Assembly: GCA_963705505.1 (NCBI GenBank)
Contig: CAVPJU010000006.1
Coordinates: 32,001-96,000, forward strand
Length of the DNA stretch: 64,000 bases
Direction: 5' to 3'
Source of the DNA: an uncultured bacterium
Lineage (GTDB): Bacteria; Desulfobacterota_D; UBA1144; Nemesobacterales; UBA2774
Shown here: positions 1 through 64,000 of the stretch, piece after piece
Numbering within the stretch: position 1 is the first letter of the stretch
How the letters are laid out: every line of letters starts with the position of its first letter
Translations under genes and position numbers: made by a program
Notes under the pieces: generated by a model
Seen by the model: only the letters and a program-made list of their open reading frames with translations
What the model was told of the DNA's origin: nothing
The model's database searches: none

Positions 1-721
1 CCTAATAATGATCCTGAGCTCGCTCGTCTTTGCCAGCATTTCCGCAGATCAGTACAACAAGATCGTTAAAGACCTCGGGCTCACTTCCATCTCAATAATC
101 GGAATACTCATATCCGTTTTTCTCGGCATAGGCCTCGTCTATAAAGAAGTAGAGCGCAAAACCGTCTACAACATCTTTTCGAAACCGATAAAAAGATATG
201 AATTCATATTCGGGAAATATCTCGGACTCGGAATAACCCTTTTCGTTATAACAGCCGGCATGGCGCTTATTCTTTTTTTACTTGTCCTGTTCATAGAAAT
301 CAGATACGAGGGGCTGATCAATTTTTATTACGGCGGACATTTCTACGCCGAGTTTTTTAACGCCGTATATTTCGAGTACCTGGAATTCCTGGTCGTCATA
401 GGTATCGCGCTGGTTTTCTCGAGCTTCACAACGCCCGTAATGAGCGCGCTTTTCACCTTTTTCGTCATAGCCATCGGACGCTTCTCGAGCGATATAAGAC
501 TCTTCGCGGAGGAAGTAAAAAGTCCCTTTTCCGCTTTCTTTTCGGAAGCGATTTACAGGACTATACCAAATTTAGAAAAATTCGACGTGAGGAGCGAAGC
601 CGTATACGGAGGGGCCGTCAACCCCGATTTAATTATATACACTACTATTTATGCCGTCATATATACCCTGGCCCTCCTGATCCTTGCGGTCATCATTTTC
701 GAGAGGAAAGAGTTTAAATAA
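1..721 (+). CDS. ABC transporter permease, PilI/XapB-like (5' end probably outside the window)
   Basis: Multiple TM segments and the motif KEVERKTVYNIFSKPIKRYEFIFGKYLG typical of ABC-2-type permeases; the frame is open from the window edge. Confidence 0.8.
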   Translation, partial: LIMILSSLVFASISADQYNKIVKDLGLTSISIIGILISVFLGIGLVYKEVERKTVYNIFSKPIKRYEFIFGKYLGLGITLFVITAGMALILFLLVLFIEIRYEGLINFYYGGHFYAEFFNAVYFEYLEFLVVIGIALVFSSFTTPVMSALFTFFVIAIGRFSSDIRLFAEEVKSPFSAFFSEAIYRTIPNLEKFDVRSEAVYGGAVNPDLIIYTTIYAVIYTLALLILAVIIFERKEFK

Positions 722-724
722 CCA

Positions 725-1804
725 ATGTCCGCCAACACCGCGAAAAGGCCCGTATTCGCTCTCGTAATTCTGGTTTTATTAGTCGCCGTATCGATCCCGT
801 TCCAGATTAAGATCGATGACATCAGAGGCAAGTTCAGGTCCGTGGAAGGAAGCTTATACCTGTCTTCCTCGTCTCTCAAAAAAATCTCAATAGGTTACAA
901 CGAGCTCCTAGCGGACATATACTGGCTGAGGGCGCTCCAATACTTCGGCAGTAAAAAACCCGAAGAGCAGAACCCCGAACTCCTGTATCACTATTTCGAT
1001 ATTATTACCGACCTGGACCCCAAGTTCGTCAACGCATACAGGTACGGCGGCACTTTCCTGGCGGAAGGTCCGCCCTTCGGACTGGGAGAAACCAAAAAAG
1101 GGATAGAGCTCCTCGATAAAGGGAGGAAGAATAACCCCGAGAGCTACCGCCTGCCGCTCGAAGAAGCCTTTATTTATTATTTCTACCCGAAAGACTATGA
1201 AAGAGCGGCTGAATTATTTAATGAAGCTTCCGAAAAAACGGGAATCACACCGCTGAGGAGGGCTTCCCTGAAAGGCATGGCTGCATCGGCACATACCAAG
1301 GGGGGGAACAGGGAGCTCTCGAGAAAGATATGGGAAATAATCTACGAAACGAGCCCGAGCGAGGGGAGAAGGAACTTCGCGCTGAGGAATTTAAAAGAGA
1401 TAGACACGATGGTCATCGAGGACAAACTGACGGAATCTCTGAGGGAGTATGTGAGAATCTACGGCAAGCTGCCTTCAGCAACCAAAGACCTGGTAAAGGC
1501 GGGCATAATAAAAGACGGCATCCCGGCCTCGCCCGTGGGCGGCGAGTTCATAATCGCGCCAAAAATCCAATCCGTAAAAAATACGGCCCTCGCGGATCAG
1601 CAAATAAAGCAGGACCTTGCTTTTTTAAACTCGAAGGCCGCCAGATTCAAGAATCAGTACGGAGCATACCCGAAGGATATGGAAGAACTGAAAGATTATG
1701 TGGTTAATGAGACAACAGGAGATTTTCCGAGTCATCCGCTGGGTGAGGAATATATCTACGATCCCGAAACCGGGAAAGTGAAAACGATTGAGGCGGCTGA
1801 GTAG
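725..1804 (+). CDS. Membrane-anchored TPR-like protein, PilG/XapA-like
   Basis: N-terminal TM; LLADIYWLRALQYFG and ITDLDPKFVNAY motifs; helical repeats; starts 3 nt after the permease stop. Confidence 0.55.
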   Translation: MSANTAKRPVFALVILVLLVAVSIPFQIKIDDIRGKFRSVEGSLYLSSSSLKKISIGYNELLADIYWLRALQYFGSKKPEEQNPELLYHYFDIITDLDPKFVNAYRYGGTFLAEGPPFGLGETKKGIELLDKGRKNNPESYRLPLEEAFIYYFYPKDYERAAELFNEASEKTGITPLRRASLKGMAASAHTKGGNRELSRKIWEIIYETSPSEGRRNFALRNLKEIDTMVIEDKLTESLREYVRIYGKLPSATKDLVKAGIIKDGIPASPVGGEFIIAPKIQSVKNTALADQQIKQDLAFLNSKAARFKNQYGAYPKDMEELKDYVVNETTGDFPSHPLGEEYIYDPETGKVKTIEAAE

Positions 1805-1830
1805 ATTCCGCTTCGGGAAAGGCCGGCATA

Positions 1831-2307
1831 TCAGGTGATCTCCAACACTACAAACTCCCTTATACCGCCGGGAGCATGGACCTGCACATCGTCATCGACC
1901 TGCTTGCCTATGAGCGCCTTTCCGAGCGGGGAAGTGATGGATATGAGACCGTTTTCGGGTTCGGATTCATCGGGCCCGACGAGCTGATAAGCTACCGTTT
2001 CACCGGTATCCAGATTCTCGAGCTTAACCCTGACTCCGAACGTCACTCTATTTTTATCCCTGAGCTCTGCGGGGTCGATAATTTCGGCTCTGCTTAATTT
2101 GCTGTCGAGCTCCTGAATCCTTCCTTCCACAAAGGACTGCCTTTGCTTCGCCGTTTCATACTCGGCGTTCTCCGAAAGGTCTCCGAGGGACCTTGCATAT
2201 TCAATCAATTTTATAACTTCCTGTCTTTCGACAGTCTTCAGCCTGCGGAGCTCTTCCTGGAGTTTTTTGAACCCGCCGGGCGTCATCGGCACTCGTTCGA
2301 TAGTCAT
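1831..2307 (-). CDS. greA: Transcription elongation factor GreA
   Basis: GDLSENAEY and ISITSPLGKALIGK motifs; GGAGG RBS before ATG at 2307. Confidence 0.96.
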   Translation of the reverse strand: MTIERVPMTPGGFKKLQEELRRLKTVERQEVIKLIEYARSLGDLSENAEYETAKQRQSFVEGRIQELDSKLSRAEIIDPAELRDKNRVTFGVRVKLENLDTGETVAYQLVGPDESEPENGLISITSPLGKALIGKQVDDDVQVHAPGGIREFVVLEIT

Positions 2308-2415
2308 ACTAATTCCCTCCATAATCCAGGATTAAAGGGTAACCGAGAAGAGATTCCCGAAGTTGAGACTTATAATAATTATACAATCCTGACATGGGCT
2401 TATAGTATACAATAA

Positions 2416-5400
2416 TTAATAATAGTCCTGAATAGCCTTGACGTCGAGTCCTTCCTTGATTAAGGCCTCGATTGCCCCTACCAAAGCTTTGGCGGCAGAG
2501 ATCGTCGTAAAGTAAGGGACCCTGTGAACGAGGGCGGATCTCCTGATCGAATACGACTGCTCGACTTCCTTCTGCCCGAACGTCGTATTCACGACGAGCT
2601 GGACCTCTCCGTTTTTAATATGATCGACTATGTGCGGGCGGCCTTCCGCCACCTTTTTTACAACCGTACATGCGACGCCGATACTTTCGAGGTATGCGGC
2701 TGTGCCGGTCGTCGCCATAATCTTAAACCCGAGATCCTCGAGGCCTTGAGCGAATTCCGAAAGTTTAGGCTTATCCTCGTCCTTGACGCTTATAAACGCG
2801 GTCCCTGATAACGGGAGGTCGCTCCCGGCGGCGATCTGGGCCTTGGCGAAAGCCATCCGTATTTCCTTATCTATGCCCATCACCTCGCCAGTGGATTTCA
2901 TCTCGGGCCCCAGGATCGTATCCACACCCTGAAACTTGATGAAAGGGAATACGGATTCCTTGACACAAAAATGCCTGGGGACAATCTCTTTTGTGAAGCC
3001 GAGCTCTTTAAGCGTCTTTCCTATCATGACTTTCGTGCCGAGCTTTGCAAGAGGAACCCCTATGGCTTTACTTACGAAGGGGATCGTCCTGCTCGCCCGT
3101 GGATTCACTTCGAGTATGTAAACGGTACCGTCCTTAACGGCGAATTGAATATTGACGAGGCCCTTCACATTAAGAGCCAGGGCAAGCTCCCTGGTCTGGC
3201 GTTTTATTTCCTTAAGCACCGGGGAGTCGATAGAGAAAGGGGGAAGGACCATGGCGCTATCCCCCGAGTGGACCCCGGCCTCCTCAATATGCTCGAGCAC
3301 ACCGCCTATGACTACGGTCTTGCCGTCCGATATGGCGTCGACATCGACCTCCTTGGCATCGTTTAAGAACTTGTCTATCAGGACCGGGTGGTTTGGGGAG
3401 ACTTTTACCGCCTCTCTCATGTAACGCTTGAGCGATTCCTCCGTATAGACAATCTCCATCGCCCGTCCTCCGAGGACATAGGAAGGCCTGACGACTATCG
3501 GATAACTTATTTTATTCGCAATCTTGAGGGCTTGTTCCTGGCTCCTTGCGATTCCGCTCTCAGGCTGTCTCAGTCCGAGCTGAACGACGAGGTCCCTGAA
3601 CCTCTCCCTGTCTTCGGCGAGGTCTATGCTGTCGGGGGATGTGCCGATGATTTTCACCCCCCTTTCCTCAAGCGGGATGGCGAGCTTGAGAGGGGTCTGG
3701 CCTCCCAGGTGCACGATCACGCCTTCGGGCCTCTCCCTCGCGACGATGGATAGAGTATCTTCGAGGGTGAGGGGCTCGAAATAGAGCCTGTCCGAGGTGT
3801 CGTAATCGGTGCTGACGGTCTCGGGGTTGCAGTTTACCATTATGGCCTCGTAACCCTCTTCTCTGAGAGAGAACGAGGCGTGGACACAGCAGTAATCGAA
3901 CTCGATGCCCTGCCCGATCCTGTTCGGACCGCCGCCGAGGATCACGACCTTGGGTCTTTCGGTCGGCGGGGCTTCGTCTTCCCTTTCGTAAGTCGAGTAA
4001 AGGTAGGGTGTGTACGCCTCGAATTCGGCAGCGCACGTGTCGACCATCTTATAGACGGAGTCGATTTTATTCTTTTGTCTCGATATTCTGATATCGTCCT
4101 GCGACTTCCCTAAAAGCTCGGCAATCCTTATATCCGAGAAGCCGTACTCCTTGGCCTGCCTGATAAGGCTTCCGTTCATCTTCCCCGAGGAAGAACCGAG
4201 TCTTCCCTCCAGTTGAACAATTTGCTCTATATTCCGCAGAAACCACCTGTCTATATAGGTAAGGCTGAAAATTTCCTCGATACCCATGCCGCATCTCAAG
4301 GCATCGGCTATATACCAGAGCCTGTCCGCATTAGGGATCCTTAGCTTCTCCCTTATGAGAGCCTGGTCGGCGGACTTAGACTCGAACCCCGAAGAATCGA
4401 TCTCGAGAGACCTGACGGCCTTCTGGAGCGACTCCTTGAAAGTCCTTCCTATCGCCATTGCCTCTCCCACCGATTTCATCTGCGTCGTCAGGGACGGATC
4501 AGTCTGGGGGAACTTCTCAAACGTAAACCTGGGGATTTTTACGACCACGTAATCTATGGACGGCTCGAAGGACGCGGGGGTGTACCGTGTGATATCGTTT
4601 GAAATTTCATCGAGCGTGTAGCCGACCGCGAGCTTGGCCGCAATTTTCGCGATGGGGAATCCCGTGGCTTTGGAGGCGAGAGCGGAGCTCCGCGATACCC
4701 TGGGATTCATTTCTATGACCACCATGCGCCCGTCATCCGGGTTGAGCCCGAACTGGATATTCGACCCTCCGGTGTCGACGCCGATCTCTCTTATTATGGC
4801 GATCGACGCATCGCGCATCCTCTGATATTCCTTATCGGTGAGCGTCTGCGCAGGAGCGACAGTGATGCTGTCGCCCGTATGGACGCCCATGGGATCGAAG
4901 TTCTCTATGGAGCATATAATCACGACGTTATCCATCCCGTCGCGCATTACCTCGAGCTCGAATTCCTTCCATCCGAGGACGGACTCCTCTATCAGGATTT
5001 CGCTGATGGGGCTCAGATCGAGTCCCGACTTCGCAAACTCCTGGAATTCCTCTTTGTTGTATGCGACGCTTCCTCCCGAGCCGCCGAGCGTGAAAGAAGG
5101 ACGTATAATGACCGGGAACCCGAGCTCTTCGATGACGTTCCAAGCCTCGGTCATTTCATGCGCTATGCCGCTCTTCGGGACCTCGAGCCCTATGTCCAGC
5201 ATAGCCTTCTTGAAGAGCTCCCTGTTTTCGGCCTTTCTTATCGCGTGCAGCTTGGCCCCGATGAGCTCCACGCCGTATTTATCGAGCACTCCCGACTCGG
5301 CGAGATCAACGGCTATGTTGAGAGCAGTCTGTCCGCCGAGAGTCGGCAGAAGGGCGTCCGGCCTTTCTTTCTCTATTATCTTTTCCACGATCTCCGGCAC

Positions 5401-5607
5401 GAGCGGCTCGATATACGTCCGGTCGGCGAACGCCGGATCCGTCATGATAGTAGCCGGGTTGCTGTTTACAAGCACGATCCTGAAGCCCTCTTCCCTGAGG
5501 GCCTTGCACGCCTGAGTGCCCGAATAGTCAAATTCGCAGGCCTGCCCGATCACTATAGGGCCCGAGCCTATGAGCAGTATGGTTTTAATGTCTTCGCGTT
5601 TAGGCAT
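2416..5607 (-). CDS. carB: Carbamoyl-phosphate synthase large subunit
   Basis: [26 protein letters not shown] start; duplicated ATP-grasp halves; C-terminal MGS domain; 1063 aa. Confidence 0.98.
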
Positions 5608-5859
5608 TTTAGTAAAGCGGAATAAGAGTAAATAAATTATGATTTCGAGCTATCGGGGAGTACGTAAAAGAGTTAAGCCCCCATTATGAAGCCATTGATT
5701 TATACCTGTGAATTTTTAATCTAGCAAATAGGATACATACTTCCGCGCGAGAAAAAAGATAATGACAGCAAAACGCTAAGTCCTCAATGAAACCAATGGC
5801 TTATCCGAAAGCCCAAAAGAGGCGAAAGATAAGCAGGCGATAAGCACGAAAGGATAGGA

Positions 5860-6582
5860 TCAGGTGATTGACTGGGACTCGATTTTCTTTTGCTCCTCTC
5901 TATTCTTTAGCTCAACCATGACGTGAAGCATGCGCTGGATAGCGGTGTACGAAGAGAACACGAGCATCAATAATAACGCGAGCTTGAGCAGATAGTCGTC
6001 GGGTCCGTAGCCGAGCGACTCCGTAAGCATGTTGCCGAGGAAATTAAAAACCGAAAGCACCCCCAGGTACACGACCCTTTCGGCCCTCTGCATTACGCCG
6101 ACTTCGCACTTGACGCCGAGCCCCTCAGCCCTTGCGCGTGTATAGCTCACCATGGTGGTCGAGACGAGTATGAGGAAAACCACATATGAAAAAATAGTGT
6201 CCCGAAAAAAGCTCAGCAGGCCCAGATATATGAAGGCTTCAGAGAATCTGTCGAGGCAGGAATCGAAGAAGGCGCCGTGCTGGCTGCTGAGACCCTGAGC
6301 CCTCGCAACGCGCCCGTCAAAAATATCGAACGTCGATCCTGCGAGCACAAGCACTCCCCCCGCAAAAATCCAGCCGTAGTGGTAAAAGAGCCCTGTAACC
6401 GCTGCGACGACGAGCGTGGAAACGGTAAGGACATTCGGATGAATTTTTATCTTGAGGAGATAATCCTCTATCGGCAGCATGAGCAGGAGCCACCACGTCT
6501 TTATACCGCTTCCGAGAAGTGTCGTAGACTCCGGCCTTTTCTTGTTTTTAGATCTTTCCGTTATCTCTTCGGGATGGGTCAT
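5860..6582 (-). CDS. CDP-alcohol phosphatidyltransferase (PgsA/PIP-synthase-like)
   Basis: Family motif DIFDGRVAR...GAFFDSCLD, plus VSYTRARAEGLG; start at 6582 is my estimate. Confidence 0.9.
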   Translation of the reverse strand: MTHPEEITERSKNKKRPESTTLLGSGIKTWWLLLMLPIEDYLLKIKIHPNVLTVSTLVVAAVTGLFYHYGWIFAGGVLVLAGSTFDIFDGRVARAQGLSSQHGAFFDSCLDRFSEAFIYLGLLSFFRDTIFSYVVFLILVSTTMVSYTRARAEGLGVKCEVGVMQRAERVVYLGVLSVFNFLGNMLTESLGYGPDDYLLKLALLLMLVFSSYTAIQRMLHVMVELKNREEQKKIESQSIT

Positions 6583-6708
6583 ATTATTTTTTCCATTATT
6601 AAAATGATACGGCAATTCCGGGAATAACAATATCCGTTTTAGATTTTTCAAGCAAGCCGTGCCGATGTAATATAACCGAGCCCGATTAAGCCTCTCCCAG
6701 CCGAAAAA

Positions 6709-8334
6709 TCAATCATTTTCGGACACGAAGACGGATTTGATAAAGCGCTCCTTTCTTTTTAAGCCGTCGGCGTACGAAGCGGCTTCTTCCTTGGTAGGAA
6801 ATACGCCCACCCTCACCCTGTACCATTTACCCTTGCCCGGAATATCCGCAGGGACGACGAAAGCGTCGTATCCCTTTTTCTTAAGCCTGGCCGCGATTCC
6901 GTCCGCATCCTCCTTTTCCCTCGAGGACGCGACCTGCACGGTGAAGCTCCCTTTGGGCTTTGACGCGGCGAGATTCTCTTTCACGCTATCGCTGACCGTC
7001 CGGGGAACCGCGTCGCTTGACGAATCGCCTGTAAATGAAGCCAGGAGCTGACCTTCGAGAATCGCGGCTTTCGAGCCGCTATCGACTACGCCGGTATGGT
7101 CGATATTATTACTCACCGGGGAAGGGGAAACCGCGACTTCGGGTTCCTTTTTCACCGCCTTTTCGGGTTCGGCTTTTATCGGGCTTTCCGTTATGCTTTC
7201 TTCGGCTATGACTGCCGCGCTGCTCTCTACGGCCGGGGACTCGGGTGCGGAAGGCTCTCCGGTCATAGAGTTTTCCAGCCGGACGGGAGACTCCATTTGC
7301 CTTGCCAGGATAGTCCCTTTTTCCTCATTCGAGATTCCGACCGAAGCTGGTGAAGGGGGGGGCGCGACCGGCTCGACTCGTTCGGCCGGCTCAAGCGTCT
7401 CCTCGGCTTTAATGCTCTCAAACGAAAGTGTCCGGGTGGTAGCAGGGAGCTCTCTTTCCGTGATTCCGCCCTCGGGCATCTTCTTTTCGGCGGCGGGCTC
7501 ATCCGCAGCCCTCGATGCCGCGGCAGGGGCAGCGGGGGGCCCGCTCACGACCTCGCCACTGGTAACGGTACGGCTTTCGGGAACCGCGCCCGCCTCGCTA
7601 ATTTTCATCACCTGGAGGCACGTAAACGGCCGTTTCACTACTACATTCCGTTCCGTCAATACCACCTCCACCGAGCCTACTATATCGGGAGGGCTTTCAA
7701 AGACGAGCTTTCTCGGGGATTCGGCAAGGACATTCGCTTTTTCATTGCCGATTTGAAAATCAGTCGTGGCAAAATCTCCGTCGAAAGGACCCTTTATTTC
7801 AACGAGCCTCCCTGCCTGTCCCACGAGCGGACACTGATAGTCATACGGCGAAGGCGTCCCGGAATTTTCCCTTACGGATGAGGACAGGTTTATAGGCACG
7901 GACGCGCTGCCGAGAGACTTCATAGAATTATTTCTGAGAGTGAACTTCATCTTGGTCCCGGCCATGTTCCTCGGGACGTTTATTTTGACGGTTTTGGCGC
8001 TGACAGGCACGTTAAAAAAACTCGTTTCGATGATGAAGCTGTTAAGGATAGTCAGATTGTTATTCTTGATACTCTGAGTGCTTCCGGAGGGATAAGCTCT
8101 TATCGCGGCAGAGACCGTGTCGCCTGCGGCGATATCGTCAGGCAGGAAGAGCTTTACACGGCCTTCCGGTATTTCGAAATCGACGACGCGGACTCCGTTT
8201 GCGGCGTCCTCGGAGCTTGAAGCTATGGTCAGGCCGAATAGGAGAAAAGAGAGTAGAACAGCAAGAGGTATTATGACCCTGACGCCTTCTTTGCCTATTA
8301 TCATAACCTGTCTGCCGAACCCGGGTTTATACAC
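6709..8334 (-). CDS. Exported SPOR-domain protein with an unknown N-terminal beta-rich region
   Basis: Hydrophobic N-terminus, Pro/Ala/Glu-rich linker, C-terminal FTVQVAS...WYRVRVG SPOR motif. Confidence 0.8.
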   Translation of the reverse strand: MYKPGFGRQVMIIGKEGVRVIIPLAVLLSFLLFGLTIASSSEDAANGVRVVDFEIPEGRVKLFLPDDIAAGDTVSAAIRAYPSGSTQSIKNNNLTILNSFIIETSFFNVPVSAKTVKINVPRNMAGTKMKFTLRNNSMKSLGSASVPINLSSSVRENSGTPSPYDYQCPLVGQAGRLVEIKGPFDGDFATTDFQIGNEKANVLAESPRKLVFESPPDIVGSVEVVLTERNVVVKRPFTCLQVMKISEAGAVPESRTVTSGEVVSGPPAAPAAASRAADEPAAEKKMPEGGITERELPATTRTLSFESIKAEETLEPAERVEPVAPPPSPASVGISNEEKGTILARQMESPVRLENSMTGEPSAPESPAVESSAAVIAEESITESPIKAEPEKAVKKEPEVAVSPSPVSNNIDHTGVVDSGSKAAILEGQLLASFTGDSSSDAVPRTVSDSVKENLAASKPKGSFTVQVASSREKEDADGIAARLKKKGYDAFVVPADIPGKGKWYRVRVGVFPTKEEAASYADGLKRKERFIKSVFVSEND

Positions 8335-8341
8335 GACGGCG

Positions 8342-9061
8342 CTAGTTATTTACCGTTATAAATACCAATTTCACCCCTGGCTCTAAATTCCTCAAGGTTT
8401 CTCCGTAAGCTTTGGCCGTTTCAATGCTTCTGAAAGTCCCCACCCTTACCCTGTACCATTGATTGTTATCCGGGGAGGTCATGGACTTTATAAACACCGG
8501 GTAGCCCTTCGACTGGAGTGAGCTTGCGAGGCTGTTTGCCTGCTTCTGGTCCTGAAACGACCCTATCTGAACCGTATACAGCCCGTCGGGATCGACAGGC
8601 GGCAGAGTCGTATTAGCCGCCGTTTGCTTCTGTTTAGACTCGGCTGCTTCCTTTTCCCTCCGGATCTGCTCAGTGATCTCGGCGAGCCTCTTATCGGGAG
8701 CTACCGGCGCAGCCGTATCCGTTTTTTCAGGGACCGCGTCGTTTTTTACTTCCGTTTCCGTATTTTCGTTTTCATTCGGCGTGGGAGAAGGGGCGGGAGA
8801 GGGGTTCGCCATCGCTTCTTCCTGAATTTCGGGCGGAGGGCTTGCGGCGACCTCCTCACTCACGGGTTCCTCGCTTTCCTCGACCGGGGGATTTGACGGC
8901 TGCGGTTCCGCCTGGTCGAATCTTTTAGTTATCCTGAATTCCTGCTGGCTGAGTTTCTTCCCCACGAATACTCCGAGACCGAACACGACAATGAAGAGCA
9001 CCGTGAATGCAAAGAATAATGACAGTATCCGTCCGTCGCCCGGAGAACCGTTCCTGCTCAT
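8342..9061 (-). CDS. SPOR-domain protein, FtsN/DedD-like
   Basis: Single TM, Pro/Glu linker, YTVQIGSF...WYRVRVG; lies directly downstream of argS. Confidence 0.85.
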   Translation of the reverse strand: MSRNGSPGDGRILSLFFAFTVLFIVVFGLGVFVGKKLSQQEFRITKRFDQAEPQPSNPPVEESEEPVSEEVAASPPPEIQEEAMANPSPAPSPTPNENENTETEVKNDAVPEKTDTAAPVAPDKRLAEITEQIRREKEAAESKQKQTAANTTLPPVDPDGLYTVQIGSFQDQKQANSLASSLQSKGYPVFIKSMTSPDNNQWYRVRVGTFRSIETAKAYGETLRNLEPGVKLVFITVNN

Positions 9062-9064
9062 TGA

Positions 9065-10744
9065 TCACATCCTCTCCGGTGCCGATATGCCAAGCAGCTT
9101 AAGTCCGTTGCTGAGGACCGTACGTACGCACCTCACCAGATAAAGCCTGGCTCCGCTCAGACTGCTGTTCTCATCGACTATCCTGAATTTATTGTAGTAA
9201 GCGTGAAAGTCAGACGCCAGCTCCTGAAGGAAATAAGCGATCTTGTGTGGCGCAAGCGACTGAGCGGCGTCTTCGACTACATCGGGATAAAGGAGCAGCT
9301 TTTTGACGAGATCCACCTCCTCGGGCTGTGAAAGCTGTTCAAGCGAGGCGCTCGATTCTACCACGCCTTCCTCCTTTGCCTTTCTGAACAGGCTCCCGAT
9401 CCTGGCATAGGCATACTGGATATAGTATACGGGGTTCTCGCTCGATTCCTTCTTCGCTAAATCCAGATCGAAGTCGAGGTGACTCTCGGAGCTCCGCATT
9501 AGCAGAAAGAAGCGCATCACGTCGGGCCCGACTTCGTTAACGACGTCCCGCATCGTGACATAGCTGCCCGCCCTCTTGGACATCGATACCTCTTCGCCCT
9601 TTCTCATGAGACGGACGAACTGTATGAGGACTACATTGAACCTCGAATCGTCGAGGCCGAGGGCCCTGAGCGCGGCTTTAAGGCGCGTAACGTGCCCGTG
9701 ATGATCTGCCCCCCAGACGTTGATCAGGCTTTCAAAACCCCTCTCGAACTTGTCGGCATGATAGGCGATATCGGAAAGGAAGTATGTAGGGCTGCCGTCG
9801 CTCTTCACGATCACCCAGTCCTGCGTGTCCCCGTATCGTGTAGCCGCGAACCACAGCGCGCCTTCCTTCTCCTCGAGCGCGCCTTTTTCGGCAAGACGCT
9901 CTTTAATTTCACCCAGTTTTCCCTTTACGATACCGTTTTCGGAGAATCCATGGATATTTTCCTTTTCACTGTACCACTCATCGAAATATACGCCTGTGTC
10001 CTCGAGGTCTTTTCTTATGAAGCCGAGTAATTTTCCCCGCGCAAAATCCATGCAGTACGCGACGGATTCCCGCTCGGGCTCTTTAAGAAGCGAATCGCCT
10101 TTAAGCTCCTTTATCTCGGATGCTATTTCCTTTACATAATCACCCTTGTATCCGTCTTCGGGGATTTCCGCTTTTTGATCGAACAGCTCTCGGTATCTCG
10201 CATATACGGATACGCCGAGAAGCTCCATCTGTCTCCCCGCATCGTTTATATAGAACTCCCTGGTAACCTTATAGCCCGAAGCCGAGAGGATATTAGATAT
10301 GGTATCGCCAACGACGGCGTTGCGCGCGTGACCCATGTGGAGGTAGCCGGTAGGGTTGGCGCTCACGTATTCAACGAGGACACTGATACCGTTCCCGAGG
10401 CCGGACTCCCCGTATTTTTCACCGAGCCTCGCTACATCTGCGAGCTTATTAACCAAGGCCTCTTCCCTGACGAAGAAATTTATGAAGCCCGCCCCCGCTA
10501 TTTCGATTTTTTTGAACAGGCTGTCTTTTTCGTTCGGGAGGTTCTCGATGATAAGCTCCGCCACCTGACGCGGATTCTTACCCATCTTCTTGGCAAGCAC
10601 CATCGCCGTATTTACTGAAAAATCGCCGAATTCCTTTCTTTTCGGTATGCCGACCTCTATCTCCGCGGGCAGGTCGGACAGGTTGATTTTCTTTCCTATG
10701 CTCTCGACCGATTCGAGAACTACTCTCTGTATATCTTCTTTCAT
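9065..10744 (-). CDS. argS: Arginine--tRNA ligase
   Basis: EYVSANPTGYLHMGH (HIGH-like), MSKRAG, NPVYYIQYAYAR, C-terminal APERM. Confidence 0.98.
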   Translation of the reverse strand: MKEDIQRVVLESVESIGKKINLSDLPAEIEVGIPKRKEFGDFSVNTAMVLAKKMGKNPRQVAELIIENLPNEKDSLFKKIEIAGAGFINFFVREEALVNKLADVARLGEKYGESGLGNGISVLVEYVSANPTGYLHMGHARNAVVGDTISNILSASGYKVTREFYINDAGRQMELLGVSVYARYRELFDQKAEIPEDGYKGDYVKEIASEIKELKGDSLLKEPERESVAYCMDFARGKLLGFIRKDLEDTGVYFDEWYSEKENIHGFSENGIVKGKLGEIKERLAEKGALEEKEGALWFAATRYGDTQDWVIVKSDGSPTYFLSDIAYHADKFERGFESLINVWGADHHGHVTRLKAALRALGLDDSRFNVVLIQFVRLMRKGEEVSMSKRAGSYVTMRDVVNEVGPDVMRFFLLMRSSESHLDFDLDLAKKESSENPVYYIQYAYARIGSLFRKAKEEGVVESSASLEQLSQPEEVDLVKKLLLYPDVVEDAAQSLAPHKIAYFLQELASDFHAYYNKFRIVDENSSLSGARLYLVRCVRTVLSNGLKLLGISAPERM

Positions 10745-10835
10745 ATAGTTATCAGGAAATTACACCACATATTGCAGGGAGTTACAAGAAAACCCAGTGT
10801 GTCCGAACGGCGGTCGTCACGATCGTCGCCGGCAA

Positions 10836-11465
10836 TCAGAACCGGGGAATCGAATCGGCCGGGGAGAGGTGTGAAACATCGTTGACGACCCTGACCTCCG
10901 CGTGGCCGTTTACGGAGACTATTACGTTCTTCGAGGCAGCCTGAAGGTTGAAATTACGAAAACCCTTGAGGCCGACCCCCGTAATCTTGCAGAGGAGCGC
11001 GGTTATAGTAAGGTTGTGACTGACCGCGACCACAGTTTCACCGGGGTGGAGCCTGTTTACCTTTTCAAACGCGTTCCACGCCCTTTCCTGCACCTGAAGG
11101 AGCGACTCCCCTCCCGGTATCCTGAGTGTCTCGGGGCTTTCCCTCCATTCCTTCAGCACGTCCGCGTACCTCTCTCTTATCTCTTCAAAGAGGAGCCCTT
11201 CCAGGTCCCCCTGGTTCATCTCTCTGAGATCCGAATCGACGTTGACCTCGAGATTGTGATGTTTCGCAATCGCACTCGCGGTATTGATAGCCCTCAGGAG
11301 GTCGCTCGAATAAACGGCTGCAACATCCGTATCCCTGAGCGAATGCGCGAGCTCCCTTATCTGTTTTCTGCCGGCGTCATTCAAATCTATGTCGGCGATA
11401 CCCTGGCACCTGCCGGTCCTGTTCCACTCGGTTTCACCATGACGTATGAGGATAAGATTCAACAT
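10836..11465 (-). CDS. Histidine phosphatase family protein (phosphoglycerate mutase/CobC/PspA-like)
   Basis: LIRHGETEWN, SSDLLRA, PGGES and VSH motifs. Confidence 0.9.
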   Translation of the reverse strand: MLNLILIRHGETEWNRTGRCQGIADIDLNDAGRKQIRELAHSLRDTDVAAVYSSDLLRAINTASAIAKHHNLEVNVDSDLREMNQGDLEGLLFEEIRERYADVLKEWRESPETLRIPGGESLLQVQERAWNAFEKVNRLHPGETVVAVSHNLTITALLCKITGVGLKGFRNFNLQAASKNVIVSVNGHAEVRVVNDVSHLSPADSIPRF

Positions 11466-11523
11466 GAAACTCCGAAAAGAAAATTTAAAACGAATAATGT
11501 AATAATAATGATATCATCGTCTG

Positions 11524-12633
11524 TTAATAGGACTTGTTCTTGAACGGGACAAGGACCCCGTTGTTCTTAGCCTCTTCGGCGAACTCCGAGGGCGGCGGGG
11601 GCAGGGGTGCAGATTTACGTATAGCGCTGACACAATATTCGTCAAAAGACGGATTGCCCGATGATTCGTTCACCCTCACATCGAATACCCTTCCGCTCTG
11701 GTCGACCCTGAAGAACACGAGCGCTTGCATACTCCCGTCGGTCGGTACGCCCGGCGGTATCCTCCAGTTATGGCTGATCCTCTGATGGACTTTATCCGTA
11801 TATAACTGTAACAAGACAGGGTTGATGGACGAGCCGCTGCCGGAGCTCTCACTGCTCTCGGATGAATTGCCCGGGCCCGACTCCGATCCCTCGGGCATGT
11901 CCCCCTGGTCAGCCATTGCCAGCTTCTGCTCTTCCCCCACCTCTTCCTGGGACGCAGTGCTCTCTTCAGACCCGCTCTTTAAATCTTCGAGGACCCTCTG
12001 CCGCTTAATGTCTTGCAGTACCTTGTTCTTTTCGCTCTCCAGGTCTTTTTTCTTGCTTACAGTAGTTTTCTTGGCCTCCGTTTTGGGCTTTTCAGTCGGT
12101 TTGGGTTTTTCCGCTACTTCCTTTTTCGTTTCCTTGGGTGGCTCCGTCTTCTTCGGCTCTTCTTTCTTTTTCTCCTCTTTCTTCTCCGCCTCCAGCGGTA
12201 TAACTTCCTTTTTCTCAGGTTCCTCTTTTACGACCTCTTTAGGTTTTTCCTCTACTTTGGGCTCCTCCTTCTTTACCTCTACCTTTTCAGGCTCTTTGGG
12301 AGGCTCTTTTTTTTCAGGCTCGGGAGGGGGGGCTTTGACCTCCTCCTTATCGACTTTCGGGGGCTCTTGCTTCGGAGGCTCCGCCTTCTTCGGTTCCCGG
12401 GGAGGTTGGTTGGGCTGGGAAGCGGGATTGGAACTCTGTCCGCCGCCGGGTCCTATGCCCGAGAGCGATACCTCTATCGGCCCGCTCGAGCTGCTATTCC
12501 TGGAAGTGCCGCTGAATCCCCAGAAAAGCACTAAAATCAGTATAGTCGCATGCAACGCGATGGAAAAAAATATACCCCAAAATGATGTGCCCCCGGATGT
12601 GTCTTTATCGGCCGGTTTCATTTCCCCGCTCAC
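11524..12633 (-). CDS. tolA: TolA/TonB-family energy transducer
   Basis: N-terminal TM with SxxxH (SIALH), Lys/Glu/Pro-rich linker, C-terminal SSGNPSFD..APLPPPP; follows tolQR. Confidence 0.8.
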   Translation of the reverse strand: MSGEMKPADKDTSGGTSFWGIFFSIALHATILILVLFWGFSGTSRNSSSSGPIEVSLSGIGPGGGQSSNPASQPNQPPREPKKAEPPKQEPPKVDKEEVKAPPPEPEKKEPPKEPEKVEVKKEEPKVEEKPKEVVKEEPEKKEVIPLEAEKKEEKKKEEPKKTEPPKETKKEVAEKPKPTEKPKTEAKKTTVSKKKDLESEKNKVLQDIKRQRVLEDLKSGSEESTASQEEVGEEQKLAMADQGDMPEGSESGPGNSSESSESSGSGSSINPVLLQLYTDKVHQRISHNWRIPPGVPTDGSMQALVFFRVDQSGRVFDVRVNESSGNPSFDEYCVSAIRKSAPLPPPPSEFAEEAKNNGVLVPFKNKSY

Positions 12634-13073
12634 CTCTGGTCATTGCTCGGAACGGGCTCCGTGATGAGCCCGATCTTCTGTACCCCCGCATTTCTTATCT
12701 CGGACATGACTTCCACAACCGTCCCGTACGGAACGCTGGAATCGGCCCTCAGGAATACATCCTCGTCCGTTAAATTTTTACCCTTCCCGGCCATGAGCTT
12801 TCTGATTTCTATACGGAGCTGGTCGAGGGTGTACTGTTCTTTTTCAATGAATATTTCCCCGTTTTTATTGAGCGTGACCACAACTTTCCTTTCACGATCG
12901 AGGGAAGGCATGGGCCTGGACTCCGTTTTGGGCAGGTTTACGTCAACGCCCTGATAGAGGATGGGGGTCGTGACCATGAATATCACCAGGAGAACAAGCA
13001 TCACGTCCACAAACGGCGTGACGTTTATCTCCGACATCACACTGCGCCCTTCTTTGCCTGTCTGCATTCCCAT
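12630..13073 (-). CDS. tolR: TolR/ExbD protein
   Basis: SEINVTPFVDVMLVLLVIFMVT; FLRADSSVPYG. Confidence 0.9.
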   Translation of the reverse strand: MGMQTGKEGRSVMSEINVTPFVDVMLVLLVIFMVTTPILYQGVDVNLPKTESRPMPSLDRERKVVVTLNKNGEIFIEKEQYTLDQLRIEIRKLMAGKGKNLTDEDVFLRADSSVPYGTVVEVMSEIRNAGVQKIGLITEPVPSNDQR

Positions 13074-13078
13074 TTTTC

Positions 13079-13837
13079 TTATACCTTCTTGATGTATCTA
13101 TCTACGATGTTAAGGAACTCAGAGGAAAAATTCTCCATTTCTATGTCCATCCTCTTAACCCTGCTGATGAAATAATTGTACGCGATAACAGCGGGGATAG
13201 CGGCGGCGAGACCTATGGCCGTCGCAACGAGAGCCTCCGCAATACCGGGGGCAACTGCCTGAAGGGTGGGCACGCCCTGGCTTCCGGCGAGTCCTATGAA
13301 CGAGGTCATGATTCCCCAGACGGTTCCGAAGAGACCGATAAAGGGCGCTGCGCTCCCGGTAGTCGCGAGGAATATGAGCGAGCCCTCGAGCTTGGCGGTT
13401 TCAGACGCCATAGTCCTTTTGAGAGCCCTCTCTACAAGCTCGACCACACCCAGCTCATTGACGATAACTTCCGGGTTCGACTTCGATTCGGGGTTCTGAC
13501 CGGCGCCGCTCGCCCTTCTCAGCTTTAATATTTCCGTATATCCGGCCCTGAACACCTCGGCGATAGGCCCTCCGATGTGCTTCGTCGAGGAGTAGAGGTT
13601 TCCGAAGTTGCCGCTCGCGTTGTAGAGCTCCAGGAACTTCTCCGACCTTTTCGAGGCCCTTTTCAGGACGAAGGCCTTTGAAAAAATTATCGTCCATGAA
13701 ATTACCGACATGATGAAAAGGAGAAGCAGGACGAACTTCACGACCGGACTCGCGTCGGTTATGAGGTTCATGATCTTTATCTGGCCGGCTCCGTTATTTG
13801 CCTGCGTCTCTAAAAGTAAATATATCCAGTTTGTCAT
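13079..13837 (-). CDS. tolQ: TolQ/ExbB protein
   Basis: [37 protein letters not shown]. Confidence 0.92.
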
Positions 13838-14078
13838 CTGTGTTGACCCGCTGATAAGTTGGATTTAGGATTTGAATGAAAATCAATGCTTCTGATTGTT
13901 AAATACGAATGAGCTGCATTTAAGATTCCATGTTAAGTTTTCCATACTTAAAAACTAAAATCAAATAAAATTCCCTAGGATCGCCTCATTTCCACGAGTT
14001 TATTTGATTTTCGGCTCAAAATGTATAATAGTCCTGTTTAGGAAAATCCCGCGATTAAAAGGGAGGCATAATACTTTT

Positions 14079-14531
14079 ATGATAAAGAGATCAAGACTCG
14101 CCCTGCTGACAGCATTAATACTCATAGCTACGGCTTGCTCCGCGACCGCCGTCGAGGACAGGTACAAGGTCGTCATCGAGGAGAGCTTCTACGTGGTGAA
14201 ACCCGAGAACAGGGACAAGTTCCTGGACATCTACAAGGAAAAGCTCTACCCGTTCTGGAGCGAGATGCAGAAGAGGGGAATCATCGTCGACGAGTACAAA
14301 CTGTTCACTCAGCGTGTGCACACTCTCGAGCCCCTCTGGACATATAAAACGGTCGTGAAATTCAAGAACTACGAGTCTATAGACAAGTGGCTTGAGCTCC
14401 GGGACGAGGTCTATAATAAGCTCTTTCCGGGAGAGGGGGGATATGAAGGTCCGAGAAAGCAGTTGGACCTTATCACAGAGCAGCACTGGGACGAGTTTAT
14501 AAGGGAAATCCCCCTGAGTAAAAAGAATTAA
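14079..14531 (+). CDS. Putative lipoprotein, NIPSNAP/dimeric alpha-beta-barrel-like
   Basis: Signal peptide ending [20 protein letters not shown] resembles the start of a ferredoxin-like barrel. Confidence 0.55.
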
Positions 14532-15550
14532 TCCCCGAAAAGCCCTTTTTGCACGCGGGGCGCGGGCATATTAAGGTGACTATAAGCAAGCGGCGTGACG
14601 GTCCTTCCGCGCGGTGTCTTTACGATGAGCCCCTGGCGGATCAAAAAAGGCTCGTACACTTCCTCTATCGTCTCTTTATCCTCGCTCACGGCGGCCGCTA
14701 TCGAATCGATTCCCACGGGGCCACCCCTGAACTTTCCGATTATAGCCTCTAAAATCACCCTGTCCAGGCTATCGAGCCCGAGGGAATCCACCTCGAGCAT
14801 CTCGAGGGCAGAACCCGCGACATCAATGTCTATAACCCCGCCCGCTCTGACCTCGGCGAAATCCCTTACGCGCTTGAGCAGCCTGTTTGCGATACGAGGC
14901 GTGCCCCTCGCGCGGCAGGCAAGCTCGGCCACTCCGTCTTCGGTAATCTCTACTCCCAGAATACCCGCCGACCTTTTCAGTATCTCCTCTATTTCCGGGG
15001 ACGTGTAGTAATCGAGCCTGAGGTCCACACCGAACCTCGACCTAAGCGGGGATGTAAGGAGACCGGTCCTCGTAGTCGCCCCGATCAGCGTAAACCTGTT
15101 CACACCCACCTTCATAGACTTCGCCGTGGGCCCCTCGCCTATCATGATGTCTATCTTGTAGTCCTCCATCGCCGAATAGAGGTACTCTTCCACGATGCGG
15201 TTGAGCCGGTGTATCTCGTCGATGAAGAGAACGTCCCGGTCTTCGAGGTTCGTCAGTATAGAGGCGAGGTCGCCCACCCTCTCTATCACGGGCCCTGACG
15301 TGGCGTATATCCTCACGCCCAGCTCATTGGAGACGACGTGAGCGAGTGTGGTTTTGCCGAGACCCGGAGGGCCGTAGAGGAGCACATGATCGAGCGCTTC
15401 CCTTCGCCTCCTTGCGGCTTCGATAAAAATTTCGACCTTTTCCTTGACCTTAACCTGTCCCAGATAATCCTTAAGACGATCGGGCCTCAGGTTAATATCG
15501 AGGAGAGAATCGACTTCCCTGTCTTCGGGACTCAGCAACCTCTCAGCCAT
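14528..15550 (-). CDS. ruvB: Holliday junction branch migration helicase RuvB
   Basis: [28 protein letters not shown]. Confidence 0.98.
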
Positions 15551-15629
15551 TATCCTTTCCCCGCGATGTGCGGCTTCTTAATTATAAATGAAGAGCTGGA
15601 ATTGAGGAATCCGGGCGCGGGAACCGGAC

Positions 15630-16217
15630 TCATAGCCTCTTCATAACCTTTAACGATTCCCTGAGCGCTTTCTCGATCCCGCCTTCATCCGCCGAAATCT
15701 TCTCGAGCTCCGAAATGCGCTCGTCGATCTCGGCCTTTTTATATCCCAGATTAAGGAGGGCGGAGACGACGTCCTCGAGCACTCCCGGTTCCTTTACCGG
15801 CTCTTCTGATATGCGCAGCTCCGAGATCTTGTCCCTGAGCTCGGTAGTAAGCCTCGAAGCGAGCTTGGGCCCTATGCCCGGTATCCGCTTCCTCACGAGG
15901 TCGCCCGAAGATATTGCCGAGACAAATTCAGCGGGCGTTATGGATGAAAGGATATTTGTCGCGACCCTCGGACCCACGCCCGCCACACTTATGAGAAGCG
16001 TGAATACGACCCGTTCGTCCTCCGTAAGGAAGCCGAAGAGCTCTATCGACGCGTCCTTCATGCTGGTATATATTTTTAATTCGGCCTCGCCCCCCAGATC
16101 CGGAAGACGGTAATATGTGGACAGGGGCACTGTGACTCCGTAGCCGACACCGTGTACGTCGATAATCACTTTCCCCAAAATCTTATGGGCAACCTTACCC
16201 CTTAGAAGGGAGATCAT
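15630..16217 (-). CDS. ruvA: Holliday junction branch migration protein RuvA
   Basis: MISLLRG..IDVHGVGY, VAGVGPR, ALLNLGY. Confidence 0.95.
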   Translation of the reverse strand: MISLLRGKVAHKILGKVIIDVHGVGYGVTVPLSTYYRLPDLGGEAELKIYTSMKDASIELFGFLTEDERVVFTLLISVAGVGPRVATNILSSITPAEFVSAISSGDLVRKRIPGIGPKLASRLTTELRDKISELRISEEPVKEPGVLEDVVSALLNLGYKKAEIDERISELEKISADEGGIEKALRESLKVMKRL

Positions 16218-16746
16218 TTAGAGTGAAGCGCCTCCTCTTTCTCCGGGGTTGTACGAACTCCTTTCCGAGCCGGGCCTCGATACGGGAGAGATGTATGTGG
16301 CAGAGCGCGATCGCTACGGCGTCTGACGCGTCCTCGGTCTCGAATTCCGATATTCCCAAAATCTTTGAGAGCATCTTCTGAACCTCGGATTTATTGGCCC
16401 TCCCCCGTCCGGTAAGCGCCAGCTTGACCTTTGTAGAAGGGTATTCGCAGATAGGTATCCCGGAAGTGGAAGCCGCGAGCAGCACCACGCCCCTCGCTTC
16501 CCCGAGCTTTATTGCGCTCTTGGCGTTCTTCGCGAAAAAAATATCCTCTACGGACATTACATCGGGGGAATGCTCGCCGATTACGTTTAACAGAGACTCG
16601 TATATTGTTTTTAGTCGTTGATAGAGCGGCAGGCTGGATCCGGGCGCGATGCTCCCGCTTGCCAAATGCTTGATATCGACGCCCCGCACCTCAAGGACCC
16701 CGTAACCGCAGCACCTGGAGCCGGGGTCTATGCCGATTACCCTCAT
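16195..16746 (-). CDS. ruvC: Crossover junction endodeoxyribonuclease RuvC
   Basis: IGIDPGS, LGEARG, DASDAVAIALCH. Confidence 0.96.
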   Translation of the reverse strand: MRVIGIDPGSRCCGYGVLEVRGVDIKHLASGSIAPGSSLPLYQRLKTIYESLLNVIGEHSPDVMSVEDIFFAKNAKSAIKLGEARGVVLLAASTSGIPICEYPSTKVKLALTGRGRANKSEVQKMLSKILGISEFETEDASDAVAIALCHIHLSRIEARLGKEFVQPRRKRRRFTLNDLPSKG

Positions 16747-16747
16747 C

Positions 16748-17497
16748 TCAGGACGCCAGACTCATCATAACTTCCTCGGGTACGTCGAAGTTCGAATAAA
16801 CATTCTGAACGTCGTCGCTGTCCTCGAGCGCTTCCATAAGACGAATCATATGCTCAGCCTCTTTCCCTTCGATCTTGATACTGTTTTGAGGAATCATCGT
16901 AATCTCCGCGGTCTCGTAACCGAGACCCGCGCCCTGGATGGCGGATTTAACGGATTCGAACGCCTCCGGAGGGGTTATTACCACGAGCTCGCTCTCCTCC
17001 GTAATTACGTCGTCGGCGCCCGCATCAAGAGCTAATTCGAATACCGCGTCCTCGTCGACTTTACTCTTCTCGAACGCGATCCTCCCCTTCATATGGAACA
17101 TCCAGGAAACGCATCCCGATTCCCCCAGGCTGCCGCCGTACTTCGTGAATATCCTCCTGATGTCTGAAACGGTCCTGTTCCTGTTGTCGGTGAGTGTCTT
17201 GACCAGAACGGCGCTTCCCCCGGGTCCGTACCCCTCATAGGAGATTTCGTGAAACTCCTCTCCGCCCATCTCGCCAGTGCCGCGTTTAATCGCGCGGTCG
17301 ATAGTGTCGTTAGGCATGTTCTGGTTCTTAGCAGCCAGAATCGCAGACCTGAGACGGGGATTGGCTTCGGCATCGCCCCCGCCGTGTTTAGCGGCTACCG
17401 TCAGCTCGCGGATGATCTTCGTAAAAACCTTTCCCCTTTTTGCATCGACGGCTGCCTTTCTGTGTTTTATATTAGCCCATTTAGAATGTCCGGACAT
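16748..17497 (-). CDS. yebC: YebC/PmpR family protein
   Basis: [31 protein letters not shown]. Confidence 0.96.
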
Positions 17498-17586
17498 GGT
17501 TACATCACCTCACTTCCAAGTGTTACAATATATGATATAAGAATTCTAAGACATTAGATAATGATTGGCAAGAGCACGGATTGCCC

Positions 17587-18555
17587 TCACTTGACCCTTT
17601 TTACCGTCACGGTCAGCGGCTGAGCGCCTCCGATCTTCGTGGTGATCGTCGAGACCGTCGTCCCTTTATTTATCTCGCCCACGGTCAATATCTTGGTGGA
17701 CGGGTCGATCACCTGACCGGACAAAGAGCTGAAATCGAACCTTATCTCGGCGTCTTGAGGAAGGCCGAAGACCTCCGCCGTTATCGGAGCGGGAGTGTCG
17801 ATATCCGTTTCGGATACGATTATGTTATACCCCCACGCCGGTATATCCGAATTAATAAAAGTACCGCCCGGTTCCTTGAGGCTCGCCCTCATCATCCCGT
17901 CTTTATTAACCACGGAAGCAGGAAGGCCCTGAAAATCCACGGCCGCCTGGTCCGACTTCATGGCAATGATGCTGCCGTTTATGAACTTATTATCAGCGTT
18001 GTTGAGAATTCCCAATTCCACCTTGCTCGGCTCAAGCACGTTTATGCCCGGGAATAAGAACGTGGTGCTGAGCGACCCGAATTCGACAACTACCTTGTTA
18101 ACCGACTGCAATCCGGCCCCGGGGGGCGGGCCCGGGTTTTTGGGTCTTGAGATTTTCAGTATTCCTTCGTCCCCCGATACGATGACGCCGTAAGCACCGG
18201 CAACCGATTGAGGAAGGCTGAATTTCCGCCAGCCGTCGGTTAAAACCCTGACCTCGATATCGACCTTCTGTCCTATGAGTCCGTTCTGGTCTATTATCCT
18301 CACCGAAGAGACCTTCCCCGTATAGAGGGGATTAACGAATATCTCGCCGTCGAGCGAAGTGAGCTCCGCCTCCGTATACCTCGGATACGCCGATGTCCGC
18401 GCACCGTCGCCCGCTTGAGCAACCATTACGTTACCCTCTCCAGCCCCGGCTCCGCCGTTTGGGAGCCCGTAAGCGGGGTACGCGTTCGGCAGGAGAAAAC
18501 ACACAGCAATAACATAAAGTGTCGAGCATAAAACAAAACCAATTTCCCGTTTCAT
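17587..18555 (-). CDS. Secreted hypothetical protein (beta-rich)
   Basis: Signal-peptide-like N-terminus and RBS; about 320 aa; no motif recognised. Confidence 0.65.
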   Translation of the reverse strand: MKREIGFVLCSTLYVIAVCFLLPNAYPAYGLPNGGAGAGEGNVMVAQAGDGARTSAYPRYTEAELTSLDGEIFVNPLYTGKVSSVRIIDQNGLIGQKVDIEVRVLTDGWRKFSLPQSVAGAYGVIVSGDEGILKISRPKNPGPPPGAGLQSVNKVVVEFGSLSTTFLFPGINVLEPSKVELGILNNADNKFINGSIIAMKSDQAAVDFQGLPASVVNKDGMMRASLKEPGGTFINSDIPAWGYNIIVSETDIDTPAPITAEVFGLPQDAEIRFDFSSLSGQVIDPSTKILTVGEINKGTTVSTITTKIGGAQPLTVTVKRVK

Positions 18556-18706
18556 AACTCCCTCTATTTTAAGCAATTTATATCAGTTCACGGAGTCCCG
18601 TCGCGCTGAGTTAGAATTTCATTATAGCACAAAGAGTCAAATTTGTTTAACATCCTCAAGGACTCGAACATAGTCGAGGGGTTTTATTGTCACCGAAAAA
18701 TCTCAC

Positions 18707-18736
18707 TTGACAAATAACACCTTTAACATGCATAAT
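18707..18736 (+). promoter_or_regulatory. Putative sigma70 promoter of rho
   Basis: TTGACA (18707-18712), 18-nt spacer, CATAAT (18731-18736), in AT-rich DNA about 115 nt before rho. Confidence 0.55.
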
Positions 18737-18851
18737 AATGTTGTCTAATACTTTTATAGCAACTCAAAGAGAACTTACACTCATTCCATAAATTCGTAAA
18801 GAGACAATTGCTGTAAATTCCAAAAAATAATGAGTCAAGGACTTATAACAC

Positions 18852-20168
18852 ATGGCTAGAGCAACCAAATTACGGGAAAAACCCGAAGACAAGGAAGTTT
18901 TGTCGGAAGAATCTCATTTCCTCCACTTGAACGACATCAGAAACAAGAAGAGCGCGGAGCTCATGAAGATGGCGAGGGATCTCGAGATCGAAGAGACTTC
19001 GCGCATGACGAAGCAGGACATCATCTACGCGATACTGAAGGCTCAGAGCGAGAAAGAAGGGGTAATTTACGCTGAAGGCGTGCTCGAAATACTATCCGAA
19101 GGATACGGATTCCTGAGGTCTCCCAAGTACAGTTATCTACCCGGACCCGATGACATCTACGTTTCGAAATCTCAGATTCGTTCATTTAATTTGAAAACCG
19201 GAGACACAGTGGGCGGGCAGGTAAGGCTGCCCAGAGAAGGCGAGAAGAACCTGGCTCTTCTGAAAATAGAAGAGGTAAACTTCGAATCTCCCGAGGTATG
19301 CAGGGAGCGGGTAGCGTTTGAGAACCGGGTCCCCCTTCACCCGGACAAGAAATTACTGCTTGAATATGACCCGAACGATTTCTGCACCAGGGTGCTCGAC
19401 TTATTCATCCCCATCGGTATGGGACAGAGGGGATTGATCGTGGCTCCGCCGAGGACAGGTAAAACAATACTGCTTCAGAGAATTGCGAACGCGATAACCA
19501 GGAACCACCCGGAAGTTGCGCTTATAGTGCTTCTGATCGATGAGCGCCCCGAGGAAGTAACCGACATGGAAAGGTCGGTCAACGGGGAAGTGGTAAGCTC
19601 GACATTCGATGAGCCGCCGCAGAGGCACATCCAGGTATCCGATATGGTTTTGGAGAAGGCAAAGAGGCTCGTCGAGCATGGAAAGGACGTGGTTATTCTT
19701 CTTGACAGTCTCACCAGGCTTGCACGCGCAAGCAACACCGTAACACCCGCAAGCGGAAGGGTGCTCTCGGGAGGTATGGAGGCGAACGCGCTTCAGAGAC
19801 CCAAGAGATTCTTCGGAGCGGCCAGGAACACGGAAGAGGGCGGAAGTCTGACCATAATCGCCACGGCGCTTATAGATACGGGCAGCAGGATGGACGAGGT
19901 TATATTCGAGGAATTCAAGGGAACGGGCAACATGGAAGCCTACCTAGACAGAAGGCTCGCCGACAAGAGGGTATTCCCCGCACTCGACCTGCAGCGCTCC
20001 GGCACGAGGAAGGAAGAACTCCTCCTTTCCGCGGAAGTACTCAATAAGGTCTGGCTGCTGAGAAAGGTCCTTAGCCCGATGAACACGGTCGAAGCGATGG
20101 AATTCCTGCTCGATAAGATGAGCGGAACGAAGTCGAATAAGGAATTCTTCAATATGATGAATCAGTAA
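18852..20168 (+). CDS. rho: Transcription termination factor Rho
   Basis: [44 protein letters not shown]. Confidence 0.98.
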
Positions 20169-20299
20169 GCCTGACTTTGCCCTGGCGAATACTTTTAATC
20201 CATCTTCAGTAATCCCAGCAAATCGAGTCTATTGAAAACAGTCGGGATATGCCGCATTGTTTTGTGGATGCGTATTACTTTATCAGCAGGGCCTGAAAA

Positions 20300-22066
20300 T
20301 TGAAGAGACAGCGGGAGAGAAAATTGTCACCGATTCGCTTCATTCATTTACTCGGCCTAATAATATTCCCTATAATCCTGTTTTTATCCCATACCCCGGT
20401 TTCGGCAGGCCAGCGATATCCGGCGTTTGACCCGGAGGCGCGGTTCCATCCCGTTTTCGCAGAGCAGGGGATGGTCGTGTCCGAGAGCGAATATGCGACC
20501 CGCGCCGGGCTCGAAGTGCTTAAGGAAGGGGGGAACGCAGTCGACGCCGCCGTTACGGTCGGGTTTACAATGGCCGTGACGTATCCGCGGGCGGGTAACC
20601 TGGGCGGGGGAGGTTTTATGCTCGTCTACCTCTCGGGACCGAAGGAAGCGGCGGCGATTGATTACAGGGAGAAAGCGCCTGAGGCTGCGCGAAGGGAGAT
20701 GTATCTCAATGAGAAGGGGGAAGTCGACAATGAGAAATCCCGCCACAGTATCATTTCGGTAGGCGTCCCGGGCACAGTCGCCGGACTCGCGCTGGCTCTC
20801 GAAAAATACGGGACCATACCGCTCGAAAGGGCCCTCAGGCCGGCAATAGAGCTGGCAGAGAACGGATTCCCGGCGGATGAGGAATTATCGAGGTCGCTTT
20901 CCGAGGCTAAAGACGGCATGCGGGCATACCCTGAAAGCATGCATATCTTTTTCAAGGAGGGCGGCGGGGATTACGCGCCGGGCGAACTCTTAAAACAGAA
21001 AGACCTCGCACGGAGCATGAGGGAGATCGCGGAATCGGGACCGGACGCATTTTATAAAGGAGAAATCGCAAAAAAGATAACCGCATACATGAAAGAGAAT
21101 GGCGGGCTCGTCTCCGATGAAGACCTCGGAGCATATAAGGCGGTACTGAGAAAACCGGTCCGGGGGAGTTACAGAGGGTATGAAATTTATTCCATGCCGC
21201 CGCCGAGCGCGGGCGGGGTCCTGCTCATAGAAATGCTGAACCTGCTCGAACTATTCCCGCTCGGGACATACGGACATAATTCGGCCCGGACTATACACCT
21301 CATGGCCGAGTGCATGAAGCTCGCCTACGCCGACCGCTCGGTATATCTGGGAGACCCCGACTTTTCGGATGTGCCCTCCTCACGCCTGACTTCAAAAGAA
21401 TACGCGCGGAGTCTTAAGAGTAAGATCGATCCCGAAAGAGCTACCCCGAGCGAAAGAATTTCCCCGGCTGAACCGACTCCCGGGGAAGGGGGAAACACCA
21501 CCCACTTCTCCGTGATCGATAAATGGGGGAACGCGGTTTCGAATACGTACACGCTCAATTTCAGCTACGGGTCCAAGATCACGGTTCCGGGGACCGGCAT
21601 CCTGCTCAATAACGAAATGGACGATTTCTCCATAACGCCCGGCGTGCCCAACGCATACGGTCTCACCGGCGGGGATTATAACGCGATTGCTCCCGGGAAA
21701 AGGATGCTGAGCTCGATGACGCCTACGATAGTGCTTAAGGACGGAAAACCGTTCCTGATAACGGGAAGCCCCGGCGGGAGCCTCATCATAACGACGGTGC
21801 TCCAGATAATTACGAACGTAATCGATTTCGGGATGAACATATCGGAGGCGACTGACGCCGTGAGGGTGCACCACCAGTGGCTGCCCGACGAGCTCAGGGT
21901 CGAGAAGGGGCTCAGCGAAGACACTATCAGGCTGCTGTCGGCTATGGGATATAAAGTAGTGACAGGGGATACTATGGGGAGCGCTCAGAGCATCACGAAG
22001 ATCGGAAATTTCTTATTCGGAGCTACAGACCCCAGGAGGCCGGGAGGACTGGCAGAGGGATATTAG
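20300..22066 (+). CDS. ggt: Gamma-glutamyltransferase
   Basis: GGNAVDAA, IDYRE, autoprocessing site NTTHFSVID, LNNEMDDFS, KRMLSSMTP; signal peptide. Confidence 0.96.
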   Translation: MKRQRERKLSPIRFIHLLGLIIFPIILFLSHTPVSAGQRYPAFDPEARFHPVFAEQGMVVSESEYATRAGLEVLKEGGNAVDAAVTVGFTMAVTYPRAGNLGGGGFMLVYLSGPKEAAAIDYREKAPEAARREMYLNEKGEVDNEKSRHSIISVGVPGTVAGLALALEKYGTIPLERALRPAIELAENGFPADEELSRSLSEAKDGMRAYPESMHIFFKEGGGDYAPGELLKQKDLARSMREIAESGPDAFYKGEIAKKITAYMKENGGLVSDEDLGAYKAVLRKPVRGSYRGYEIYSMPPPSAGGVLLIEMLNLLELFPLGTYGHNSARTIHLMAECMKLAYADRSVYLGDPDFSDVPSSRLTSKEYARSLKSKIDPERATPSERISPAEPTPGEGGNTTHFSVIDKWGNAVSNTYTLNFSYGSKITVPGTGILLNNEMDDFSITPGVPNAYGLTGGDYNAIAPGKRMLSSMTPTIVLKDGKPFLITGSPGGSLIITTVLQIITNVIDFGMNISEATDAVRVHHQWLPDELRVEKGLSEDTIRLLSAMGYKVVTGDTMGSAQSITKIGNFLFGATDPRRPGGLAEGY

Positions 22067-23019
22067 GCTGTAATTTCGAGCATCCTGTCTATGGACTTCT
22101 TTGCTTTTAGAGCAATATGCTCGGGTACTTTTACTTCGAATATCTCTTCTTCGAGAGACCTGAGCACCTTTTCCAAGGTTATCATCTTCATGTATTTACA
22201 GACTGCGCTCTCACTCGCGGGGTAGAAGGTCTTATCGGGATTATCTTTCCTGAGCTTGTACAGCATCCCTGTTTCGGTGGCAATTATGAATTCCCTGGCG
22301 GGGGAATCCTTTGCGAATTTAATCATGCCGCCCGTGGAAAGAAATTTAATATGACCGTTCCCGTTAGCGGAGGAGCCGTTCAAGCCCTGGTAGAGAAGAT
22401 TCGTCGTACAGCCGCATTCGGGATGGACCACCAGCTCCGCGCCGGGGTGGGAATGCTTCATTTCCTTTAAATCCTCGGTCCTTATTCCCGCGTGCACGTG
22501 GCACTCGCCTGGCCAGATATGGATTTTCCTGCCCGTCACCTTGGCGGCATAAGCGCCCAGGAACATATCAGGGAGGAATAGGATTTCTTGATCTTCGGGG
22601 ACCGCGCTCACAACCTTAACCGCATTGGAAGAAGTACAGCAGTAATCGCTCTCCGCCTTGACCTCTGCAGTAGTGTTCACATATGAGACCACGACCGCGC
22701 CGGGGTGCTCTTTTTTCCACTCCCGGAGTTCGTCCGCGTTAATTGTATCCGCAAGCGAACAGCCGGCTCCGAGATCGGGCAGCAGCACTTTCTTACGGGG
22801 GGAGATTATGGAGGCGGTTTCCGCCATGAAATGTACGCCGCAAAAAACTATTATGTCGGCTTCCGTTTTTGCGGCCATCTGAGAAAGGGCGAGCGAATCA
22901 GCAGTAAAATCCGCGACATCCTGCACTTCGGGCAGCTGGTAATTGTGCGCCAGAATGACCGCGTTTTTTTCCTCTTTAAGCCTTTTTATCTCTCCGGCAA
23001 TTTTCGAATACCCTTCCAT
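22063..23019 (-). CDS. nadA: Quinolinate synthase
   Basis: ILAHNYQ, FCGVHFMAET, AGCSLA, ECHVH, HPEC, CKYMK. Confidence 0.97.
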   Translation of the reverse strand: MEGYSKIAGEIKRLKEEKNAVILAHNYQLPEVQDVADFTADSLALSQMAAKTEADIIVFCGVHFMAETASIISPRKKVLLPDLGAGCSLADTINADELREWKKEHPGAVVVSYVNTTAEVKAESDYCCTSSNAVKVVSAVPEDQEILFLPDMFLGAYAAKVTGRKIHIWPGECHVHAGIRTEDLKEMKHSHPGAELVVHPECGCTTNLLYQGLNGSSANGNGHIKFLSTGGMIKFAKDSPAREFIIATETGMLYKLRKDNPDKTFYPASESAVCKYMKMITLEKVLRSLEEEIFEVKVPEHIALKAKKSIDRMLEITA

Positions 23020-23057
23020 TCATTCCTCAACTTACCAACATCATTAGATAAAATTAA

Positions 23058-23903
23058 TTATACCACATAGAGCCCTATATCTAAAGCTGAAGCTGAGTGT
23101 GTGAGCGACCCGACGGATATAAAATCAACCCCCGTTTCCGCAACTTCTCTCACATTCCTGAGCGTAATTCCGCCAGAGGCCTCGACGATCGCGTTCTTAT
23201 CGATCATACGAACTGCTTTTTTCATTTGCTCGGGCGTCATATTGTCGAGCATTATTATATCCGCCCCCGCTATAAGCGCTTCCTTAACTTCCTCAAACCC
23301 GGAGGTCTCGACCTCTATTTTGTATTTCTGCCTGTACTTCTTGCGTATGACCGCGACAGCCTCGCTTATTCCGCCGGCTATCTTGATGTGATTATCCTTT
23401 ATCAAAACCATGTCGAATAGCCCGAAACGGTGGTTATAGCCGCCGCCCACGGAAACCGCGTACTTATCGAGCATCCGGAGTCCCGGCGCGGTCTTCCTGG
23501 TGTCGAGAATCTTTACGGGCAAGCCTTCGACCGCTTTCACGTATTTGGACGTGAGGGTGGCGATACCCGAGAGCCTTTGAAGTATATTGAGGACGAGGCG
23601 TTCACCCGACAGCAGCGCCCTCGTCCCGCCGTTTATCTCCGAGAGGATATCGCCCGGCCTGATGCTCTCGCCGTCGCCGATATTGTCCACGCACACGACC
23701 GTCGGGTCCAGCTTCTGAAAGACACGCTTGGCTATCGGGAGACCCGCGATCACACCCTTTTCCTTCGCGCGTATGACTGCCTTACTGTCGTCTTTCTCGG
23801 AGGCAAGCGAATTCGTGGTGATGTCGCCGTCCCCCAAATCCTCTCTGAGAGCGTACTCGATGATGCGGTCTACACGGTTAAAATCCAGTTCCATTCGTTT
23901 CAT
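23058..23903 (-). CDS. nadC: Quinolinate phosphoribosyltransferase (nicotinate-nucleotide pyrophosphorylase)
   Basis: DTRKTAPG, NHRFGL, IKDNHI, IMLDNM, EASGGI. Confidence 0.97.
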   Translation of the reverse strand: MKRMELDFNRVDRIIEYALREDLGDGDITTNSLASEKDDSKAVIRAKEKGVIAGLPIAKRVFQKLDPTVVCVDNIGDGESIRPGDILSEINGGTRALLSGERLVLNILQRLSGIATLTSKYVKAVEGLPVKILDTRKTAPGLRMLDKYAVSVGGGYNHRFGLFDMVLIKDNHIKIAGGISEAVAVIRKKYRQKYKIEVETSGFEEVKEALIAGADIIMLDNMTPEQMKKAVRMIDKNAIVEASGGITLRNVREVAETGVDFISVGSLTHSASALDIGLYVV

Positions 23904-23953
23904 TCAATCAATGCCCACCGGTTCACTTATACCCGGTCATATAATATACACTT

Positions 23954-25555
23954 TCAGACGGGGATTGCGGCGGGCTCTTCCCCCTTTTTCAGTACTATGT
24001 GCTTCCTCCACCCCGGGTCCTCGTCGGGGAAATCCTCTCTGATATGCACCCCTCTCGATTCTTCTCTCAGGAGGGAAAAGCGGGTTATGATCGAAGAAAC
24101 CTCGAGAATCATCTTCAATTTTAATCTATAGTAACCCGAAAGCCCGTCTAAAAAAACCGACATATTATTTAATTCCCGCGCTGCTTCCTCAAGACCTTCC
24201 CTGCTCCTTACTATCCCGACATGCCTGTTCATTATCCGCGAAGCCGCGGACTTGCATTCCCCGAACACCTTTTCGTGGGGTCCGGCAGCTTCGAAGAGAG
24301 AGCGATCGATATCGACACCCCGCACAGGAGGGCGAGGCTCAGAAGATTCGTTCGCACCGTCGACCGCTCGCTTGGCGAAGACAACGCATTCGAGGAGCGA
24401 ATTGCTCGCGAGCCTGTTTGCCCCGTGGACGCCCGTGCACGCGACCTCTCCGCAGGCGAAGAGCCCCTTTATATTCGTTTCACCACGGAGACCGGTCCTC
24501 ACGCCCCCGATCGTATAATGAGCCGCCGGAGCGACGCGCACTAAACTTTCGGTCATGTCTACGCCGTAGCTTAGACAGGCCTCATATATGTTGGCGAATC
24601 TGGTTTTAATATAGCCCGGATCGAGGTGTCTCAAATCCAGATAGACATAATCCCTGCCCGACTTTTTCATCTCCATGTAAATTGCGCGGGAGACTATATC
24701 CCGCGGTGCGAGCTCCCCGAGCTCGCTGTAGTTATGCATGAACTTCTTCCCTCCGCAGTCAAGGAGATACGCGCCCTCTCCCCTCACCGCTTCGCTAATA
24801 AGAAAACTCGCTCCGCTCTCGTTATAAAATGCTGTCGGGTGGAACTGGATAAACTCCATGTCCGTTATTTCCGCTCCAGCATCGTAGGCGAGCGATACCC
24901 CCTCGCCGGTGGAGCCGCCGGGGTTTGTAGTCCTCTCGTAAAGAGCGGACGCTCCCCCCGTTGCGAGTATCGTGGACTTTGAAAAAAACGAAATGGGGTT
25001 GAAATGCCCGTCGAGGGCCAGCGCCCCCGCGCACGTAGCCCCGTCTGAAAAAAAACGTATAACACCCGTGCTTTCGAACTTGCTTATTGAAGGGTTATTC
25101 TCGACGGCCGCGATGAGGAACCTGACCATCTCCCTGCCCGTAGAGCTGCCGCCTGCGTGAAGCACGCGCCTTTTCGTGTGCCCGCCCTCGAGCCCGAGCT
25201 CAAGCCCCTTCTCCCCCGTATCGAACTTCATTCCGAGCCCGATGAGGTCCCTTACCCGGTCTTTCCCCTCATTCACGAGGACTTCCACGGCTTCGGCGTT
25301 ATTGAGCCCCCTTCCCGCTCTCAAGGTGTCTTCGATATGGAACCACGTAGAATCCTCGGGATCCACGACGGCGGCTATACCCCCCTGAGCCCAGTATGAA
25401 TTGCTCTCTTCGACCGTAGATTTTGTAAGGAGCGTGACGCTCCCGTACCTGGAGGCGTAAAGGGCCGCATAGAGACCCGCAAGGCCGCTGCCGATAATAA
25501 GAAAATCCGAAGACAGTTCCGTAGGACCCGACACATCTGGCCGTGATATGCTCAT
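23954..25555 (-). CDS. nadB: L-aspartate oxidase
   Basis: IGSGLAG, SYWAQGGIAA, QFHPT, SEAVRGEG, HGANRLASNSLLE. Confidence 0.96.
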   Translation of the reverse strand: MSISRPDVSGPTELSSDFLIIGSGLAGLYAALYASRYGSVTLLTKSTVEESNSYWAQGGIAAVVDPEDSTWFHIEDTLRAGRGLNNAEAVEVLVNEGKDRVRDLIGLGMKFDTGEKGLELGLEGGHTKRRVLHAGGSSTGREMVRFLIAAVENNPSISKFESTGVIRFFSDGATCAGALALDGHFNPISFFSKSTILATGGASALYERTTNPGGSTGEGVSLAYDAGAEITDMEFIQFHPTAFYNESGASFLISEAVRGEGAYLLDCGGKKFMHNYSELGELAPRDIVSRAIYMEMKKSGRDYVYLDLRHLDPGYIKTRFANIYEACLSYGVDMTESLVRVAPAAHYTIGGVRTGLRGETNIKGLFACGEVACTGVHGANRLASNSLLECVVFAKRAVDGANESSEPRPPVRGVDIDRSLFEAAGPHEKVFGECKSAASRIMNRHVGIVRSREGLEEAARELNNMSVFLDGLSGYYRLKLKMILEVSSIITRFSLLREESRGVHIREDFPDEDPGWRKHIVLKKGEEPAAIPV

Positions 25556-25597
25556 ATTTGACTCTTATATCAGCGAAACGAACCTATGAACAGAACT

Positions 25598-28246
25598 TCA
25601 TCCGGAAGTCATCGATTCCAATAATGCGTTCTTTACCTCTTCTATCTTTTCCGGATCCATTATTTTTTTGCGGCTCATGTCCACCACGTAAAAAGCGTCG
25701 ACCACCTGATCGACTTTTGTGGAGATCTTTGCGTACTCGATCGAAAGACCGAGATTTTTTATAGTCTTGGTTATGTCGTAAAGCAGCCCCGGTCTGTCGT
25801 GGGTTATTACGTCGATCACGGTCGCGACATCGGAAGATTCGTTATCGACCATGACCCTCGTCGGATACTGTGGTATCGCCTTGCTGTACAGCGGTCTGTC
25901 CTGTCTCTTCCTTGAGACAAGCTCTTCAACGTCTATCTTGCCCGTCAGCACCCGGTCCAAATTTTCCCTCAGCTTGTCCCAGACCTCTTCGCCCTCTTTC
26001 ACGGACTGGCCGAGCTTGTTTACGTAGAAGACGTCGAGAATCCTGCCGTCGAGCCTGGTCGTGATACGCGCCCCAAGCACATTTAAACCCGAGGCCCTGA
26101 TAACTCCGCATAGCTTGGAGAATATGCCCGGCTCATCAAACCCCCAGAACGTAAATTCGTTGTACTCCTCATGGGGATAAAAAAGCACATCCATTCCTAC
26201 GGCATCTTTGGACTTCTCGATAAGGCTCACATGGTAGGCTATCTTTCTCGGAGAAAAACCCAGGAAGTAAGACTCGGGCATAGTCCCGAGGATGGCCGTT
26301 ACGTTCTTCTTGGAAGCCTTGTTCCCGAGTATCCTCATCACTTCGTCGATCACCCTCTTCTGCCTGGCAAGCGGGTCCTCTTCTTTGAATATCCCTCTCT
26401 CGAGAACCTTCGCAGTCCTTATAAAAATCTCCTTGAGGAGCATACCCTTCCAGTTCGTCCAGACGTCCGGCCCCACCGACTTTATATCCGCGAACGTAAG
26501 CAGGTACAGGAGTGAAAGGGTCTCGAGGGTCTTCACTGCCTTCGCGAATCTCACTATAAGGCTGTAGTCGTGTATATCCCTTCTCTGCGAGAAATGTGAC
26601 ATCAAAAGATGGTTCTTCACGAGGAACTCCAACTGCCCCGTCTCGGCAGGAGAGAGCCCCATCCTTTTTGCTATCTTCGGAATCATCGCGGCCCCTTTTT
26701 CCGCATGGTCCTTGCCCTCCCCCTTCCCCATATCGTGAAAGAGGCACGCAAGATATAGTATGTGCCTGCTCATGAGGGATTCGGCCGTTTTCGTGAGGAG
26801 CGGGAGCTCCTTATCGTATTTATAATTGAGGAGGTTCTCTATCTCCCTCACCATGAATATGGAATGAACGTCCACGGTGTAGACATGGTATGCGTCGTGC
26901 TGTACCATGCAGACTATCTTTCCGAATTCCGGAATGTAATATCCGAGAAAACGGAGACGGTTCATTTCAAAAAGCGTATCGGCGACATTCTTTCCCTTCT
27001 TCAGCAGTCTCAGGAACGACGCATTGAGCTCGGGGTTGGCCCTCACGCTCTCGTCCATTGTCGTGACGCTCACGTTCTCTCTTATGAGGTCGAGGAGATA
27101 ATTACTCATCTTCACCTGATACCTGTCGGCATACTCAAAAGCCCTCATGAGGTTTGCCGGGTTCTCCTTGAAAATATTGATATTGGAGGTTGAAAGCATT
27201 CCGCCCTGTATGATAAATCCGTTATCGAGAGAGACTGTTTTCGGGCTGCGGATACCGGACTTATGTCCCATAATGCATTTTTCTATGAGCCTCTTCGACT
27301 GCTCTCTCAATTCGTTGCCGCGGAGATAATAGATCCTCATGAACCTTTCCACGGCGGGAAGCTCGCCGTCCTTGAAACCAAGGAACTTGGCGACCTTTTC
27401 CTGAAACTCGAACCCGAGCCTGTCCTCTCTCCTGCCTGCAAGGTAATGGAGCTCGGACCTGACGAGGAGGAGAAAATTCAAGCCCTTTTCGAATATCCTT
27501 ATTTCGTTCTCCATAAGTATGCCCTTGGGAAGGAGGTCGGAAAAATTCTTGACCTTGAATTTAGCCTGGGCTATCCAGAGCGCGTAGTGTATGTCCCTGA
27601 GCCCGCCTTCTCCTTCCTTCACGTTGGGTTCGAGCAGATAAACCGATCTCCCGAATCTGTTGATCCTCTGCTCGTTCTCCTTGATCTTGCTCAGGATGAA
27701 TTTATGCGAGATGGCGGGAAGGAGCTGGCAGTAGAGTTTTTTGTCCAAATCCATGTAGAGCTGTTCGTCACCGCATAAGAACCTGCTGTCGAGAAGGGAC
27801 GTCAGTATGGTCGTATCCTCCTCCTGAGAGAGCTCTATACATTCGTCTATGGTCCTCACCGAATGACCGACGTCGAGACCGAGGTCCCATAGGAGGTAAA
27901 GGAGCTTCTCGGTCGCCTCCTTTGCCAGAGTTTTATTGCGGGGCTTATAAAGGAACATTATGTCCACATCGGAATAAGGACAGAGCTCGTTTCTCCCGTA
28001 GCCCCCGAGCGCTACGACGCTCACGTTCCTGAGATCGTTAAACCCCTGCTGCGAAAGCGCCTGCTTGATCAGCTTGTCAACTATTTCCGATCTCTTTTTA
28101 GCAAGTATGCTCCCGGACAAAGCCTTATTGCGCTTGGTCTTGTTTTTATGGTACGCCATTAGCTCCATATTCTTCCGGTTGAGCCTTTCTTTCAGGTTCC
28201 GGAACAAATCGCCCTTGTCCGCTACTATGTTCGCTGCTTTGCTCAT
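25598..28246 (-). CDS. glnD: [Protein-PII] uridylyltransferase
   Basis: ALGGYGR..PYSDVD, EPNVKEGEGGLRD, HD domain (HVYTVDVH, LFHDMGKG), two C-terminal ACT domains. Confidence 0.97.
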   Translation of the reverse strand: MSKAANIVADKGDLFRNLKERLNRKNMELMAYHKNKTKRNKALSGSILAKKRSEIVDKLIKQALSQQGFNDLRNVSVVALGGYGRNELCPYSDVDIMFLYKPRNKTLAKEATEKLLYLLWDLGLDVGHSVRTIDECIELSQEEDTTILTSLLDSRFLCGDEQLYMDLDKKLYCQLLPAISHKFILSKIKENEQRINRFGRSVYLLEPNVKEGEGGLRDIHYALWIAQAKFKVKNFSDLLPKGILMENEIRIFEKGLNFLLLVRSELHYLAGRREDRLGFEFQEKVAKFLGFKDGELPAVERFMRIYYLRGNELREQSKRLIEKCIMGHKSGIRSPKTVSLDNGFIIQGGMLSTSNINIFKENPANLMRAFEYADRYQVKMSNYLLDLIRENVSVTTMDESVRANPELNASFLRLLKKGKNVADTLFEMNRLRFLGYYIPEFGKIVCMVQHDAYHVYTVDVHSIFMVREIENLLNYKYDKELPLLTKTAESLMSRHILYLACLFHDMGKGEGKDHAEKGAAMIPKIAKRMGLSPAETGQLEFLVKNHLLMSHFSQRRDIHDYSLIVRFAKAVKTLETLSLLYLLTFADIKSVGPDVWTNWKGMLLKEIFIRTAKVLERGIFKEEDPLARQKRVIDEVMRILGNKASKKNVTAILGTMPESYFLGFSPRKIAYHVSLIEKSKDAVGMDVLFYPHEEYNEFTFWGFDEPGIFSKLCGVIRASGLNVLGARITTRLDGRILDVFYVNKLGQSVKEGEEVWDKLRENLDRVLTGKIDVEELVSRKRQDRPLYSKAIPQYPTRVMVDNESSDVATVIDVITHDRPGLLYDITKTIKNLGLSIEYAKISTKVDQVVDAFYVVDMSRKKIMDPEKIEEVKNALLESMTSG

Positions 28247-28297
28247 GTTCTTCTCTCTGTCCTTATTTTACATGTATAAGTGAAGGTATATATAAAA

Positions 28298-28948
28298 TTA
28301 CAATTTCACGCTCAGCGAAACCCCGTCCCTGAGGGGGATTATCGTTGTGAAGAAGCCCTCGTTGGATAGGAGGAGCTTTGTGAACTCCCTGACACCCGCC
28401 GTGCTGGGGGAGTCGTCTCCCGTAAGCACCCTGCCGAACCAGAGCACGTTGTCCGTTATAAAAAGACCGCCCTTCCTCAATTTTTCATAAGCCTTATCCA
28501 CGACCCTGGGGTAGTATTCCTTGTCTACATCGTTGAAGATAATGTCGAACCCGCCCCGGGACTCTTCCAGGATTTGAACGGCGTTCCCGACCCGGATGTC
28601 GATCCTTTCTCTCACCCCGGCCCTGTTGAAAAAATCCTCGGCGATTCCGGCGTTGTCATGCGACATGTCCGTATAGACGAGAGAACCGCTTTTCCCTATC
28701 GCTTTTGCGAACCAGTATGCCGAATAGCCGAAGCCCGAGCCGAGCTCGAGAACTTTTTTAGCCTTACTTATCAATGCGATCTGGAATAAGAGCCTTCCGA
28801 CGAGCGGCCCCACTATCGGGAATTCATTCAGCCGCGCATGCTCCTCCATCTCTTCCTGAATTCTATCCACTGAGGGGGTGAGCGATTCTATGTACTCCTC
28901 GATCTCCGGGTTGACTATATATTTATCCGGCTGCGGTATGTGTTTCAT
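28298..28948 (-). CDS. SAM-dependent O-methyltransferase (family 3)
   Basis: VLELGSGFGYS, DVDKEYY, DNVLWFG, RDG. Confidence 0.9.
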   Translation of the reverse strand: MKHIPQPDKYIVNPEIEEYIESLTPSVDRIQEEMEEHARLNEFPIVGPLVGRLLFQIALISKAKKVLELGSGFGYSAYWFAKAIGKSGSLVYTDMSHDNAGIAEDFFNRAGVRERIDIRVGNAVQILEESRGGFDIIFNDVDKEYYPRVVDKAYEKLRKGGLFITDNVLWFGRVLTGDDSPSTAGVREFTKLLLSNEGFFTTIIPLRDGVSLSVKL

Positions 28949-29505
28949 TGTCTCCTGAACTCTGCGAATGTTTCGCTGAATTCGCTCTCCCGGTTTTCAA
29001 TCCTCGCCATGACAAAGAGGAGGTCGGACAGCCTGTTCATGTAGACCAGCACTTCTTTCCTGACTTCTTCCTCCTCCATCAATTTAACTATCTTCCTCTC
29101 GGCCCTTCTCGCGACGGTCCTTGCGAAATGGAGATTCGCCCCCCCCGCGTTTCCGCCCGGAAGAATGAACTCTTTTAGGGGTTCGAGGTCGAGGAGAAAT
29201 TCGTCAATCGCGGACTCGAGCGCTTTGATCCTGTCCTCGTGCACCCTCGGCACATCGAGACCGGGGGGGCTTGCAAGCTCGGCCCCGACGATAAAGAGGT
29301 CTTTCTGGACGGCTTCAAGGATATTATTGACCCGGCTATTGCGAACGAGCCTGCGGGCAAGCCCGAGCGCGGCGTTCAGCTCATCCACGTCTCCGTAAGC
29401 GTCAACCCTGGAGGATGCCTTGCTTACCCTCATGCCGCCTACGAGCGAGGTAAGCCCTTCATCGCCTGTCTTGGTATAGACCTTCGTAATCCTTTTCTTC
29501 GCCAC
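28945..29505 (-). CDS. pduO: ATP:cob(I)alamin adenosyltransferase, PduO type
   Basis: KVYTKTGDEG, AYGDVDELN, RTVARRAER, NRLSDLLF. Confidence 0.93.
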   Translation of the reverse strand: MAKKRITKVYTKTGDEGLTSLVGGMRVSKASSRVDAYGDVDELNAALGLARRLVRNSRVNNILEAVQKDLFIVGAELASPPGLDVPRVHEDRIKALESAIDEFLLDLEPLKEFILPGGNAGGANLHFARTVARRAERKIVKLMEEEEVRKEVLVYMNRLSDLLFVMARIENRESEFSETFAEFRRQ

Positions 29506-29786
29506 TTTGAAATATTAACCGAACGGGAAATATGGTTCAAACCTAGAGACGGAAAAGATTCGGATTATTCGTATTATATAGGGAATATATTCGGCTGGAA
29601 CGATCAACTCATGCGCGGCACGGTTAATACGGTCATCGATAAAGGAGGGTTCGTCGGCTTGAATAAGATCACCTGAAAGGGGTTAGCGGGCGAGAAACGG
29701 CGCCGAAGCAATTCCAGGAGGGCAAAGGCCTGAAATTGCTTCGTAACCGTGTTAAATAATAAACGATATCAGGTGATTAGTAACGG

Positions 29787-30110
29787 TTAAAGCGTCCCTT
29801 CGATGATATCGGTGATATGCTTCTTCGGGAGAGCGCCGATAATGCGTTCCCCGGGGCTCCCCTCCTTGAATATTATCATAGTCGGGATGCTCCTTATCCC
29901 GAACGCACGGGTATTTCCCGGGTTCTCGTCGACGTTAAGCTTGGCGATCTTTATTCTGCCTTCGTAATCAGCGGCGATCTCTTCGAGAGTCGGCGCAAGC
30001 GCCCGGCAGGGACCGCACCATTCCGCCCAAAAATCAACGAGCACGGGCACCTGCGAGTTGAGCACCTCTTCCTCAAAATTCTCATCAGAAATGTGCACTG
30101 TCTTAGCCAT
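29787..30110 (-). CDS. trxA: Thioredoxin
   Basis: WAEWCGPC active site; IRSIPT; AGGAGG RBS before ATG 30110. Confidence 0.96.
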   Translation of the reverse strand: MAKTVHISDENFEEEVLNSQVPVLVDFWAEWCGPCRALAPTLEEIAADYEGRIKIAKLNVDENPGNTRAFGIRSIPTMIIFKEGSPGERIIGALPKKHITDIIEGTL

Positions 30111-30331
30111 CTTTAAACCTCCTAACATAAAATGAACACTACACAGCATTAGATATATATCTTAAAAAAAAGGATTCAATACACGGAGCCATACTTAAAT
30201 ATGTATAAGCCGGGTCTCTTTCCAGTGTTATCTTGGCCGCCGGAACACAATAAAAAGCGGTCAAAAACAAGCAGGACGATTGTGCTATACTAAATACGAA
30301 CGGAAAATTATGGACCCGGATCAAGGCTATT

Positions 30332-31033
30332 ATGGATTTATCCTCCCTCGACCTTAAGGACGTATGCAACCTCAAAGATTTTTCGGGGGTCATTCCTCTC
30401 TTCCCCCTATCCACAGTTGTATTTTTCCCGAACACGCTCCTTCCGCTCCACATATTCGAACCCAGATACAAGCACATGGTAAGCAATGTCATCAAGTCCG
30501 AAAGAATCATCGGCATGGCGCTTCTGAAGCCTGGCTGGGAGGCTAACTATTACGGCAATCCCGAAGTATTCGACGTAGTGGGGATGGGAAGAATCGTAAG
30601 CTCGGAATCCTTTAAGGACGGCAGAATGAACATAGTGCTCTACGGTCTGAAAAGGGTAAAGATTGTCGAGATAACGAAAGACCTGCCCTACAGGCTCGCC
30701 CGTGTAGAGATCATGGAAAACACACGCTGCACGAGCGATGAGATTTATAGAAGCAAAATAGAAGAGCTTATAACGAAATGGAATTTCGCATTAGATGAGA
30801 AACAGAAGGCTCACAGAATAAACATCAACACCGGGCTTCCGCTCGAGAGCCTTACGGACGCGCTCGCGACCCTAATTTTCTCAAACGTATTTGACAAGCA
30901 GTCGCTTCTCGAGGAGCCGAGCGTAGAGAAAAGAGCCGAGGTGATAATCAGGGATCTGCAGACGAGACTTGATATAATATCAGTTACCTCGAAAAAGAGG
31001 AACGAGATCATCGATAAGAGAAACCTTAATTGA
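30332..31033 (+). CDS. LON peptidase substrate-binding domain protein (stand-alone)
   Basis: IPLFPL..FPNTLLPLHIFEPRY; DGRMNIVL. Confidence 0.9.
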   Translation: MDLSSLDLKDVCNLKDFSGVIPLFPLSTVVFFPNTLLPLHIFEPRYKHMVSNVIKSERIIGMALLKPGWEANYYGNPEVFDVVGMGRIVSSESFKDGRMNIVLYGLKRVKIVEITKDLPYRLARVEIMENTRCTSDEIYRSKIEELITKWNFALDEKQKAHRININTGLPLESLTDALATLIFSNVFDKQSLLEEPSVEKRAEVIIRDLQTRLDIISVTSKKRNEIIDKRNLN

Positions 31034-31035
31034 GA

Positions 31036-31827
31036 TTAACCATCAAGCAGGAACTCGAGGACGAGCTTATCGGCTTCCTCCTGCCTTTCCCTCCAGAAAC
31101 CGTGGCCGACGCCTTCAAAACTTTTTAACCTCGAACCGGGTATCAGCTCCGCAAGCTCCCGAGTGCGCATGGGGGAGGTGGTCATGTCGCACTCGCCCAT
31201 CATCACGAGTGCGGGGGCTTTTATCCTGTGAAGCAGGTCCGTGGTATTGTGCCCTTCGACGGCATAACTCTGTCCGGTATAACCCCTGAGCGCGTCGGGG
31301 CTTTCGGGAATGGAATTCATAACACCGCTCAGCGAACCGATATTTTTCTCTATGTATCCCCTCGTATATCCGAGGTAAAGGGCCATGACCCAGACCGCCC
31401 TCATGCCGACCTTGGACGCGATTTCCCTGCCCATCCTGAGTATTACATTCCCCACCTCGTCTCTCGAAGCGGAGGAGCAGCCCATCACGAGCTTGCTCAC
31501 CTTTTCGGGATACTTTATCGCAAGCCACTGCCCTATCATTCCGCCCATGGATTTCCCCACTATATGGGCTGACACGATCCCGAGAGCATCCATGAGAGCA
31601 GCCGCATCGTCCGCCATGTCTTCGGTCGTGTAGCCCGGCTCGGGCTTGTCGGACCTTCCGGCGCCCCGGTTGTCGAAGACGATTACCTTAAAGTGTTTGG
31701 AATATATCGGGACCTGCGTCGCCCAGCTTTCGATCTGGCTGCCGAGACCGCCGATGAGGACGACCGGGTATCCGTCGCCGTGAATCTCGTAATAAATATT
31801 CACACCGTTAGCGCTGACGCGGGGCAT
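31036..31827 (-). CDS. Alpha/beta hydrolase
   Basis: DNRGAGRS, GKSMG nucleophile elbow, GVGH. Confidence 0.9.
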   Translation of the reverse strand: MPRVSANGVNIYYEIHGDGYPVVLIGGLGSQIESWATQVPIYSKHFKVIVFDNRGAGRSDKPEPGYTTEDMADDAAALMDALGIVSAHIVGKSMGGMIGQWLAIKYPEKVSKLVMGCSSASRDEVGNVILRMGREIASKVGMRAVWVMALYLGYTRGYIEKNIGSLSGVMNSIPESPDALRGYTGQSYAVEGHNTTDLLHRIKAPALVMMGECDMTTSPMRTRELAELIPGSRLKSFEGVGHGFWRERQEEADKLVLEFLLDG

Positions 31828-31833
31828 ATAGTC

Positions 31834-32280
31834 TCAATCCCCCTCCCGCCTCGGTCTCTTCGACTCGAGGTACTCGGCAAGTATATACACGGCGGCCATT
31901 TTGTCTATCACCTTCTTTCTCTTCTTCCTCCCGACGTCGGCGTTTATCAGAAACTGCTCGGCGCTCGAGGTGGAAAAGCTTTCGTCCCAGAACATAACGG
32001 GAAGCTTGAACTCCCCCTTTAAATCCTCAGCGAATTTAATTATATCCTCACCCCTTTTACTCACACTGCCGTCGCTCCTGTAGGGAACGCCGACGAGGAG
32101 CTCCGCGGGGGCGTACCTGTCGATTAATTTGCCGAGCTCGGCTTTATCGTATCCGATGTCCTTTCTCCTGATCGTGGCAACACCGTTAGCCGTGATTCCG
32201 AGCTCGTCGCTCACGGCGACGCCTATAGTTTTCGTACCGACGTCTAGGGCCAAAGTTCTCATGCGTTCTCGATTATCCAT
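31834..32280 (-). CDS. ruvX: RuvX/YqgF nuclease (pre-16S rRNA processing)
   Basis: LALDVGTKTIGVAVSD, WDESFST, IDKMAAVYIL. Confidence 0.93.
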   Translation of the reverse strand: MDNRERMRTLALDVGTKTIGVAVSDELGITANGVATIRRKDIGYDKAELGKLIDRYAPAELLVGVPYRSDGSVSKRGEDIIKFAEDLKGEFKLPVMFWDESFSTSSAEQFLINADVGRKKRKKVIDKMAAVYILAEYLESKRPRREGD

Positions 32281-33226
32281 TCAATTGAAATCCGCATACA
32301 AAGCTCCGGTAGAGTCTCAAAAGGTATATAACAGGACCGGATTTCTTTTCACCGGAATTATCATCGTCCGGACTTGTATACGCAAATAAATCTATTGCAG
32401 TATAAGTCTTCAATCTGTTCCTCCAGCCGGGGAGGAATCTCTTCTCGTTTCTCTCAGGAGGGGAATTCTTGACACGCCTTGCGAGCATGGTCTCGGCTGT
32501 GGCGGCGAATTCACGGACCGCTTCCGGACCTTCCTCATTTCCACTCATATTTTCAAGCACCTGGAGCAAGCCCCATCCTTCACCCTTGTACCGTTCCGTC
32601 TCGGCAGTACCCTCCCCCTTGAAATTCACATAATCAACCAACGCGTAGATACCCATCGGGGAGCCGGCGACCCGGTAGAACTGCTTTCTTATATTGCTCC
32701 TTGATTCCTCGGGCGCCGCCTTCAGCATCTTCGGGAGGCTTTTTTCAAGCCGACGCGCTATGAACAGTGACTGCAAGGGGATCGTTTCTATCAGGAATTT
32801 TCTGAGAGACACCATTTTCGGCGAATCGAAGTCGTTATAGAACTCACGGCGGGAGCTCCACGGCAGATCGAATGCCGGAAGCTCGTTCATCCATTCGGGG
32901 GCAGGCGCTCCTTTCGATTTTATAAATTCGAAGACAGATGGGAATGTCTCAATAAAAGGGTATTGCTTGCCCTCCGGATACCATAAAAAGTGGCCTATGC
33001 CCAGCGATGCGAACTCTTCTCCCTCGTTCCATGCCGTAAGGTTTTCCACTTTCCCGCCGCATTCGTTCCTGAATATCAGCATACCGATTTTCTCAAGCTC
33101 TCCGGGCGGTATCGAGACACAATCAGGCTCGCATGAGGATAGGAGAAATGCGGCTGCCAAAACAACGCTTATTATTTGAACTGAATTACGGATGGATTTT
33201 ACTCGTATCGTCAAAGGTTTATTCAT
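32273..33226 (-). CDS. Hypothetical lipoprotein, possibly lysozyme-like
   Basis: Lipobox-like LLSSC; NEC..LTAWNEGEEFASLGIGHFLWYP; DYVNFKGEG; FLPGWRNR. Confidence 0.6.
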   Translation of the reverse strand: MNKPLTIRVKSIRNSVQIISVVLAAAFLLSSCEPDCVSIPPGELEKIGMLIFRNECGGKVENLTAWNEGEEFASLGIGHFLWYPEGKQYPFIETFPSVFEFIKSKGAPAPEWMNELPAFDLPWSSRREFYNDFDSPKMVSLRKFLIETIPLQSLFIARRLEKSLPKMLKAAPEESRSNIRKQFYRVAGSPMGIYALVDYVNFKGEGTAETERYKGEGWGLLQVLENMSGNEEGPEAVREFAATAETMLARRVKNSPPERNEKRFLPGWRNRLKTYTAIDLFAYTSPDDDNSGEKKSGPVIYLLRLYRSFVCGFQLNG

Positions 33227-33327
33227 TCTTACTCAATCACGAATAAAACCCGGCTATGTTAAAACGACAAGGAGCGCTAAACCCGGAATTAAGGCTCAAT
33301 CTCGTAACCAAGGAAAAATCGCAAATC

Positions 33328-33549
33328 TCAGCGGTAAATATGCTGTTTCAGGGATTTAGGGTCAGAGATCCGTTCGAATACTTCGCCGCACTTATCACAT
33401 TCGTACCTGACTTCAACGGGAGGATGACTGATACCGAACCCGACGAGAATCCATCCCCAGACCGAGTAACTCGGCTTGGGTACTATCCACGGATGGCTCC
33501 TCGTATAGCCGCATCTGCATTTTTTCTGATCTGTATTTTCTGGACTCAT
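33328..33549 (-). CDS. Small Zn-ribbon protein (CxC ... hydrophobic segment ... CxxC)
   Basis: 73 aa; CRCG..H, WGWILVGFG, CDKCG. Confidence 0.6.
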   Translation of the reverse strand: MSPENTDQKKCRCGYTRSHPWIVPKPSYSVWGWILVGFGISHPPVEVRYECDKCGEVFERISDPKSLKQHIYR

Positions 33550-33906
33550 AGCGAATTATAATATGCAGTTATTGTAACGGGTTTATACGCCTATTCAAAT
33601 CTTATTAATATCGTCTCGATCAAACTCTTAGTGATTCAGGAGGGTTTTATTGTGACTCCCTCCGAAATCGGGCAGGCCGTTTTAATCCTTTTTAATATAA
33701 TACCTCATTATAGGCCTCGTTTCAGAGCGCCGGGCAGCTTCAATAAACCCCGCTTCTTAAAGCCCGAATAGAGACCCGTATAAACGAAAACATCGATAAG
33801 GGAATGAAAATCCGGCTTAAGCGAACTTTTTAGCATGAGATATGCAATTTTAGAAGAATTTTACGCTGCTGCAATATTACACTATAAATTTTCCATCAAA
33901 AGAATT

Positions 33907-34332
33907 CTATTCCGGAGCGGGGCTCAAAGACTTTCTCAATTTCTTCAGCTGACCGCGGTACTTTTTTCTTTTCATTCTTTCTTCCTTCGATTGAGCGGTG
34001 GGCCTGGTCTTGCGCCTCTTCCTGGGTTCGACCGCGGCTTTCCTTATCAACTCGGTCAAACGCCCTATCGCGTCGCTGCGGTTCTTCTCCTGAGTCCTGT
34101 ACCTGCGCGCTTCTATAATCAGAATACCCTCGTTAGTGACTTTATTTCCCGCTATCTTTATCAGCCGGCTTCTAATATCAGGGGTAAGGCTCGGGGAATT
34201 TGCCGCATCGAACCTGAGCTCTACCGCAGTCGCAACCTTGTTCACGTTCTGCCCGCCGGGGCCCGAAGAGCGGACAAAATCGAGCGTAATCTCACTCTCG
34301 TCAAGGGATATGCGTGGTGTAACTCGTATCAT
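33907..34332 (-). CDS. arfB: Alternative ribosome rescue factor ArfB
   Basis: RSSGPGGQNVNKV GGQ motif; RTQEKNR; basic C-terminal tail. Confidence 0.95.
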   Translation of the reverse strand: MIRVTPRISLDESEITLDFVRSSGPGGQNVNKVATAVELRFDAANSPSLTPDIRSRLIKIAGNKVTNEGILIIEARRYRTQEKNRSDAIGRLTELIRKAAVEPRKRRKTRPTAQSKEERMKRKKYRGQLKKLRKSLSPAPE

Positions 34333-34495
34333 ATCTAGAATTTATGCGCTCCTCTACGATAAATCAAGGAACTGGCAGCCCGCTCCCGCGGCTCATTACA
34401 CGTTCCCGAGGAGTCGGCAGACGGCTATAGGGTTGAATCAACGTGAAGCAATCGTTCAAGGGGTGTTTTACTGCAGGAGATAAAAGCCCGGGGGT

Positions 34496-34533
34496 AAGAA
34501 AAAGAGCGGCGGGATTATAGCATCCCGCCGCTC
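34496..34533 (-). terminator. Rho-independent terminator downstream of amtB
   Basis: 12-bp stem GAGCGGCGGGAT/ATCCCGCCGCTC followed by TTTTTCTT on the minus strand. Confidence 0.85.
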
Positions 34534-34551
34534 CGGATTCGATGTCATTAA

Positions 34552-35942
34552 TTATTCGTCTGTAAGTCTGACTCCATGCTCGGGAGTACCATAGCCCTGA
34601 GACAATTGAAACCCTGAATAAGCTTCTTCTCCGTGCTCGCCGAGGTCGATTCCTCCGATTTCTTTTTCGGAAGACACTCTGAGGCCCATTACAGCCTTGA
34701 GGACGGCCAGAATGATCATTGTGCCCACGAACGAGAATACCCAGGTAGCCACGACGCCTACAAACTGTATCCACAACTGCCCGGGATTGCCGTAAAAGAG
34801 GCCGTCGCGCCCGGCGGAATTTACGGCGGTAGTCGCGAATAATCCGGTCGCCAAAGCACCCCACGTCCCGCCTATGCCGTGCACTCCAACTACGTCCAGG
34901 GAATCGTCATAACCGAGCTTCGGTCTCAGGTTGACGGCGAGGAAGCAGAATATTCCGCCGCCGAGCCCGACAATTATTGCCGCCATAGGAGTCACGAAAC
35001 CTGCTGCAGGCGTTATTGCCACGAGACCCGCCACAGCTCCCGAGGCCGCTCCGAGGACGGTGGGCTTGCCCCTGACGATCCATTCATAAATACCCAGCCG
35101 AGAACCGCTGCCGCGGTTGCGGTATTCGTCGTAACAAATGCAGTACTCGCCAGTCCGCTTGCCGCAACCGCGCTTCCGGCGTTAAATCCGAACCAGCCTA
35201 CCCAGAGCAGCGAGGCGCCGATGACACTATAAGGAAGAAAATGAGGCGCCATAGGCTCGCGTCCGTATCCGATCCTCTTTCCGAACATTAGCGCCGCCGC
35301 GAGAGCTGCGGCACCGGAGCTGATATGCACTACGGTTCCGCCCGCGAAATCCAGAGCCCCCATAGCCCCTATCCATCCGCCACCCCACACCCAGTGCGCA
35401 AGCGGATCGTAAATGATTGTTGTCCAGAGAAGGACGAAGACGATGAATGTGCTGAATTTCGCGCGCTCCGCAAAGGATCCCGTGATAAGAGCCACGGTTA
35501 TTACGGCGAACGTCAGCTGATAGACCATGAAAAGGTTATGAGGTATGGTCGTAGCCCATACTGTGGAGGGTTCACCCGTGACCCCGTTTAAACCCAGCCA
35601 ATCGAGACTCCCGATGATATGGGATATATCGGGTCCGAAAGCAAGGGTATAACCTATGATAACCCATTGTATGGAAACCAATGCCGTAATGAAAAAGCTG
35701 TGCATGAAGGTCCCGAGAGCGTTCTTGGAGCGAACCAGGCCTCCGTAAAAAAGGAATAGCCCCGGGATCGTCATCATCAAAACCAAAGCCGAAGATACGA
35801 GCATCCAAGCGGTATCACCCGTATCGATCTTAGGGCCGTCCTGCGCATGGGATAACCCGGGCGCTGACAAACATACTAAAAACACGAATAACGGGTAAAA
35901 GCAAAGCCTTATAATTTAACTCTAGAAGCCAACCTTTCTCAT
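34552..35942 (-). pseudogene. amtB: Ammonium transporter AmtB, frameshifted (split into ORFs 35013-35885 and 34552-35034)
   Basis: DTGDTAWML, DFAGGTVVHISSG, WFGFNAGS, AGLVAITPAAG, DDSLDVVGVHG; adding one base near 35085 restores ...WVFMEWIVRGKPTVLGAASG. Confidence 0.9.
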
Positions 35943-36103
35943 TGTAAATCCTCCTTTGTGTGACGTAAAATCATCTAAAATTTTTATATTCAACTGTAAT
36001 TACTGGTATTTTGGGTTCACACAGACTACAAAAACGAATCCCGGAATTCCAGGACGTCATTTTTCATTTTTTTTGCGGAACCTCTAGCCTATTCTATAGT
36101 AAT

Positions 36104-36119
36104 TGCAAACAACATACCA
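36104..36119 (-). promoter_or_regulatory. Sigma54 (-24/-12) promoter of amtB
   Basis: Minus strand TGGTATGTTGTTTGCA has the exact GG-N10-GC spacing. Confidence 0.7.
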
Positions 36120-36180
36120 CTTATCGAATAAATTATGATTCAATAAACTAGGGAGTTATAGAAAGGGATTGAGATTTCAA

Positions 36181-36218
36181 TGCCTAAAAGTTAAGCAACA
36201 TATTCTAAAAATTGAACA
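36181..36218. promoter_or_regulatory. NtrC-type enhancer site(s)
   Basis: TGCCTAAAAGTTAAGCA (TGC-N11-GCA, 36181-36197) and a weaker adjacent copy, 60-100 nt upstream of the sigma54 element. Confidence 0.55.
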
Positions 36219-36447
36219 TTCAAACTTTAAGGTATGCGGCAGCTATATTTCACAGAGATTCGAATATTATTTGGCAGAATAAACTGATTTAAATAAGGTT
36301 CCGGCGAAATGGCAGTCGGATTTGTCCAGACTACAGAGGTGAGTCCGGCACACAATAGACCCGGTTGCCGAACCGCAAACAGCAGGAATGCTTACTGGTC
36401 AAAAATTAATTCCGGGATTTAGATACATAATATATTCTATGTATATT

Positions 36448-37449
36448 CTATTTCGTCAGACTGACGACTACCCTTCCCTTTTGTTTCCCATGAAGGATTA
36501 GTTCTATGTGTTCATCGAGTCCGGAAAGAGAAATTTCGGTCGAAATGATATCCAGCTTCTCTATTTTCCATTCGTTTGCTATCTTATCCCAAACTTTTTT
36601 TCTGACATCCATCGGGCAATACGCGGAATCGATACCCACGAGAGAGACCCCTCTCAATATGAACGGATAAACATTCAGAGGCAGATCGGCGGAAGCCACG
36701 TTCCCGCAGCAGGTGACGACACCGTGCTGTCTGGCGGATTTGATTGCAGTTGCAAGTATCTCTCCTCCGACGGTATCCACGACACCGGCCCACCTGGCTT
36801 TCAACAGGGGCCTGCCGGAGCTATCTTTGGCGTCCTCCCTGCTGATCACCTCTTTAACTCCGAGGTCGATGAGAAACTGCTTCTGATCCGCCTTCCCAGT
36901 GGAAGCCACGACGTCGTAGCCCGATTTCGCGAGAATGCCCGAAGCTATGCTCCCGACACCCCCTGTCGCGCCCGTTACCAGCACCTCGCCCATTTCGGGA
37001 TTCACACCATGCTCCTCCATTTTATAAACGGAGAGAGCAGCCGTAAACCCCGCCGTACCGTAAACCATGCTCTCCCTGAGAGAAAGACCCTTGGGAAGTT
37101 TTACGACCCAGTCGGCAGGTACCCTTATATACTCGCCGTACCCGCCCGAAGTATTCGCTCCGAGGTCATACCCGGTGACTAGTACTTCCTCTCCCGGCTT
37201 GAGATTAGCCGAAGCGCTCTCCTCAACGATACCCGCAGCGTCGACTCCGGGCGTGTGGGGGTAATTCTTCGTAACACCTCTGTTGCCTGTCGCTGAAAGG
37301 GCGTCTTTATAATTCATGGAAGAATAATGAACCCGGATCAGCACATCCCCCGCAGGCAGATCATCGATCGGCCTCTCCTTAATAGTCCTCGCGAATTTAT
37401 TTTCCTCAGTCTCCTCGACTACGAGTGCCCTGAACGTCCGTCCGCTCAT
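36448..37449 (-). CDS. YhdH/YhfP (AcuI-like) MDR oxidoreductase
   Basis: YSSMNYKDALS, PGVDAAG, GTAGFTA, VTGATGGVG, PFILRGVSLVGIDS. Confidence 0.92.
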   Translation of the reverse strand: MSGRTFRALVVEETEENKFARTIKERPIDDLPAGDVLIRVHYSSMNYKDALSATGNRGVTKNYPHTPGVDAAGIVEESASANLKPGEEVLVTGYDLGANTSGGYGEYIRVPADWVVKLPKGLSLRESMVYGTAGFTAALSVYKMEEHGVNPEMGEVLVTGATGGVGSIASGILAKSGYDVVASTGKADQKQFLIDLGVKEVISREDAKDSSGRPLLKARWAGVVDTVGGEILATAIKSARQHGVVTCCGNVASADLPLNVYPFILRGVSLVGIDSAYCPMDVRKKVWDKIANEWKIEKLDIISTEISLSGLDEHIELILHGKQKGRVVVSLTK

Positions 37450-37593
37450 AAACATCCCTCCCGGATTAAGTCATATAATAGTCTGAAGCGCGACATCATA
37501 GTTTCGCGCTTTCCAGTCGTCCATAACAATATGACCGAATCTTCGGCAAGAGCAAACGGGGAGAGGGCCCCGGCTATCCCGAATAATTTCTTG

Positions 37594-37607
37594 TTGATTG
37601 GAATCAA
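37594..37607. promoter_or_regulatory. FNR/CRP-FNR family binding box
   Basis: TTGAT-TGGA-ATCAA is an exact TTGAT-N4-ATCAA palindrome. Confidence 0.6.
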
Positions 37608-37644
37608 TAGCGGTGATATTATATGTATATACAAAATCAAGTCC

Positions 37645-37740
37645 TGATCCGAAAAGGCAAACCATTTGAAAAGATGGGACGCAAAACCCAAGACCTAAGG
37701 GCGTGATCGAGCCTAGGGTAGACTGGTTACCGAAATGGGG
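37645..37740 (+). ncRNA. Cyclic di-GMP-I (GEMM) riboswitch
   Basis: GGCAAACCATTTGAAAAGATGGGACGCAAAACC...GACCTAAGG...CCTAGGGTAG..GGTTACCGAA matches the class I core (GGCAAACC...GGGACGCAAA...GGTTRCCGA). Confidence 0.88.
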
Positions 37741-37809
37741 ACGCACTTGGCAATACGCCGTAATTTCTTCTTCCTCTCGGATATGGGAACTGTAACAGGG
37801 GGTTACAAA

Positions 37810-39432
37810 GTGAGCTACTCCGCCAGATTGTTCGTGCTTTTTATTTTGTCGATAGTTACAGCCTATGGTACACGGGCGGTGGAACTCACCACGGTTAAAG
37901 TAGCGGGGGGCTTCACCGAGCCCCTATTTTTAACATCCCCGCCAGGCGACACGGCGCGGCTCTTCGTCGTCGAGCAGAACACCGCTCAAATAAAAATAAT
38001 TAAGAACGGGGTAGTGCTCGGCACGCCATTTCTAAATATCGATCCCAAAGTCGGAAGCGGCGGCGAGAGGGGGCTTCTGGGACTCGCTTTTCACCCGAAT
38101 TATGCGAGTAACGGCTATTTCTACGTGAACTATACGGACAACTCCGGCAACACGGTGATCGCGCGATATCACGTCTCGGGCAACCCCGATATAGCCGACC
38201 CGAACAGCGAATTGGTACTCATGACCGTCGTGCAGCCGTTCAGCAACCACAACGGCGGAATGCTCGCCTTCAGTCCTAACGATGACGATCTCTATATCGG
38301 CCTCGGGGACGGCGGGGATTCTTATGATCCCGGAAACAGGGCCCAGGACGGTCAGACTGAGCTGGGTAAAATCCTGAGAATAGACGTCGGCAACGGAACT
38401 GCATTCTCCGCCCCCGCGGACAACCCTTTTAACAACGACCCGTCGGTCCTCGACATAGTATGGTCTTTAGGTGTCAGAAACCCGTGGAGGTTCAGCTTCG
38501 ACCGTTTAAACGGCGACCTGTATATAGCGGATGTGGGGCAGGGATCGAGGGAGGAAGTGGACTGGCAGTCGGGTGACAGCCAGGGCGGTGAAAATTACGG
38601 CTGGCGCTGTATGGAAGGAAAGGAGTGCACCGGCCTTTCGGGATGCACATGCAATTCTCCCGAGCTGACGATACCGATCTTCGATTACACGCACTCAGGC
38701 GGGAACTGCTCTATAACCGGAGGCTATGTTTATAGAGGCCCGGCAATACCTGCAATCGACGGCACTTATTTCTTTGCCGATTTCTGTACCGGGAGGATAT
38801 GGTCGTTCGTCCGGAGCGGTAACAGTGTCTCGCAATTTACAGAGCGTACGGCGGAGCTTAAACCAATAACGGGAGAAACCATAAATAACATCACATCTTT
38901 CGGCGAGGACGATAAAGGGGAGATATATATTGTGGACAGGGACGGCGAGATATTCAAAATAGCAGATAAAAGCACCCTGCCGGTCCCTACACCTGTTCCG
39001 ACACCGGTACCGCCGGCTCCGACTCCCGCACCTCCGCCTTCAGGGAGTGGAACGCTGTCTGCGTTTAGCCCCGGAACTGCCGGCGCAAGGAATTCAATAA
39101 CGGTAACGGGCGCCCCGCGCGGCTCTACCGTGCGATTCTACTATTCCACCCTTACCGGTAAGACGACAATTACAAGCGGCGTCTGCAAAGGGAAAGCGCT
39201 TGACCTGAGGAGCCCGGTATCTCTGGGTACAGCCGTTGCGAATTCAACAGGGAAAGCCACTTTAAATGTCTCTCTATCGAGAACCCTGGGCGGAAGAACC
39301 CTATACATTCAGTCGAGGGTCGAGACTTCGGCTTCCTGCAAAATTACAAATCGGGTAAGCCAGACAATCAAGAAAGCAACAGGGGGTTCTACGGGCGGCG
39401 GAACAATCCCGGGATTCCCGATTTTCAGGTGA
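37810..39432 (+). CDS. Secreted PQQ-dependent glucose/sorbosone dehydrogenase-family protein with a Pro/Thr linker and C-terminal beta domain
   Basis: ERGLLGLAFHP, NHNGG, IGLGDGG, GKILRID, GVRNPWRFSFD, ADVGQ; GTG 37810 follows a G-rich RBS and begins a signal peptide (the ORF-track start 37735 lies inside the riboswitch). Confidence 0.9.
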   Translation: MSYSARLFVLFILSIVTAYGTRAVELTTVKVAGGFTEPLFLTSPPGDTARLFVVEQNTAQIKIIKNGVVLGTPFLNIDPKVGSGGERGLLGLAFHPNYASNGYFYVNYTDNSGNTVIARYHVSGNPDIADPNSELVLMTVVQPFSNHNGGMLAFSPNDDDLYIGLGDGGDSYDPGNRAQDGQTELGKILRIDVGNGTAFSAPADNPFNNDPSVLDIVWSLGVRNPWRFSFDRLNGDLYIADVGQGSREEVDWQSGDSQGGENYGWRCMEGKECTGLSGCTCNSPELTIPIFDYTHSGGNCSITGGYVYRGPAIPAIDGTYFFADFCTGRIWSFVRSGNSVSQFTERTAELKPITGETINNITSFGEDDKGEIYIVDRDGEIFKIADKSTLPVPTPVPTPVPPAPTPAPPPSGSGTLSAFSPGTAGARNSITVTGAPRGSTVRFYYSTLTGKTTITSGVCKGKALDLRSPVSLGTAVANSTGKATLNVSLSRTLGGRTLYIQSRVETSASCKITNRVSQTIKKATGGSTGGGTIPGFPIFR

Positions 39433-39565
39433 TAATAAAACGGCTGGACATAACGAATACGAGGGTATGAGGTCCTATAAGGTCCGGGCTCGAATGTCCG
39501 GGTATCGTAAGGGATTGTAAGCGGCCTTTTTTTATAATTCGTATCTCAATCCGATCCCTGGCGCG

Positions 39566-41488
<1,923 letters not shown>

Positions 41489-41611
41489 TTAATGCAAATT
41501 AAATACCCCCGGCCCGATAAAACTCCTAAATGATAGTATAAAAGTTATGGCGGTAAAGCGCAATGAAAGCCCGAATTTGTGAACGTTCAAGCGTCCTGTA
41601 AACTAATCGGC

Positions 41612-42649
41612 ATGTCTGATTTAGTATTGGGGATAGAGACTTCCTGCGACGAAACGGCTGCAGCCGTGATCGAGGGCGGAAGGAAGGCGCTCTCGAACGT
41701 CGTCGCGTCTCAGGTGGATATTCATAAGGAATACGGCGGCGTAGTGCCGGAGATTGCGTCGAGAAAGCACGTCGAGCTTATACTGGCCGTAATAAAGAAA
41801 GCACTGACGGCGGCAGGCAAGGACGCGGAAGAGCTTCGAGGGATTGCGGTTACGAACGGACCGGGGCTAATCGGCGCCCTCATGGTGGGGCTTTCGACCG
41901 CAAAGGCTTTCGCATACGGCCTCGGCGTCCCGCTCATCGGCGTGAACCACCTGGAAGCCCATCTGTCGGCTGTGCATCTGGAGCACGACGTGGAGTTCCC
42001 GTTCGTGGGCCTGGTCGTTTCGGGAGGACATACGAGCCTCTATCTGGTAAAGGACTACACGGAATTCGAGACGCTCGGAAAAACCAGGGACGACGCCGCG
42101 GGGGAGGCTTTCGATAAGGCCGCGAAGCTCCTCGGGCTCGATTATCCGGGCGGAGTTGCGATAGACAGGCTCGCAAAAGAGGGGGACCCGGAGGCGATCG
42201 CCTTTCCGAGACCGTTCAAGAGCTCCTCGTCCCTCGATTTCAGCTTCAGCGGGCTTAAGACCTCTCTCGTGTATTATCTGAGGAAGCATCCTGACCCCGA
42301 TGACGCGCAGCTGAAAGACATATGCGCCTCCTATCAGGAAGCGATAGCCGAAACGCTCGCTGACAAAACGCTGCTTGCGGCAAAAGAGTACGGCGTCAAA
42401 TCCGCCGTTATTTCAGGCGGAGTGGCGTGCAATTCCCGGCTGAGAACGATCGCAGGGGAAAGGTTCGGGGAGGAGGGGATAACGCTCCACATACCGTCGC
42501 CCGTATACTGCACCGACAATGCTGCAATGATAGGGGCGCTCGGCGCAATGAGACTAAGACAAGGGGAAACTTCCGAGCTGAATATAAATCCCTATTCCAC
42601 TTCCCGGCCTAAGTACATCAGGGGAAAGGGAATGGTAAAAAACTCATAA
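41612..42649 (+). CDS. tsaD: tRNA threonylcarbamoyltransferase TsaD
   Basis: GIETSCDET, GGVVPEIASRKH, NHLEAH, SGGHT, DFSFSGLKT, CTDNAAMI. Confidence 0.97.
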   Translation: MSDLVLGIETSCDETAAAVIEGGRKALSNVVASQVDIHKEYGGVVPEIASRKHVELILAVIKKALTAAGKDAEELRGIAVTNGPGLIGALMVGLSTAKAFAYGLGVPLIGVNHLEAHLSAVHLEHDVEFPFVGLVVSGGHTSLYLVKDYTEFETLGKTRDDAAGEAFDKAAKLLGLDYPGGVAIDRLAKEGDPEAIAFPRPFKSSSSLDFSFSGLKTSLVYYLRKHPDPDDAQLKDICASYQEAIAETLADKTLLAAKEYGVKSAVISGGVACNSRLRTIAGERFGEEGITLHIPSPVYCTDNAAMIGALGAMRLRQGETSELNINPYSTSRPKYIRGKGMVKNS

Positions 42650-42661
42650 CACGCCCGCTTA

Positions 42662-42964
42662 TCAGTACTCATAATCGACTACAGCCCTGTCCGAGCGAAT
42701 CTCGCCCACGAAACCGACGATTTTCAGATGCTCCGGATGGTTCTGATACGCTTCAAGCCCCTCCCTGTCCTCAAACTCGGAATATAAAACCACGTCGAAG
42801 GCGGCCGGGGATGTATTAAAATTAATCCCGACCTCGACGGCGACTATCTCCTCTATCACTCCGTCGAGCGCCTCGAGCGCAGCTTTCAGTTTTCCCGCGT
42901 TCTCCTCTTTAGAAGCTCCGGCAGCGAAATCCTTGAGCCTCCACATCACGATGTGTTTGATCAT
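42662..42964 (-). CDS. Dabb family (stress-responsive alpha/beta barrel) protein
   Basis: MIKHIVMWRLK, YQNHPEH, RAVVDY. Confidence 0.9.
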   Translation of the reverse strand: MIKHIVMWRLKDFAAGASKEENAGKLKAALEALDGVIEEIVAVEVGINFNTSPAAFDVVLYSEFEDREGLEAYQNHPEHLKIVGFVGEIRSDRAVVDYEY

Positions 42965-43187
42965 AGATGCCTCCAGCCTGATCGATACGATACTGCCCCA
43001 TAGCAATCGGAAAACCGTCATTGACAGTTTTGATTTTTTGTAAGGAGCAAATAGAATTATAGTACTGAAGATAATATTCCTTTACAAAGGGGAAGAAGGA
43101 AGACCGCTTAAATCCCGAAGTGATATGACCGACGGCTAAACTATATTATAAACGAGAGTATTCGTACGCATCCGGGGAGAGAACACG

Positions 43188-45254
43188 TTGGCAGTGACTG
43201 AAAGCGAAGAAGCAAAAAAAGGGAAGAGGACACAGGACCTCAGGATCGTAGGGTGGCTCTATTCTTTTACGGGACCTCACCGGGCTCTCATGGTCATTGC
43301 CCTCATATTGATGATCCTGAGCGCGCTCCTAGAGCTCGCAGTACCTTACATAACCAAGATCGCGGTCGATAAGTATATCTATCCTTCATGGGGAATCGCC
43401 AATTTCAAAGATAACGAAAGGGATAAGACATTTGAACAATCCATAAGGGACAAATACGCTTCTCTGGTAATACCTCTCGGCGGGAACTCATACCTCGTCG
43501 ATATGTCCGGACTCGATAACGCCGACAGGACCAACCTCGAAAAGCTCGGAATGGTCACGAAAGAGAGATACCTTGTTATAAACCAGAGGGACACCAATGA
43601 GGACAAGCTCGTCAGGCTAAGGGAAATCATAAAAAGGAACGGCGGGCTTTTTAAGAAAGCCGATGATATTTACTATATTGACTATGCCGCTCTCAAGGAG
43701 CTCGGCAGGAACGACCTCCTCATCCTGAGGAGCGACGAAATAAGGGAAGTGATTATCCTTTCGGCTCTGGTATTCGCGTGCCTGACCGGAATCTTTATAT
43801 TCAGCTCGCTCTTTACATACCTGCTCAACTACTCGGGGCATAAAATAATGCATAAGATGAGGACGGACGTATTTTCTCATATATTGAGCCTGCCCCAGTC
43901 TTTTTTCGATAAAAACCCGGTCGGCAGGCTCACGACAAGGGTGACTAACGACATTAACGCCATTAACGAGATGTACACATCCGTAGCCGTCCAGTTCTTT
44001 AAAGACGTTCTTGTGGTCATAGGCGTCTTGGTAGTCATGTTCTATATGAACAGAGAGCTCACTCTCTTCGTCACGCTCTTCACAGTGCTCATGATGTTTT
44101 TCGCGGGCCTTTTCAGGATGAAGCTCAAGACCGTATATAGAGACGTCAGAAGGTCGATCGCCAAGTTAAACGCGTTCGTTCAGGAGAGTGTAAGGGGAAT
44201 CGTACTGATAAAGCTTTACAACAGGGAAATGGAAAATTTTGAAAAATTCAAAGAGACGAACAGGGAGAACTTCAAGGCGAACATGGACCAGCTATGGGTG
44301 TATGCGACCTTCAGACCGTTTATCGAATTCATGAGCGTGTTCACAGTCGCGTTTATACTATGGTACGGAGGACTCAGCGTGCTCAAGCTCGAACTCACAC
44401 TGGGCGCGCTCATCGCGTATCTCTACTACGTGAGAATGCTGTTCCGTCCGATCATGGAGCTCGCGGAAAGGTATAACATATTTCAATCCGCCACGGTCGC
44501 GAGCGAAAACCTTTACGAACTCGTAAACGTGGCACCGGAGCAGAAAGAGGGTATAAGGGAAGCTGTCGTAAAGGGCCAGCTTGAATTTAAAAACGTCTGG
44601 TTCTCATACAACGACAAAGACTGGGTCCTCAGAGACGTATCTTTTGCGATAGAGCCCGGAGAGACCGTGGCGCTAGTCGGGCTTACGGGATCGGGCAAGA
44701 CAACGATCGTCAATCTGATACTCAAATTCTATGACGCGCAGAGGGGACAGATACTGTTCGACGGCACTGACATAAGGGAGATCAGCACCGAGTTCCTGAG
44801 AGGGAACATCTCTGCTGTATTCCAGGACCTCTTCTTGTTCGGTAAGAACATATCCGATTCCGAAGACGACGGCTTCTCGAAGGCGATACAGATAGACCAG
44901 ATAAAGACTAACGGGAATACTATATCTTCAGGGGAAAAGCAGCTCGTCTCACTGGGACAGGCGTTTTCCAAAAGCTCGAAATTCCTTATACTCGACGAAG
45001 CGACTTCGAATATAGACGCCAGGATCGAAAGGAATATTCAGAAGGCGCTCAGGAACGAAGCGCGGGACCAGACTACGCTGATTATCGCTCACAGGCTCTC
45101 GAACGTAAGACACGCCGACAGGATCATGGTTATACATAAGGGCGAGATTTCAGAAACGGGCACGCATTCGAGCCTTCTTTCAAAAAAGGGGATATATTAC
45201 AACCTCTACGAGCTGCAAAACGAGATACAACGCTTTTCCCTGTTATCGGACTAG
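43188..45254 (+). CDS. ABC exporter, fused TMD-NBD (MdlB-like heterodimer subunit)
   Basis: FFDKNPVGRLTTRVTND, GLTGSGKTT, ISSGEKQ, LILDEATSNID, IAHRLS. Confidence 0.9.
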   Translation: MAVTESEEAKKGKRTQDLRIVGWLYSFTGPHRALMVIALILMILSALLELAVPYITKIAVDKYIYPSWGIANFKDNERDKTFEQSIRDKYASLVIPLGGNSYLVDMSGLDNADRTNLEKLGMVTKERYLVINQRDTNEDKLVRLREIIKRNGGLFKKADDIYYIDYAALKELGRNDLLILRSDEIREVIILSALVFACLTGIFIFSSLFTYLLNYSGHKIMHKMRTDVFSHILSLPQSFFDKNPVGRLTTRVTNDINAINEMYTSVAVQFFKDVLVVIGVLVVMFYMNRELTLFVTLFTVLMMFFAGLFRMKLKTVYRDVRRSIAKLNAFVQESVRGIVLIKLYNREMENFEKFKETNRENFKANMDQLWVYATFRPFIEFMSVFTVAFILWYGGLSVLKLELTLGALIAYLYYVRMLFRPIMELAERYNIFQSATVASENLYELVNVAPEQKEGIREAVVKGQLEFKNVWFSYNDKDWVLRDVSFAIEPGETVALVGLTGSGKTTIVNLILKFYDAQRGQILFDGTDIREISTEFLRGNISAVFQDLFLFGKNISDSEDDGFSKAIQIDQIKTNGNTISSGEKQLVSLGQAFSKSSKFLILDEATSNIDARIERNIQKALRNEARDQTTLIIAHRLSNVRHADRIMVIHKGEISETGTHSSLLSKKGIYYNLYELQNEIQRFSLLSD

Positions 45255-45274
45255 CCGGACGGCGCTTCCGCAAA

Positions 45275-46483
45275 ATGGACACCATGGAATTTATCTCCTT
45301 AGAAGAACAAACGGAACAAGTCGCGGCATATCTGAGAAGAAGGGAGGACTTCACGGGGCACGACCTCGGTATAGTCGTCTCCCCATACCGCATCTCCCCC
45401 CTCGGAGCGCACATAGACCACCAGGGCGGACCCGTGCTGGGGATGACAATCGACGCCAGAACGCTCCTCGCATTCATACCGAATAATGAGAAAAAAGTCC
45501 GCCTATACAGCATGAATTACCCCGGAGTCGCCGAATTCGCCATCGACAATGTCAAGACCCCGGCGAGGGACGACTGGGGAAGATATGCGATGGGGGCTGC
45601 GAAGGTGATGAACGATCTTGGCGGCGTAGAGACGGGGTTTACGGGCGCTCTTTACGGGACACTGCCCGCCTGCGGGCTCAGCTCCTCCGCATCCTCGGGG
45701 CTCGCCTGCCTGAGGGCGCTCGCGTTCGTTAACCGTATCAAACTATCGCCCGGGGACTACGTCGAGCTCGACCGGAGGATAGAGAACGATTATTTGAAGC
45801 TCTCAAACGGCATCCTCGACCAGTCATCGATCGTCTACGGTAAAAAAGACAATCTTATATACATCGATACGAACACCGGGAATACGGCCGGGTATCCGAG
45901 ACCGGAAAGATCCGAAGCGTTCAGGATCATGATCGCCTACTCGGGCATACCGCGCGAGCTCACCTCCTCCGGGTTTAATACGCGGGTCGAGGAATGCAGA
46001 AAGGCTGCCGGGCTGCTCGGCATAATGGGAGGGCTGAGGTCGGCAAAAACGCTCTCTTACGTACCTGAGAAGGTGTACCGGGAAAAATCGGAAAAGCTTC
46101 CCGATGAGCTCAGAAGGAGGGCGGTCCATTATTTTACGGAAGTCGAGCGTGTAACCATGGGAGTAGCCGCCTGGAAGATCGGCGACATGGAAACTTTCGG
46201 AAAGCTCATGAACGAATCGTGCGAGAGCTCGTTCGTGAATTACGAAGTCGGAAGCCCCGAGCTCATATACCTCCAGAAAATTGTAAGCTCGACCGGAGGG
46301 GTTTACGGGAGCAGACTGAACGGCGGTGGCTACGGGGGCTCGCTGACCGCATTCGTAAGGAAAGATTTCTCCCGCGAATCCGCAGAGGGGATATTAGAAC
46401 AGTACACGAACGCGTACCCGCAGCTCACAGAGAGCGCCCGGGTATATTTTGCGGAACCCGACGACGGGCTAAGGCTATTATGA
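45275..46483 (+). CDS. GHMP sugar kinase, galacturonokinase-like
   Basis: SPYRISPLGAHIDHQGG, GLSSSAS, NGILDQ, SRLNGGGYGG. Confidence 0.85.
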   Translation: MDTMEFISLEEQTEQVAAYLRRREDFTGHDLGIVVSPYRISPLGAHIDHQGGPVLGMTIDARTLLAFIPNNEKKVRLYSMNYPGVAEFAIDNVKTPARDDWGRYAMGAAKVMNDLGGVETGFTGALYGTLPACGLSSSASSGLACLRALAFVNRIKLSPGDYVELDRRIENDYLKLSNGILDQSSIVYGKKDNLIYIDTNTGNTAGYPRPERSEAFRIMIAYSGIPRELTSSGFNTRVEECRKAAGLLGIMGGLRSAKTLSYVPEKVYREKSEKLPDELRRRAVHYFTEVERVTMGVAAWKIGDMETFGKLMNESCESSFVNYEVGSPELIYLQKIVSSTGGVYGSRLNGGGYGGSLTAFVRKDFSRESAEGILEQYTNAYPQLTESARVYFAEPDDGLRLL

Positions 46484-47256
46484 TAGCGATCCTATTATGC
46501 GCCGGCTTTGCCACGAGGATGGAGCCTCTTACAAAAGATACACCGAAGGCCCTGCTGGAAGTCGGGGGGAAACCCGTCATCGACCACTTAATCGGGCAAA
46601 TCCTGGAGCTAAGCAATTTGGATTCGATCTACATCGTGACGAACGACCGCTTCTTCAAACACTTTCTTGACTGGGGTGAAAGGAGCGAGGGGGCGATAAC
46701 GGAAAGAGGGATAAGCCTTCACATATATAATGACGGCGTCGAAAGCCCTGAAAGAAGACTTGGCGCTGCGGGCGATCTGGGATTCATGGTGAGCTCCCTC
46801 CCCGAAAACAAAGGGGCGCTCGTCGCGGCGGGAGACAATATCTTTCGCTTCCCGCTCAAGCCCTACTGGGAAATATTCATGAGGGAAGATAAAAGCTATG
46901 TGCTCGCACTCAAAACTCAAGACACGGAAAAGCTCAGAAGGACCGGAGTGCTCGAGCTTGGTCAGGATGACCGCGTAGCGGCTTTTCATGAAAAGCCCGA
47001 GAACCCCCCATCGAGCTTTGCCTGCCCTGCCCTTTATTTTCTTAAACCCCGCTCGCTCGATCTGGTTCATGAGTATCTGTCGTCACCCGATGCCAGAGAC
47101 GAAATCGGATATTTCATATCATACCTTGCCAAGCATGACGTTATACATGCATTCCGGGTCGAGGGGGAGGCTATAGACATAGGGACGATAGAGTCCTACG
47201 AGAGAGCTAAAAAAATCCTGTCCGAAGAGCCGGTCATATGTAGAGAAAGAAAGTAA
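46480..47256 (+). CDS. Sugar-1-phosphate nucleotidyltransferase
   Basis: LCAGFATRMEPLT..PKALL..GGKP; AGDN; DIGT; ATGA overlap with the kinase stop at 46480-46483. Confidence 0.88.
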   Translation: MIAILLCAGFATRMEPLTKDTPKALLEVGGKPVIDHLIGQILELSNLDSIYIVTNDRFFKHFLDWGERSEGAITERGISLHIYNDGVESPERRLGAAGDLGFMVSSLPENKGALVAAGDNIFRFPLKPYWEIFMREDKSYVLALKTQDTEKLRRTGVLELGQDDRVAAFHEKPENPPSSFACPALYFLKPRSLDLVHEYLSSPDARDEIGYFISYLAKHDVIHAFRVEGEAIDIGTIESYERAKKILSEEPVICRERK

Positions 47257-47309
47257 CTCGCAGGCACCAATCTATATTTTATCTTGATTCGCCTTCGTGA
47301 ATTTTGTAA

Positions 47310-47330
47310 ATATTTAGGTATGCTAAATAT
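47310..47330. promoter_or_regulatory. Palindromic operator upstream of the MarR gene
   Basis: ATATTTAG-GTATG-CTAAATAT with 8-bp inverted arms, just downstream of a candidate promoter (TTGATT at 47284). Confidence 0.75.
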
Positions 47331-47342
47331 GAGGAAGACCAT

Positions 47343-47960
47343 ATGTCCATTTTTGATCCCGTTTACAGGCAAAAAAATATAGGCGGACAGATAACCAGAA
47401 CCCTATTCCATATCGGCCAGGCGGTCAAGAACATATTCTGGGATAAAAGCAGGCTGGAGCACCTTACCCCCGCGCAGGTCAAATCCCTGCTCTTCATTAA
47501 TTACACGAGAAAAGACGCTATTACGATAGGGAATATAGCCAGGTATCTGACCTGTACGCCCGCAACCGCAAGCGGGGTAATCGACTCGCTCGAAAGGAAA
47601 AACCTTATATTGAGGTCAAGGGACACGACAGACAGGAGAAGGGTGCATTTATCGCTAACGCCGGATGGGGAAAGGGTCGTCGGCGATATCGAAAATATAG
47701 GTTATGAAATGGAAGAAATCATAAGGGAATTCGATCCCCGGGAACAAAAGATCCTGGAACAGCTTTTACTTAAGATCTCGGAAAAGCTTGCGGAAAGGGG
47801 CCTGATTTTTTCGGGCGACATCTGTACCGAGTGCTGTTTTTTCAAGCGGGACAGTCACTTAGGAGAGCTTAAGCCCCACTATTGTGAAAACCTTCACATA
47901 CTTCTGAGTGAAGAGGACATATGTATGGAATGTCCCCACTTCAAAAAAACTCTCAATTGA
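47343..47960 (+). CDS. MarR family regulator with a Cys-rich C-terminal domain
   Basis: wHTH (LTPAQ..TPATASGVIDSLERK..DRRRVHLSLT); C-terminus CTECCFF..HYC..CMECPH. Confidence 0.9.
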   Translation: MSIFDPVYRQKNIGGQITRTLFHIGQAVKNIFWDKSRLEHLTPAQVKSLLFINYTRKDAITIGNIARYLTCTPATASGVIDSLERKNLILRSRDTTDRRRVHLSLTPDGERVVGDIENIGYEMEEIIREFDPREQKILEQLLLKISEKLAERGLIFSGDICTECCFFKRDSHLGELKPHYCENLHILLSEEDICMECPHFKKTLN

Positions 47961-47981
47961 AATCATAAAATTTTTTAGTAT

Positions 47982-48020
47982 TATTATTTAGGTAACCTAA
48001 ATAATAGGTATACTAAATAT
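47982..48020. promoter_or_regulatory. Tandem palindromic operators upstream of the sigma factor gene
   Basis: TATTATTTAGGT-A-ACCTAAATAATA (12-bp perfect arms) overlapped by AATAATAGGTATACTAAATAT; same motif as 47310-47330. Confidence 0.8.
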
Positions 48021-48047
48021 CGTGATTATATTGAGATCGCCAATACC

Positions 48048-49163
48048 ATGAAGCTAAAACAACTAGCGGACATAGACGAGGAAAGCACCCTGACCGATTC
48101 GGATTTCAGCCCCGAGGGCGTTTCCGATGAGGAATTTGATCCCGGCCAGGATGAAGAGACGGAAGGCGTTGATGAGCCTCAAGCCCGTTTCTTCAACAAT
48201 AAGAGAGACATAACAGACCAGAACTACAGGCTACTTTACGCTTATTTCAAAGAACTCAACGATGAGACTCTTCTCAGCAAGCGCGATGAGGCTGTTCTCG
48301 CAGCAAAGATTAAGCTTTGCGAAAGCAGGGCAAAAAAAATCGCCGGGTTTCTAAATAAAAAGAGTGCCAGGAAGAATGGGAACCCCTCGTGGCATGAAAC
48401 CGTACTCGATGCGCTCGGCAGGTCCTATACAGCCAGGTCCAAACACTTTCAGGATAAGTTCATCAAGTCCAATCTGAGACTCGTAATCGAACTCGCCAAT
48501 AAATACACCGGGAGGGGGCTCCCTCTGACGGATTTGATCCAGGAAGGGAACATAGGGCTGATGAAGGCGGTAACGAAATTCGATCATACGAAAGGGTTCA
48601 AGTTCTCCACATATGCATCGTGGTGGATACACCAGTCTCTATCGCGGGCCGTCATGGAGCAGACGCACGTGATACTGATCCCGGTCTATCTCCAGGAGCT
48701 TTCAGCCAAGGTCTTCAGGGCAAAGGCGAAGCTGGAGCACAATACCGATAAGAATGCCGTGCCCGAACAGATCGCAAAAGAGGTGAATATGCCTCTCGAT
48801 GCCGTAACCACGATCTTGAAGGGGAACGATCTCGTAGTCCCTCTGGAGCTGCTGCCGGGAAACGAGGATTCCAAATCCTACCTCGACATAACTCCCGACC
48901 CCGACTCCAAGAGGCCCGAGTTTTATCTGACCATGAGATCGATCTACGATGAGGTAAGGGACTCGTTAGGCCTGTTATCCGAGAGAGAAAGGGACGTCCT
49001 CAAAATGAGGTTCGGTATCGATTATGAAAACGACCATAAGCTGGAACAGATAGCGGACAAATACGGCCTCAGCAGGGAGAGGATCAGGCAGATCGAAAAG
49101 GACGCGCTAAACAAACTGGCCGGGTCCGGGCGCAGCCATGTGTTGAGGGAATTCCTGAACTAA
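48048..49163 (+). CDS. Alternative sigma70 factor of the RpoD/RpoS-like group (no region 1.1)
   Basis: NLRLV, DLIQEGNIGLMKAV.KFD..KGFKFSTYASWWI, LSRERIRQIE; 371 aa. Confidence 0.92.
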   Translation: MKLKQLADIDEESTLTDSDFSPEGVSDEEFDPGQDEETEGVDEPQARFFNNKRDITDQNYRLLYAYFKELNDETLLSKRDEAVLAAKIKLCESRAKKIAGFLNKKSARKNGNPSWHETVLDALGRSYTARSKHFQDKFIKSNLRLVIELANKYTGRGLPLTDLIQEGNIGLMKAVTKFDHTKGFKFSTYASWWIHQSLSRAVMEQTHVILIPVYLQELSAKVFRAKAKLEHNTDKNAVPEQIAKEVNMPLDAVTTILKGNDLVVPLELLPGNEDSKSYLDITPDPDSKRPEFYLTMRSIYDEVRDSLGLLSERERDVLKMRFGIDYENDHKLEQIADKYGLSRERIRQIEKDALNKLAGSGRSHVLREFLN

Positions 49164-49288
49164 GTACTCCTGCTTTAAAACTTCAAGTAACTAAATCGCA
49201 GCAGGAAATAACTCTAGTAATATCCGGCTCTGAACATATCCGATTGAATTTGATTTAATCCGGGTGCGTGGATTAGGAACCAAAGGGT

Positions 49289-50230
49289 TTATGATGCCGT
49301 CCTGAATTGAATCGTATCCGGGAACGGGAACCTCGTGTGCTCTTCCTTGCCGTCCAGCTCCTCCACTTCATCGGCCCCGAATTCTCTCAGGCGGGAAATG
49401 ACCTCGAGGACTACCGTTTCTGGGGTCGAAGCGCCCGAGCTCAGGCCGACAACCATGTCATTCCTGAACATGCTCCTGTGTAGGTTATCAGCGCCCTCGA
49501 TGAGATATGCGTCTTTTACTCCGCTCGCCTTCGCGACCTCCACGAGGCGGTTCGAATTCGAGCTTTCGGGCGAGCCCATTATGAAGATAATATCCGACTG
49601 CGCGGCAAGGGCCTTAACCGCGTCCTGCCTGTTCTGGGTAGCGTAGCAGATGTCGAGCTTCGAAGGGCTCACTATTTTCGGAAACCTTCTCTTCAGTACT
49701 TCGAGTATGTCTTTAGTGTCGTCGACGCTCAGCGTCGTCTGTGTCACATAGGCGACCATATCGGGGTTCTCGAGGACAACCTCTTCTGCTTCCGCGACCG
49801 ATTCCACGACGACGACTCTCTCGGGAGCCTCTCCGCTGGTGCCTATCACCTCGACGTGATTTCTATGCCCGATGAGTATAATCGTGTAGCCCATATCGGC
49901 ATAATGCCTGACTTCGTTGTGCACCTTCGTCACGAGCGGACAGACCGCATCGACGACCTCAAGGCTCCTCCTCTCCGCCTCTTCGCGGACGGCGGGACTG
50001 ACGCCGTGGGCGCTGAATATTACCTTTGCCCCTTTCCGGTCGACCTCCCTGAGCTCTTCCACGAACCTGACCCCTTTATTCTTGAGGGACTCCACCACGC
50101 GCTTATTATGGACTATGGCATGGCGTACGTATATCGGGGGCCCATACATCTCGAGCGCGCGCTCGACAATTTCTATCGCGCGGTCCACACCGGCGCAAAA
50201 GCCCCTCGGTTTGGCAACTATGACACGCAT
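49289..50230 (-). CDS. ispH: 4-hydroxy-3-methylbut-2-enyl diphosphate reductase
   Basis: PRGFCAGV, SAHGV, DAVCPLV, QTTLS, ICYATQNRQ, SSNS, GASTP. Confidence 0.97.
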   Translation of the reverse strand: MRVIVAKPRGFCAGVDRAIEIVERALEMYGPPIYVRHAIVHNKRVVESLKNKGVRFVEELREVDRKGAKVIFSAHGVSPAVREEAERRSLEVVDAVCPLVTKVHNEVRHYADMGYTIILIGHRNHVEVIGTSGEAPERVVVVESVAEAEEVVLENPDMVAYVTQTTLSVDDTKDILEVLKRRFPKIVSPSKLDICYATQNRQDAVKALAAQSDIIFIMGSPESSNSNRLVEVAKASGVKDAYLIEGADNLHRSMFRNDMVVGLSSGASTPETVVLEVISRLREFGADEVEELDGKEEHTRFPFPDTIQFRTAS

Positions 50231-50357
50231 AAACATTCTCCCTCAATAATAATACTCTATTCCGGGGGGTCTTCACAGCCGAAAGCCTGTAACCGTCTAC
50301 TTATGTTTAACTGAAACCCCTATAAGCGATATTTGCAGCTTACAAAATAAACTGTGA

Positions 50358-51182
50358 CTATAGCATAATGCAATCTTCCAGAAACGAGTAAAACTCCTCT
50401 CTTTTATCCAACATTATCCAGTGAGACGCCACATTAAATTCCTTATATTCCAGATCATTTCTAATTAAAAACCTCCTTGCAGAATCCATAACCGGTCTTG
50501 TCCCGACACAAAAGATCTTAGGTATCACTAATTCTTTATAAGCGACGGATATCTCGTTATTTCCTTCCCGGTCTTCGGATTCAAACCTGCTGCATATCTC
50601 CACTGCCGTTTGGGCAAAGGCTTCGGGGGCACACTCGGTTACGGAATCAAAATATTTTATAGTCGAAGGGCTTTCGAAATCCTCAAGGAGATTCTTTTTA
50701 AACCCGCCTTCGTGGAGCCATTTGCCGAATTTTCTCATATCATGATTAAAATCCTCCAATACCCTGACGGCATTTATCGATTCGATTAGAGTGTCCCGTG
50801 CAATGCCTCCTTCGACATTCACAAACTTTTTAATCCTCCCATGATTATCATCACCGCATATTAACGCCCCCAGAATACCTCCGTAAGAATGACCGACTAA
50901 AATTATATCTTTCAGATCAAAGCGGCTTATTAGCTCCCGGAGAATTTTCATCTGACACGAAAATGAATAATCCGGGTTCTTCTTAACTTTTTCACTTTTA
51001 CCGAATCCGAGCAGATCCGGGACGATAATATTGTATTTACCCGGCATGCCGAAGGCGTCGAAGAAACACCTCCCGGACTCGCCTATTCCATGAATGAATA
51101 AAATCGGGGTGCTGCTGCGCTCATTTATCCTGTACCTGATAAAAATTTTGTGACCCAGCAAATTTATAAGTTCCGCTTTCAT
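50358..51182 (-). CDS. Alpha/beta hydrolase
   Basis: FIHGIG, PDLLGFGKS, GHSYG, SHW. Confidence 0.88.
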   Translation of the reverse strand: MKAELINLLGHKIFIRYRINERSSTPILFIHGIGESGRCFFDAFGMPGKYNIIVPDLLGFGKSEKVKKNPDYSFSCQMKILRELISRFDLKDIILVGHSYGGILGALICGDDNHGRIKKFVNVEGGIARDTLIESINAVRVLEDFNHDMRKFGKWLHEGGFKKNLLEDFESPSTIKYFDSVTECAPEAFAQTAVEICSRFESEDREGNNEISVAYKELVIPKIFCVGTRPVMDSARRFLIRNDLEYKEFNVASHWIMLDKREEFYSFLEDCIML

Positions 51183-51346
51183 GGTCAGTTCCCCGGTTAG
51201 ATTATTTTGAGGAGGAATTGTATCTTAATTCCCCGTTATGAATCGGCTCTTCCATTTTATATATAATTGTAGTATGGATTTTATTAACCGGGTTCCCGTA
51301 AAATTTCCATGATTGCCGGAACAAATCAAAAAACGAGGGTAACAGG

Positions 51347-52129
51347 ATGAGATTAAAAGATAAAGTAGCGATTATCACCGGGGGATCTTCCGGTATCGGG
51401 AAAGCTATAACGCTCGGATTTGTGAAAGAAGGGGCCAAAGTCGTAATAGCCGCGCTGCATGAGGAACCGTGCATGGAGGCCGTAAAGGAAGTGGAGGATA
51501 TCGGAGGCGAGGCTATGTATTACACGCTTGATGTCTCCGACCTGAGCAAGCATCGGGAATTAATGGATAAGACGATAAATAAATTCGGCAGGGCGGATAT
51601 ATTGGTGAATGACGCCGGTTATGCGAGGCGGGAGACCGTATTCGATGTGACACCCGAGAACTGGGACAAGATGATGGACATAAACCTGAAAAGCACTTTT
51701 TTTCTGTCTCAGAGTTTCGCTAAACAGGTCATCAAGCAGGGGACTCCCGGAAGGATAATAAATATCGGCTCCGTAGCGGGCGCGATGGACATGCACCCGA
51801 TCTCGATTGCCTACCACGCGGCAAAAGGGGCAGTAATCAACGTGACGAGAGTGATGGCGGTCGATCTCGCCCCTTACAACATAACGGTTAACTGCATAGG
51901 CCCGGGTTCCACGATCACGCCGCTGTCCGCATCAAAAAATCCCGAATACGATGATTACATGACACAGGGGATCCCCGAAGGAAGGAGGGGGAAGCCCGAG
52001 GATATGGTGCCGCCCGCGGTGATGTTCGCCACTGACGAAGCCGCTTATATTACGGGCCAGACTATATTCGTCGAGGGCGGGGCAATGTCCATTTATCTCG
52101 GGAAAAGCGAGCCCGATTTTAAAGCCTGA
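51347..52129 (+). CDS. Short-chain dehydrogenase/reductase
   Basis: TGGSSGIG, YHAAK, VNCIGPG, YITGQ. Confidence 0.92.
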   Translation: MRLKDKVAIITGGSSGIGKAITLGFVKEGAKVVIAALHEEPCMEAVKEVEDIGGEAMYYTLDVSDLSKHRELMDKTINKFGRADILVNDAGYARRETVFDVTPENWDKMMDINLKSTFFLSQSFAKQVIKQGTPGRIINIGSVAGAMDMHPISIAYHAAKGAVINVTRVMAVDLAPYNITVNCIGPGSTITPLSASKNPEYDDYMTQGIPEGRRGKPEDMVPPAVMFATDEAAYITGQTIFVEGGAMSIYLGKSEPDFKA

Positions 52130-52133
52130 CCCT

Positions 52134-52733
52134 TCAGTCCGGGTCGAGAATGATGTCCGCTTTCTTTCTGTGCCCGTCGAAGTATGGAAGGTAGCCGTCA
52201 AAATATATCTTCCTTTTCTCGAGCCAACCCCGATGATCGAGATGACGTCCTGACTCGTCTCTCGCCTCGGCTCTCGCGAGTGCAACCTCCGGGGGCGTAT
52301 CTATAAAAACCCTCAGGTCGATAAGCCCGTCGAACTCTTCATCGAACGAAAACAGCCCCTCGAGGATCAGATACCGGCAGCTCTCCGCATCTATTGTGAT
52401 CCGGCCGTCGATATCCCCGCTTTGAACGTTATAGAGACCCGAAACATCGAATATTTTTTTCTTCGCGGCGGAGAGGAGCGTAGCTTTTACCTTGCCGATA
52501 TCGTACCAGTCGCGCAAATGTATACCTCCCTCCTCAATTTTACGCTCCCAAAGCGACCTGGGCACGCAAACAAATAAATCCATTGATATCAGTAGGGCGT
52601 CAGGCGAGAGAGCTTCGTGCAGCTTCTCCCCGTCGTAGCTCTTGCCGCTCCCTATCGTACCTTCGAGCGCGATAACATACGGGAAGCTCCTGGCGCGTCC
52701 GCGAATCTCCGTGACCAACTCTCCTAACTCCAT
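52134..52733 (-). CDS. Uridine-kinase-like P-loop protein
   Basis: EGTIGSGKS Walker A; LILEGLF; DLRVFID. Confidence 0.7.
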   Translation of the reverse strand: MELGELVTEIRGRARSFPYVIALEGTIGSGKSYDGEKLHEALSPDALLISMDLFVCVPRSLWERKIEEGGIHLRDWYDIGKVKATLLSAAKKKIFDVSGLYNVQSGDIDGRITIDAESCRYLILEGLFSFDEEFDGLIDLRVFIDTPPEVALARAEARDESGRHLDHRGWLEKRKIYFDGYLPYFDGHRKKADIILDPD

Positions 52734-52751
52734 TACTCATACTATATATCT

Positions 52752-53495
52752 TTAGATTATTCCGAGCAACTTTAACGCTATAATAAAAATCGCAAGGACC
52801 ATAACATAGCGGACCACCTTCTCCCCGCCTTTTATAGAAAAACGCGCCGCCCACCATCCGCCTATTGCGCTCCCGGCCGCGAGACTCAGGCCGAACATCC
52901 AGTTCACGTTGCCGGTCCATATGAATATGATCAGCGTGGGAATAGTAAATAACATGGTAATGAACACCTTATGCATATTCACGCGGATGAGATTCATCCT
53001 CAGCATATGATATAGCGCCGCCATTATCAAAAAACCGACACCCACCTGTATGAAACCCCCGTAAAAACCTACGGCGAACATTACCGGGTATATGAGCCGG
53101 GACCTCCTTTCCCCGCTGGTAATAACTTCGAATTTCTGGGGGATAAGCATGGACACGATTATACCGATCATAACGAGGCCGAGGATACGGTCGAACCACT
53201 CGTTGCTTATCTTGAGCGATACAAGCGCCCCCAGCACCGCCCCCGGAAGCGTAAGGGCTGCGAGCTTCATGCTCTTTTCGATTTCCGAAATTTTTTCCTG
53301 GCGGTATGAGAGTGTGGCGGATATGCTCTGGAGCAGTATCCCTATACGGTTGGTGCCGTTTGCTACCGAGCTGTCGAGCCCGATAAAAATCAGGGCCGGA
53401 AGTGTGAGGCTAGAACCGCCCCCGGCCATGACGTTAATTACCCCGGCAACAATCCCCACACAGAAGAGAATCAGAATCTCCAGATATTCAGGCAT
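52752..53495 (-). CDS. Sulfite exporter TauE/SafE family
   Basis: NVMAGGGS, ANGTNR, GFYGGFIQVGVG; about 8 TM. Confidence 0.9.
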   Translation of the reverse strand: MPEYLEILILFCVGIVAGVINVMAGGGSSLTLPALIFIGLDSSVANGTNRIGILLQSISATLSYRQEKISEIEKSMKLAALTLPGAVLGALVSLKISNEWFDRILGLVMIGIIVSMLIPQKFEVITSGERRSRLIYPVMFAVGFYGGFIQVGVGFLIMAALYHMLRMNLIRVNMHKVFITMLFTIPTLIIFIWTGNVNWMFGLSLAAGSAIGGWWAARFSIKGGEKVVRYVMVLAIFIIALKLLGII

Positions 53496-53571
53496 GTTCT
53501 CCGCGCGATCGAGTCATTTATAGTGATGAGCGAACCGGGGCTTATTATGCTTATTGTTCCCGTTATTCTGA

Positions 53572-53601
53572 TTGACATAATACTCGCCATCGTGGGATAA
53601 T
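53572..53601 (+). promoter_or_regulatory. Putative sigma70 promoter of the NCS2 permease gene
   Basis: TTGACA, 18-nt spacer, GATAAT preceded by TGn. Confidence 0.5.
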
Positions 53602-53640
53602 GACAAGAAAAATTTTTTATAAATTAATCGTCCCGCCACT

Positions 53641-54966
53641 ATGCTTGAAAGACTGTTCAACTTAAAGGAGCAGGATACGACTCCCGGCCGCGAGGTCGTA
53701 GCCGGGCTTACGACATTCATGACAATGTCGTACATCATCTTCGTACAGCCCGCAGTGATGGGAGCCGCCGGGATGGACCCGGGGGCCGTCATGGTGGCGA
53801 CATGCCTCGCAAGCGCTCTCGGCACAGTGCTCATGGCCTTACTCGCAAACTATCCGATCGCCCTCGCGCCCGCGATGGGGCACAACTTCTATTTCACCTA
53901 CATAGTCGTGCTCACGCTCGGTTATTCCTGGCAGCACGCCCTGGGAGCGGTATTTATCGCGGGGCTCGTTTTTATTCTGCTTTCCACGGTAGGGCTCCGG
54001 GAAACGCTCATGAACGTCCTCCCCGGCTGTCTCAAGAGCGGAATTCCCATAGGCATAGGACTCCTGATCGCACTCGTCGGGCTCGAATGGTCGGGCATAG
54101 TCGCCGGGCACGCGGTAACGTATGTCACGCTCGGGGACATTACGGCGACTCCGACACTCGTAGCCATACTGGGACTCGTTATCATGGCCGTTCTTTTAGT
54201 GCGCAGGGTGAGGGGCGCTATACTCATCGGAATCCTGGCGACGGCGATAGCGGGACTCCTTACAGGGATAGTGGAATTCAAAGGCGTCGTTTCCGCACCG
54301 CCTTCGATAGCTCCTACGCTGTTAAAGCTCAGTATCCCGAACGTATTTAAAGACCCGCACATGATTACGGTGATATTCGTTTTCCTATTCCTGTGTCTTT
54401 TCGACACCGTAGGGACACTGACAGGAGTGAGCCAGCAGGGGGGACTTATGAAGGATGGAAAGCTGCCGAGGGCGAGGCAGGCTCTGCTGTCAGACGCTAT
54501 ATCAATATGCGGCGGAGCGGTGCTCGGCACGTCCACCGTTACGAGCTACATAGAAAGCGCATCGGGTATCTCCGCGGGAGGGAGGACGGGGCTTACGGGA
54601 ATTGTGGTGGCGGTACTGTTTTTGCTCGCGGTATTTTTCAGTCCGATAGTGCAGATGATAGGGGCCGGGTATCACACGGGCGGCGGAGTGACGCTCTATC
54701 CAGTCATCGCCCCGGCATTAATAATCGTCGGGTGCATGATGTTCAGGAACATCGTTCACATCGAGTGGGAGGACTATACGGAATCGATACCCGCGTTCCT
54801 GACGCTCGTGATCATGCCGCTCGCATTCAGCATCACGGAAGGCATATCTTTCGGGGTGATCTCGTATGTGCTCCTCAAGGTCATAAGCGGTAAGGGGAAG
54901 AGGGTGCACTGGCTGCTATATCTTTTCGCCGTGCTCTTCGTCGCCAGATATATTTGGCTTAAATGA
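53641..54966 (+). CDS. NCS2/AzgA-family purine permease
   Basis: AGLTTFMTMSYI, APAMG, FDTVGT, YIESASG..GGRTGL, SITEGI. Confidence 0.92.
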   Translation: MLERLFNLKEQDTTPGREVVAGLTTFMTMSYIIFVQPAVMGAAGMDPGAVMVATCLASALGTVLMALLANYPIALAPAMGHNFYFTYIVVLTLGYSWQHALGAVFIAGLVFILLSTVGLRETLMNVLPGCLKSGIPIGIGLLIALVGLEWSGIVAGHAVTYVTLGDITATPTLVAILGLVIMAVLLVRRVRGAILIGILATAIAGLLTGIVEFKGVVSAPPSIAPTLLKLSIPNVFKDPHMITVIFVFLFLCLFDTVGTLTGVSQQGGLMKDGKLPRARQALLSDAISICGGAVLGTSTVTSYIESASGISAGGRTGLTGIVVAVLFLLAVFFSPIVQMIGAGYHTGGGVTLYPVIAPALIIVGCMMFRNIVHIEWEDYTESIPAFLTLVIMPLAFSITEGISFGVISYVLLKVISGKGKRVHWLLYLFAVLFVARYIWLK

Positions 54967-55045
54967 GGCCCGCGCAGGAATTGTTAATACCGTATGAAGC
55001 CGGTTTTTATTTCCTATATTCAGAGTAAACTGTAATATAATTTTC

Positions 55046-55966
55046 ATGAAAACCGTAACCATAGCCCTCATCCAAAGTAAAGTCTCCAAAGACGTCCGGT
55101 CTAACGTCGCCAAAACAATCAAGATGATCGAACAGGCGGCTGGAAAAGGGGCCGAGATCATCGCCCTTCAGGAGCTCTTCCAGACCCCTTATTTCCCGCA
55201 GTGGGAAAAAATGAAGAAAGACGATTACGCGGAAAGTCTCAAAGGCTTTACCGTAGGGGAGATGAAAAAGGCGGCCAAGGAATTAGGCGTGACGATCATA
55301 GTACCCTTTTACGAAAAAAAGAAACGGAAATATTTCAACACCGCGGTCGTTATCGGCAAGAACGGAAAACTCGAGGGCCGGTACCATAAAATCCATATCC
55401 CCCAGGACCCGGGCTTTTACGAAAAGGAGTATTTTGAAGGGGGCAGGTCGGGTTACACGATTTTCGAGGCGGGCAAAGTAAAGTTCGCCGTCCTAATCTG
55501 TTACGACCAGTGGTTCCCCGAAGCCGCCCGCATGGCCCGCTTGAACGGCGCCCAGATAATCTTTTACCCGACCGCCATAGGCAAAATCATCGGATACGAC
55601 GCCGAAGGCGACTGGCATGACGCCTGGGAAACCGTGCAGAGAGGGCATGCGATCTCCAACAGCGTCTATGTGGCCGCCGTTAACCGCGTCGGCCAGGAAG
55701 GCAGGATGGTATTCTGGGGGCAGTCCTTCATTTCGGACCCCTTCGGCAAGATATTAAAACGCGCTTCCTCAACGAAAGAAGAAACTATAGTCATAAAGCT
55801 CGACCTCGAACGAAACGAATTTTATTCCGAAGGCTGGGGGTTTTTACGCAACCGCAGGCCCGATACATACAAAGGGCTCGCCTCCGGCAAGCTTGTTAAA
55901 AAATCCAGGAAACTCGCAAACGTCGCGCATTATAAAAACATGAAAAAGGCGCTGGGTCAGAAATAG
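55046..55966 (+). CDS. aguB: N-carbamoylputrescine amidase (carbon-nitrogen hydrolase)
   Basis: LQELF, HKIHIP.DPGFYEK, ICYDQWFPEAAR, YPTAIG; adjacent to agmatine deiminase. Confidence 0.88.
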   Translation: MKTVTIALIQSKVSKDVRSNVAKTIKMIEQAAGKGAEIIALQELFQTPYFPQWEKMKKDDYAESLKGFTVGEMKKAAKELGVTIIVPFYEKKKRKYFNTAVVIGKNGKLEGRYHKIHIPQDPGFYEKEYFEGGRSGYTIFEAGKVKFAVLICYDQWFPEAARMARLNGAQIIFYPTAIGKIIGYDAEGDWHDAWETVQRGHAISNSVYVAAVNRVGQEGRMVFWGQSFISDPFGKILKRASSTKEETIVIKLDLERNEFYSEGWGFLRNRRPDTYKGLASGKLVKKSRKLANVAHYKNMKKALGQK

Positions 55967-55976
55967 TCCGCCGTTT

Positions 55977-57008
55977 ATGAATGATCAAAATAAGCTGAAG
56001 TACCGCATGCCCCCCGAGTGGGAGCCGCACTCAGCCGTATGGCTCGCCTGGCCCTACGACGAAATTACATTTCCCGGGAGAGTGGAAAAAGCGGAAGCCG
56101 CCTTCGTAAAAATCCTGAACGCTATTCATAAGAGTGAGCAGGCGGAGCTCCTGGTATTGGATCGAGATATGAGAGACAGGGCTTATGAGATGCTCGCAGC
56201 GGCAGGTATTGATATGGCCAGGATAAATTTTTATACCACGGACTACGCCGACGTGTGGCTCCGGGATACGGGACCGACCTTCGTTAAAGACCGCGCGGGC
56301 AGAGCCGTGATTATCAAATGGCTATTCAATGCGTGGGGCAATAAGTTTGAGGAGTTGCTTAAAGACGGCGCAATCCCGCAAAAAATCAGCGAATGGAAAG
56401 ACTTGCCCATCAGGAAACCCAGGGCCGTCATCGAGGGCGGGGCGATCGACGTGAACGGCATGGGAGTGTGTCTCACCACAGAGCAGTGCCTCCTCAACGA
56501 AAACCGGAACCCAGGCAAATCAAAGGCGGATATAGAAAAATACCTCCGGGATTACCTGAGTATCACAAAAACCGTATGGCTTAAGGAGGGCCTCGTTAAC
56601 GACCATACCGACGGACATATAGACGAAATCGCCCGTTTCGTAGCGCCCGATAAAATTGTCTGCGCGTATGAAGACGATAAAAACGATGAAAATTACCAAA
56701 TACTTCAGGACAACTATAAAACCCTATCGCAAGCAACAGATGTCAACGGAAAACCGTTTGAAATCATCAAGCTCCCGATGCCGCACGTGCGGTACGACGA
56801 CGGGAGCAAGGCTCCCGTCTCATACACCAATTTTTACATAGGCAACACGGTAGTCCTTGCGGCTACATTCAACGATGAAAACGACGAAGAGGCGCTCGAA
56901 ATCCTTCGAGGCTCTTTTCCCGGACGCGAAGTCGTCGGTATCGACTGCAGCGATATAATCTACGGAGGAGGCGCGATACATTGCATTACTCAGCAGCAGC
57001 CGGAATAA
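55977..57008 (+). CDS. aguA: Agmatine deiminase
   Basis: RMPPEWEPH, WLRDTGP, EGGAID, DHTDGHID, GGGAIHCITQQQP. Confidence 0.92.
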   Translation: MNDQNKLKYRMPPEWEPHSAVWLAWPYDEITFPGRVEKAEAAFVKILNAIHKSEQAELLVLDRDMRDRAYEMLAAAGIDMARINFYTTDYADVWLRDTGPTFVKDRAGRAVIIKWLFNAWGNKFEELLKDGAIPQKISEWKDLPIRKPRAVIEGGAIDVNGMGVCLTTEQCLLNENRNPGKSKADIEKYLRDYLSITKTVWLKEGLVNDHTDGHIDEIARFVAPDKIVCAYEDDKNDENYQILQDNYKTLSQATDVNGKPFEIIKLPMPHVRYDDGSKAPVSYTNFYIGNTVVLAATFNDENDEEALEILRGSFPGREVVGIDCSDIIYGGGAIHCITQQQPE

Positions 57009-57011
57009 ATT

Positions 57012-57039
57012 TTGACAACGATTTATACGACTATAAAAT
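57012..57039 (+). promoter_or_regulatory. Putative sigma70 promoter of the DHS-like gene
   Basis: TTGACA (57012), 16-nt spacer, TAAAAT (57034). Confidence 0.5.
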
Positions 57040-57186
57040 ATTTCCGGGTCGAAACGTTAGAACCGGAAGTATTTGTTTCCGCAGGAAAAAAATTAATTCC
57101 ATCCCGAGCTGCTTGATAATTCCCCGTAAGTGAATATATACGGGGATACGTATCTGAATTCGGGACGGTAAAGGAGAAATCGTAAA

Positions 57187-58215
57187 ATGGCTAAGACAAA
57201 AACCAGCAAAAAAGAGCTGTTGAAAGAAGCGATCAAGCACGTCGACATAAAGAAGATCGACGGCAAGCAGATTATCGACGCCTACCGCGGCATGTCTTTC
57301 TCTTCGAGGGACACCGCGAGGGCAGCCGACATATTCAACATGAACCTCGCGGACAAGAACGCCTCCGTGTGGCTGACCCTGGCGGGCTCCACATCGGCAG
57401 GCGGCTGTATGCAGGTGTACGTCGACATGGTCGAGAATAACATGGTGGACGTTATAGTGGCCACGGGGGCTTCCATAGTGGATATGGACTTTTTTGAGGC
57501 CCTCGGCTACAAGCACTACGCGGGCACTCCTCATATAGACGACGGCATGCTCAGGTCTTTATACATCGACCGCATTTACGATACGTTCATCGACGAGGAA
57601 GAGCTTCAGGCCTGCGACAAGGCCGTAGCGAAAATAGCGGATACCCTCGAGCACCGCCCGTACTCGTCGAGGGAATTCATATGGGAGATGGGGAAATGGC
57701 TGACCAGGCACGCAAAGAAGAAAAATTCCCTCGTACAGGCAGCTTACGAGCATAATGTGCCGATCTTCTGCCCGGCGTTTACGGATTCCTCGGCGGGGTT
57801 CGGCATGGTCTTCCATCAATGGAATAACCCCGATTCGCACGTGTCTATAGACAGCGCCAAGGATTTCCTAGAGCTTACAAAGATAAAGGTTGCATCCAAA
57901 GAAAGCGGACTGTTTATGGTGGGCGGAGGAGTGCCCAAGAACTTCGCTCAGGACACCGTAGTCGCCGCCGAAGTGCTGGGGCTCGACGTGCCTGTGCATA
58001 AATATGCCGTGCAAATTACAGTGGCTGACGTGAGGGACGGCGCCTGCAGCTCATCGACGCTCAAGGAAGCGTCTTCCTGGGGCAAGGTCAGTACCGTTTA
58101 CGAGCAAATGGTCTACGCCGAAGCCACAACCGTCGTGCCGTTAATCGTCGCAAACGCGTATCAAACGGGGAAATGGAAGCAGAGAAAGCCGAGGAATTTC
58201 GCCAAGATGTTCTGA
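57187..58215 (+). CDS. Deoxyhypusine-synthase-family protein (SpeY-like, homospermidine synthesis)
   Basis: IDRIYD, PIFCPAFTDSSAG, GGGVPKNF, DGACSSSTLKEASSWGK with the catalytic Lys position retained. Confidence 0.88.
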   Translation: MAKTKTSKKELLKEAIKHVDIKKIDGKQIIDAYRGMSFSSRDTARAADIFNMNLADKNASVWLTLAGSTSAGGCMQVYVDMVENNMVDVIVATGASIVDMDFFEALGYKHYAGTPHIDDGMLRSLYIDRIYDTFIDEEELQACDKAVAKIADTLEHRPYSSREFIWEMGKWLTRHAKKKNSLVQAAYEHNVPIFCPAFTDSSAGFGMVFHQWNNPDSHVSIDSAKDFLELTKIKVASKESGLFMVGGGVPKNFAQDTVVAAEVLGLDVPVHKYAVQITVADVRDGACSSSTLKEASSWGKVSTVYEQMVYAEATTVVPLIVANAYQTGKWKQRKPRNFAKMF

Positions 58216-58255
58216 GACATTGAGGCCTCCGCGGGGAACAACTAACGCGGGGACC

Positions 58256-58990
58256 CTAAAGCCAGGGAGCGGCCGCCTTATCGACGTACCATTCGAGCAT
58301 GCCGTCTCCCGGGTGAACCATGGACGCGGGATACGGAAGCGGCTCCGTGGTCTTTTGCAGTATCTCCTTGAGTATCTTCTCCTTCCCCTCACCAGCTACG
58401 AGGAACGAAACCCTCTTTCCGCTGTCGAGAACCGGAAAAGTAACGCTCACCCTCTTCTGCCCGGTCTGCGGATGTGTCGCGACGACGCATATCTTCTCTT
58501 TCTCTTTCAATGTTGGCGCGCCGGGGAATAACGAAGCGGTGTGCCCGTCTTCGCCCATGCCGAGGAATATCCAGTCAAACCGGGGAAAGCCGTTTCCGCC
58601 TGACGGAACGTTGTCTTTTATCTCCTTCCCGTAACGAGCCGCCTCTTCATCGGGCGGGTTTTCACCAAGTACGCGGTGGATATTGGCCGGAGGGATTTTG
58701 ATATGGGACAGGAGCGCGAGGTTAGTCATTTTATAATTGCTCTCGTCGTTATCGGGAGGGACGCACCGTTCATCGCCCCAGAAAAAAACAACCTTGTCCC
58801 AGGGCAGACTGTCGCGGTAAGGAGGCGCGGCAAGTATTTCAAAAAAGGCTTTCGGGGTATGTCCGCCGGAGAGCGCGACTTGAAGAACCTCCCCACCGGA
58901 GGCTTTCTCCCGCAAGGCTTTCTTAAAATCCTCTGCAAGGCGCTTCGCCAGTCCGCTTATATCATCGAAGAGATAAACTTCCTTTTTCAT
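58256..58990 (-). CDS. pgl: 6-phosphogluconolactonase
   Basis: ALSGGHTP, WGDERCVP, LGMGEDGHTASLFP. Confidence 0.96.
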   Translation of the reverse strand: MKKEVYLFDDISGLAKRLAEDFKKALREKASGGEVLQVALSGGHTPKAFFEILAAPPYRDSLPWDKVVFFWGDERCVPPDNDESNYKMTNLALLSHIKIPPANIHRVLGENPPDEEAARYGKEIKDNVPSGGNGFPRFDWIFLGMGEDGHTASLFPGAPTLKEKEKICVVATHPQTGQKRVSVTFPVLDSGKRVSFLVAGEGKEKILKEILQKTTEPLPYPASMVHPGDGMLEWYVDKAAAPWL

Positions 58991-59029
58991 TTTATCTTCC
59001 TCTATTCACGACAACTAACCCACTCGTCC

Positions 59030-60568
59030 CTATTTCAGCTCGTAAAAATCCCCGTCCGTGGTCAGATGGTCGGACGGATACCTCCAGTCCTCATCGGGAG
59101 AATCGAAGATGTGCCTCGCCTCCGGGGGCCCCCACGTACCGGCTGGATAGCCGAAAAGCTTTATTTCCGGGTCATCCTCCCACGCAGTGAGTATCGGGTC
59201 GACGAACTTCCAGCACGCCTCCACGGCGTCCGCGCGGGCGTAATGAGTGGCATCGCCCATGATGCAGTCGAGTATCAGGCGCTCGTACGCTTCGGGGATG
59301 TAGGCGTCGGCAAGCTCGGAATAATGGAAGTCCATCCCCACTTCTTCTATATCGAACCCGGCGCCGGGCTTCTTCATACCGAACCTGAGCAGTATCCCCT
59401 CGTCCGGCTGTATCCGTATTATGAGCTGGTTAGGCTTGGCGGAGCACAGCTCCTCCTGCGTGAAAAGATGGTGCGGCGTCTTCTTGAATTCTATGACGAC
59501 CTCGCTCACGCGGGAGGGCAGGCATTTTCCTGTCCGGAGGTAAAAGGGCACGCCGCCCCACCTCCAGTTATCGATATAAAGCTTGAGCGCAACGAAAGTC
59601 TCCGTCATCGAATCGTGGGCTACGTCTTTTTCCTGCCTGTATCCGAGCACCTTCTTGCCGTTGATCACCGACTCCGTGTACTGCCCCCTCACGGCGTACC
59701 TGTCAACGTCCTCGGGCTTGATGGGTCTCAGAGACTGAAATATTTTGATGGACTCATTACGGACATCGGTTGCGTCGAAGAATGACGGGGGCTCTATCGT
59801 GACTGTGCCCAAAACTTGCAGAAGATGGTTCTGAATCATGTCCCTGAGCGCGCCGTAGTGGTCGTAATACCCTCCCCGCTCCTCGACTCCGATCGTTTCT
59901 GCTGCCGTGATCTCGACGCGGCTTACGTAATTCCTGTTCCAGAGAGGCTCGAAAATGCCGTTTGAGAACCTCAATGCGAAAATGTCCTGCACGGTCTCCT
60001 TACCGAGATAATGGTCGATCCTATATATCTGGTCTTCCTTGAAGATCCTCTGCAGGTCGTGATTTAGAGCCTGCGCGGACTGCAGGTCCCTGCCGAACGG
60101 TTTTTCAACGATTATCCGTCTCCAGGAGGAGCCTTTGCCTTCCTTATCGAGCCCTTTTTTACCGAGGTTCTTTGCGATAGCCGCGTATAAGCTCGGCGAG
60201 GTGGACAGATAGAAGATATAATTGCCGCCCGTTTTCTCGGCGGCATCGACTTTGGAGAGCTTATCCTTGAGATCGTCGTAGTGGTTGACATCGGTCGCGT
60301 CCATAGCTTGATAGTAAATATGCTTTGAAAAGGGGTCCAGCTGCTTCTGCTCCGATTTTTTGATACCGGCGTACGTTACGATGTCTTCAATAATTTTTTT
60401 CCTGTACGCATCGTCGGTGAAAGGCGATCTGCTCGTGCCCAGTACGGCGAAATTTTTGGGAAGGAGCCCCTGTCTGAAAAGGGCGTAAAGAGCGGGCATG
60501 AGCTTACGCTTGGTCAGATCCCCGGACGCCCCGAAAATCGCGATTATACAACCGTTCTCCTGTGCCAT
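59030..60568 (-). CDS. zwf: Glucose-6-phosphate dehydrogenase
   Basis: FGASGDL, EKPFG, RIDHYLGKE, RDMIQNH, NWRWGGVPF. Confidence 0.98.
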   Translation of the reverse strand: MAQENGCIIAIFGASGDLTKRKLMPALYALFRQGLLPKNFAVLGTSRSPFTDDAYRKKIIEDIVTYAGIKKSEQKQLDPFSKHIYYQAMDATDVNHYDDLKDKLSKVDAAEKTGGNYIFYLSTSPSLYAAIAKNLGKKGLDKEGKGSSWRRIIVEKPFGRDLQSAQALNHDLQRIFKEDQIYRIDHYLGKETVQDIFALRFSNGIFEPLWNRNYVSRVEITAAETIGVEERGGYYDHYGALRDMIQNHLLQVLGTVTIEPPSFFDATDVRNESIKIFQSLRPIKPEDVDRYAVRGQYTESVINGKKVLGYRQEKDVAHDSMTETFVALKLYIDNWRWGGVPFYLRTGKCLPSRVSEVVIEFKKTPHHLFTQEELCSAKPNQLIIRIQPDEGILLRFGMKKPGAGFDIEEVGMDFHYSELADAYIPEAYERLILDCIMGDATHYARADAVEACWKFVDPILTAWEDDPEIKLFGYPAGTWGPPEARHIFDSPDEDWRYPSDHLTTDGDFYELK

Positions 60569-60628
60569 CTTGCTTTCCTCTCGATCTAATTCGATTTTGT
60601 TATTGATCAGCCGATGTGAAATCCTCTC

Positions 60629-61534
60629 CTACTTACTATCCTTTTTCTTAACCGCGTGCCCGCCGAACTGGTTCCTGAGCGCGGCAATGGTCTTCATGGC
60701 GAAGGAATCCGTATCCCTCGATTGAATCCTCGCCAGAAGCGACGCGGTGATTATCGGCGCCGGGACGTTCTGATGAAGCGCAGCCTCGACGGTCCAGCGT
60801 CCCTCGCCGCTGTCCCATACATAGGGCTCGAGGTCAGATAGCGTTGGGTCGGCTTTGAATACGCGCTCTGCCAGATCGAGAAGCCAGGAGCGTATAACGC
60901 TACCGTGCTTCCATACCCTGCTTACGGCGCGGAGGTCCAGGTTGAACGGCGAGGTGTGAAGCACGGCAAAGCCTTCGGCATAAGCCTGAAGCAACCCGTA
61001 TTCGATCCCGTTGTGGACCATCTTCACATAGTGGCCCGAGCCTACCGGGCCGCAGTAGAGATAGCCGTACTTAGGCGCAAGGGTCTTGAAAATGGGCTCG
61101 ACGTAATCACATGCGGCTTTATCCCCGCCGTACATGAGGCAATACCCCTCTTTCAATCCCCATATACCGCCGCTGGTTCCGCAGTCTATGAAATGGATCC
61201 CCGTCGGCTCAAGCGCTTTTGCCCTTTTCTGTGAGTCCTGCCATTCGGAGTTCCCGCCGTCTATTATGATGTCTCCCTTCTTGAGATACTTTTTGAGCTC
61301 TCTTATGTTCTGGTCGACGGGCTTGCCCGAAGGGACCATGAGCCACACGACCCTGGGTTTGGGGAGCTTCTTTACGAGGTCTTCAATGGTGTCCGAGGGT
61401 ATCGCCCCCTTCTTCGCATACTCCTTGACCGGGTCTGGGGTCAAGTTCCAGACGACGACCTCGTGACCGTCTAGGAGAAGACGCTCCGTCATGTTCCCAC
61501 CCATCTTTCCGAGTCCTATCATTGCTATCTTCAT
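60629..61534 (-). CDS. gnd: 6-phosphogluconate dehydrogenase (short, decarboxylating)
   Basis: IGLGKMG, DGGNS, KMVHNGIEYG, DSGEGRW, RNQFGGH. Confidence 0.95.
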   Translation of the reverse strand: MKIAMIGLGKMGGNMTERLLLDGHEVVVWNLTPDPVKEYAKKGAIPSDTIEDLVKKLPKPRVVWLMVPSGKPVDQNIRELKKYLKKGDIIIDGGNSEWQDSQKRAKALEPTGIHFIDCGTSGGIWGLKEGYCLMYGGDKAACDYVEPIFKTLAPKYGYLYCGPVGSGHYVKMVHNGIEYGLLQAYAEGFAVLHTSPFNLDLRAVSRVWKHGSVIRSWLLDLAERVFKADPTLSDLEPYVWDSGEGRWTVEAALHQNVPAPIITASLLARIQSRDTDSFAMKTIAALRNQFGGHAVKKKDSK

Positions 61535-61609
61535 TACTCCCTCCTGAAATATTTTTGTATTTTCTGATTAATATTAATTCCGTTTCTCAAATCGTAACAT
61601 CAACAACTC

Positions 61610-62266
61610 TCACTGTACACTGTCGAGCAGGGCTTTTATGTTATCCCGCACGGTACCCTTATCGTTATAGACGCTCGATCCGGCGACCAGGACCGACGCG
61701 CCTGCGCGGACGATCTCATGCACATTGCCGATATCTATACCGCCGTCGACCCCTATCGGGACATCGAGCCCCTTTCTATCGAGCAATTCTTTTAACGCAC
61801 GTATCTTATCGAGCTGGCTCCATATGAATTTCTGTCCGCCGAAACCCGGATTGACGCCCATGACCTGGACAAAATCCGCAAGCTCGAGGACCTCTCCGAT
61901 AGCGGAGGGAGGGGTCGCGGGATTGAGAGTTACGCCCGATTGTATCCCCAGCTCCCTTATAGATTCCAGCACGCGGTGGAGGTGGTAGCACACCTCCTGA
62001 TGGACGATGATGCGGTCGGCTCCCGATTGAGCGAATAGATTTATGTATTTCTCAGGCTCGACGATCATAAGATGTACGTCCAGCTTCAATTTCACGAGCG
62101 GTCTTATGGCAGCGACGACTCCGGGGCCGAAGTTAATATTCGGGACGAAACGTCCGTCCATCACGTCTATCTGAATCCACGTTACGCCCGCGTCCTCGGC
62201 TTCCCTCACTGCCTCGCCTAACTTTGTAAAGTCAGCGGATAAAATCGAAGGCTCGATAATTACCAT
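61610..62266 (-). CDS. rpe: Ribulose-phosphate 3-epimerase
   Basis: PSILSADF, DVMDG.FVPN, DVHLM, VNPGFGGQ, VDGG. Confidence 0.96.
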   Translation of the reverse strand: MVIIEPSILSADFTKLGEAVREAEDAGVTWIQIDVMDGRFVPNINFGPGVVAAIRPLVKLKLDVHLMIVEPEKYINLFAQSGADRIIVHQEVCYHLHRVLESIRELGIQSGVTLNPATPPSAIGEVLELADFVQVMGVNPGFGGQKFIWSQLDKIRALKELLDRKGLDVPIGVDGGIDIGNVHEIVRAGASVLVAGSSVYNDKGTVRDNIKALLDSVQ

Positions 62267-62304
62267 GATTCTCCACTCAGCAAGAGCTTTTTGTTCCGGG
62301 GCCC

Positions 62305-63030
62305 CTAAGAATCCTTACGCTTCTGATACCTTATCCCGTGCGAAGTCGCGACGATGACCTCGCTCGCCGTCCCTATGAACAGACCGTACTCCGCTATCCC
62401 CGCTTTCTGTCCGAGCTTGAAAGCAAGCTCATTAAGATCACGGATGGGTCCGAACTTACCGTCAATTATATAGTTATTCTGGTCTGTGGTGTAAGGAGAT
62501 CCGTTCTCCTTCATACGTAAAACTGCCTCAGCGCCCAGGGACGTGAGGAAATTCGCAACCGGCTTCCAGGCAAACGGGATCACCTCTATAGGCACGGGGA
62601 AGTGAGTGCCCAGCACAGGGGAAAGCTTGCTCTCATCCACGATCATCACGTTGCGCCTGCTCGACTGGGCGAGAACCTTCTCCCGGAGAAGCGCGCCGCC
62701 CCCGCCCTTTATCAGATTGAGGTCGGGATCGACCTCGTCCGCTCCGTCTATCGTGAGGTCTATTTCCTGTCTCTCGTCAAACGAGGTCACGGGAATGCCG
62801 AGCTCTTGAGCCCTTTTTTCAGTCTCCCGGGAACTCGGAATTCCGATAATATCTTTGAGCCTTCCGTCTTTCAGCCTCGCGGCTATCTCTTCAAGCGCGT
62901 ACCTGGCCGTGGTCCCCGTGCCCAGCCCGAGCACCATTCCCGGGCGGATGAGGTCGACCGAGCTTATGCCAGCCTCTTTTTTCAGCCTATCCTGAAGCTT
63001 TTTCTGATCCGGAGTGGGAGAATCGCTCAA
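62305..63030 (-). CDS. rpiA: Ribose-5-phosphate isomerase A
   Basis: GLGTGTT, DGADEVD, IKGGGGALLREK. Confidence 0.96.
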   Translation of the reverse strand: MSDSPTPDQKKLQDRLKKEAGISSVDLIRPGMVLGLGTGTTARYALEEIAARLKDGRLKDIIGIPSSRETEKRAQELGIPVTSFDERQEIDLTIDGADEVDPDLNLIKGGGGALLREKVLAQSSRRNVMIVDESKLSPVLGTHFPVPIEVIPFAWKPVANFLTSLGAEAVLRMKENGSPYTTDQNNYIIDGKFGPIRDLNELAFKLGQKAGIAEYGLFIGTASEVIVATSHGIRYQKRKDS

Positions 63031-63782
63031 CCGGCTTTCTCCTTATGTGAATTGAGGTTGCTAATAAACCCTTTGGCCGCATCAAGGAGCTCCACCGGGT
63101 CATCAACTATACGAAGGAGCGCCGATGGCGGAAGCGCGTGAACACCCTCTCTCGTGAAATCGGTCGTGACGGCGATACAGTTCATGTCCGCACCAAGCGC
63201 CGCCTTCACCCCCGAAGCCGAATCTTCGATAACCAGGCTATCGTGATGGGTGACTTTCAGCTCATTCGCAAGCAGTACGTATATCTCGGGATCGGGCTTT
63301 CCGTGCTCGACGTCCTGAATCGTGGCGATGAAATCGAACTCGGACCTTATACCGAGAACATCAAGCACGCGGTCAGCTTCCTCTCTGTGAGACATCGTGC
63401 CGAGCCCCGTGGGGTACCTTTCGTCCCGCGCCCATTTGAGAAGCCCAAGATTGTAGGGGCAGAGGTGCTCCTTTAATATTTCCGGGTCGGATATCATTTT
63501 GAAATACGTGTCGAGCCTTATATCGACGTAAGCCTGCCACGGCGTACGCACACGGAATTCCTTCATTCTCGCCCTTGCCGCGCTCTCGAGGTTAAACCTT
63601 TTGAGAAGCCCTTCGGCAACCTCTTTACGGGAGAGCCCGACGTAGTCCTTGAATGCTTCTATTACTTCGTCTTCGGTCAATGATTTATCGAGCTCGACCG
63701 CAGCCCTGGCGTAGGACTTCGCCTTGAGTACCTCCGTCTGCACGAGCGTGCCGTCAAGATCGAATATCAGCGCCTTAATCAC
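63027..63782 (-). CDS. HAD-family phosphatase
   Basis: FDLDGTLV, GKPDPEIY, VIEDS. Confidence 0.9.
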   Translation of the reverse strand: MIKALIFDLDGTLVQTEVLKAKSYARAAVELDKSLTEDEVIEAFKDYVGLSRKEVAEGLLKRFNLESAARARMKEFRVRTPWQAYVDIRLDTYFKMISDPEILKEHLCPYNLGLLKWARDERYPTGLGTMSHREEADRVLDVLGIRSEFDFIATIQDVEHGKPDPEIYVLLANELKVTHHDSLVIEDSASGVKAALGADMNCIAVTTDFTREGVHALPPSALLRIVDDPVELLDAAKGFISNLNSHKEKAG

Positions 63783-63793
63783 TTTTCCTTCTG

Positions 63794-64000
63794 TCAGAGA
63801 ATTTTTGCAAGCCTCTTTATGCCGCTTATCACGTCTTCGCCCAGATGAAACGTTATGACCTTGCGTTTCCCGTCCAGGAGCGCCTGACGGTCGCCGAGGG
63901 CCTCCGCATCTATGAATACTCCGAACGTTATGGACGAGGCCTTCTTGCCGGGCTCATCGGGAATAGGGATGTCCTCAGGCTTATCGGAGGTGAACTGAAT
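63794..64000 (-). CDS. C-terminal fragment of glucose-6-phosphate isomerase or bifunctional Tal/Pgi (partial)
   Basis: Manual translation IQFTSDKPEDIPIPDEPG..ITFGVFIDAEALGDRQALLDGKRKVITFHL..IL*; lies upstream in the pentose phosphate operon. Confidence 0.7.
   Translation of the reverse strand: MQFTSDKPEDIPIPDEPGKKASSITFGVFIDAEALGDRQALLDGKRKVITFHLGEDVISGIKRLAKIL

Follow-up and report, generated by a model that had tools for sequence, protein, structure and literature searches.

A pair of overlapping genes in the window (the whole 64,000-nucleotide stretch of DNA that was analysed) probably encodes a hexuronate 1-kinase and an NDP-uronate pyrophosphorylase, a salvage route like that of plants with a different second enzyme. 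This reading draws on the observed family placement of the kinase, the states of its residues, the coupling and fusion of the two genes and the hexuronate genes found beside relatives. The features of the locus are as follows.

43188..45254, + strand: ABC half-transporter of the exporter type, BmrD-like by fold search (688 aa; Pfam ABC_membrane and ABC_tran), 20 bp upstream of the kinase gene
45275..46483, + strand: predicted GHMP sugar 1-kinase of the galacturonokinase-like (GAHxDHQ) clade (402 aa; Pfam, NCBIfam, alignments and trees)
45380..45430, + strand: sugar-binding signature SPYRISPLGAHIDHQGG, residues 36-52 (translation, alignment to 1s4e and 1pie, column counts)
45974..45976, + strand: codon of Phe234; the aligned residue is Tyr233 in L. 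lactis GalK and likewise a Tyr in plant galacturonokinase (GalAK)
46480..46483, + strand: ATGA overlap of kinase stop and nucleotidyltransferase (NT) start, translational coupling (sequence read)
46480..47256, + strand: predicted sugar-1-phosphate NT of family PF00483, RmlA/GalU-like fold (258 aa; Pfam NTP_transferase, 95 bits)
47343..47960, + strand: MarR-family regulator downstream of the NT (Pfam MarR; 86-bp gap)

Proposed Route

In the route that we infer, as regards substrate, anomeric position, nucleotide and fate of the product, the GalK-fold GHMP kinase would phosphorylate O1 of D-galacturonate (GalA) and/or D-glucuronate (GlcA) with ATP. The uronate-1-phosphate would serve, together with an NTP (most likely UTP), as substrate of the coupled PF00483 NT, and the resulting NDP-uronate would be supplied to envelope or exopolysaccharide glycosyltransferases.

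UDP-GalA and UDP-GlcA are precursors for capsules, LPS cores and exopolysaccharides and are not known to arise in bacteria other than by oxidation of UDP-glucose and 4-epimerisation. A direct kinase-plus-pyrophosphorylase route, if true, would give uronic acids from plants or microbes a new way into bacterial glycans. Such a route would further provide compact enzyme pairs and natural fusions for the chemo-enzymatic synthesis of NDP-uronates, help to place the origin of the plant pectin-recycling kinase and correct the annotation of both proteins (NCBI, ‘galactokinase’; JGI, ‘glucose-1-phosphate thymidylyltransferase’ for the NT). The literature searched contained neither a bacterial galacturonokinase nor activity data for a bacterial member of the family, in agreement with an earlier, sequence-only reading of this DNA, which knew of no such route characterised in bacteria.

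A broader reading, on which we are close to evenly divided and lean slightly against, would make the pair a hexuronate salvage module of many phyla, in which an anomeric kinase of GalAK type has a small NT of its own, sometimes fused to it. Such a module would convert free uronic acids directly into NDP-GalA or NDP-GlcA with no need for UDP-glucose dehydrogenase, and plant GalAK would perhaps have descended from it; in the Dadabacteria-type lineage it would be wired to a BmrCD-like ABC transporter, with the kinase retained where the NT is lost.

Sugar-Binding Signature and Family of the Kinase

The ATG at 45284 is probably the true start of the kinase (399 aa), since homologues are 399 aa long and begin at query residue 4. 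The host is a wetland-type bacterium. Three Pfam domains were found, each above its cut-off: GalKase_gal_bdg (PF10509, 38.4 bits), GHMP_kinases_N (PF00288, 43.8 bits) and GHMP_kinases_C (PF08544, 29.4 bits).

The kinase has SPYRISPLGAHIDHQGG where galactokinases have GRVNLIGEHTDY, with the Glu replaced by Ala45 (codon 45407-45409) and a DHQ triplet in place of the DYN of GalK. In GalK structures, this Glu binds the C6-OH of galactose. When aligned by HMMER to two solved galactokinases, 1s4e and 1pie, the kinase has Ala45 at the Glu of GEHTDY and retains Arg39, His46, Asp48 and Asp182. Arg39 and Asp182 align with Arg36 and Asp183 of L. lactis GalK, which we take to be its catalytic pair. The translation reads S36-PYRISPLGAHIDHQGG-G52, followed by NGILDQ at residues 178-183 and NYEVG at 322-326.

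Ala45, His46, Asp48 and His49 are identical in all 81 GAHxDH-type representatives, and hence the motif is not due to chance; Gln50 is found in 80 of the 81. The column equivalent to Ala45 in 17 GalK rows holds 14 Glu, 2 Asn and 1 Asp. In a separate alignment of 38 sequences, one plant enzyme among them, Ala45, His46, Asp48, His49 and Gln50 are invariant. The longer motif PYRIxPLGAHxDHQ, at kinase residues 37-50, is common to two plant rows, P0169 and P0193. The sequence-only reading had pointed to the loss of the galactokinase Glu, the plant-GalAK signature and the NGILDQ and NYEVG motifs, and all of these are borne out.

The phylogeny with plant GalAK and GalK was inferred as quick LG+G4 trees, with 44 of 150 representatives omitted for length. 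A tree of 113 rows separates 94 GAHxDH rows, including the query and two plant galacturonokinases, from 19 GalK-type rows with an SH-aLRT support of 100, and the same split was recovered in a second tree of 100 rows. The query’s 27-row clade (support 100) joins an 18-row group containing the plant rows inside a 45-row clade (95). The plant rows lie among metagenome and assembly sequences, which suggests that plant GalAK may descend from the bacterial GAHxDHQ family.

Pairwise and profile comparisons gave the same picture. The galacturonokinase of Camellia sinensis (P0169) shares 41% identity with the kinase and scores 238 bits, and the first GEHxDY galactokinase among the matches appears only at ~178 bits. 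All five NCBIfam galK equivalog models fell below their cut-offs: NF003705 (204.9 vs. 385), NF003006 (197.5 vs. 443), TIGR00131 (178.9 vs. 226.65), NF003472 (156.1 vs. 499) and NF001816 (98.7 vs. 509). These comparisons support a plant-GalAK-like kinase and not GalK, as had been proposed from the sequence. The accompanying expectation that pipelines would label the gene galK was right for NCBI, which uses galactokinase (family protein), and wrong in part for JGI, which uses galactokinase/galacturonokinase or galacturonokinase.

The Nucleotidyltransferase and Conservation of the Gene Pair

At the junction, ...CTATTATGATAGCG..., the kinase stop TGA (46481-46483) overlaps the NT start ATG (46480-46482), and this 4-base overlap (gap −4) recurs in many related kinase-NT loci. 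The NT scores far below all NCBIfam equivalog cut-offs, the best being AglF (86.1 vs. 400) and rmlA_long (73.1 vs. 320), and by these models belongs to no characterised equivalog. Its best PDB relative is 3hl3 (E 1.4e-15). Homologues are named ‘nucleotidyltransferase family protein’ or, at JGI, ‘glucose-1-phosphate thymidylyltransferase’. The family is PF00483, not the UDPGP family PF01704 of the UDP-sugar pyrophosphorylase USP. Its ESM Atlas matches are bacterial NT clusters only, and the long homologues comprise five proteins, all of them bacterial-type fusions, with the fish fusion discussed below not among them.

The kinase-NT pair is real and conserved, and is widespread across phyla. Of 18 evaluable Dadabacteria-type genome loci, 11 have the NT after the kinase, as do four distant loci (L019, L020, L022 and L023) from Acidobacteriota and Chloroflexota. 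Among 72 evaluable metagenome loci, it is directly after the kinase or fused to it in 55, lies within about 400-660 bp in 3 more and is missing from 14; three of the metagenome loci (L065, L067 and L080) contain uninterrupted kinase-NT fusion ORFs. Across 120 genomes of the phylum, 18 carry the NT orthologue together with the kinase, and the two genes are adjacent in every one of these. An HMM built from six kinase-linked NTs gave 125-312 bits for full-length neighbouring NTs and 15-100 bits for other PF00483 genes. The ATGA overlap that had been read from the window is confirmed by the sequence, and the survey of pair conservation upholds the kinase-NT coupling.

The kinase is also kept without this NT: of the 38 genomes with a kinase gene in the phylum sample, 20 lack an NT orthologue, a whole-genome search of five of them gave a best match of 38 bits, and the NT of one relative (G082) carries stop codons. 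The retention of the kinase in the Dadabacteria-type lineage after NT loss hints at a second, NT-independent use of uronate-1-phosphate.

Sugar Specificity and Gene Neighbourhoods of Relatives

At residue 234, the GAHxDH clade is divided among 45 Tyr, 34 Phe and 2 Leu; Tyr is the residue of the plant rows and of 16 GalK rows, and one GalK row has Phe. Tyr250 of Arabidopsis GalAK, the equivalent of this site, presumably discriminates GalA from its C4 epimer GlcA. The roles of Ala41 and Tyr250 reportedly go back to the GalAK paper on the Arabidopsis-type enzyme, Yang et al. 2009 in JBC. The query lacks the GalAK-family Tyr at this position and has Phe234, so that an enzyme tolerant at C4, acting on both GalA and GlcA, is no less likely than one confined to GalA. 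Judging from this residue, GlcA may be a substrate of the kinase as readily as GalA.

Hexuronate genes surround the kinase in at least four separate clades. UxaE adjoins L020, L035 and L037; UxaC adjoins L038 and L081; a TRAP receptor adjoins L022, L063 and L110; GntR/FCD regulators adjoin L020 and L022; and UDP-glucose dehydrogenase adjoins L088. Two homologues, P0212 and P0280, are read-through DctM-kinase and NT-DctP products. In the 100-row tree, the clade with UxaC, UxaE and TRAP neighbours is the nearest outgroup of the query’s 30-row clade.

The 21-row sister clade of the Dadabacteria-type kinases has a different setting, among YdjC, PIG-L, DegT, BadF-type and epimerase genes, a hint that the family has further substrates, perhaps related to amino sugars. 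The pair might accordingly serve a different sugar, such as a 2-acetamido or amino uronic acid or another C6-modified sugar of galacto- or gluco-configuration, and feed a glycan or natural-product pathway. Besides the NAD-dependent epimerase and the YdjC or PIG-L deacetylase-family genes, the sister-clade clusters hold a BadF/BadG-type ATPase, a DegT aminotransferase and MFS carriers, and other kinase relatives stand beside GT2, pyruvyl transferase or Wzi genes. Phe in place of Tyr at residue 234 agrees with such a substrate, and kinase-NT pairs for unusual sugars do exist in bacteria (LmbP/LmbO). However, the signature residues of the kinase match the plant GalA kinase exactly, the UxaC, UxaE, TRAP and GntR/FCD neighbours occur in several clades, the nearest outgroup included, and the amino-sugar-type genes have no homologue above 60 bits in this genome, one generic epimerase excepted. 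We consider a different sugar unlikely, though it is the strongest of the alternatives to hexuronate salvage.

Flanking ABC Transporter and MarR Genes

The ABC protein encoded upstream of the kinase has a conserved extracytoplasmic insert of ~125 aa between TM1 and TM2. Its N-terminal 191 residues matched no Pfam family, and all NCBIfam MsbA-type models were below cut-off. An AF2 model of residues 1-240 (pLDDT 78.5) had chain D of BmrCD (7m33_D) as its best Foldseek match, with an E of 6e-4 and a TMq of 0.45. A novel sugar-binding ectodomain was considered and rejected, as the fold search pointed to BmrD. Bacillus subtilis BmrCD (7m33 and related entries) may be a counterpart, as the ABC protein, too, would have a folded domain between TM1 and TM2, although its identity to the ABC protein is 19-22% and the TMq is 0.40-0.45. 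BmrCD is a heterodimer, and this genome also has a second, shorter half-transporter, a putative BmrC-like partner gene outside the window (G000:C6:111205-112920); the partner is adjacent in L009, L010, L013 and L018, and the copy in L009 is 68% identical to that of this genome. BmrCD is a multidrug exporter, and we know of no link between it and sugar activation.

A scan of positions 42600-48200 gave 10 promoter-like sites (5.4 expected) and 5 terminator-like sites (5.4 expected), and neither kind occurs at the ABC-kinase or the kinase-NT junction. Judged by their spacing only, these three genes would form an operon. The MarR gene is syntenic in close relatives and may be linked to the kinase-NT pair.

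An ABC gene immediately precedes the kinase gene in 19 of 25 genome loci, among them the distant L009, L010, L013 and L018, which have otherwise lost the synteny, and in metagenome loci L036 and L068. Together with the 20 NT-less genomes, this arrangement would suit a kinase that partners the BmrCD-like transporter independently of the NT, with uronate or uronate-1-phosphate acting in export, envelope turnover or regulation and the NT being an accessory that is often lost. Yet all ABC-kinase loci come from one phylum, so that inertia of gene order is possible, and in the loci examined outside the phylum the kinase is never beside this ABC type and usually beside an NT. The downstream MarR gene and the BmrCD-like exporter also fit an unrelated efflux unit. 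Furthermore, uronate-1-phosphate is used in no known pathway other than that of the pyrophosphorylase, a statement made for GlcA-1-P in PMC3938481. A transporter partnership is thus improbable, more so than a different sugar substrate.

Gene Inventory of the Genome

Hexuronate salvage was also weighed against the gene content of the genome, which is 93.6% complete. No GalT or GalE domain was found by Pfam among the 15 ORFs neighbouring the pair, in line with the earlier remark that galT and galE are not nearby; GalT (PF01087) was absent from the 93.6%-complete genome, and its best galE match scored 211 bits against a cut-off of 262. The kinase is therefore not a Leloir kinase. An ordinary divergent galactokinase, whose product would be uridylylated by a GalU-like enzyme, is very improbable: the Pfam galactokinase signature domain, the galactokinases as best solved relatives and the NCBI name of some homologues speak for it, but the failure of all five galK equivalogs, the separation from GalK at 100% support, Ala for Glu in all 81 clade members and the missing GalT speak against it.

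Searches of the same genome for UxaC, UxaE, GH28 polygalacturonase and TRAP DctP found none, and MFS_2 gave two weak matches (47 and 27 bits). Nothing above 60 bits was obtained by tblastn with UxaE, DctP, YdjC, BadF-type, Lar_N and second-GHMP-kinase queries. The genome does encode a likely UDP-glucose 6-dehydrogenase (504 bits with the TuaD model and 450 bits with TIGR03026), and a de novo route to UDP-GlcA therefore probably exists. The two-step uronate salvage put forward in the sequence-only reading thus stands in part: the kinase family, the gene coupling and the hexuronate genes beside relatives favour it; Phe234, the loss of the NT from 20 of 38 genomes and a genome with UDP-glucose dehydrogenase and without GH28, UxaC/UxaE or TRAP genes do not.

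Comparison with Known Systems

Plant GalAK (EC 2.7.1.44) resembles the bacterial kinase in its GHMP/GalK fold, its GAHxDHQ motif with Ala for Glu and its tree clade, and differs in having Tyr where the latter has Phe234. The plant enzyme and UDP-sugar pyrophosphorylase share the two-step logic of the pair, kinase then pyrophosphorylase; however, the second plant enzyme is the UDPGP-family USP (PF01704), whereas here it is a 258-aa PF00483 protein from an overlapping gene. Canonical GalK (1pie, 1s4e; E 1e-38 to 1e-40) has the same fold and the equivalents of Arg39, His46, Asp48 and Asp182, but carries GEHTDYN instead of GAHIDHQ and falls into a separate clade; the kinase described here has no GalT partner in its genome.

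Bacteria possess salvage pairs of an anomeric kinase and a nucleotidyltransferase encoded by adjacent or fused genes, namely AmgK-MurU for MurNAc and Fkp for L-fucose. They resemble the window pair in their two-step bypass of de novo nucleotide-sugar synthesis and differ from it in kinase family or sugar. A pair of this kind for uronic acids was not found in the literature searched.

The zebrafish glucuronokinase/putative UDP-GlcA pyrophosphorylase DrGKUP combines a uronate 1-kinase with a short bacterial-type nucleotidyltransferase (PMC3938481), which is the combination predicted for the window pair. According to the same paper, its kinase domain belongs to the GHMP kinases, is specific for GlcA and has a sequence far removed from that of GalAK, and activity of its NT domain was undetected in vitro (PMC3938481). 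In locus L110, a related NT is followed by a second, HddA-like GHMP kinase, an order that matches the fish DrGKUP fusion as described there.

Sequence features of the gene pair

A GHMP sugar kinase gene overlaps a nucleotidyltransferase (NT) gene and is preceded by an ABC transporter gene, as follows:

43188-45254: BmrD-like ABC half-transporter, 688 aa, upstream of the kinase
45275-46483, + strand: GHMP sugar kinase, translation of 402 aa; Pfam GalKase_gal_bdg, GHMP_kinases_N and GHMP_kinases_C
46480-47256, + strand: nucleotidyltransferase NT, 258 aa; Pfam NTP_transferase (PF00483)

Kinase residues 36-52 read SPYRISPLGAHIDHQGG, and NGILDQ and NYEVG are also present in the translation. Translation and alignment bear out the motifs reported in the sequence-only reading, including the signature with Ala in place of Glu. 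The stop/start overlap described there is seen in the sequence of 46478-46486 (TTATGATAG), and the claim that galT and galE are absent nearby also holds, with no GalT or GalE among the 15 ORFs at 37.7-55 kb. Two ATGs lie in frame at the 5' end of the kinase ORF (window 45275-45286), one at 45275 and one at 45284; the latter is the likelier start because the homologues are 399 aa long and begin at query residue 4.

In HMMER alignments to solved galactokinases (1s4e and 1pie), the Glu of GEHTDY corresponds to kinase Ala45, and equivalents of Arg39, His46, Asp48 and Asp182 are retained. Phe234 is aligned by HMMER with Tyr233 of the L. lactis galactokinase (GalK). Arg39 and Asp182 align with Arg36 and Asp183 of the same enzyme, its catalytic pair, and the GalK Glu at the Ala45 position binds the galactose C6-OH.

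The NT scores far under the cut-off of every NCBIfam equivalog, and its closest solved relative is an RmlA-like protein (E 1.4e-15). Database names for its homologues go no further than 'nucleotidyltransferase family protein' or, at JGI, 'glucose-1-phosphate thymidylyltransferase'. In a control of the NT HMM, the window NT scored 320 bits and nine other PF00483 genes 15-100 bits; full-length NTs adjoining related kinases scored 125-312 bits.

Phylogenetic placement of the kinase

With none of the five NCBIfam galK equivalog models does the kinase reach the cut-off. When 1.84 billion cluster representatives were searched exhaustively with HMMER, 657 matched at E ≤ 1e-30. Within the best 150 of the 657, PYR[IV]xP[LI]GAHxDHQ occurs in nearly all down to ~180 bits, and GEHxDY galactokinases are first seen at ~178 bits and lower. 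The ten representatives looked up include the galacturonokinases of Camellia sinensis (P0169; 238 bits, 41% identity to the query) and Tetracentron (P0193), and proteins from Chara (P0220) and Spirogloea (P0171). For many homologues the JGI label is already 'galactokinase/galacturonokinase' or 'galacturonokinase'; the NCBI label is 'galactokinase (family protein)'.

A phylogeny with plant galacturonokinases and GalK, proposed in the sequence-only reading as a check, grouped the kinase with the plant enzymes. Besides the query and six locus kinases, the tree of 113 rows (quick LG+G4 search) included 106 of the 150 representatives; the 44 omitted were <350 aa or >440 aa, those of Chara and Spirogloea among them. 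GalK-type sequences (19 rows) were split with SH-aLRT 100 from 94 rows carrying the GAHxDH signature, a set to which the query and the two plant enzymes belong. Within it, a 45-row clade (95) joins the 27-row clade of the query (100) to an 18-row plant-containing group. The GAHxDH/GalK split was recovered again in a second quick LG+G4 tree (100 rows, including 74 metagenome kinases). Since both trees are quick searches, the deep branching order inferred inside the GAHxDH clade is not secure. Column counts over 81 clade representatives show Ala45, His46, Asp48 and His49 to be identical in all and Gln50 in 80; at the Tyr/Phe site, where the plant enzymes have Tyr and the query has Phe, the counts are 45 Tyr, 34 Phe and 2 Leu.

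Conservation of the kinase-NT pair

Conservation of the pair, suggested as a further check, was surveyed at three levels. Of 25 genome loci, 19 have an ABC gene immediately 5' of the kinase, and 11 have a window-type NT immediately 3' of the kinase (L001-L007, L009, L010, L013, L018); this NT is missing in seven (L008, L011, L012, L014-L017), and L021 is cut by a contig end. A PF00483 gene stands straight after four distant kinases from Acidobacteriota and Chloroflexota MAGs (L019, L020, L022, L023), which share 35-45% identity with the query in the 38-sequence kinase alignment (A1).

A metagenome scan with the 38-sequence alignment kept 80 loci, 74 of them with a whole kinase ORF once six contig-end-cut kinases were dropped. 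An NT domain was found ≤120 bp from the kinase stop or in the same ORF in 55 of the 74 (12 of these NTs being contig-end-cut) and ~400-660 bp further downstream in three (L069, L082 and L110, the last counted here and not as adjacent, its junction match being an 18.7-bit fragment). No NT was found in 14 loci with ≥600 bp of downstream sequence; two more were not judgeable. Three kinase-NT fusions (L065, L067, L080) are uninterrupted ORFs of ~620-630 aa with both domains near-complete.

Among 120 genomes of the phylum (E ≤ 1e-60 for the kinase, E ≤ 1e-40 for the NT), the kinase was detected in 38; of the 32 genomes in the window's own family, 30 carry it. The NT was detected in 19 of the 120, and the genes abut in all 18 genomes with both; it is missing from 20 of the 38 kinase-bearing genomes. 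A whole-genome search of five NT-less genomes gave no NT orthologue (top match 38 bits). The kinase-NT association is a real, conserved gene pair.

In a relative of the same genus (G082), the NT at G082:C9:1437380-1438057 (= L007:7297-7968) matches only from residue 31 and contains internal TGA and TAA stops; the adjoining kinase is intact. This NT appears to be decaying.

Source genome and proposed function

The source genome (2.88 Mb, 93.6% complete), in which the window spans G000:C6:32001-96000, has MAGs labelled Thermodesulfobacteriota or Candidatus Dadabacteria as its closest public relatives. It encodes a probable UDP-glucose 6-dehydrogenase, five PF00483 genes and twelve SDR epimerase/dehydratase-like matches; MFS_2 matches are weak. 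GalT was not found genome-wide and the top galE match was under the cut-off; UxaC, UxaE, GH28 and TRAP DctP were likewise not found in this 93.6%-complete genome, and the pair therefore lies outside hexuronate catabolism and the Leloir pathway here. Neither a source of free uronate nor a consumer of the product is visible in the genome, and an anabolic role fits best.

On the best reading, the pair is probably a bacterial hexuronate 1-kinase and NDP-uronate pyrophosphorylase. The kinase would phosphorylate free galacturonate (GalA) and/or glucuronate (GlcA) at O1, using Arg39 and Asp182, with the C6 carboxylate accommodated by the Ala45 pocket and the DHQ triplet; the coupled NT would convert the uronate-1-phosphate to NDP-uronate. 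Yang et al. 2009 reportedly found that a Tyr-to-Phe change at the Phe234 site lets the plant enzyme also use GlcA; by analogy, Phe234 argues for relaxed or GlcA-directed specificity.

Plant galacturonokinase (GalAK) plus UDP-sugar pyrophosphorylase works like the proposed pair, but the second plant enzyme belongs to another family than the NT, whose gene is overlapping or fused. The pair also resembles bacterial AmgK-MurU and Fkp salvage. The fish glucuronokinase/NT fusion (PMC3938481) is alike in logic. No study of a bacterial galacturonokinase or glucuronokinase was found by searches of article full texts; among the matches listed, related literature concerned plants, animals or chemo-enzymatic work only.

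Gene neighbourhoods

The ABC protein has a conserved ~125-aa insert between TM1 and TM2, at which a model of residues 1-240 (pLDDT 78.5) places an α/β domain. The top structural matches of the model are to chain D of BmrCD, a heterodimeric ABC exporter of B. subtilis (E 6e-4 to 6e-3, TMq 0.40-0.45). A BmrC-like partner lies ~34 kb from the BmrD-like gene, at G000:C6:111205-112920 on the source contig; in L009, L010, L013 and L018 these genes stand side by side. The NT is followed by a MarR gene. The syntenic order (window 39566-42649 and 47343-52129) is ThiC, TsaD, Dabb, ABC, kinase, (NT), MarR, RpoD-like sigma factor, IspH, hydrolase and SDR, and is common to most Dadabacteria-type relatives (L001-L008, L011, L012, L014-L017). 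Kinase and transporter may be functionally tied, or they may simply be members of one ancient operon.

Pfam scans covering 39 ORFs that flank genome-locus kinases and 188 that flank metagenome kinases identified the following neighbours:

Tagaturonate epimerase UxaE: L020, L035, L037
Glucuronate isomerase UxaC: L038, L081
TRAP receptor or membrane parts: L022, L063, L110 and read-through products P0212, P0280
GntR/FCD regulators: L020, L022
UDP-glucose dehydrogenase: L088
Lar_N proteins: L035, L037, L091, L105
GT2, pyruvyl transferase or Wzi genes: L069, L073, L074, L087

Hexuronate genes thus turn up repeatedly, in four or more separate branches of the kinase family, alongside other contexts. 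In the 100-row tree, UxaC/UxaE/TRAP loci (L035, L037, L038, L047, L110) are the nearest outgroup of a 30-row clade uniting ABC-linked Dadabacteria-type kinases (8 rows) and a repeated YdjC/BadF cluster (21 rows). This cluster, present in ~15 loci and L023, has the order epimerase, YdjC, (MFS_2), kinase, NT, BadF-type ATPase, DegT or ceramidase-like protein, and resembles a distinct pathway of sugar processing that uses the same kinase-NT core. Loci of this type are L023, L044, L046, L048-L052, L055-L059, L065 and L067; the epimerase is NAD-dependent, the ATPase is of the BadF/BadG type, and the last gene encodes a DegT aminotransferase, a ceramidase-like protein or a PIG-L deacetylase.

At L110:4333-7868, a DctP fragment is followed by a GalAK-like kinase, a ~400 bp gap, an NT (5980-6855) and, overlapping the NT, another GHMP kinase (6813-7868), which is of the HddA/sugar-kinase type (PDB 3k85, E 5e-11). 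NT and then GHMP kinase is also the order of the fish fusion, so that one NT may, by analogy, serve two uronate kinases. At L053:4189-5991 and L054:2779-3381, two NT-less kinases of another subclade adjoin a fused ATP-sulfurylase/APS-kinase and a sulfotransferase, a context that may link them to sulfated sugars.
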